Source: a virus
Lineage: Duplodnaviria > Caudoviricetes
Virus record (IMG/VR): IMGVR_UViG_3300005512_000199
Coordinates: 1-31,969 of that record
Reading direction: 5' to 3' (one strand)
DNA length: 31,969 nucleotides
The notes under the pieces are model-generated. The model ran no database searches. It saw only the letters and a list, made by a program, of their open reading frames with translations, and was not told the DNA's origin. Made by a program: the position numbers and the translations under genes. This document shows positions 1-31,969 of the stretch, piece after piece. Numbering within the stretch: position 1 is the first letter of the stretch; the number at the start of each line of letters is the position of its first letter.

Positions 1-183
1 ATACGGTCGAGCACTATGACCGATCTCCCTCGGTTCCAATCCGGCCGGCTTGGACCGCTCGACTTTCAGACGCTGAACGAGATGATGCGTCGTCTCGATG
101 CTCTGCGTCCTCTGGTCGAGACGGCTTCGGTGAAGAATGGATCCGAGTTCTCGACGCTCGGCGACGTGCTGATCGTGCATGCG
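1..183 (+). repeat. Terminal direct repeat, left copy (imperfect; indicates circular/terminally redundant genome)
   Basis: 1-183 aligns ungapped to 31787-31969 with 9 mismatches. Confidence 0.95.
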
Positions 184-852
184 GCGGAGACGCATCCGGC
201 CGAGTACCCGGGCCGATTCGCATGGAACCAGGTCATCGTCCGCGGCGAGTCGACGCCGACGATCCCGGTTGACGGTGAGCCGGACACGATCGCGACCGAG
301 GTCGACGACGACTGGGAGACGATCGAGGAGAACGCTCAGTTCCGATCCGGCACCGTCGTGATCGAGGACGGCAAGAAGGAAGTTGAGTCGGACACCTACG
401 CGATCAGCGTCGATCCGACGTTTGAGGGCGGCTACGCGATCCTGTTTGCCATCCGGCGAACTGACGGCACCAGATGTTATCTGCTTGTGCCGATCATCGC
501 CGGCGAGGTCAGTGCTGGCACAGTCACAGGACTTGTGCGCGTCGAGACGTTCGTCGGCGAGAGTTTCCTTACGAGCGACAACGCCGGCAACCCGATCCGG
601 GCGCTGGTCTACAACGCAAGGCCGATCCTTATCAACGACGAGGAAAAGTATACGCAGGGGCTTATTGTCACTCTGCTTGACTTCGGCCAGTCCCCCAACT
701 CGAGCATCAATAAGCCGACGACTCTTCCAGACGGTGCGGGTTTGACTTCTCGAACGCTCGATCCTGGCTCGATCATCCTTGCTCGGAAGATCAGCGAGCA
801 GGATCTATATGTCTCGTCCACGCTGACGCATTACGACGTGACCTGCGCATGA
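16..852 (+). CDS. Putative distal tail structural protein
   Basis: 278 aa ORF; via the terminal repeat its start overlaps the stop of 31479-31805 (ATGA), so it continues the tail operon; no recognised domain. Confidence 0.6.
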   Translation: MTDLPRFQSGRLGPLDFQTLNEMMRRLDALRPLVETASVKNGSEFSTLGDVLIVHAAETHPAEYPGRFAWNQVIVRGESTPTIPVDGEPDTIATEVDDDWETIEENAQFRSGTVVIEDGKKEVESDTYAISVDPTFEGGYAILFAIRRTDGTRCYLLVPIIAGEVSAGTVTGLVRVETFVGESFLTSDNAGNPIRALVYNARPILINDEEKYTQGLIVTLLDFGQSPNSSINKPTTLPDGAGLTSRTLDPGSIILARKISEQDLYVSSTLTHYDVTCA

Positions 853-1847
853 CGAACTACACGGCCTGCTGCTGCGGACAGGAGGTTGTGGGCTGGGACA
901 TCACGTCATCCCACACTATCTCGATCGCGAGCACAAGACGAAGCGTTCGGAATGATGGCGGCATCAATCTCATCTCGCACGATGTTTCTCAGACGCTCGC
1001 GATCCAACTTCGACGAGTTCCAGAAGAGTGGCTGCTCCAAGATGTCGGATCTGATTGCTCTGGCGTCATCTATCAGGAGAATCCGTTCTGGTTCAAAAGA
1101 GAGACGCTCGAAGGGTTCATCGACCTGAACGATGAAAGCGGCCAGACCTACGGGAACGGCTCGCCGATCCTTCGTACGCCAGCGACCCTGGCAACGACGC
1201 AGCCTCTCTTTTCTTTTGATTGGCCGACCGGAAGCACTGTTTACGACTTTGAGTGTCTTGGCCTCGTTGATCCAACGACAATTTCGTCGAGGCGTCCGAC
1301 GGATGTAGGACGAAATATCCCGTTCGAGGACAGTCCATACGCAACGCTGCAGGTCTCTCGCGAGACTAATCAATTTGGACAAACGGAAGAGTCAAACGAC
1401 CACTACCGATACACGCCGATTATAGGTGCCCAGGGATCATCAATCCTGGTGCTTCTTTCGTTGCCACTGCCGTCGTTCTTTCCGGTCATCATGGGTTTCA
1501 AAAACCGCTTGTACCGCGACCTCAGTTCGTTCGGACAGTTTGATCTTGAAGATCTCGGCATGGACGATGGGATCACCGAGCTTCCATTCGGTTTCGATGC
1601 GGACTTCATGCAGCGATACTCATCTTTTCAAATGTCGATCGATGGTCAGGACATCAGCCAACAAGAACTGCTTGCGTTCGGGGAAGACGTTCTCTGCAAA
1701 TTCCGAACTGGTCAAACGATGTCGCTTTCCTACGTCGATGAGCATCCTGAGAATGGCAATCAGCCATTTGAATTTGACGTGACAGAATACGACTTGACTA
1801 TGTCAATGAATCAGAGCATCGACTCGCTCGAGTACGTCTTCGCATGA
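849..1847 (+). CDS. Putative tail-tip protein with N-terminal CCC motif
   Basis: 332 aa, ATGA overlap with upstream gene, begins MTNYTACCCG; acidic; visibly more AT-rich codon use than core genes. Confidence 0.55.
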   Translation: MTNYTACCCGQEVVGWDITSSHTISIASTRRSVRNDGGINLISHDVSQTLAIQLRRVPEEWLLQDVGSDCSGVIYQENPFWFKRETLEGFIDLNDESGQTYGNGSPILRTPATLATTQPLFSFDWPTGSTVYDFECLGLVDPTTISSRRPTDVGRNIPFEDSPYATLQVSRETNQFGQTEESNDHYRYTPIIGAQGSSILVLLSLPLPSFFPVIMGFKNRLYRDLSSFGQFDLEDLGMDDGITELPFGFDADFMQRYSSFQMSIDGQDISQQELLAFGEDVLCKFRTGQTMSLSYVDEHPENGNQPFEFDVTEYDLTMSMNQSIDSLEYVFA

Positions 1848-2077
1848 CTTGCGATCATTTGATCGATGGTCGTTGCACTCAACTTCTATTTGACGGAACA
1901 CCATCCACTCGACAGTGCGAAGCCTGCAACCGATACTCAGGACCAGACCGGGGACTCGGCGACAAACTGCATCGAGTGATCGTGACGATCGGCGGGAAGC
2001 GAGTCGAGAAGATGAGCGGATGCGGATGCGGTCGCCGGCGAGCGGCCCTGAATCGACTCTCTCGGAATAAGGACTAG
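1844..2077 (+). CDS. Small Cys-rich phage protein (GCGCxRRxxxLN motif)
   Basis: 77 aa, ATGA-coupled, six Cys including CEAC and GCGC; resembles a motif I recall from small proteins of aquatic phages. Confidence 0.65.
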   Translation: MTCDHLIDGRCTQLLFDGTPSTRQCEACNRYSGPDRGLGDKLHRVIVTIGGKRVEKMSGCGCGRRRAALNRLSRNKD

Positions 2078-2079
2078 CC

Positions 2080-3480
2080 ATGGCCGTCTCATACACCACC
2101 CTCCTTTCTCGGCTCGGTCGCCTCTTCGACTTCGCGAAGACGGTGCGGACGCATCAGAGCACGCTCCGATCCGAGTTCGAGGACACGGCGACCAACTACA
2201 GCGACTCGACTCGCGACCAGATGTCGACGCTGACGAGCGGCATCGAGAGCCGGATCGACGAGGCTGGTCGGATCGTTCAGGATCTTCGAGCAGATGCGTC
2301 AAAGACACTGCTCGAGATGATGGATGCCGACACGACGCTCGGATCGGTGTCGGTGCAGTCGGCGATCGAGGAACTGATCCGGCAGCTCGCAGCGGCATCG
2401 CAGACGGTCGATCGTCCGGCGAGTGGCTACGTCACTCTTCCGGCATCGAATCGCGGCACGGCCGGAGGGAGCAATGTCGGCGACGGTCTCATCCTGCTCT
2501 CGGACATGGCACCGCTCCGGAACCTCTCGACCTCGGAGGTCTTCGACTTCCCGTCGATCCGAACCGAGACGATCCGCGCGACCTGCATTCAGGACTCGAC
2601 GTCTCCGAACGTGCAAGAGGGCTCGGAGCGATTCCGAATCGAGGGACAGCGAGACATCGGTCGACTTGACGAAGACTGGCCGCTCGGCTCTGGGACTCGC
2701 GGCGTGCTGACGGTTGCGGCCGCGAACAAGGACGGCGGCCGGACTCCTGGCGTCAACGTCTGTACGAACTCGGACTTCGAGAACTTCACCTCGAACGCTC
2801 CGGACAACTGGACGATCGTAACGGGCACGGCAGGCACGCACATCCTCGCCGGCGGCAGCGGGTACACGGACGACAACTCGCTCAAGCTCGTCGGCGACGG
2901 ATCGACCGCGACGAACCTGAAGCAGCCTCTTCGGCTTACGAGTGGTACGCTGGGTCAGATCAACCCCGACCGACCGTACTCGATCACGTGTGCGGCGAAG
3001 TACGCGACGGCGGCACCGACGTCGAGCCTCGTGATCTCGGTCCGCGACTCGAGCGGGACGATCCTGCATGATTCGATCGTCGGTCGTGCGATGCAGCTCA
3101 CGATCGGATCCGCGAGTCTGACTACCTCGTGGCAATGGTTCAGTGCGGTCGTCTTCTCGCCGGTCGCGATCCCGAAGGGCTCGGTCATCGACATCCGGTT
3201 CAGCGGCAACCAGGCGAACACGTCGCAGGTCTTCATCGATGAACTCGTGATCGCCGAGATGCCTCGTTTCCAGCGTGGCGGTCTCGCGTATCAGATCACT
3301 CGCGGCGAGACCGATTACGCGATCGAGGACGTATTCACGGCAGACGTGACCAACAACTGCACGACCGGCGACGGCGAGATCGCTCTTGAGTTCGATCGGT
3401 TCTTCGACATGGCGTCGCTCGGTCTGGTGCTGCCTTCCTCGACCTCTCCGACGCTTGCGGACGCGACGTATATCTCGTGA
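2080..3480 (+). CDS. Tail protein with probable carbohydrate-binding (CBM4/9-like jelly-roll) domain
   Basis: 466 aa; helical N-terminus; NVCTNSDFE..PDNW ... VFIDEL pattern typical of CBM-like domains; last gene of the late operon. Confidence 0.55.
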   Translation: MAVSYTTLLSRLGRLFDFAKTVRTHQSTLRSEFEDTATNYSDSTRDQMSTLTSGIESRIDEAGRIVQDLRADASKTLLEMMDADTTLGSVSVQSAIEELIRQLAAASQTVDRPASGYVTLPASNRGTAGGSNVGDGLILLSDMAPLRNLSTSEVFDFPSIRTETIRATCIQDSTSPNVQEGSERFRIEGQRDIGRLDEDWPLGSGTRGVLTVAAANKDGGRTPGVNVCTNSDFENFTSNAPDNWTIVTGTAGTHILAGGSGYTDDNSLKLVGDGSTATNLKQPLRLTSGTLGQINPDRPYSITCAAKYATAAPTSSLVISVRDSSGTILHDSIVGRAMQLTIGSASLTTSWQWFSAVVFSPVAIPKGSVIDIRFSGNQANTSQVFIDELVIAEMPRFQRGGLAYQITRGETDYAIEDVFTADVTNNCTTGDGEIALEFDRFFDMASLGLVLPSSTSPTLADATYIS

Positions 3481-3503
3481 CGAAACGTCGGCACCTGTCG
3501 ATT

Positions 3504-3734
3504 AGGGTCGACACTTTGTCACAGCCAGTCTGAACGAGCCTGAGTCCCGATATTCGGTTACGGCTTCCAATTTCTCGATACGGACTCCGCCCGTCCGCGA
3601 GGGCGGGCTCGACCCTGGCTGCGAGGGGCAACTATCCGGAAACTCCGGATAGTTGCAGCCGGCACACTGTCTGGGGTCTATACGGGCGGATTGGGACTTC
3701 GATTCCTGATCCGCCCGATTCATATCAACAGACA
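3504..3734 (+). ncRNA. Candidate structured RNA / multi-hairpin intergenic element
   Basis: Stems: 3504-3511/3609-3616, 3542-3547/3582-3587, 3587-3592/3601-3606, perfect 13-bp 3628-3640/3644-3656, 14-bp 3683-3696/3704-3717 (G-U pairs favour + strand), 3668-3673/3729-3734. Confidence 0.35.
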
Positions 3735-3767
3735 ACCGCCGGCCGAGCTGTCAAGCCCGACCGGCGG
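3727..3767 (-). terminator. Rho-independent terminator of the leftward early operon
   Basis: Minus strand CCGCCGGUCGGGCU-UGAC-AGCUCGGCCGGCGG (fully paired only on minus, via G-U) followed by UUGUCUGUU, just after the stop at 3790. Confidence 0.7.
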
Positions 3768-3789
3768 CAAATGGAAGGAGTGGCCTCTC

Positions 3790-3984
3790 TCACCTGATCT
3801 TGATTTGGTATCCGAGCTTCGCTCCTTCGAGGATGATACGGTCTAACTCGCGGACGTGCTTGTTCCCTGGACGGAGCTTGATGTAGAGGTCGTCTGGATC
3901 GTAGCCGTCGAGCTTGCAGGCTGCAGCCCAGAGGCGGCGAGCCTTGTCGGTCAGGATCCGGTGAAGGGTGTCTTGGTACTTCAT
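3790..3984 (-). CDS. Hypothetical early protein
   Basis: 64 aa; RBS AAGGAG upstream; ATGA coupling to upstream ORF. Confidence 0.7.
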   Translation of the reverse strand: MKYQDTLHRILTDKARRLWAAACKLDGYDPDDLYIKLRPGNKHVRELDRIILEGAKLGYQIKIR

Positions 3985-4136
3985 CGACGTCGCTCCTTGA
4001 GGCGTCGCTCCACGCCGTTCGTGAGGTGATAGCTGATGAACATGAGAGCGGTCAGCGTGCCGACCAGGATGTACGCTCCGAGCTCCTTGGTCGCAGCCGG
4101 AATCACGATGTGCTCGATGATGGCGTCTTCGATCAT
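3981..4136 (-). CDS. Small single-TM membrane protein
   Basis: Start MIEDAII at 4136 overlapping upstream stop; hydrophobic LGAYILVGTLTALMFISY. Confidence 0.6.
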   Translation of the reverse strand: MIEDAIIEHIVIPAATKELGAYILVGTLTALMFISYHLTNGVERRLKERRR

Positions 4137-4408
4137 TCTTCTTCCTTTCCGAAGAGTCGATCCCACCCCTCGGGCGACGTGCCAGAGATCAGGAACTCGC
4201 GGAGATCGACGTTGTCCTTGATCGACTCGAAGTGTTCGATCGATCCACGCGGATCACGAGCGAAGCTCGCAAACTCTTTGTATGGGACTTTGATTCGCCA
4301 GATGTGATCCGTGACGACGCATCGCCCGATGATCATGACGGGTCCGGTCTTGCCGTATTCCGCGATCATCTTCCCGCCTCGGATCCCACCCCTCGATCGC
4401 TCGATCAT
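4133..4408 (-). CDS. Hypothetical early protein
   Basis: Start MIERSR at 4408 (GGAGG RBS, ATGA overlap); C-terminal REFLISGTSPEGWDRLF resembles a small phage protein family. Confidence 0.65.
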   Translation of the reverse strand: MIERSRGGIRGGKMIAEYGKTGPVMIIGRCVVTDHIWRIKVPYKEFASFARDPRGSIEHFESIKDNVDLREFLISGTSPEGWDRLFGKEEE

Positions 4409-4734
4409 CGGAAGTCCTCCCAGTCCTGAGCGACTCGCTCGGCAATCCGGAACCGCTCCTGGATCGTCATTGCAGCCCACGCCTTCCCGTACCGCTCGCC
4501 TCGCGTGAGTCGCTGATCGTTGTTCACGTCGTTCTCGGCTCGGCTTCCCCAGATGCCGGCGAGGAATCGCTGCATCCGCAAGAGTCGATCCTGCTCGGTC
4601 GCGAGCTCGACGATCCGTTCCATGATGAGATCGTCGATCGGGTTCGGCTCGAGCTCTCGGAAGCGATCGCACTTCTCGGCGAAGGCTTCGGCATCGTCGC
4701 GATCGCGGCTGGTATCCCAGTTGGTTTTCTTCAT
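4405..4734 (-). CDS. Hypothetical early protein
   Basis: Start MKKTNW at 4734 preceded by AAGGAGCACGACCG. Confidence 0.7.
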   Translation of the reverse strand: MKKTNWDTSRDRDDAEAFAEKCDRFRELEPNPIDDLIMERIVELATEQDRLLRMQRFLAGIWGSRAENDVNNDQRLTRGERYGKAWAAMTIQERFRIAERVAQDWEDFR

Positions 4735-4748
4735 CGGTCGTGCTCCTT

Positions 4749-4943
4749 TCAGTTGTTCTCGACGATCTCGATCCGAGGCTCGAAGCCTCGAGCGATCATC
4801 CACCGCATGGCGGCTCGGAGGGTCTTGAACGTCTTCGAGCTGGAGTAGGTGCAGGCGAGGTAGTTGTGCTGGCCGGTCCGCCAGATCCCGCAGATCGTCT
4901 CGCCGTCGTTCCAGCCGTCGGATTCAGTCCAGATCGGTTCCAT
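4749..4943 (-). CDS. DUF1391-like small phage protein
   Basis: 64 aa from MEPIW; ETICGIW...YLACTYSSSKTFKTLRAAMRW resembles the DUF1391 signature (TxxKSKTFKTxxGAxRW) as recalled; strong RBS. Confidence 0.65.
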   Translation of the reverse strand: MEPIWTESDGWNDGETICGIWRTGQHNYLACTYSSSKTFKTLRAAMRWMIARGFEPRIEIVENN

Positions 4944-5156
4944 CGGTCGTGCTCCTTGATTCGGTCGAGCCCCATGCCCGACAAGTAGATCATCGGGTAT
5001 TCCGGCCCCATTGTCCACACCTTTCCCGAAGAATCTGGAAGATTCTCGATTCTTTGGGATTTCTTCCCAAAGGGGTGGACATTCGCCGATTCTCTGGTAT
5101 GATCTGGGTGTCGAAGGCATGGGGCCGACGACGACCAGAACAAGGAGCCGACCATG
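4941..5156. promoter_or_regulatory. Divergent early promoter region with mirrored promoters/leaders and central palindromes
   Basis: Right: TGGACA(5076-5081)-16 nt-TATGAT(5098-5103) with extended -10 TG; left: TGGACA (5017-5012)-17 nt-GATGAT; inverted repeats 5030-5046 and 5052-5072. Confidence 0.7.
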
Positions 5157-5387
5157 AAGGTCTCGTTCGAAAACAACATCACCAACGACGGCGAAGCCGT
5201 CATCGCCTTCTCCATCGATCAGGAGGCCGAGGCTCAAGCCTTCGCGGCCAAGATGAAGAAGGAAACGGGACGACACATCGTTTCCCAGATCGCTCGACGA
5301 GGCGAGATGCACCGATGCTGGTGCGTCGTCGAGATCCGCGAGATCGTCCGAACGCCGGTAATCCATTCGGTGCCGGTTGCAAGCTGA
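5154..5387 (+). CDS. Hypothetical early protein
   Basis: 77 aa, RBS AAGGAG, first gene of rightward operon. Confidence 0.7.
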   Translation: MKVSFENNITNDGEAVIAFSIDQEAEAQAFAAKMKKETGRHIVSQIARRGEMHRCWCVVEIREIVRTPVIHSVPVAS

Positions 5388-5397
5388 AACTGACCCA

Positions 5398-5440
5398 GCC
5401 GGGGTCGCCGGTTGAACGATCCACCGCCGGCGGCCTCGGC
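5398..5440 (+). promoter_or_regulatory. GC-rich intergenic hairpin upstream of the SSAP gene
   Basis: 14-bp stem GCCGGGGTCGCCGG/CCGGCGGCCTCGGC with G-U pairs on + strand; no U-tract. Confidence 0.5.
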
Positions 5441-5459
5441 ACCTTCAGAAAGGAAGACC

Positions 5460-6170
5460 ATGAGCGCAATCGAAGTCCACAACCCAGAAGGCGGCGACCT
5501 CTTTCGGATCGCCGATGTCTTCGCGAAGTCCGGGATGTTCCCGGAGGCACGCGACGCCGCTCAGTGTGCGGCGAAGTTGATCGTCGGCCAGGGCCTCGGC
5601 CTGACGCCGTACGACTCGATGAACGGCCTCCACATCATCCAGGGCAAGGCGGTCCTCGCCGCAAACACGATGGCCGCCGCGATCAAGCGGAGCGGGAAGT
5701 ACGACTACCGAGCTGAGACCGACGACGAGGCATGCACGATCGCCTTCTACGACCTCTCGCAGCGCGACACCGACGGCCGACCAGCGACGATCGGCACGAC
5801 AACCTTCTCGATGGACGACGCGAGGCGAGCCGGACTCGGCGGCCAGAACTGGAAGAAGTACCCGCGAGCGATGCTCTTCGCTCGAGCGATTTCCGCTGGC
5901 TACCGCGAGCACTGTCCGGATGCACTCGGTGCCGCTCCCGTCTACGTCGAGGCGATGGGCGAGACCGAGATCCCGCGAGTCGAGACTGGCGGCAAGAACG
6001 AACCGGCGTCTCTTCCGGCGTCGCCGCTCGATCGGCTCCGCGATCTGCTCAACTCGAAGGACAACGCAGACGAGATCGAGGCGATGCTCTGCGAGCGTGC
6101 TGGCGTCGATGATCTCGCAGAACTCCCGGCCGACAAGATGGAGGCGGCGATCGCATGGCTGAGCAAGTGA
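5460..6170 (+). CDS. RecT-like single-strand annealing protein (recombinase)
   Basis: GQGLGLTPYDSMNGLHIIQGK and NWKKYPRAMLFARAIS motifs of phage RecT-type SSAPs; RBS AAGGAAG before MSAIEV. Confidence 0.8.
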   Translation: MSAIEVHNPEGGDLFRIADVFAKSGMFPEARDAAQCAAKLIVGQGLGLTPYDSMNGLHIIQGKAVLAANTMAAAIKRSGKYDYRAETDDEACTIAFYDLSQRDTDGRPATIGTTTFSMDDARRAGLGGQNWKKYPRAMLFARAISAGYREHCPDALGAAPVYVEAMGETEIPRVETGGKNEPASLPASPLDRLRDLLNSKDNADEIEAMLCERAGVDDLAELPADKMEAAIAWLSK

Positions 6171-6355
6171 TGATCTCTCTCTCTGACGTACCGACGCACG
6201 TCGAGAAGCAGACAGGATGGAAGCCGTCGATGAGTACAGTTCGCGACTGGGCGAACCAAGGCAAGATCCGATCGAGGAAGATCGGCGGCAGAATCTTCGT
6301 GGAGCTCGACTCCGTCTTTGGACTCTTTACCGGAAAGGAAGGACAGGACCGATGA
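6170..6355 (+). CDS. Excisionase/MerR-like HTH DNA-binding protein
   Basis: SMSTVRDWANQGKIRSRKIGGRIFV matches the HTH_17/Xis pattern; TGATG coupling. Confidence 0.75.
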   Translation: MISLSDVPTHVEKQTGWKPSMSTVRDWANQGKIRSRKIGGRIFVELDSVFGLFTGKEGQDR

Positions 6356-6903
6356 AGTTCAGACCAGAAACCGACAACGATCGCACCGAAGGAATTCCGA
6401 GCGCGCCTGCCGGCGAGCACGTAATGAGGATCTCTTCCTGGATCGAAGACCGTCAGACGAAGAACGGCACGAAGGATCTCGTCGAGTTCGTCGGAGAGAT
6501 CCCGTACGACGGCGAGATCGTCATGGTCGGCACCACGATGTGGATCTCTCATCCGGAGGGCGGCAAGAAGGGCAACCTCTGGAAGTACCGCCAACTCGCC
6601 GAGGCTCTCGGAGAGGATGCAGTCGCCGAGTACCGCTCGAAGGATGCGGACGGCTTCTCGAAGTTCAATCCGATGAACTGGACCGATCGGGCCGTGATCG
6701 TCGAGGTCGGCGGCTACGGCGTCGAGGAAGTCAAGCGATGCGAACTCCAGCCTGCGAAGCGGCCGGCGTCGCGACAGCGGACCGAAGACAACTGGGACAA
6801 GTCCGACGACGAGATCTCCGCCGAGATCGCGGCGGCTCGGATCGCGAAGAAGGCGAAGGCGACGAACGTTCGAGCGGTCGCCGATGACGACATTCCGTTC
6901 TGA
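6352..6903 (+). CDS. Putative single-stranded DNA-binding protein (DUF669-like)
   Basis: N-terminal PAGEHVMRI beta pattern and acidic C-terminal DDDIPF tail typical of SSBs; adjacent to SSAP. Confidence 0.7.
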   Translation: MKFRPETDNDRTEGIPSAPAGEHVMRISSWIEDRQTKNGTKDLVEFVGEIPYDGEIVMVGTTMWISHPEGGKKGNLWKYRQLAEALGEDAVAEYRSKDADGFSKFNPMNWTDRAVIVEVGGYGVEEVKRCELQPAKRPASRQRTEDNWDKSDDEISAEIAAARIAKKAKATNVRAVADDDIPF

Positions 6904-6913
6904 AAGGAGACCG

Positions 6914-7204
6914 ATGGAACACCTGAACCGCGTGACCGATCCGTGGACGTCGAAGGCGGCGGCCGATTCGGTCAAGATGAAGATCGCCGGCCTCGAGCGG
7001 ATGATCGTCGAGACGATCGCCGAGCAGGGTCCGCAGACCTCGAGCGAGATCCAGCACGAGCTCGAGCAGGCTGGCAGGATCGCAGCGACGACAAGGATTC
7101 ACAAGCGGATGGCCGGTCTGATCCGACAGGGTAGGATCTCCGCGATCGGCATTCGTCGTGATCCGTTCTCGGGACGGATGGCGACCCTCTACGCCGCGTG
7201 CTAG
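6914..7204 (+). CDS. Winged-helix DNA-binding protein
   Basis: RxTDPxTSxxAA N-terminal motif plus GPQTSSEI...RMAGLIRQGRI wHTH pattern; RBS AAGGAG. Confidence 0.7.
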   Translation: MEHLNRVTDPWTSKAAADSVKMKIAGLERMIVETIAEQGPQTSSEIQHELEQAGRIAATTRIHKRMAGLIRQGRISAIGIRRDPFSGRMATLYAAC

Positions 7205-7207
7205 GAT

Positions 7208-7297
7208 GATGCCGGCGGAGGAGCGACCGCCGACATCTGACGCCCCATGTCTCGCCGCCTCCCGTGCCTTCGCTCCTTGCGCACGGTGAGGCGGCGA
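7208..7297 (+). promoter_or_regulatory. Two-hairpin element with complementary loops (kissing-loop candidate) in initiator leader
   Basis: Hairpin 1 7208-7237, loop AGGAGCGA (7219-7226); hairpin 2 7252-7297, loop contains TCGCTCCT (7270-7277). Confidence 0.6.
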
Positions 7298-7313
7298 TCT
7301 TTCGGGAGGACCA

Positions 7314-8297
7314 ATGCTAGACGGTGCCTTCACTTCTCCGAAGATCCGGCGGCTCGCCGTCGTGCTCGGCGTGCCATGGCCGCACGCCCTCGGCCTCGCC
7401 GGCCTCCTCTGGCGGTTCGCCGCCAAGCACGCACCGACCGGCGAGATCGGTCTGCACGACGACGAGGAGATCGCGGCGGCCCTCGAATGGCCGGGCGACG
7501 CCGGCGACCTGGTCGCCGCTCTCGTCCGATGCCGCCTCCTCGATCCGACAGATTCCGCCGCGAGACTGCTCGTCCACGACTGGCCGGACCACGCTCCGAG
7601 GTACGTCTCGGCCACGCTGAAGCGACAGAAACTGGCGTTTTCTCGGGAGTATTCGGTGAACGTGGTAGACGCGCGCAAAGCGCGCGATCGCGCGATGACT
7701 ACAGTCCCCACTACAGTGGCCACTACAGTGGGGACTACAGACCGCACTGCAGACGGGACTACCTATACCTCCTCCTCCTCCTCCGCCTCCGCCTCTTCCG
7801 GCTGCGCCGCGCATAGACCAGATCCGACGGTGAATTTGACGGCGCGCGCACAAGAGATCATCCAGAGCCACGAGAACGCCCCACAGGGCGTTCCCGCGTC
7901 TCGGACGATCGAGGAGCCGTCTGAGCCAAGAAACGCGAGAGACGGGATCCTCCGGCCTCTGGCAGCAAGCGTCTGGGAAGCCTATCTCCCGGGCCGGAAG
8001 ACCGGAAAGAAGACCGCGATCGGCTGCATCGTGAAACAAATTCACGAAGTCGCGCGACGCGACCGGATCCCACCGGCAGATGCCGCCGCCAAGATCCGCC
8101 AGGCGGTCGAGGCCGACGTCGCTCGGATGGTCGAGCGGATCCGGACCGGCGAGACCGAGCTCAAGTTCTGCCCACAGGGCCTGACCTACTTCAGACAGGA
8201 GCGATGGAACGATGACGACCAAGGACCGACCGATCACGACGTCCGCGACGCACGGATCGATGACGAGATCCGGCGAGCCCGTGCCGACCTGGGATGA
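7314..8297 (+). CDS. Phage replication initiator (lambda O-like organisation)
   Basis: N-terminal SPKIRRLA..GLLW..LVHDWPDH; low-complexity linker with DNA iterons; C-terminal WEAYLPGRK...PQGLTYFRQERWND motif; GGAGG RBS. Confidence 0.75.
   Translation: MLDGAFTSPKIRRLAVVLGVPWPHALGLAGLLWRFAAKHAPTGEIGLHDDEEIAAALEWPGDAGDLVAALVRCRLLDPTDSAARLLVHDWPDHAPRYVSATLKRQKLAFSREYSVNVVDARKARDRAMTTVPTTVATTVGTTDRTADGTTYTSSSSSASASSGCAAHRPDPTVNLTARAQEIIQSHENAPQGVPASRTIEEPSEPRNARDGILRPLAASVWEAYLPGRKTGKKTAIGCIVKQIHEVARRDRIPPADAAAKIRQAVEADVARMVERIRTGETELKFCPQGLTYFRQERWNDDDQGPTDHDVRDARIDDEIRRARADLG
7698..7763 (+). repeat. 12-bp period iterons (putative replication origin)
   Basis: ACTACAGTCCCC/ACTACAGTGGCC/ACTACAGTGGGG/ACTACAGACCGC/ACTGCAGACGGG/ACTACC within the initiator gene. 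Confidence 0.75.
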
Positions 8298-8781
8298 GAA
8301 CTGGCGACTGCTCCGGCAGCTCTGGCCGTCCTGGGAACCGACCGCCGAGATGATCCGGCACGTCTGGTTCCTCGCCTACGACAAGCCGAACGCACCGGAG
8401 GGACTCGGGTTCATCGATCACGAGTCGCTTCGCCGAGCAATCGTCGAGCACGCTCGAGCGGCACGATGGAAGGAGCCGGAGTTTCTCGCAATCTCCAAGC
8501 TCTATAACCAGTTCAAGAACGAGAAGATGACGACGAGAGCCAAGGCCGCCAGCAAGACCAGACGAGACGCCGAATGGCTCGACGTGCAGAAGGAACACGA
8601 GCGGCGGATCGGAAGCATCGAGCGATGGGACACCAACCGCCTCGACTCCGCACGCAGTCGCGTCGCCGGCCGGTTTCCATCCTTCCGAAGCTATACGCGC
8701 AACATCTCCGAATGGACGCCGATCTATTCCGGCCTCATCACGGCCGCCGATGAGGAGATCCAGGAGGAGGTCAACGCATGA
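8281..8781 (+). CDS. Hypothetical replication-module protein (possible helicase-loader-associated)
   Basis: Overlaps end of initiator; LRQLWP...VW...LRRAIVEH...WKEP pattern; start uncertain (8260 or 8281). Confidence 0.5.
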   Translation: MPTWDENWRLLRQLWPSWEPTAEMIRHVWFLAYDKPNAPEGLGFIDHESLRRAIVEHARAARWKEPEFLAISKLYNQFKNEKMTTRAKAASKTRRDAEWLDVQKEHERRIGSIERWDTNRLDSARSRVAGRFPSFRSYTRNISEWTPIYSGLITAADEEIQEEVNA

Positions 8782-9260
8782 AGAAGCTAACGCGGAACCA
8801 GATCGCAGACGCCGCCGTCCGCCGATGGTGCAGGTTCTACGAGCTCACGCCGTACTTCTGGAACGCGAACCCAGAGACCTCGCGATGTTCGATCCTTCGA
8901 AAAAATGAAAGCACCAAGCGTCTGCGACGACGACCGTCGTCGGTCCAGTACGGCGAACCCGAAGACCGAGCCGATTGTATGGCGATGATCGTCGGAACGC
9001 TTTTCGTCAAAGGCTTCGACGCCTACGAGCTCGGCGAACTGCTCGAGATCTCGACCAGCACCGCTTGGCTCTATCGCCAGCAGTACCTCGACATGCCGAA
9101 CGAATCTCGCCGCGCTCTCATCCAGCTTGACGGCGAGAAGGCTCGCGAGTTCTACGAGTCCATCATCGAGCACCACAAGGCCGATCAGACCGAGCGGCTT
9201 ATGAAGACCCGCGCTCTCATTGATAAGACGAAGCAACAAAAGAAAAGGAGCACGCGATGA
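8778..9260 (+). CDS. Hypothetical protein, possible HTH
   Basis: GGAGG RBS, ATGA coupling; FDAYELGELLEISTSTAWLY resembles an HTH. Confidence 0.6.
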   Translation: MKKLTRNQIADAAVRRWCRFYELTPYFWNANPETSRCSILRKNESTKRLRRRPSSVQYGEPEDRADCMAMIVGTLFVKGFDAYELGELLEISTSTAWLYRQQYLDMPNESRRALIQLDGEKAREFYESIIEHHKADQTERLMKTRALIDKTKQQKKRSTR

Positions 9261-9466
9261 CCGACAAACACGAGTGGAAGTTCACGGAAGCTCTGAAGGA
9301 CTGGCGACGATCAATGAAGGGACGACCGCCGGCGAAGGACTTCGGGGAACTCGCCTACTGGCACTCGAACACGATGGTCCGCTATCGCAACCTCACCTCG
9401 GCACAATGCCGACGCATCGTCGAGATCGTCGACGCCGACCTTCTCAGGAGTGACGATGACAAATAG
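9257..9466 (+). CDS. Hypothetical protein
   Basis: 69 aa, AAGGAG RBS, ATGA coupling. Confidence 0.65.
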   Translation: MTDKHEWKFTEALKDWRRSMKGRPPAKDFGELAYWHSNTMVRYRNLTSAQCRRIVEIVDADLLRSDDDK

Positions 9467-9875
9467 CCGACAGAAAGGAAAGCGAGGCGAGCTCGAGTTC
9501 GCGGCCGTCCTCCGTGACATGGGAATCGACGCTCGACGAAGTGTGCAATACTGCGGCACCGAAGGACACGCCGACCTCATCACCGCTATTCCCGGAGTGC
9601 ATTGGGAAGTCAAGCGATACGCCAAGATCGCCTCGCTCAGATTCCTGGAGCAGGCAGAACGTGACAGCCTCGCGAACGATCTCCCGATCGTCGCTCTCCG
9701 GGAGGACCGAGGCGAATGGACTCTCCAGCTCAGGGCAAAGGATCTGCCAAGGCTCGTCGCGAAGGTCTCCGCCGCTCTCGCCGAGTCTGGGACCACCAAG
9801 GATTCATCACCAACCTCGTCGTCAAGTGGCGATCCGCCGGACACCTCGCCGAGTTCTCACACACCGAAGTCCTGA
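9456..9875 (+). CDS. Holliday junction resolvase (Hjc-like PD-(D/E)xK nuclease)
   Basis: NSRQKGKRGELE, ADL, HWEVKR motifs; AGGAG RBS. Confidence 0.8.
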   Translation: MTNSRQKGKRGELEFAAVLRDMGIDARRSVQYCGTEGHADLITAIPGVHWEVKRYAKIASLRFLEQAERDSLANDLPIVALREDRGEWTLQLRAKDLPRLVAKVSAALAESGTTKDSSPTSSSSGDPPDTSPSSHTPKS

Positions 9876-10282
9876 ACGCCGCGATCGTCGAGGGCGAACG
9901 ACTTCTTCGAGTCAAGTTCGATCCCGAACTCGGCACCGCCTCGACCTGCCTCTCAAAGTTCCTCTTCTCCCGCGTGCAATACCGGCTCCTGGTCTCCGTG
10001 GGAAAGAAGAAGACGCCGACCGGCTGGGTAGATTCCCGCTCACTCGACGAGCCAAGCCGGCAACGTGAACCGCCGCCGCATCAGGACACCGACTGGGAAG
10101 ACCTTCTCGACTCCGCTCACCCCGACCTCCGATCCGTCATTCGACGAATCGGCGAAGGCATGACCATCGACGAGATTCTCAACGAGGATGAAACCGTCCC
10201 TCTATTCGACTCTCATCGCGAGAGAACCAGGGACGAACTGATCTCCATTTTGCGTTCCGAAGTGAGACGACTCCTCAAATGA
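9716..10282 (+). CDS. Sigma70-like phage transcription regulator (degenerate)
   Basis: KFDPELGTASTCL resembles sigma region 2 (FDPxxG.FSTY); LLDSAHPDLRSVIRRIGEGMTIDEI resembles region 4; sits at early/late boundary. Confidence 0.55.
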   Translation: MDSPAQGKGSAKARREGLRRSRRVWDHQGFITNLVVKWRSAGHLAEFSHTEVLNAAIVEGERLLRVKFDPELGTASTCLSKFLFSRVQYRLLVSVGKKKTPTGWVDSRSLDEPSRQREPPPHQDTDWEDLLDSAHPDLRSVIRRIGEGMTIDEILNEDETVPLFDSHRERTRDELISILRSEVRRLLK

Positions 10283-10545
10283 GCGATAACCAAAAGGCCA
10301 ACCTCGGCGTCGTGATCCAGTTCTTCCAGCTCGCGACGCTGATCGTTGGAGTCGCCGGACTCTTCCTTGCCGTCGGCCGCAAAGATGCGATGCTCGACCA
10401 GAACACCGTGGAGATCGCCGAGCTGAAGGACATCGCCTCAGAGCTCGCGAAGACCTCGATCGAATCCACGATGGCGAACCGCGAGCAGGACCGCCGACTC
10501 GACGACCTCCGCGACCGACTCGCCCGCATGGAATCTAACCGATGA
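10279..10545 (+). CDS. Single-TM coiled-coil membrane protein (holin-like candidate)
   Basis: N-terminal hydrophobic helix followed by heptad coiled coil. Confidence 0.5.
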   Translation: MSDNQKANLGVVIQFFQLATLIVGVAGLFLAVGRKDAMLDQNTVEIAELKDIASELAKTSIESTMANREQDRRLDDLRDRLARMESNR

Positions 10546-11078
10546 TCGATCAACTCCGCGAGAACCGAAAGGCCGCCATCCTCATCGTCGGTGCCGTCGG
10601 CTTCCTTCTCCTCGCCGCGACCCTGCAAGCGTGCCAGGTCGAAGACCTCGTCAAGGTCGATGTCCCGCCCGACGTCGCCGCCGCGATCGACTCCGAGGAC
10701 CGGATTGCGTACTCGCAGTCCCTCGACGCCTGGGACGACTGGCAGGCCTACGTCGAGCGCGAGTCGGCCAAGTTCGCTCGATCCATTGACAAGGGTGCCG
10801 AGATCGCCGGCGTGCTCCGATCTCTCTCCGAGACCGGACTCCAGATCGGACAGGACGCCGCCTCGACGCTTCCCGGCGGTGCCCTGATCTCCGCGGCTCT
10901 CGCCGGCCTCGGCGGTCTCTTCATCCGACGACCGGGCGATGCCAACCGCGAGCGGCTCGAGAAGGAAGCCTCGTACCGAGCAGGTCTGGAGAAGGGCCAG
11001 AAGCTCGCAGAGGCGGCCGTAGACGCCGTCTCGATCATCAAGAAGGCGGAGACGCCTCCGGAGCACTGGGAGGGCTGA
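10542..11078 (+). CDS. Lipoprotein with C-terminal hydrophobic segment (possible lysis accessory)
   Basis: Signal peptide with lipobox LQAC; second hydrophobic Gly-rich helix PGGALISAALAGLGGLFI. Confidence 0.55.
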   Translation: MIDQLRENRKAAILIVGAVGFLLLAATLQACQVEDLVKVDVPPDVAAAIDSEDRIAYSQSLDAWDDWQAYVERESAKFARSIDKGAEIAGVLRSLSETGLQIGQDAASTLPGGALISAALAGLGGLFIRRPGDANRERLEKEASYRAGLEKGQKLAEAAVDAVSIIKKAETPPEHWEG

Positions 11079-11131
11079 GACGTCCTCCTCCGGCCTCTGG
11101 GAGCCTCCGAAGTTTATTCCGAGGGAATCCG

Positions 11132-12004
11132 ATGCCGAAGTGGGAAATCGAGCAGACGTCGAAGGGCTGCTATCTCGTCACGATGGAGGCGGACTCGCCG
11201 GACTGGACCGCCGACTTCCTCCTCCGCTCCGACGCTCATCACGACAACGCGCACTGCGACCAGCGACTCGAGCTTTGCCACCTCGTCGAGGCTCAGGAGC
11301 GGGACGCCGGGATCCTCGACATCGGCGATCTGCACTGCGCGATGCAGGGCAAGTGGGACAAGCGAGCCTCGACCGACGCCTGCCGGCCGGAGCAGCGGGA
11401 AGGCCGGTACCTCGACTCGCTCGTCGAGTGTGCCGCCGACTTCTACGAGCCGTTCGCCGATCGCTGGCTCTTCATGTCACCCGGCAACCACGAGGGCTCG
11501 ATCCTCAAGCGACACGAGACCGACCTCACCGAGCGGACCGCCGAGCGGCTCCGGGCAAAGGGCTCGCCGATCATGGTCGGCTCCTACGCCGGCTTCATCC
11601 GGTTCCGCGTGATCTTCAATGAGCGATCGATCTCTCGCGTCATGTATTACACGCACGGCAACGGCGGCGGCGGACCTATGACGCACGGCGTCCTGAACAC
11701 GCGACGCCGGCAATCGTACCTCCCGGACGCCGACATCATCTGGAGCGGTCACACGCACGACTCCTGGACCGTCCGCCTCGCGAAGACGCAACTCACCAAG
11801 CACGGCCGCGTGCGTCTGACCGACGTCCACCACCTCTCGACACCGGGATACAAGGACGAGTTTTCGCCGCTCGACGGATGGCACATCGAGCGAGGAGCAC
11901 CGCCGAAGCCGATCGGAGCGGCGTGGCTTCGACTATCTATCGACAGGCAGTCGAACCCGACCGACTACGTCTCGCTCGGCGTCAACATCTCGGAGGCTCG
12001 ATGA
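11132..12004 (+). CDS. Calcineurin-like metallophosphoesterase
   Basis: All five motifs: SDAH, GDL, GNHE, THG, GHTH. Confidence 0.85.
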   Translation: MPKWEIEQTSKGCYLVTMEADSPDWTADFLLRSDAHHDNAHCDQRLELCHLVEAQERDAGILDIGDLHCAMQGKWDKRASTDACRPEQREGRYLDSLVECAADFYEPFADRWLFMSPGNHEGSILKRHETDLTERTAERLRAKGSPIMVGSYAGFIRFRVIFNERSISRVMYYTHGNGGGGPMTHGVLNTRRRQSYLPDADIIWSGHTHDSWTVRLAKTQLTKHGRVRLTDVHHLSTPGYKDEFSPLDGWHIERGAPPKPIGAAWLRLSIDRQSNPTDYVSLGVNISEAR

Positions 12005-12237
12005 GCGTATCCAAGGAGCATCGCGAGCGACTGGCCTTGCTCCTCCGAGAGATCTCCGAGGATCTTGTTGCGGATGGCGTTATCATCGCGGTGACTCGAC
12101 GGCGACGACGATCGACCGAGACCTTCGCGGTTCACGACGGGAACATCCACACCGTCCGCGGCCTCGCCGAGTTCGTCTACGGTCACTTCTGCGAGGATGC
12201 AGTCGAGGAGCACGAGGACAGCGAGACCGAGGAATGA
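12001..12237 (+). CDS. Hypothetical protein
   Basis: Start MSVSKE at 12001 with GGAGG RBS and ATGA coupling. Confidence 0.65.
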   Translation: MSVSKEHRERLALLLREISEDLVADGVIIAVTRRRRRSTETFAVHDGNIHTVRGLAEFVYGHFCEDAVEEHEDSETEE

Positions 12238-12590
12238 GCGAAGAAGAAGACAAGAAGCCGGACGAATACAAGCGAGACTCTCGCGGCTGGTTCGTGCCGG
12301 GCAACAAGCCAGGACCAGGACGCAAGAAGGGCTCGACCGGGTTCAGTCTCAAGCGAGCACTCGAGCGAGCCATCGAGAAGACCGAAACCGAAGACGGTCG
12401 ATCGGTCCTCGACGCTCTCGCCGTCGCCGCGATCAAAGCGGCGCAGCAGGGCGACTTCCGGTTTTGGAAGGAGATCATCGACCGATTCGACGGTCCTATC
12501 CGGCAGCAGATCGAGCAGGACCAGACGGTCTGGATCGAGCGGGTATCACGGCAAGCTCGCCAAATTGAGCACGAGGACGACACCGAATGA
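12234..12590 (+). CDS. terS: Terminase small subunit-like protein (DUF5681-type)
   Basis: RDSRGWFVPGNKPGPGRKKG and AQQGDFRFWKEIIDRFDG motifs typical of this terS class. Confidence 0.7.
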   Translation: MSEEEDKKPDEYKRDSRGWFVPGNKPGPGRKKGSTGFSLKRALERAIEKTETEDGRSVLDALAVAAIKAAQQGDFRFWKEIIDRFDGPIRQQIEQDQTVWIERVSRQARQIEHEDDTE

Positions 12591-12943
12591 GCTTCAGCCT
12601 CACCGGAAATACGATCACGATCCAGCAGGGCTCGACGTTTCAGCTGTCCGTCAACTGGACAGATTCCAACGGATCGACGATTGATCTTACCTCCTACACC
12701 GCAAGGATGTCCGGTCGATCTGATTCTGAGGCGACCTCGACAGTGTTCTCAATCACAGATGGATCAGGCATCACGCTTGGAAACTCGGATCCAAATGTTT
12801 CTATCGAGATTGCGGCCGCAACGACTGCCGCATTCGATGCGCCGCTGCTCGGTCGATACGATCTTGAGCTTCAGTCGGATGGTGGCACGGTATATCGAAT
12901 CCTCAGCGGTCGACTCAACATCACGCGGGAGATCACTCGGTGA
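12587..12943 (+). CDS. Fibre-attachment / Ig-like structural protein (LtfC/BppU-N-like)
   Basis: QGSTF...IDLTSYTARM...GRYDLEL...RILSGRL pattern. Confidence 0.65.
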   Translation: MSFSLTGNTITIQQGSTFQLSVNWTDSNGSTIDLTSYTARMSGRSDSEATSTVFSITDGSGITLGNSDPNVSIEIAAATTAAFDAPLLGRYDLELQSDGGTVYRILSGRLNITREITR

Positions 12944-13137
12944 GCGCATACACAGTGACAATCAACGAGACGACACAGCTTGTCACGGTCGCGAGTCCCG
13001 GGCCGCAAGGTCCGCCATATGCCGGAAAGATTGTGACCTCAGGAACTCTAGATGGCGGATCTCACAGCTCAACAGACTTCTCGACGCTCGAGGGTCTTTT
13101 TATTGATGGCGTCGTTCTTGACGGAGGCTCACCATAA
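12940..13137 (+). CDS. Small fibre-associated protein
   Basis: [12 protein letters not shown] short collagen-like motif and terminal LDGGSP; coupled to neighbours. Confidence 0.55.
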
Positions 13138-13889
13138 TGGCCGTTCAGATTCAGATCCGTCGCGGTACGGCCGCCGACTGGACATCAGCAGATCCGACTC
13201 TTGCCGATGGCGAGATGGCGTATGAGACTGACACCGGCAAGTTCAAGGTCGGAGACGGTTCGACCGCTTGGACATCACTTGGATACATCACGATCGCTGG
13301 AGCATTGGATGCCGAAGACATTGGCGTCACGGTGCAAGCCTACGATGCCGAGCTTGCTGCAATCGCCGGTCTGACAAGTTCCGCAAATACTCTTCCGTAT
13401 TTTACCGGGTCTGGCACGGCAAGCGTGACGACGTTGTCCTCATTTGGTCGAACTCTGATCGACGATGCCGATGCAGCGACGGCCAGAGCGACGCTCGGGG
13501 CCAACGACGCGAGCAACCTCACGACCGGGACGCTCCCAGCCGCTCGCCTCCCTGCGATCACTGATTCATACGTCGGCCACATTGAGACGCCGGCCGACGA
13601 CACCTATTACCTTGATCCGAAAGTCGCAGCCGCTCGAGAGATCACCGGCGTCCACTTTGCATGGACAGCCGGTGGATCACCGGACGGGGACATCGACGTG
13701 CAGATCGGTGGCACCTCTGTGCTGACGGCTACGGGTCGCATGAACAGCGGGACGACCTTCAACGGCACCATCAAGACCGACGGCACGGAAGACGTCGCTG
13801 CCGATGCCGTCATCACCGTCGTCCTTGGTGGGACGAATGGCGTCGCCGACATCACCAACCTTCGCTTCGCCGTGGAGTACACGCAATGA
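13137..13889 (+). CDS. Fibre protein with Mtd_N (major tropism determinant N-terminal) domain
   Basis: [37 protein letters not shown] signature; [14 protein letters not shown] and [18 protein letters not shown] fibre motifs. Confidence 0.8.
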
Positions 13890-14266
13890 GCCCGCGATGG
13901 TTGTATTGGCCGACGCCGGTTTCCGGTGCTACACAGCTCGTGCGTGCTACTTATAGCGGCGGCGGTTCAAATCAAACCGTTGGCTCAACAAACATCATCG
14001 GCACGTCGTTATGGGATGGCCGAGGCTTCAGTCAGGTATTCTTCGTCGTCTCGCAAAATCGAATCGACTTCTATTTTGCGAACGACACCGATCGAGACAC
14101 CGCACTCGCTGCCTTCTCAAATTGGACTTGGGTTGATGAGGATGCGTCGGTTTCGTTCAATTGCTTAGCAGAGAGCGAAACCTCAAGCAGAATCAAGTGG
14201 ACAGGAACTGGCGGCGACACGATCAGTCTTATCAGCGGCAACACATACAGATTGGACGGCTCGTAA
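13886..14266 (+). CDS. Hypothetical fibre-cassette protein
   Basis: Start MSPRWLYW at 13886 (ATGA coupling), beta-rich. Confidence 0.55.
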
Positions 14267-14811
14267 TGGCTATTCGGATCAAAGTCAGACGCGGAACAGC
14301 CTCCGATTGGACAGCAGCCGATCCGGTTCTGTCTGCCGGCGAAATCGGCTTCGAGAGCGATACCAACAAGCTCAAGATCGGCGACGGTTCTACCGCTTGG
14401 TCGTCGCTCTCTTATGTGACTGGCACCGGCACCGGCGGCGGTGGCGGTCTTGACAACATCATCGAGGATCTAAGTCCTCAGCTTGGTGCGGATCTCGATG
14501 TCAACGGGAACCAGATCGTCTCAGCCTCTGGAAACATCGCAATCACGCCAGGGTCCGGCGGCGCGATTGTGCTCGATGGAATGACCTGGCCGACTTCACT
14601 CGGTCTAGACGGACAAGTTCTTCAGACGGACAGCTCCGGCAATCTTTCGTTTGCGTCTGTTTCCACTAACGCAATCACGTCGCCGGCCGTCGCTCTTCAG
14701 ACGCTTCCAAACATTGACGCCGGCAGCGTGACATCCGTTGTCAAGCTCTCGTCTGCTCAATATGCGGACATCGGGACGAAAGATCCCAACACTATCTACT
14801 TCGTGGTCTGA
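14266..14811 (+). CDS. Second Mtd_N fibre protein
   Basis: IKVRRGTASDWTAADPVLSAGEIGFESDTNKLKIGDG; DLSPQLGADLDVNG; C-terminal SAQYADIGTKDPNTIYFV fibre motif. Confidence 0.8.
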   Translation: MAIRIKVRRGTASDWTAADPVLSAGEIGFESDTNKLKIGDGSTAWSSLSYVTGTGTGGGGGLDNIIEDLSPQLGADLDVNGNQIVSASGNIAITPGSGGAIVLDGMTWPTSLGLDGQVLQTDSSGNLSFASVSTNAITSPAVALQTLPNIDAGSVTSVVKLSSAQYADIGTKDPNTIYFVV

Positions 14812-14813
14812 AC

Positions 14814-17324
14814 ATGGCGATCCAAATCGGAACATCCGAACCGTCTGCTATCAAGTACGGCGATGAAACCGTTTCGGCAATCTACATCGGTCGAACGCAG
14901 GTCTACAGTTCGGAAGATCCTGTTGGCAATCCAACCTCGGTTACATGGGGCGGTGATTCTGGATATGAGAGAGTCCAGCTTGATCCGATCAACAAGGACA
15001 ATGCAGGAACCGCGGGACGAATCAACCTGATCGAGCGTGTGTACGATCAGACCTCGACTTATCAATTCTGCGTTACCGCAGACTGCGTTGATCTTGACGG
15101 AATCGCCGAGGTCCGCGTTTACTACGGCGGTCCGACCAGCTACGTTGCAACGGAACGAACCAAGGTCGGAGGCCGACAAGGCTACTGGTTCCAATTCGCA
15201 GCGGACAGCAATCCCGCATCCGTCGAGACTCGGAAGGTGTATGCGGAGATCGTTCCGACTAATCCAGCACTGATCTCAAGAGTCGTCAGCAAGACGATCC
15301 GTGTCGGATCCGCGACCGTTTCCGATCTTGCGCCAACAGATGATCTTCATCTGTCCATCGCGAATGATGTCGCGACCGACAACTCAATCCTCGAGCTCTC
15401 GACGGGGATCTACTGGCTCAGGCCGTACAATCCTGGAGTTGGAACCACTGACAAGTGGGTTGAACTGCGTGCGAAGGCCGGGCATCATCCGATCATCAAG
15501 ATTGTGCCGGCGGTGCCGACGACTTCATCATACCAGCGCGGCCAGTCTGACCGTTCCTATTTTCAATGCCGAGCATCTCATCTTGTCATCGATGGATGCA
15601 CGATCGAGACCTGGTACGCTTCATTTGAGGTCCGTGGGAGTTCTGGATTCTCAGGCTCCTGCTACTTCGGTGCGGACAACTGCACTTTCCAGGACGAATA
15701 CAACTCCGTCATAGGTCCGATCTGCGGATTCCCAAGATCAAACGCGATCACCGGCTCACTCGTTTTCTACTTCGAGAACCTCCCGTTCCGGAATGGTGTG
15801 AACACAAGATTCGATCTGCACAACAGCTCGATCTTCTGGTTCGACGCGGCCGGAGCTCACGACTACTTCAACTGCGATTGCTCGGTTGGACGCGATATCA
15901 TTGTGTTGAACCAGTCGAGCTACTTCGATCCTGAGTCGCCTGGAATCTGCATCAACGGGCTCACGAACAAATCGTATTTCAGAGACGGATCGTCGGACCT
16001 CAAGACGGTTCGGCTCTATGACAACATCAGCGGAACACGATTAGGCTTTTACGACAAATCGAACAGATACTGCTACAACTACGATGATCTGTTCGATGCG
16101 GCGCAGATGGTCTATCAAGTCGAATCTATCGACCACACTAACCCCGAAAACTACATCATCACGATGGCAGAAGGAGAAAGATTCACGCAGAACTCTCTCC
16201 CCGATTGGGCGGCGTATGAGTGGGCAATCTGGCGATGGCCGGCCGGCGTCGATCTCACCATCGAAAACAGAGAGTTCATCGGCGATCCTCCTGGTGCTGC
16301 TGGTGGCTCGTATCTTCTCCAGTGGGTGACGACTGATCGAACGGTGATTACATATCGCGACTCGCGCGGAACCGGGTTCAACGTTCAGTCTCTCGGCATC
16401 AATCCTGGTGATCGTATCGCCGTCGTTAGATGGAACCATCAGGATGCCTGCCAGTTCGCGGAGGTCAGCGGCGACAATGTCTTCGAGAATATTGTGTGCC
16501 ATGACTATGTGTCGGTCCTTGAGCAGCAGCCAATTTTTGAGAATTGTCAATCATCTAGCGGCGTGAGCGAAGTTCTGGATGTCATTTGGAATAACTGCAT
16601 CTGGCTCACGCCATCAGATCTCAATGGTAATCCATCGGACGATTTCGGAACTACCTCGTCCCAGTTCTATGTGACACCATTGCGGTGCGCGATCAAATTC
16701 TCGACGCATCCAGATCATCCGTTCCAGCTACGCGAAGACACGGCATCACTCGATCAGACAGAGTTCAATTTTGAGCTCTCGTCATCCATCATGGCTCAGG
16801 TTCAGGGAATTTTTGGTCATGACGATGAAACATGGGATCTCAAGATCAGCGATTGCCTCTATTCGGCTTTGCAGTCGATCAACCTTGTCACGACGCCAAC
16901 ATCATCGTCCCAGTATTCGACGGCAAGCCTGACAAAGTGGGGCGTGCCTTCTGGGGCTTTCACGAAGAGCTCGAGCATCCAGTCGTTGCCATATCATGTG
17001 GACGGCACAGCCCACACCGGGCAGATCGGCGCTTTGCCTGTAGGTGTTGAATGGGAACCAACGATCGGGGCTTACTTCTATCAGTTCCCAAAGGCAAGCC
17101 ACTTCAACCCAACATCTGGGACCTCTGTTTCTGTGACCGATGGTATTCTTGACTTCGACCATTCAGGTTCAGTCACATATCAATGGCGGTTGAATGATGC
17201 CGACATTGCTGGCGCAACCAGTTCGTCCTACACAGCACAGGCTAGCGATATCGGATCGAGGTTGAGCTGCTTGGTTCAGCATTCGACAGCCAAGACGATC
17301 CTCTACTTTGGAATCGTCCAGTGA
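14814..17324 (+). CDS. Large fibre/adhesin or depolymerase-like virion protein
   Basis: 836 aa; N-terminal IKYG..VSAIYIG..VY motif; central beta-helix-like segments; C-terminal TYQWRLNDADIAGATSSSYT Ig-like domain. Confidence 0.6.
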   Translation: MAIQIGTSEPSAIKYGDETVSAIYIGRTQVYSSEDPVGNPTSVTWGGDSGYERVQLDPINKDNAGTAGRINLIERVYDQTSTYQFCVTADCVDLDGIAEVRVYYGGPTSYVATERTKVGGRQGYWFQFAADSNPASVETRKVYAEIVPTNPALISRVVSKTIRVGSATVSDLAPTDDLHLSIANDVATDNSILELSTGIYWLRPYNPGVGTTDKWVELRAKAGHHPIIKIVPAVPTTSSYQRGQSDRSYFQCRASHLVIDGCTIETWYASFEVRGSSGFSGSCYFGADNCTFQDEYNSVIGPICGFPRSNAITGSLVFYFENLPFRNGVNTRFDLHNSSIFWFDAAGAHDYFNCDCSVGRDIIVLNQSSYFDPESPGICINGLTNKSYFRDGSSDLKTVRLYDNISGTRLGFYDKSNRYCYNYDDLFDAAQMVYQVESIDHTNPENYIITMAEGERFTQNSLPDWAAYEWAIWRWPAGVDLTIENREFIGDPPGAAGGSYLLQWVTTDRTVITYRDSRGTGFNVQSLGINPGDRIAVVRWNHQDACQFAEVSGDNVFENIVCHDYVSVLEQQPIFENCQSSSGVSEVLDVIWNNCIWLTPSDLNGNPSDDFGTTSSQFYVTPLRCAIKFSTHPDHPFQLREDTASLDQTEFNFELSSSIMAQVQGIFGHDDETWDLKISDCLYSALQSINLVTTPTSSSQYSTASLTKWGVPSGAFTKSSSIQSLPYHVDGTAHTGQIGALPVGVEWEPTIGAYFYQFPKASHFNPTSGTSVSVTDGILDFDHSGSVTYQWRLNDADIAGATSSSYTAQASDIGSRLSCLVQHSTAKTILYFGIVQ

Positions 17325-18835
17325 ACACCGAACTTGTCCCGATCAACGACCTCACGCCGGATCCGGCGAACGCTCGCAAGCACGGCGAGCGGAACCTCTC
17401 GGCGATCATCGACAGCCTTCGTGCGTTCGGCCAGCAGAAGCCGATCGTCGTCGATCGTCGCGGCGTCGTCATCGCCGGCAACGGCACGCTCGAAGCCGCG
17501 AAGCGTCTCGGCTGGGAGGAGATCGCCGTCGTGCGGACCGAGCTCGACCCGACGCAGGCGACGGCGTTCGGTATCGCGGACAATCGCACAGCCGAGCTCG
17601 CCGAGTGGGACGAGGACGTGCTCGTATCGCTGCTCGACTCGCTGGACGATGAGACGCGGGACCTTCTGCACTTCGACGAGAAGGAGCTCGAGGCGTTGGT
17701 GCCGAAGGCGACGGTCGAGGTCGTCGAGGACGAGGTGCCGGACGATGTCGAGCCGAGGACGAAGCCGGGCGACCTGTGGCTGCTCGGTCGTCACCGCCTG
17801 CTCTGCGGCGACTCGACGAACGCCGAGGATGTGGCGCGGCTCTTCGACGGGGCGACCGCGACGATGGTTCACGCCGACCCGCCATACGGGATGGGGAAGG
17901 AGAAGGACGGCGTCGCGAACGACAACCTCTACCGCGAAAATCTCGACGCCTTCCAGATGGAATGGTGGCGAGCCTGGCGACCGCATCTACCGGACAATGG
18001 GAGCGCGTACATCTGGGGAAACGCTCCAGACCTCTGGCGGCTCTGGTACTGCGGCGGACTGTCGGAGTCGGAGCGGATGACGATCCGGAACGAGATCGTC
18101 TGGGACAAGGGAGGAGCCGCCGCCGGTGGTATCAGTCTCGAAGGCTCGGAAGGTCCGCGACGCTATCCGTCCTCGACCGAACGATGCCTCTTCTTCATGC
18201 TTGGCGAGCAGGGCTTCAACACGAACGCCGACAACTACTGGGAAGGCTGGGAGCCGATTCGGTCCTACCTCGCCGAGCAGGTCGAGCGGTGCGGATGGAC
18301 TCGGTCGGATGTCCATCGTATTTGCGGAGTCGCGGACAGCGGTCCGGGAATGCATTCGCACTGGTTCACGACGAGCCAGTGGACGCTCATCCCGGAGGCC
18401 CACTATCGGAAACTCCAGGAAGCCGCGAAGGACCACGACGCCTTCAAGCGGGACCACGACGAACTCAAGCGGGACCACGACGAACTCAAGCGGGAACATG
18501 ACGAACTCAAGGCGGCGTTCTACGCGACCCGCGCGCACTTCGACAACACGCACGACAACATGACCGACGTTTGGTCCTTCGGTCGCGTCGCCGGCGATGA
18601 CCGGCACGGACACGCGACGCCGAAGCCAGTCGAGATGGTCGCTCGTGCGATCAAGTCCAGCAGCAGGGAAGGCGACGCGATCGCGGTCCCGTTCGGCGGC
18701 ACCGGTCCGGAGATCATCGCCGCCGAGCAGCTGAACCGGACCGCCTACGCGATGGAACTTGAGCCGGAGTGGTGCGACGTGATCGTCCGACGATGGGAGA
18801 ACCTGACAGGCGAGACGGCGGTCCTTGAGGCGTGA
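17321..18835 (+). CDS. ParB-N domain fused to beta-class adenine DNA methyltransferase (M.EcoGII-like)
   Basis: PDPANARKH..FGQQKPIVV..IAGNG..ADNRTAE ParB-N; HRLLCGDS; DPPY; HATPKP; VPFGGTG; insert SHWFTTSQW..HYRKLQ resembles M.EcoGII as recalled. Confidence 0.85.
   Translation: MNTELVPINDLTPDPANARKHGERNLSAIIDSLRAFGQQKPIVVDRRGVVIAGNGTLEAAKRLGWEEIAVVRTELDPTQATAFGIADNRTAELAEWDEDVLVSLLDSLDDETRDLLHFDEKELEALVPKATVEVVEDEVPDDVEPRTKPGDLWLLGRHRLLCGDSTNAEDVARLFDGATATMVHADPPYGMGKEKDGVANDNLYRENLDAFQMEWWRAWRPHLPDNGSAYIWGNAPDLWRLWYCGGLSESERMTIRNEIVWDKGGAAAGGISLEGSEGPRRYPSSTERCLFFMLGEQGFNTNADNYWEGWEPIRSYLAEQVERCGWTRSDVHRICGVADSGPGMHSHWFTTSQWTLIPEAHYRKLQEAAKDHDAFKRDHDELKRDHDELKREHDELKAAFYATRAHFDNTHDNMTDVWSFGRVAGDDRHGHATPKPVEMVARAIKSSSREGDAIAVPFGGTGPEIIAAEQLNRTAYAMELEPEWCDVIVRRWENLTGETAVLEA
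18430..18513 (+). repeat. 21-bp tandem repeat (4 units) encoding heptad DHDELKR
   Basis: GGACCACGACGAACTCAAGCG twice exact, flanked by two degenerate copies. Confidence 0.9.
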
Positions 18836-20016
18836 GGCTCCAGATCGAGCCGATTGAAGACGCACTCCACGACGGCCAGCTCCGCGTTCTCCGCGAGGCT
18901 GGCCGATTCAACGTCCTCGAGTGCGGGCGACGATTCGGCAAGACACACCTCGGAGCCCAGCTCGCGATCGAGACCGCGATCGACGGCGGCGAGGTCGGAT
19001 GGTTCGCACCGACCTACCGCTACCTCGCGGATCCGTGGCGGACGATCGAGAAGGCGATCGGTCCGGCCGTCGTCAAGACCGACCGCGTCGAGAAGCGGCT
19101 CGAACTGATCTCCGGCGGCTCGATCGACTTCTGGTCGCTCGATTCCGTCGATGCCGGCCGAGGTCGCCGCTACGACCGCGTCATCATCGACGAGGCTGGC
19201 ATCGTCCGCGACCTCGGTCCGGCGTGGCAGGAGACGATCCGAGCGACCCTCGCAGACCGGCAGGGCGACGCATGGTTCCTCGGGACGCCGAAGGGCCGGA
19301 ACTTCTTCCACCGATGCTTTGAGCGTGGTCAGATCGCGGACGGCGGCTGGAGATCCTGGCGACTGCCGACGACGACGAACCCGACGATCCGCGAGGAGGA
19401 GATCGAAGCGGCCAAGAAGGAACTCCCGAAGCAGGTCTTCGAGCAGGAGTTCCTCGGCATCCCGGCCGACGACGGCGGCAACCCGTTCGGGCTCGACGCG
19501 ATCGAGCGGTGCGTCGCCGATCTCTCGACCGACCCTGTCGCCGCGATCGGCATCGACCTCGCGAAGTCCGTTGACTGGACCGTCGTCTGCGGGCTCGATA
19601 AAGACGGTCGCGTCGCGATGCTCGAGCGATGGCAAGGACCATGGGCCGAGACGATCCGGAAAATTCAAAATCTGATTTTGGAATACCCAGTCCTCATCGA
19701 CTCGACCGGCGTCGGTGATCCGATCGTCGAGGATCTCCAGCGACGGCATCCTCGCGTCGAGGGCTTCAAGTTCTCGCAGACCTCCAAGCAGCAGCTCATG
19801 GAAGGGCTCGCGACCGCGTTCCAGGTCGGCAAGGTCTCGATTCCCGACGGCTGGCTTCGTACAGAGTGCGAGACATTCGAATATCAATACACGCGGACGG
19901 GCGTTCGCTATGAGGCTCCGGGCGGCATGCACGACGACGGCGTGTGTGCTCTCGCTCTCGCGCTCCGGTGCCTCGACACGAAGGCACGGACCGGGTTCGA
20001 CTTCAGGGTACTTTGA
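18832..20016 (+). CDS. terL: Terminase large subunit
   Basis: Walker A GRRFGKT, Walker B IIDEA, GTPKG coupling motif, GIDLA and HDDGV nuclease motifs. Confidence 0.95.
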   Translation: MRLQIEPIEDALHDGQLRVLREAGRFNVLECGRRFGKTHLGAQLAIETAIDGGEVGWFAPTYRYLADPWRTIEKAIGPAVVKTDRVEKRLELISGGSIDFWSLDSVDAGRGRRYDRVIIDEAGIVRDLGPAWQETIRATLADRQGDAWFLGTPKGRNFFHRCFERGQIADGGWRSWRLPTTTNPTIREEEIEAAKKELPKQVFEQEFLGIPADDGGNPFGLDAIERCVADLSTDPVAAIGIDLAKSVDWTVVCGLDKDGRVAMLERWQGPWAETIRKIQNLILEYPVLIDSTGVGDPIVEDLQRRHPRVEGFKFSQTSKQQLMEGLATAFQVGKVSIPDGWLRTECETFEYQYTRTGVRYEAPGGMHDDGVCALALALRCLDTKARTGFDFRVL

Positions 20017-20019
20017 CAC

Positions 20020-23000
20020 ATGCCGATCTCTGATCTCTTCGGACTACTCCAGAAGCGGCAGACGACGCCGGACAAGTACCTTGCGTCGAGCGTGAACATC
20101 GTGAGCGGCGGTCAGCACGGAGCCCAGCGTGCTCCGTTCTCGCCGTATTCCGGTGTCCGTGCGTTCCGCTCCTGGGTCTACGCTGCGGCTCAGATCAACG
20201 CGAACGCGGTCGCGGCTCTACCGCTGCGGCTCTACGCGAAGAAGGACGCGACGCCGCTCCCGACGCGATCGATCCCGCGAGGCCGCAAGGCGTACATGAT
20301 GGGCGACCTCGCCGGAGACGCTCGGCCGTCGGCGTCGGTGATGCGGAAGGCCGTCGCGTACGGTGACGACTTCGAGGAAGTGACCGGCTCGCATCCGATC
20401 ACGGATCTCCTCGCTCGGGCGAATCCGTTCCTCAACGGCTTCGACCTCTCGGTGCTTCGGATCCTCTACGGCGAGCTGACCGGCAACGCCTACCTGCACC
20501 CGATCATCGACGAGGCGTCCGGCCTGCCGGCGGAGATTTGGCCGCTGGCTCCGCACTACGTCGAAGTCATCCCGGACGACGACGAGTTCATCCGGGGCTA
20601 TGTCTACGGCGTGGACTCGCAGCACAAGCAGATCTTCGAGCCGGACGAGGTGATCCACTTCCGCCGGCCGAATCCTGGGAACTACTTCTACGGGCTCGGC
20701 AAGGTCGAGGCGGCGTGGGGCGTGATCCAGGCGAACGAGGCGGTCCACGAGATGGACCTCGCGACGTTCGCGAATCAGGCTCGGCCGGACTACGCGGTCG
20801 TCGTCAAGGGCAACCCGACCGGCGACCAGCTCGATCGGTTCCAGCAGCAGGTCGAGAACAAGCTCCGAGGCACTCGCAAGAATGGTTCATTCCTTGCGAT
20901 GTCCGGCGACGTTCAGTTTACCCCGCTGAACTTTCCGCCGAAGGATCTCGCTGGTCGCGAGGAGATCGTCGAGGAGATCGCGGCGGTGTTCGGCGTGCCG
21001 GTCTCGATGCTGAAGGCGAACGACCCGAACCTCGCATCGGCCCAGACCGGATTCGCTCAGTGGCGCGAAGGCACGATCCTCCCGCTCTGCCGCATGGACG
21101 AGGAGGAGTTGAATCAGTCGCTGCTCCCGATGTTCGGGCTTGAGGACACGCACTGCCTCGCCTACGACAACCCGGTGCCGGCGGACAAGGCGTACGAGCT
21201 CCAAGAGCGGCAGACGGCCGTTGCGGGCGGCTGGCGGACGCCGAATGAGGCTCGGATCGAAGAGGGACGCGAGCCGATCGACGACGAGTTCGCCGATCGT
21301 CTCCTCGTTGGCGGCCAGCCGATCGGAGGCGGAGGCTTCGGGGGGGCAGGTGGGCTGCTCTCCGTTGACTCTCCCGGTCCCGCCGACTCAGGTGGCGAGG
21401 CCGGGCTCGACTTCGGGTTCGCGTCCTCGCTGCTTCAGTCGCTCCGCGAGCGTCGCTTGACCGGCTACTCCGTGACCAAGATGCTCCAGCAGGCCGGCTT
21501 CAGCCGAGCCATCGCTGAGCGGATCGTCGAGGCGGAGGAGAAGGCAATCGCCGAGGAATCTGCGGCAAAGCGGGACAAGATTCACCGCATGCCCGACGAG
21601 CCGTTCGACGACTGCGTCGAGCGTGGGATCGAAGTCGTGATGGCCGAGGGCTACGACCGCGAGCAGGCCGTCGCGATGGCCTATTCGATGTGCGAGGGCT
21701 CGAAGGCGGCCGGCGAAGAGAAGGCGATCGCCGATGTTGATCTTGAGCCGACGGAGGAGATGGCGGCTCTTGCCGAGCGTGGGCTGAAGCTCCGGGAAGA
21801 GTACGGTCGCGGCGGCACCGAGGCCGGCGTCGCTCGTGCTCGCGACATCAAGAACCGGGCGAACCTCTCGCCGGAGACGGTCGGCCGGATGGCGAACTTC
21901 TTCGGTCGGCATCGGGTCGACCTCGATGCGCCGGCGGCGGACCCTGGCCATGAGGACTATCCGTCCGCCGGCGTCATCGCTTGGCTGCTTTGGGGCGGCG
22001 ATCCGGCCGATCCGGACGGAGCTGGTGCCGCGTGGGCCGAGCGGAAGATGGACGAGCTCGAACGAGCCGAGGAGAAGGGCGAGGCCGAACCAGAGGAGAA
22101 GGCGTGCGGATGCTGTGATCCGGTCACGAAGGCCGCGAAGGTCTACGAGTGGCCCGAAGAGGTCAAGTGGTACCGGCTCGCGATCGAAGGGCTCGAAGAC
22201 GACTACGAGCGGCTGCGGCCAAAGGCAGTAGACGGGAGCCCTGACGCTGACGACGACATCCGCGAAGGTGAGCGGAAGACGCCCGCGATGCGGATCCGGC
22301 ACATCGTCCGTGAGAACTTGAAGATCGTTCGGGAACGGTTCGTAGAGGCTCTACGGTCCGGCGAGATCGCCTCCGTCCCGCAGAAGGCAGATACACGCCG
22401 TCAAGCCCTCCGAAAGATCCTGGAAGATCTGACGGACGCTCGCGGAAAGGCGCTTGAGGAGCTGATCGGAGCCTTCGAGGATGCGGCTCGCGGCGGTTCG
22501 TCCGTTGGCTCGGCTCGTCTGAATGAACTTCTTTCCAATGTCGGAGGTGGTCGGTTCTCGACGCCGGAGCTCTCAAAGCAGGTTGCGGAAGCACTGACCA
22601 AGCGGGCGGCGCTCCTGACCGAATCGATCTTCGAGAACACGCTCGAGCAATTCAATAGCAACGTGGGCAAGGAGTTCACGATTGATCGCGAGATCAATCG
22701 GATCATGACTCAAGATCCTTCGGTATCCGAGTCGCGTGCAGAGATGATCGCGAGGACCGAATCCGCGAACGCCTACCACGAGGGTCAGATCGACGCCTGG
22801 AAGCAATCCGGCGTTACGGACAAGAAGCACTTTCTCATGGCTGCTGGAGCCTGCGAGTTCTGCCAAGCGGTGAACAAGGCATACGGACCAGATGGAAAGG
22901 CACTCGCAATCGACGAGCCGCTGGTCAAGGCCGGGCAGACGATCGAAGCTGCAAACGGGAAGAAGATGAAGGTCGGACGTGATTCTCAGGGCATCGTGCA

Positions 23001-23049
23001 TCCGAACTGCCGATGCGATTTCGTGGCCGTTCTGGAAGACTTCGGATGA
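20020..23049 (+). CDS. Portal protein fused to internal domains and C-terminal MuF (gpF/SPP1 gp7-like) domain
   Basis: LTGNAY, EVIHFR, EEIAAVFGVP, TPNEAR portal motifs; C-terminal RAEMIARTES..CEFC..HPNCRC MuF motifs; single 1009-aa ORF. Confidence 0.9.
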   Translation: MPISDLFGLLQKRQTTPDKYLASSVNIVSGGQHGAQRAPFSPYSGVRAFRSWVYAAAQINANAVAALPLRLYAKKDATPLPTRSIPRGRKAYMMGDLAGDARPSASVMRKAVAYGDDFEEVTGSHPITDLLARANPFLNGFDLSVLRILYGELTGNAYLHPIIDEASGLPAEIWPLAPHYVEVIPDDDEFIRGYVYGVDSQHKQIFEPDEVIHFRRPNPGNYFYGLGKVEAAWGVIQANEAVHEMDLATFANQARPDYAVVVKGNPTGDQLDRFQQQVENKLRGTRKNGSFLAMSGDVQFTPLNFPPKDLAGREEIVEEIAAVFGVPVSMLKANDPNLASAQTGFAQWREGTILPLCRMDEEELNQSLLPMFGLEDTHCLAYDNPVPADKAYELQERQTAVAGGWRTPNEARIEEGREPIDDEFADRLLVGGQPIGGGGFGGAGGLLSVDSPGPADSGGEAGLDFGFASSLLQSLRERRLTGYSVTKMLQQAGFSRAIAERIVEAEEKAIAEESAAKRDKIHRMPDEPFDDCVERGIEVVMAEGYDREQAVAMAYSMCEGSKAAGEEKAIADVDLEPTEEMAALAERGLKLREEYGRGGTEAGVARARDIKNRANLSPETVGRMANFFGRHRVDLDAPAADPGHEDYPSAGVIAWLLWGGDPADPDGAGAAWAERKMDELERAEEKGEAEPEEKACGCCDPVTKAAKVYEWPEEVKWYRLAIEGLEDDYERLRPKAVDGSPDADDDIREGERKTPAMRIRHIVRENLKIVRERFVEALRSGEIASVPQKADTRRQALRKILEDLTDARGKALEELIGAFEDAARGGSSVGSARLNELLSNVGGGRFSTPELSKQVAEALTKRAALLTESIFENTLEQFNSNVGKEFTIDREINRIMTQDPSVSESRAEMIARTESANAYHEGQIDAWKQSGVTDKKHFLMAAGACEFCQAVNKAYGPDGKALAIDEPLVKAGQTIEAANGKKMKVGRDSQGIVHPNCRCDFVAVLEDFG

Positions 23050-23639
23050 TCCGCAAGACGCTCAGTGCAAATATCGAGAAGGTCGACGGCGTCAAGGTCG
23101 AGGCGACCATCACGACCGAGACGATCGACCGTGACGGCGAGGTGCTGATCTCGCAAGGCATGGACGCGACCCTGTACGAGAAGAACCCGGTCGTCTTCTA
23201 CAACCACGAATACCGTGAGCCGATCGGCAAGATCACCGAACTGCGGCGAAGCAAGGGCAAGATCGACGCCACGATCAAGTTCTGGCAGCGACCAGACAAC
23301 TTCGAGGGCTCGTACCTCCCGCAGTTCGTCGAGAGCCTCGTAGTTCAGGGCATTGTCAAGGGAATTTCGGTCGGCTTCGTTCCGCTCGACGGCGGCGTCC
23401 GCAAGGCGTCGAAAGAAGATCGCGAGAAGTACGGCGACAAAGTGCGAAGGGTCTACTCGAAGTGGGAGCTGTACGAGGTCTCGATCGCTCCTCTGCCGGC
23501 GAACGCGAACGCACTTGTATCGGCTGTCCGGAAGGGACTCGTTGCCAAGGACGACGCCGTACGATGGCTCGACTTCGACGCGAATCGTCGGGTGATCGAG
23601 ATCAGCGTCCCGACGCGAGGGCGTCTTTCGACTATCTGA
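23046..23639 (+). CDS. HK97-type prohead maturation protease
   Basis: DRDGE, NPVVFYNH, GISVGF, ELYEVSIAPLPAN motifs. Confidence 0.9.
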   Translation: MIRKTLSANIEKVDGVKVEATITTETIDRDGEVLISQGMDATLYEKNPVVFYNHEYREPIGKITELRRSKGKIDATIKFWQRPDNFEGSYLPQFVESLVVQGIVKGISVGFVPLDGGVRKASKEDREKYGDKVRRVYSKWELYEVSIAPLPANANALVSAVRKGLVAKDDAVRWLDFDANRRVIEISVPTRGRLSTI

Positions 23640-23754
23640 CTTGCAACGCGACATAGTCGAGATCCGGGCGGATGGCCGACAGGGCCGGGCCGATGGGTCA
23701 ATGACACGAGCGCGAATCGTTCCGTCTCATTCACTCAACGCAAAGGAACTAGCG

Positions 23755-25140
23755 ATGCGAATCGTTACCCTCGATCAGGTCCAGAAGGATCTGCAGAACC
23801 TCGCCGATCAGGTCGGCGAGAATGGCTTCGTGAACGCGAAGGCTCTGTATATGGAGAAGGTCGCGGTCGTCGATGAGGAGGGCACTCCTCTCACGGCTGA
23901 CGAGATCGAAGTCGTCCTCATGCCGAAGCCTGCCGACAACCAGCAGGACGCGATGGAAGAGGAAGAGGAAGAGAAGGCCGTCGAGGCCGCTCCGGCTCCC
24001 AAGGCTGCTCCGGCTCCTCGCCGGAAGGCTGCGTCGGTCGCCGCTCGCATGTCCGCTCCGGCGATCGCTCGTCCGAAGGTCTGGGGCTCGCTCAAGAACT
24101 TCAAGAGCGACGACCGCGGCGACGCCGTGGACAAGGCTCTCCGATTCGGTCACTGGCTCCTCGCTTCCAAGGGCAACCGCAAGAGCCTCGCGTTCTGCGA
24201 TCGTCACGGCATCGAGGTCAAGGCTCACACCGAGGGCGTGAACTCGGCCGGCGGCTTCCTCGTCCCCGACGAGTTCGAGACCGAGCTGATCTCGCTTCGC
24301 GAGCAGTACGGTGTCTTCCGTCGCGAGGCTCGCGTCCGTCCGATGTCGAGCGATACCCTCCGCGTCCCGCGTCGTTCGGCGACTCTCTCGGCGAGCTTCG
24401 TCGGTGAGGCGACCGCCGGCACCGAGTCGACTCAGACCTTCGAGTCGGTCCTGCTCGTCGCGAAGAAGGCGATGGTCCTGACCACCGTCTCGAACGAGCT
24501 GAACGAGGACGCCTTCGTCAACCTGGCCGACGACGTCGCGGGCGAGATCGCCTACGCCTTCGCCAAGAAGGAAGACGAGTGCGGATTCATCGGTACCGGC
24601 ACCTCGACCTACGGCGGCATCCAAGGCGTCGTGGACATCATCGAGAACGGCACGACCGCCGTGCAGTACTACGACTCGGCTCTGTCCTCGAGCTTCGCTG
24701 ATCTGTCGCTTGACAACATCGGTGCGTTCATGGGCCTCCTGCCGGCGTACGCTGACACTCCGAACGCGAAGTTCTACATGCACAAGGCCGTGTGGCATGG
24801 TGCGTTCGAGGCGGCTCTCACCTCGGCCGGCGGAACTTCGGCTCGCGAGATCAAGGACGGCTATGCCGGTCAGCCGACGCTCTTCGGCTATCCGGTCGTC
24901 TTCACTCAGGTGATGCGGTCCTCGTACACTGCCGACAAGATCGTCGCCCTCTTCGGCGATCTCACCCTCGCCGCGTCGTTCGGCGACCGTCGTCAGACCA
25001 CGATCCAGATCAGCGATTCGGCTCTGAACGCTTTCGAGCAGGACGAGCTCGCGATCCGTGGCACCGAGCGGTTCGACATCAACGTTCACGACGCCGGCGA
25101 CAGCTCGACCACCGGTCCGATCGTCGGTCTCCTCGCCTGA
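23755..25140 (+). CDS. Major capsid protein (HK97 fold, with N-terminal delta domain)
   Basis: AGGFLVPDEF, TLFGYPV, LFGDL, ERFD motifs; start MRIVTL with AAGGA RBS. Confidence 0.95.
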   Translation: MRIVTLDQVQKDLQNLADQVGENGFVNAKALYMEKVAVVDEEGTPLTADEIEVVLMPKPADNQQDAMEEEEEEKAVEAAPAPKAAPAPRRKAASVAARMSAPAIARPKVWGSLKNFKSDDRGDAVDKALRFGHWLLASKGNRKSLAFCDRHGIEVKAHTEGVNSAGGFLVPDEFETELISLREQYGVFRREARVRPMSSDTLRVPRRSATLSASFVGEATAGTESTQTFESVLLVAKKAMVLTTVSNELNEDAFVNLADDVAGEIAYAFAKKEDECGFIGTGTSTYGGIQGVVDIIENGTTAVQYYDSALSSSFADLSLDNIGAFMGLLPAYADTPNAKFYMHKAVWHGAFEAALTSAGGTSAREIKDGYAGQPTLFGYPVVFTQVMRSSYTADKIVALFGDLTLAASFGDRRQTTIQISDSALNAFEQDELAIRGTERFDINVHDAGDSSTTGPIVGLLA

Positions 25141-25156
25141 TCTCCTCGATGACTCC

Positions 25157-25184
25157 GGGGAGGTCCGGTTCGCCGGGCCTCCCC
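25157..25184 (+). promoter_or_regulatory. UUCG-capped hairpin after capsid gene (stabiliser/attenuator)
   Basis: GGGGAGGTCCGG-TTCG-CCGGGCCTCCCC; no U-tract. Confidence 0.65.
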
Positions 25185-25199
25185 TGAAAGGGATTACCA

Positions 25200-25640
25200 A
25201 TGATTGCTGCTCAGAACATCAAGGTCGCCGACGCTGTCTGCGACTCGGTCAACGCAGCCAGCCTCGGGACTGGCACCGTTGACACCGTTGGCTATGACTA
25301 CGCGACGGTCATCGTCGTCGCTGGCGAGGGTCCGACCGCTGCGGCCCTCACTGCTCTCAAGGTCCAGGAAGGCGACGCTTCCAACCTCAGCGACGCGACC
25401 GATCTGGTCTCGTTCACTGATGCCGATGTCGATGGCACGACCAATGCGCTTGCCGACTTCGACAACGACGAAAGCGTCATCTTCGAGATCGATCTCAAGG
25501 CTCGCAAGCGGTACATCAAGGTGGTTGCGACCGCCGGTGCGACTGCGACCGAGCTCTCGTCGGTCGTGATTCTCTCCCGTGCTGGAGAGGCGGCGACGGA
25601 CACCACCGCCGGCGGTGCCGACTTCCGAATCCGCGCCTGA
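25200..25640 (+). CDS. Putative capsid decoration/cement protein
   Basis: Directly after MCP; VDTVGYD..LKVQEGD..KRYIKV beta-sandwich pattern. Confidence 0.6.
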   Translation: MIAAQNIKVADAVCDSVNAASLGTGTVDTVGYDYATVIVVAGEGPTAAALTALKVQEGDASNLSDATDLVSFTDADVDGTTNALADFDNDESVIFEIDLKARKRYIKVVATAGATATELSSVVILSRAGEAATDTTAGGADFRIRA

Positions 25641-25647
25641 CTCTTTC

Positions 25648-25706
25648 TCCTTTCTGAGGGCGGGCGGGGGCTTCGGCTCCCGTCCGCCCGAAGGCTACAG
25701 AAGGGA
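25648..25706 (+). promoter_or_regulatory. C(UUCG)G hairpin whose extended stem can mask the next RBS
   Basis: 25658-25689 GGGCGGGCGGGGGC-TTCG-GCTCCCGTCCGCCC; flanks TCCTTTCTG (25648-25656) / CAGAAGGGA (25698-25706) pair. Confidence 0.6.
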
Positions 25707-25711
25707 ACCGC

Positions 25712-26581
25712 ATGGCGGTCGATACCTACGCTCTCACGACGCTCTCGAATCTCAAGAACTGGATTGGCATCACGTCCGTCGATGATGACGTCCTGCTTGA
25801 GGATGCGATCGACCGAGCGACCGCCATCATCGAAAGCCACTGCGACCGCAAGCTGAAGGCTCGCACGTTCTCTGAGTGGTGCATGCCGTCCGGCGAGCGT
25901 ACCTTCACGGTCGACAACTATCCGATCGTCTCGATCGACACGATCTCCTACGGGTCGGCGATCTCGATGACGATCTCGAGCGACACAGCATCGACCGACG
26001 TGATCGCGACCGTCGAAAACAACGGCACGAAGATCCGTCTCCGGAAGGTTGTCTATGCCGGCACGACCGAGCTGATCGAGTTGACGATCTCGGACTATCC
26101 GAGCACGCGGCAGCTCGTGAACTACATCAACCTCTCCGCCAACGGCTGGACTGCGACGCTTACCGAGAACGCACTGACCGCGAGCCTCTATCGGTTTGGC
26201 GGTCGAGGCGTGATCGACGCTCCGTGCAACTTCGAGTACCCGCGAGACAACGTTTCCGAGTACCGGGTCGACTACGACACCGGGCTCGTCCACATCATCG
26301 CAGATCGCTTTCCGGGCATCCGATCGGACAACGCGTCGGCGAATCGATTCCCGGGCGGCTTCTATCCGGTGTTTGTCCAGTACACGGCAGGCTTTGAGAC
26401 GGTGCCGGCGGACCTCGAGCAGGTGTGCATCGAGATCGCGGCCGACCTCTATCGCGAGCGGAAGCAGGATAAGACGATCACGAGCGAGAGCCTCGGCGAT
26501 TACAACTACACGCAGGCCGGCGTCGCGGAGCTGCTCGAAGGCCGGATGGGCAAGCTCGCAGGCTATCGGGAGATTCGATGA
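25712..26581 (+). CDS. Head-tail adaptor (HK97 gp6/SPP1 gp15-like) with large insertion
   Basis: LTTLSNLKNWIGI..DDVLL..IESHCDR N-terminus; YTAGFETVPADL..LY..ESLGDY C-terminus. Confidence 0.8.
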   Translation: MAVDTYALTTLSNLKNWIGITSVDDDVLLEDAIDRATAIIESHCDRKLKARTFSEWCMPSGERTFTVDNYPIVSIDTISYGSAISMTISSDTASTDVIATVENNGTKIRLRKVVYAGTTELIELTISDYPSTRQLVNYINLSANGWTATLTENALTASLYRFGGRGVIDAPCNFEYPRDNVSEYRVDYDTGLVHIIADRFPGIRSDNASANRFPGGFYPVFVQYTAGFETVPADLEQVCIEIAADLYRERKQDKTITSESLGDYNYTQAGVAELLEGRMGKLAGYREIR

Positions 26582-26928
26582 CGGTCGCCTCGCTGGTCTC
26601 TCGCTTCGGCCAGACGGTCTCGATCCGTCGGAAGGCGACCGACACGCTCGACTCGAGCGGCGGTCGCATCGAGGCGTGGAGCACCGTCGAGACAATCACC
26701 GGATATGTCCAGGTCCGGGCGAACTCCGACGCCGTGGCAGCCGGTGCCGAGCGATCTACGCAGGTCGCGACGATCTACTTCGAGGGCCGTCCGACGGTTC
26801 GCGTCCGCGACCGGATCACCTACGGCTCGGTCACCTTCGAGATCTCCTCGGTCCGTGTCCCTGACGAGCGGCCGATCTCCGACGCTCTCTGCTATACGAT
26901 CGTCGAGGCGACGGAGGTCTTCGGCTAA
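26578..26928 (+). CDS. Head closure/stopper protein (SPP1 gp16-like)
   Basis: DSSGG...W, DRITYGSVTFEI pattern; synteny. Confidence 0.75.
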   Translation: MTVASLVSRFGQTVSIRRKATDTLDSSGGRIEAWSTVETITGYVQVRANSDAVAAGAERSTQVATIYFEGRPTVRVRDRITYGSVTFEISSVRVPDERPISDALCYTIVEATEVFG

Positions 26929-27449
26929 TGGCGAGCAAGCACAACCTTCGACAGAAGGACGTATCCGATGCGATGAAGGAGAACATGACGCACCTCCTGA
27001 ATCGCGTCGTGACGTTCTATCAGGGCGAGCTGAAGAAGAAGCTGAATAGATCTGCATCTCCTCCGGTGTCGTCTCCTGGCAATCCGCCGCACAAGCGTAC
27101 CGGAACACTCGGCCGATCATTCGTCACGACGGCGGCAACGAGGGTCGGTCCGATTTACCGACTGTCGCTTGGAACAAATGTGCCGTATGCTAACTGGCTT
27201 GAATATGGCGCAGATCTTCCAGGCGGTCAGCCGTATTTTGTTTTGTTCGGCGTTCCTCGTTTTGTTTCTCGCAACCATCGACTCGCCGACAAGCTCCCGA
27301 AAACCAAGGCTAGCAAGCTGGCCGCTCGCCCGTTCTTTGTTCCGACGTTCCTGGATAAAGAGTTGAGAGGACGGGTCGACCGAGAAATTGCAAAGGTCGA
27401 GAACCGAGTTCGGAAAAGCCTCGCGAACAAGATCAAGGGGATCGCATGA
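26928..27449 (+). CDS. Neck/tail completion protein (HK97 gp10-like)
   Basis: SSPGNPPHKRTGTLGRS, YANWLEYG, ARPFFVP motifs. Confidence 0.75.
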   Translation: MASKHNLRQKDVSDAMKENMTHLLNRVVTFYQGELKKKLNRSASPPVSSPGNPPHKRTGTLGRSFVTTAATRVGPIYRLSLGTNVPYANWLEYGADLPGGQPYFVLFGVPRFVSRNHRLADKLPKTKASKLAARPFFVPTFLDKELRGRVDREIAKVENRVRKSLANKIKGIA

Positions 27450-27865
27450 GCAACTACCTGATGCGAGGCTTCTACTCTCGGCTCAACGCTGACACTGGCA
27501 GCAGCACGAACCCAGTCCGGACGGCGGTCACGGATCGCATATACGCGGTCGAGGCTCCGGCGTCGAGCACGCTGCCGCTCGTCGTCTACTCGATGGATTC
27601 GGTCGATACCGAGCGGTTCTTCTCTGGCATCGTCCGATCGACGGCGATCTTCACGGTCACGAGCTTTTCCAAGGTCGAGGCCGGACCGGACGCGGCGACG
27701 GATCTCGATCGGAAGGTCTTCGACCTGATGGATCAGCAATCGGTGACGGTGACCGGGCACGATCGAGGGTACATTCGCGGCGTGACTCGCGGGACGCCGA
27801 TCGCCGAGGGCGAATACTTCCGCGTCGATTCGACTTTCCAACTGGTCGCGACGACTACTTCCTGA
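27446..27865 (+). CDS. Tail terminator (DUF3168-like)
   Basis: RIYAVEAP...PLVVY motif; synteny. Confidence 0.75.
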   Translation: MSNYLMRGFYSRLNADTGSSTNPVRTAVTDRIYAVEAPASSTLPLVVYSMDSVDTERFFSGIVRSTAIFTVTSFSKVEAGPDAATDLDRKVFDLMDQQSVTVTGHDRGYIRGVTRGTPIAEGEYFRVDSTFQLVATTTS

Positions 27866-27877
27866 CGAGGACCACTC

Positions 27878-28276
27878 ATGACGTACGCAATCGGAAGCGA
27901 CGGATCGGTGACTATGCCGACCGGCTACAAGGCTCAGATCAACACCTGGTCGGCGACGCTGACTCGAGCGACTCAGGTCGTGACTGGCTTCGGCGATGCA
28001 GGCCACCAGCGTCGCGCGAGTGGTGTCCTCGACATCACCGGATCCGCCGGCGGCGTTCCGGAAGACAACGCAAGCACGACCAGTGCATTCGGCATCGGAT
28101 CGAGTGCTGCTGGTGCCGCTCTGACGCTGAACATCACGAGCGGAACATCGCTCGCGTTTGACGCGGTATTCGGATCGGTCGCGTTCGGTGTGACCAATGA
28201 CGGCGACTCGACCGTGACGTTCAACTTTGAGCTCAACGACACGAGCCCGACGCTGACCTGGGACGAGACTCCTTGA
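27878..28276 (+). CDS. Major tail tube protein
   Basis: GSDGSV..INTWSAT..VTGFGD..ASG..ITGSAGG pattern; follows terminator; GAGG RBS. Confidence 0.7.
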   Translation: MTYAIGSDGSVTMPTGYKAQINTWSATLTRATQVVTGFGDAGHQRRASGVLDITGSAGGVPEDNASTTSAFGIGSSAAGAALTLNITSGTSLAFDAVFGSVAFGVTNDGDSTVTFNFELNDTSPTLTWDETP

Positions 28277-28530
28277 TCCGATCTCGTGACCAGCTCTGGC
28301 AGGCTGGCATCCTCACGCCGACCTCGAGCGATTGGCGCGTCCGTCTCGTCTTCATTGACGGGACGGACCGCGTCGTCAGAGTGTCTCCTGGAAGGCTCGA
28401 CGAGCAGCAGGCGATTGAGCGTGCCAAGCGTCACGCGAAAATCTTCGATGAGACCGTCCTCGATCGTGTCGAGGCGGAAAAAGCCGAAAAGACGACGCAG
28501 GTCGCCGGCTTCGGCATCGTTCAGAAGTAA
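28273..28530 (+). CDS. Hypothetical tail-module protein
   Basis: 85 aa ORF filling the gap, TTG start overlapping upstream stop. Confidence 0.55.
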   Translation: MIRSRDQLWQAGILTPTSSDWRVRLVFIDGTDRVVRVSPGRLDEQQAIERAKRHAKIFDETVLDRVEAEKAEKTTQVAGFGIVQK

Positions 28531-28539
28531 GGAGAGAAC

Positions 28540-28959
28540 ATGGAACCGATCGCAGTACCAGTCGGCGACGGCACAATCCTCGTGCCTCGATTGAAGGTGC
28601 AACAGATCATCGACCTCGCGGCCCTTCGGCACGAAGCCGAGCGTCGCGAGCTCGTCCAGGATCTAGAAGACGCCGGCGTTCCTTCCGAGGATCGTCTCGA
28701 GCGGTTGCGTGCGCATCGGAAGGAAGTCGGTCTTTCGAGCGTGATCGTTCGATCGGCGTTTTCAATCGACGGCGCGTATCGCATTATCAAGTACGCGATG
28801 GGCGGCGAGTTCCCGTCGGAACTCGATAGCCTCGATCCGAGCAACCTCTCGAAGCTCGCCCTCGCGTGCATCGGTGTCGATCTCGACGACCTCACGGAAG
28901 GTGGGGCCGAGGGAAAGGAACTGACGTCGGTCGAGACTGGCTCGGCGAGTCTGCCATAA
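28540..28959 (+). CDS. Tail assembly chaperone (lambda G-like)
   Basis: Between tail tube and tape measure; AAGGAG RBS; contains slippery site near 3' end. Confidence 0.75.
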   Translation: MEPIAVPVGDGTILVPRLKVQQIIDLAALRHEAERRELVQDLEDAGVPSEDRLERLRAHRKEVGLSSVIVRSAFSIDGAYRIIKYAMGGEFPSELDSLDPSNLSKLALACIGVDLDDLTEGGAEGKELTSVETGSASLP

Positions 28960-29132
28960 TCGCTCGCCATCTGCCGGGCATCGGTAACCCGCTCGCCTTG
29001 CCGATCGATGAGTTCAACGGGTATTTGCGGTCGATCTTCGACTATCTCAAGCGGCAGGCCGGCGATAGCGGCGGCGGTGCTCACGATCACCGCTCGTACG
29101 TCGAGCAGCAGATGAGGCGTCTCCATGGCTGA
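28911..29132 (+). CDS. -1 frameshift extension of tail assembly chaperone (GT-like)
   Basis: G GGA AAG at 28911-28917 in the correct phase; -1 frame open to 29132 with no good own start. Confidence 0.8.
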   Translation, partial: GKGTDVGRDWLGESAIIARHLPGIGNPLALPIDEFNGYLRSIFDYLKRQAGDSGGGAHDHRSYVEQQMRRLHG

Positions 29133-30267
29133 CTTCCAACTCGAGCTCGACGTCTTCGCGAGCACGGCCAAGCTCGAGCAAGGTCTCAAGCGCGCCGAGC
29201 AGGCGGTCGACAAGACGACCAGCAACATCGACAAGGACGCTGGATCGGCTACACAGTCGTTCGAGGGACTACTCAGCACCATCGGCAAAGTCGGTGCGGG
29301 CTTGTTTCTTGGTGAAGCGGCTTTTAAGATTGCCGGTGCAAGTGCTCGTGCGTTCGCCGGCGACATGGAAGGCGTCGACCAGTTACTCGCGGGTCTTCCG
29401 ATCTTCGGTCCGTTGATTACGTCCGGGCAGGAATTCCAGAAGGCTCTCGATTATGCCTCTGATGAGGCGATGCAGTTCCGCGCAGCACTCGCAGAGGTCG
29501 AGTTGCAGGCGAAGGCGACCTCCGACGCGATCGCTGCAATCTCGAACGAGCTCGCGGCACAGGAGAAGATTTTCCGTCTCTCTGGCTTCACCGAATACGA
29601 GATCGCTCAAGAGACCTACGACCGTCGTCTCGGTCTGATCGATCTTGAGCTGAAGCAGAAGCTCGCCGCTCTTGAACAAGAAGCGAACGCAAGAGGCCAA
29701 GCGATCCAGGAGCAGCACCTCGCATATGAGGAAGAAGTCCGGCTACTCAATGAGGTTCGAGACCTCAAGTACGCGGCGATCAAGGCAGCAAGAGATGAAG
29801 CCGCGATGAAGCGGCAAGCGGTCGAGCTCGAGCGTCGCAGGCTCCGGGATGAACAGGCTGCGGCAGATGAGGCGGAACGCGCCGCAAAGATCGCCGAACG
29901 CCAAGCCGAGCTCGACAAGCAGGCCGAAGAGCATCAGAAGCAGATCATTGATCTGGAAGAACGAGCGAAAAAGAAGCGAGAAGAAGCGGCGGCAGCCGAG
30001 AAGAAGGCGCAGGAAGAGCAACTCGCCTTCGTCAATGCTCGACTCAAGATGGAGCAGGAGATCGCCGAGGCGAGAGCGGAAGCCGAGCGAATGGCGGCCG
30101 GTGCGACGGCGACTTTCTCGACCGCCGGCGGATCGTTCACGACGGCGGCTTCGGCTCAGGTCAACGAGGCAAAGCTCCTCACTCGGATTTCGCAGCAGTC
30201 GCGGGACTTCCTCGCTCAGATCATGGCGAACACGGCTCAAATGGCCGGAGGTCTGAACCTTGCCTGA
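29125..30267 (+). CDS. Tape measure protein (short)
   Basis: Follows the chaperone; Ala/Glu-rich helical coiled coil with N-terminal hydrophobic segment; 380 aa. Confidence 0.7.
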   Translation: MADFQLELDVFASTAKLEQGLKRAEQAVDKTTSNIDKDAGSATQSFEGLLSTIGKVGAGLFLGEAAFKIAGASARAFAGDMEGVDQLLAGLPIFGPLITSGQEFQKALDYASDEAMQFRAALAEVELQAKATSDAIAAISNELAAQEKIFRLSGFTEYEIAQETYDRRLGLIDLELKQKLAALEQEANARGQAIQEQHLAYEEEVRLLNEVRDLKYAAIKAARDEAAMKRQAVELERRRLRDEQAAADEAERAAKIAERQAELDKQAEEHQKQIIDLEERAKKKREEAAAAEKKAQEEQLAFVNARLKMEQEIAEARAEAERMAAGATATFSTAGGSFTTAASAQVNEAKLLTRISQQSRDFLAQIMANTAQMAGGLNLA

Positions 30268-31090
30268 CGTCATTGAGTTCCTCGAGTCTCGCTCGATCCA
30301 GACGAGCGGCGGTCGCGGCACTGGCACGCGAGTCTTTCACGTCACCGGCACGACGAGCGTCCGCACGGTTCACAACCTGCTCGGCAAGGCCGGAGACAAC
30401 GGCGTCGAGATGCCGAACGTTGGCGACGCTCATCCGGACTTTCCCGGACTGCGGGCGAGGGACTTCTCGGTCTCGCTCGTATCTGGTCACAACGACACCT
30501 GGCGGGTCGACTGGACATACGAGGTCATCAGCCGCGGCTTCCCGCAATACCCGACGACGGTCATCACGGAGCTTCCGAACGAGGTCGGATACCTCGAGCT
30601 CTCCTCGGAGATCCGTGCCGAGTTCGTCCTTGCGTGGAGGAAGAATGGCACGCCGGCTCTGAGCTATCCGACAGATGGCCAGGTCACGAATCCGACGCTG
30701 GACATCCGCGGCGAGCCAATCGATCAGGCTGGCAACCCGATCTCGGTGCAGCGGAACATCCAAGAGCTGACGATCACGGAAAATGTCGAGGTTCCGGCGT
30801 GGTCGACCTATCGATCCTTTCGATTTACTAGGAACGCGGCGAGTTTCTTCGGTGCTGCTCCCGGCCTCGTGCTCTATCGTGGTGCGTCGGTTCGACGGAT
30901 CGGCGTGAACGTCTACTCGGTCGCCCACTCGTTTGTCGAGGACGGCGACTTTCATCTCCAGCAATCGCCTCTGATCGAACCACCGCAAATGACGCCAAAG
31001 CTTAACGCGAACAAGAAGGCCGCAAGCGTCTACTGGGTCCAGCCCTTCCCGGTCCTGAAGGACCTCAACTCACTCTCGGCGAACTTCTAA
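30260..31090 (+). CDS. Putative distal tail/tail-tip protein
   Basis: Immediately after TMP; PNVGDAHPDFPGL..WRVDWTY pattern; TTG start with GGAGG. Confidence 0.6.
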   Translation: MPDVIEFLESRSIQTSGGRGTGTRVFHVTGTTSVRTVHNLLGKAGDNGVEMPNVGDAHPDFPGLRARDFSVSLVSGHNDTWRVDWTYEVISRGFPQYPTTVITELPNEVGYLELSSEIRAEFVLAWRKNGTPALSYPTDGQVTNPTLDIRGEPIDQAGNPISVQRNIQELTITENVEVPAWSTYRSFRFTRNAASFFGAAPGLVLYRGASVRRIGVNVYSVAHSFVEDGDFHLQQSPLIEPPQMTPKLNANKKAASVYWVQPFPVLKDLNSLSANF

Positions 31091-31482
31091 TGGCTGACGA
31101 GATCACGATCAATGCGTCGTTGCAGATCAACGACACGAACCTCGTCGAGGCGTTCATTCCTGGAACGCTGACGATCGACTTTGCGACGGCCGGTGCGTCG
31201 AGCCGATACGGCTCCGGCGGCGTTCAGGCAATCGGTACGAGCGTCGAGCAGGTCACGCAGGGCGACACGACCGACGGCGGCATCTACTTCTTCCGGAATG
31301 TCGATGAGACGAACTTCGTCGAGATCGGCATCACGAGCGACGACACGAGCGGCGGAACGTTCTATCCGTTCCTGAAGCTTCTTGCTGGCGAATATTCGGT
31401 CGGCCGTCTCTCGAACGCGACGATCTTTGCCAAGGCCGATACCGCTGCGGCGAACCTGCAGTTCCGGATGCTCTCGCCGTGA
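31090..31482 (+). CDS. Hypothetical virion structural protein
   Basis: 130 aa; FRNVDETNFVEIG..KLLAGE beta-sandwich pattern; TAATG coupling. Confidence 0.6.
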   Translation: MADEITINASLQINDTNLVEAFIPGTLTIDFATAGASSRYGSGGVQAIGTSVEQVTQGDTTDGGIYFFRNVDETNFVEIGITSDDTSGGTFYPFLKLLAGEYSVGRLSNATIFAKADTAAANLQFRMLSP

Positions 31483-31805
31483 GTCGTTATCGACGATGGA
31501 ACATTGGTCCGCTCTTGACGGCGGATCGCGTTCTCGTTCGTGCTCAGCAGAACGAGCAGATTGTCATTGACCAGATCTGGATCACGAACAAGGACAACTC
31601 AAATTACACTGTTTCTCTGCATCACTTGCCAGCCGATGATGGGGCAGTGGTCGACAACTTCTGTCTGATCCACGAATATACGGTCAACGCGAAGACGTAC
31701 GTCGTGATCGACGCCAAGATCTACATGGAACCAGGAGACGAGCTGGTCGTGCATGCCTCCGGATCTGATAAGATCATCGTGACCGCATACGGTCGAGCAC
31801 TATGA
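31479..31805 (+). CDS. Hypothetical virion structural protein
   Basis: 108 aa; IWITN..YMEPGDELVV pattern; coupled to neighbours. Confidence 0.6.
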   Translation: MSRYRRWNIGPLLTADRVLVRAQQNEQIVIDQIWITNKDNSNYTVSLHHLPADDGAVVDNFCLIHEYTVNAKTYVVIDAKIYMEPGDELVVHASGSDKIIVTAYGRAL

Positions 31806-31969
31806 CCGATCTGCCTCGGTTCCATTCCGGCCGGCTTGGTCCACTCGACTTCCAGACGCTGAACGAGATGATGCGTCGTCTCGATGCTCTGCGTCCTCTG
31901 GTCGAGACGGCGTCGGTGAAGAATGGATCCGAGTTCTCGACGCTCGGTGACGTGCTGATCGTCCAGGCG
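31787..31969 (+). repeat. Terminal direct repeat, right copy (contains 5' end of a variant of ORF 16-852)
   Basis: Matches 1-183 with 9 substitutions. Confidence 0.95.

Follow-up and report, generated by a model that had tools for sequence, protein, structure and literature searches.

Kissing hairpins with covarying loops ahead of a phage replication initiator: a candidate RNA for joint silencing of early genes

What is the function of two adjacent hairpins, with loops complementary to each other over 8 bp, that lie just before the replication initiator gene of a tailed phage? The sequence analysed, referred to as the window, is the whole 31,969-nt virus record IMGVR_UViG_3300005512_000199 (Caudoviricetes) from an uncultured phage. 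Divergent early promoters at 5017-4989 (- strand) and 5076-5103 (+ strand) have small early genes on both sides. Past these the order is a RecT-like gene, an excisionase-like HTH gene, a gene for 96 amino acids, the two-hairpin element, the initiator, a RusA-like resolvase, and head and tail genes. The 96-residue gene (6914-7204, + strand) belongs to phrog_1123, of unknown function. The first gene downstream of the element (7314-8297, + strand; phrog_9474) matches the PHROG replication initiation protein at E 7.5e-22, as expected from the preliminary description. No integrase or repressor family was found among the 47 window ORFs scanned with PHROGs. Sequence comparison argues for a real, conserved and previously undescribed RNA element. 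The main reading, to which a probability of about 0.5 is given, is that it is a trans-acting RNA of about 90 nt that blocks early-gene translation and whose seed is masked by its own decoy loop.

The first hairpin, H1 (7208-7237, + strand), presents an SD-like decoy loop, AGGAGCGA, at 7219-7226 and has a predicted energy of -15.5 kcal/mol (z -4.1). The second, H2 (7252-7297, + strand), is a 16-bp stem with a 13-nt anti-RBS loop at 7268-7280 that contains the presumed seed, TCGCTCCT, at 7270-7277; its energy is -33.7 kcal/mol (z -6.3). For each hairpin, none of 200 shuffles folded as well, and loop 2 stays mostly unpaired in the nested fold. Both the hairpins and the exact complementarity of their loops are thus as first described. 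The core of H1 is a 6-bp stem (7213-7232, + strand) extendable to 7208-7237; among relatives the inner pairs, 7213-7218 with 7227-7232, are well kept and the outer pairs, including a C-A mismatch, are not. A mostly unpaired linker of 19 nt (7233-7251, + strand) joins the hairpins; it is A/C-rich in the window's clade and 14-25 nt long in 20 distinct elements. H2 is followed by a short U-rich tail, TCTTTC (7298-7303, + strand), then by the initiator RBS, GGGAGG (7304-7309, + strand), with the ATG at 7314. The H1/H2 kiss was the sole loop-loop match of at least 7 bp in the 32-kb window by a hairpin-pair detector of incomplete sensitivity (the kisses of two relatives, L018 and L093, escaped it). 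In dinucleotide shuffles a match of at least 8 bp arose in 2 of 150 and one of at least 7 bp in 14 of 150.

Searches with the initiator gave 78 loci including the window (labelled by L-numbers); each has an N-terminal domain at least 64% identical and upstream DNA that could be used. Duplicates, all distant matches and six close loci whose upstream DNA was scarce or absent were left out; many of the 78 are near-copies, and the distinct leaders number 55. A motif-plus-fold scan, written after the first cases had been seen, picked out 38 loci: 31 have both hairpins, 4 have H2 alone, and in the remaining 3 a single hairpin forms by direct pairing of the two motifs. The element is counted in 35 of the 78 (the 31 and the 4). 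Many of the 40 negatives are too short to judge, and the sequences of the three from the window's clade stop within 0.82 kb and so do not reach the position that the element has in most of their sisters. On a quick initiator tree the element occurs in the window's clade (support 100), the L018/L093 clade (99), L101/L102, L117/L120, L122 and L026. Seven loci with the early RBS AAGGAGC were at first scored as having no element before the initiator; the prediction that it would lie further upstream held in all seven, at 0.85-1.35 kb. A covariance model run on 100 loci returned 23 strong + strand matches, all previously known, and missed the H2-only forms. On 50 whole viral records it returned two known elements, a leftward module of L015 and two weak matches. 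A pattern scan of viral contigs gave 28 loci, two of them real (the records of L015 and L018) and 26 without two hairpins, and a search with the upstream gene yielded no further relative.

The element is independent of its neighbours. Its end always lies 10-60 nt upstream of a start codon, the upstream gene varies among lineages, and in 12 of the 31 two-hairpin loci another gene stands between the element and the initiator. In 11 loci that gene encodes a C5 DNA methylase, with PF00145 confirmed on 2, and in L069 it encodes Mom (PF25680). Since the next gene can be the initiator, a C5 methylase or Mom, the element is not an initiator-specific leader. The slot between the element and the initiator (L062-L075, L088, L099) is a hot spot for DNA-modification genes, the C5 methylase or Mom in each case overlapping the initiator start.

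The kiss is kept among relatives through compensatory changes in the loops. The loop pairs are AGGAGCGA/TCGCTCCT in the window's clade, AGGAGCAA/TTGCTCCT in L018, AGGAGCAT/ATGCTCCT in L091, GATGGAG/CTCCATC in L120, GAGGAG/CTCCTC in L117 and GGAGCG/CGCTCC in L122. In an alignment of 19 copies, 92% of the kiss cells are paired and 12 cells have both sides changed, which no shuffle reached (0/500); the number of pairs with double changes is not significant (98/500). In a smaller alignment the covariation score of the kiss is not significant (88/500), the register used there having taken in one extra outer pair and left out the eighth. Loops pair better with their own partners than with swapped ones (8 of 5040 permutations as exceptions, with seven hand-delimited loop types), and the loop changes reduce to roughly three to five independent changes. 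The eighth seed position of L091 and L093 tracks loop 1 and not the early RBSs. The 3' TTG of loop 2 has no Watson-Crick partner in loop 1, yet pairs with early RBSs. Because four loci have H2 without H1, the anti-RBS loop is the constant part of the element. In L120 and L121 the complementarity between H1 and the tip of H2 spans their full length, and the kiss could therefore turn into an extended duplex, the form preferred by the fold.

Several features point to an RNA read from the + strand. Across 21 distinct copies, H2 has 35 G·U pairs on the + strand and 2 on the - strand, with mean energies of -32.5 and -26.5 kcal/mol. This bias indicates that the RNA is the + strand and not an antisense transcript. 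A putative extended -10 box of the form TG-n-TAGGAT, TGCTAGGAT, lies at 7199-7207 (+ strand), where the preliminary description had placed it. Its hexamer is at 7202-7207, and the gene at 6914-7204 uses the TAG within it as its stop codon. The consensus promoter scan of the window did not list this box. A TAnnnT hexamer was nevertheless found in the 50-nt stretch searched upstream of all 23 distinct elements, in seven variants, compared to a frequency of 0.002 per base in the window, and its TA differs from the upstream stop codon in 7 of the 14 loci examined. L101 and L102 have TTGACA 16 nt before the hexamer (TTGACA-16-TAGACT); the window's own -35 is poor, at 3 of 6. The start of the transcript would be at about 7213-7215, where conservation of the outer H1 pairs, C-A mismatch included, is lost among relatives.

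H2 has the GC-rich stem of an intrinsic terminator, but its loop is 13 nt against a criterion of 3-8 nt, and 4 of the next 8 nt are T against a criterion of at least 5. The terminator scan made no call at this weak, terminator-like tail, and read-through past 7298-7303 is likely. Among 23 elements the T count in the 8 nt after H2 ranges from 0 to 5, some counts being lowered by extension of the stem into the U run. With a U tail so short and weak, both an RNA of about 90 nt and read-through are plausible, and a discrete RNA may not exist. Two metatranscriptome contig sets contain 16% and 6% of the words, as low-depth contigs of a relative with no listed piece over the element; their loose ends at 7314 show a different sequence before that relative's initiator.

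Loop 2 matches the RBSs of early genes in both divergent operons. On the - strand the predicted targets are 3990-3999, the RBS of the leftward gene 3984-3790 (10-nt match; 11 nt in L015 and L071), 4742-4748, the RBS of gene 4734-4405 (7 nt), and 4951-4958, the RBS of the first leftward gene, 4943-4749 (DUF1391; 8 nt). On the + strand the RBS of the first rightward gene, 5154-5387, matches over 8 nt at 5141-5148. A possible target outside the early region is the RBS of gene 9257-9466 at 9245-9251 (+ strand), with a 7-nt match that reaches 9 nt in L015 and L071. The first of these sites had already been noted as 3990-3998 and proposed as a site of action in trans; the match is real, slightly longer, and action on early RBSs is the best-supported part of that earlier reading. 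An 11-nt match at 3817-3827 was rejected as a target, being inside a coding sequence and not kept in L015.

The correspondence between loop 2 and early RBSs extends to the relatives. L018 has six early genes matching its own loop 2 over 12 nt, L093 has four at 10 nt, and L101 and L102 have matches of 8-9 nt. In seven element-bearing phages, at least 7 Watson-Crick pairs with the cognate loop were found at 39 of 81 early starts and 8 of 138 others; these counts rest on rough automatic gene calls, with one artefact row dropped (an antisense ORF over the element in L102; it was 40/82 before). As a control, a stand-in loop was set against 128 early starts from 11 element-less phages, and 6 of them made 7 or more pairs. 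Four of the six are in L081, in which no element was found and 4 of 13 early starts have a 7-nt match. The early RBS AAGGAGC is shared by at least two starts in 12 of 16 element loci, the other four having less than 2.7 kb of upstream DNA, and in 0 of 15 loci without the element. There are 56 AAGGAGC starts in the 68 kb upstream of elements and 2 in 84 kb where the element is absent. The upstream DNA suffices for this comparison in only about three independent lineages, so the Fisher p-values overstate the case. Lineages without the element use other repeated early RBS motifs, and since sister phages differ in this way an unusual host 16S tail is an unlikely cause. In searches for the host, the initiator had only distant matches in genome collections (38-49% identity, several phyla), weak matches in 8 of 401 sampled genomes of one phylum, and the capsid matched at 40% identity or less.

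Predicted energies separate targets from non-targets poorly in the window, with the exception of gene 3984. The kiss is worth -13.3 kcal/mol for 8 pairs. One of the four early sites clearly beats it (-17.7 kcal/mol), and the others range from -12.2 to -14.5; the non-early starts 28540 and 9716 reach -14.0 and -13.4. The initiator RBS makes only 4 Watson-Crick pairs with loop 2, at -8.0 kcal/mol. Pairing of the H2 5' arm with the initiator RBS was also considered and rejected, because a hairpin of -34 kcal/mol would have to melt.

Since loop 2 is complementary both to loop 1 and to the early RBSs, the element is likely a small RNA that would switch the early genes off together as replication starts. 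The putative promoter would give either a + strand RNA of about 90 nt or the 5' end of the replication-operon message. Loop 2 would then pair in trans with the AAGGAGC RBS shared by early genes, and their translation would be shut down jointly. The kiss would act as a built-in guard, with loop 1 covering 8 of the seed bases. The unpaired 3' bases of loop 2 (TTG or TGT) could serve as a toehold for the longer early sites, (A)CAAGGAGC, and not for ordinary SD sequences. As the promoter also points into the replication genes, such a unit would make early translation end as replication begins.

The same pairing could be used the other way round. Early messages might bind loop 2 of a cis leader, break the kiss and alter read-through into the next gene, or its translation, whether this is the initiator, the methylase or Mom. 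This explanation, which includes a switch of loop 2 between the kiss and the RBS, is on the whole unlikely, and the two roles may coexist. The element's end 10-60 nt before a start codon in every case and its weak U tail suit a leader. Predicted pairing between the linker and the downstream RBS region in L018, L089, L091, L120 and L122 points the same way, since a kiss presumably needs a stretched linker and the two pairings could hardly form together. In the window's clade, however, the A/C-rich linker pairs with the RBS over 3-4 bp at most, and the linker is unchanged where the downstream gene and its RBS have been replaced (L018 versus L088, L091 versus L099). The kiss-RBS switch as first proposed for the window phage is not borne out: its 4 pairs stand against the 8 of the kiss, and other genes so often intervene before the initiator. 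It may operate in six of the 35 loci (L088, L099, L019, L102, L101 and L026), whose next gene has an RBS with a 6-10 nt match to loop 2. A purely intramolecular role, as a promoter with a terminator or attenuator whose RNA is stabilised by the kiss, would make the early-RBS match a by-product of ancestry or of SD-like composition. Plain GC-rich hairpins at the corresponding position in element-less relatives, the stricter covariation of loop 2 with loop 1 than with the RBSs, and the small number of independent lineages are consistent with it. It is nonetheless improbable, as it leaves unexplained the TTG(T) beyond the kiss, the six 12-nt matches of L018, the H2-only forms and the excess of AAGGAGC starts upstream of elements.

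Proteins of the CsrA/RsmA type prefer GGA in a loop, and a single GGA loop would be a poor sponge. H1 does show GGA in its hairpin loop, and the early RBS motif is longer than an ordinary SD sequence, as would be expected if early RBSs and loop 1 bound such a protein or a phage protein and H1 were a sponge masked by loop 2. The one GGA loop speaks against this, as do the four loci that keep loop 2 and matching RBSs without H1, and a protein-mediated role is very improbable. An antisense RNA from the - strand, suggested in the preliminary description, or a pRNA-like oligomer held together by the two loops is just as hard to credit. The window segment 7199-7330 taken alone does fold better on the - strand (-68.9 kcal/mol, z -4.75) than on the + strand (-60.1, z -2.75), and kissing within and between molecules look the same in sequence. 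The G·U bias and mean H2 energies across copies run the other way and count against the antisense proposal; the -10 box and U tail are in the + orientation, the C-A mismatch falls at the inferred 5' end, Rfam gives no match, and the locus is far from the packaging genes. The trans-acting RNA remains the preferred reading.

No named RNA family was matched, in line with the initial impression. No Rfam 15 family, 6C and C4 types included, gave a gathering-score match in the window, and the best E values for 7100-7400 were 3.2 and 7.8. The literature searched, which took in few subscription papers, gave no description of it, and nothing like it appears in the available part of a 2025 review of phage sRNAs (PMC12197685). 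By analogy, and as far as the accessible portions of the cited papers go, it would work most like the 6C-type loop sRNAs and the P4 CI and P1 C4 RNAs, its layout recalls the Start Associated Sequences (SAS) of cluster K mycobacteriophages, and the tests run place it in none of these groups. Actinobacterial 6C sRNA, and S. aureus RNAIII as described with it, use an exposed pyrimidine-rich loop to pair with the RBSs of several mRNAs without a chaperone and repress translation (PMC6486639). An exposed loop with such predicted pairing is present here, whereas 6C is host-encoded, has more than one C-rich loop, has no self-complementary decoy loop in the description consulted, and has no Rfam match here. 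P4 CI RNA (seqA/seqC), a processing product of a primary transcript, brings about termination within its own operon (PMC4825925), and P1 C4 antisense RNA represses icd/ant in its own operon (PMC8198154). Like these, the element would be a small RNA encoded by a phage, lying before replication or lytic genes and pairing with complementary sequences on either side of itself. The upstream site in the same transcript is present as loop 1 in 31 of 35 loci. A downstream one, the next gene's RBS, is found in the six loci named above and not in the window; the initiator RBS of L071 has a 7-nt match. In contrast to P4 and P1, most predicted targets here are the RBSs of upstream genes in two divergent operons, and Rfam gave no match.

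The IncI-alpha repZ pseudoknot and the Inc antisense RNAs, to which the element had been likened, also involve loop-mediated long-range pairing upstream of a replication initiator (PMC8383071). Control of that type is not supported: there is no sign of a cis antisense RNA, no minus-strand promoter was called near the element, and its position in the rep leader is not fixed, a methylase or Mom gene intervening as described above. Lambda OOP RNA is also a small RNA with its own promoter (pO), linked to the control of phage DNA replication and acting on an early regulator; it is antisense to the single cII message, whereas the candidate RNA is sense-strand with a short shared seed (available part of PMC12197685). 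The SAS of cluster K repeat an extended RBS-like motif ahead of many genes, and it includes conserved bases unable to pair with 16S rRNA. One reverse-orientation copy is not tied to a gene start, and the authors leave open whether RNA or protein binds the motif (PMC3203893). The six identical 12-nt sites of L018 and the reverse copy in its loop 2 resemble this layout; the window has a second reverse-type match, in the coding region at 3817-3827. The phage group and the sequence differ, the 13-bp cluster K consensus having only the AGGAGC core in common with the motif here. Here the reverse copy sits in a hairpin loop that covaries, and the unit also has a promoter box and an internal decoy loop; no such RNA is described for SAS in the portion of PMC3203893 consulted.

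Repeated start-associated motifs before small early genes are common to many phage genomes, and the element is a concrete, mutable candidate for their reader, with one loop, one decoy, several targets and natural compensatory variants. If the main reading is right, the early-to-replication switch would be timed by RNA only, in a phage where no repressor was found, through a natural self-gated antisense design. A broader and more doubtful reading is a phage-private address code for translation. Each lineage would have its own extended RBSs, all silenced by one RNA at the onset of replication with the decoy as a toehold gate that limits it to those extended sites, and seed, decoy and targets would co-evolve as a three-part lock; L107 and the leftward-operon module may have their own versions. 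If true, this would suggest a purpose for the mycobacteriophage SAS repeats.

Other possible anti-RBS sequences occur. At the end of the leftward early operon a conserved unpaired CTCCTTCC tract is followed by a 15-bp hairpin (window 3780-3735, - strand; L015 6740-6852, - strand; also L071), possibly a second anti-RBS module, and the tract also occurs in the linkers of L117 and L120. When analogous RNAs were sought in 24 element-less loci, the one good candidate was that of L107 and L021; about 150-80 nt before the initiator these have a -10-like box, CTCCTTTCT as an unpaired tract, and a U6 terminator. Early genes of L107 have an RBS, AGAAAGGAG, that this tract matches, and the unit may be a loop-less version of the same idea. 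The element-less L024, L027, L109, L077 and L103 lineages each have their own homogenised early RBS (GAAAGGAAGAAGACC, GAAAGGAAT/C), and no matching anti-RBS RNA was found near their initiators.

Just before the initiator of L025, L113 and L116 lies a single TTCG-closed hairpin made by direct pairing of the two kissing motifs, possibly a collapsed form of the element; the 4.9 kb of L116 have no AAGGAGC early starts. The gene-poor region at 3500-3730 of the window, between converging operons, contains several strong hairpins, including a 13-bp palindrome near 3625-3660. Inside the initiator gene, at 7698-7755, five iteron-like repeats (ACTACAGT and variants) follow one another at an exact 12-nt spacing and are likely the replication origin.
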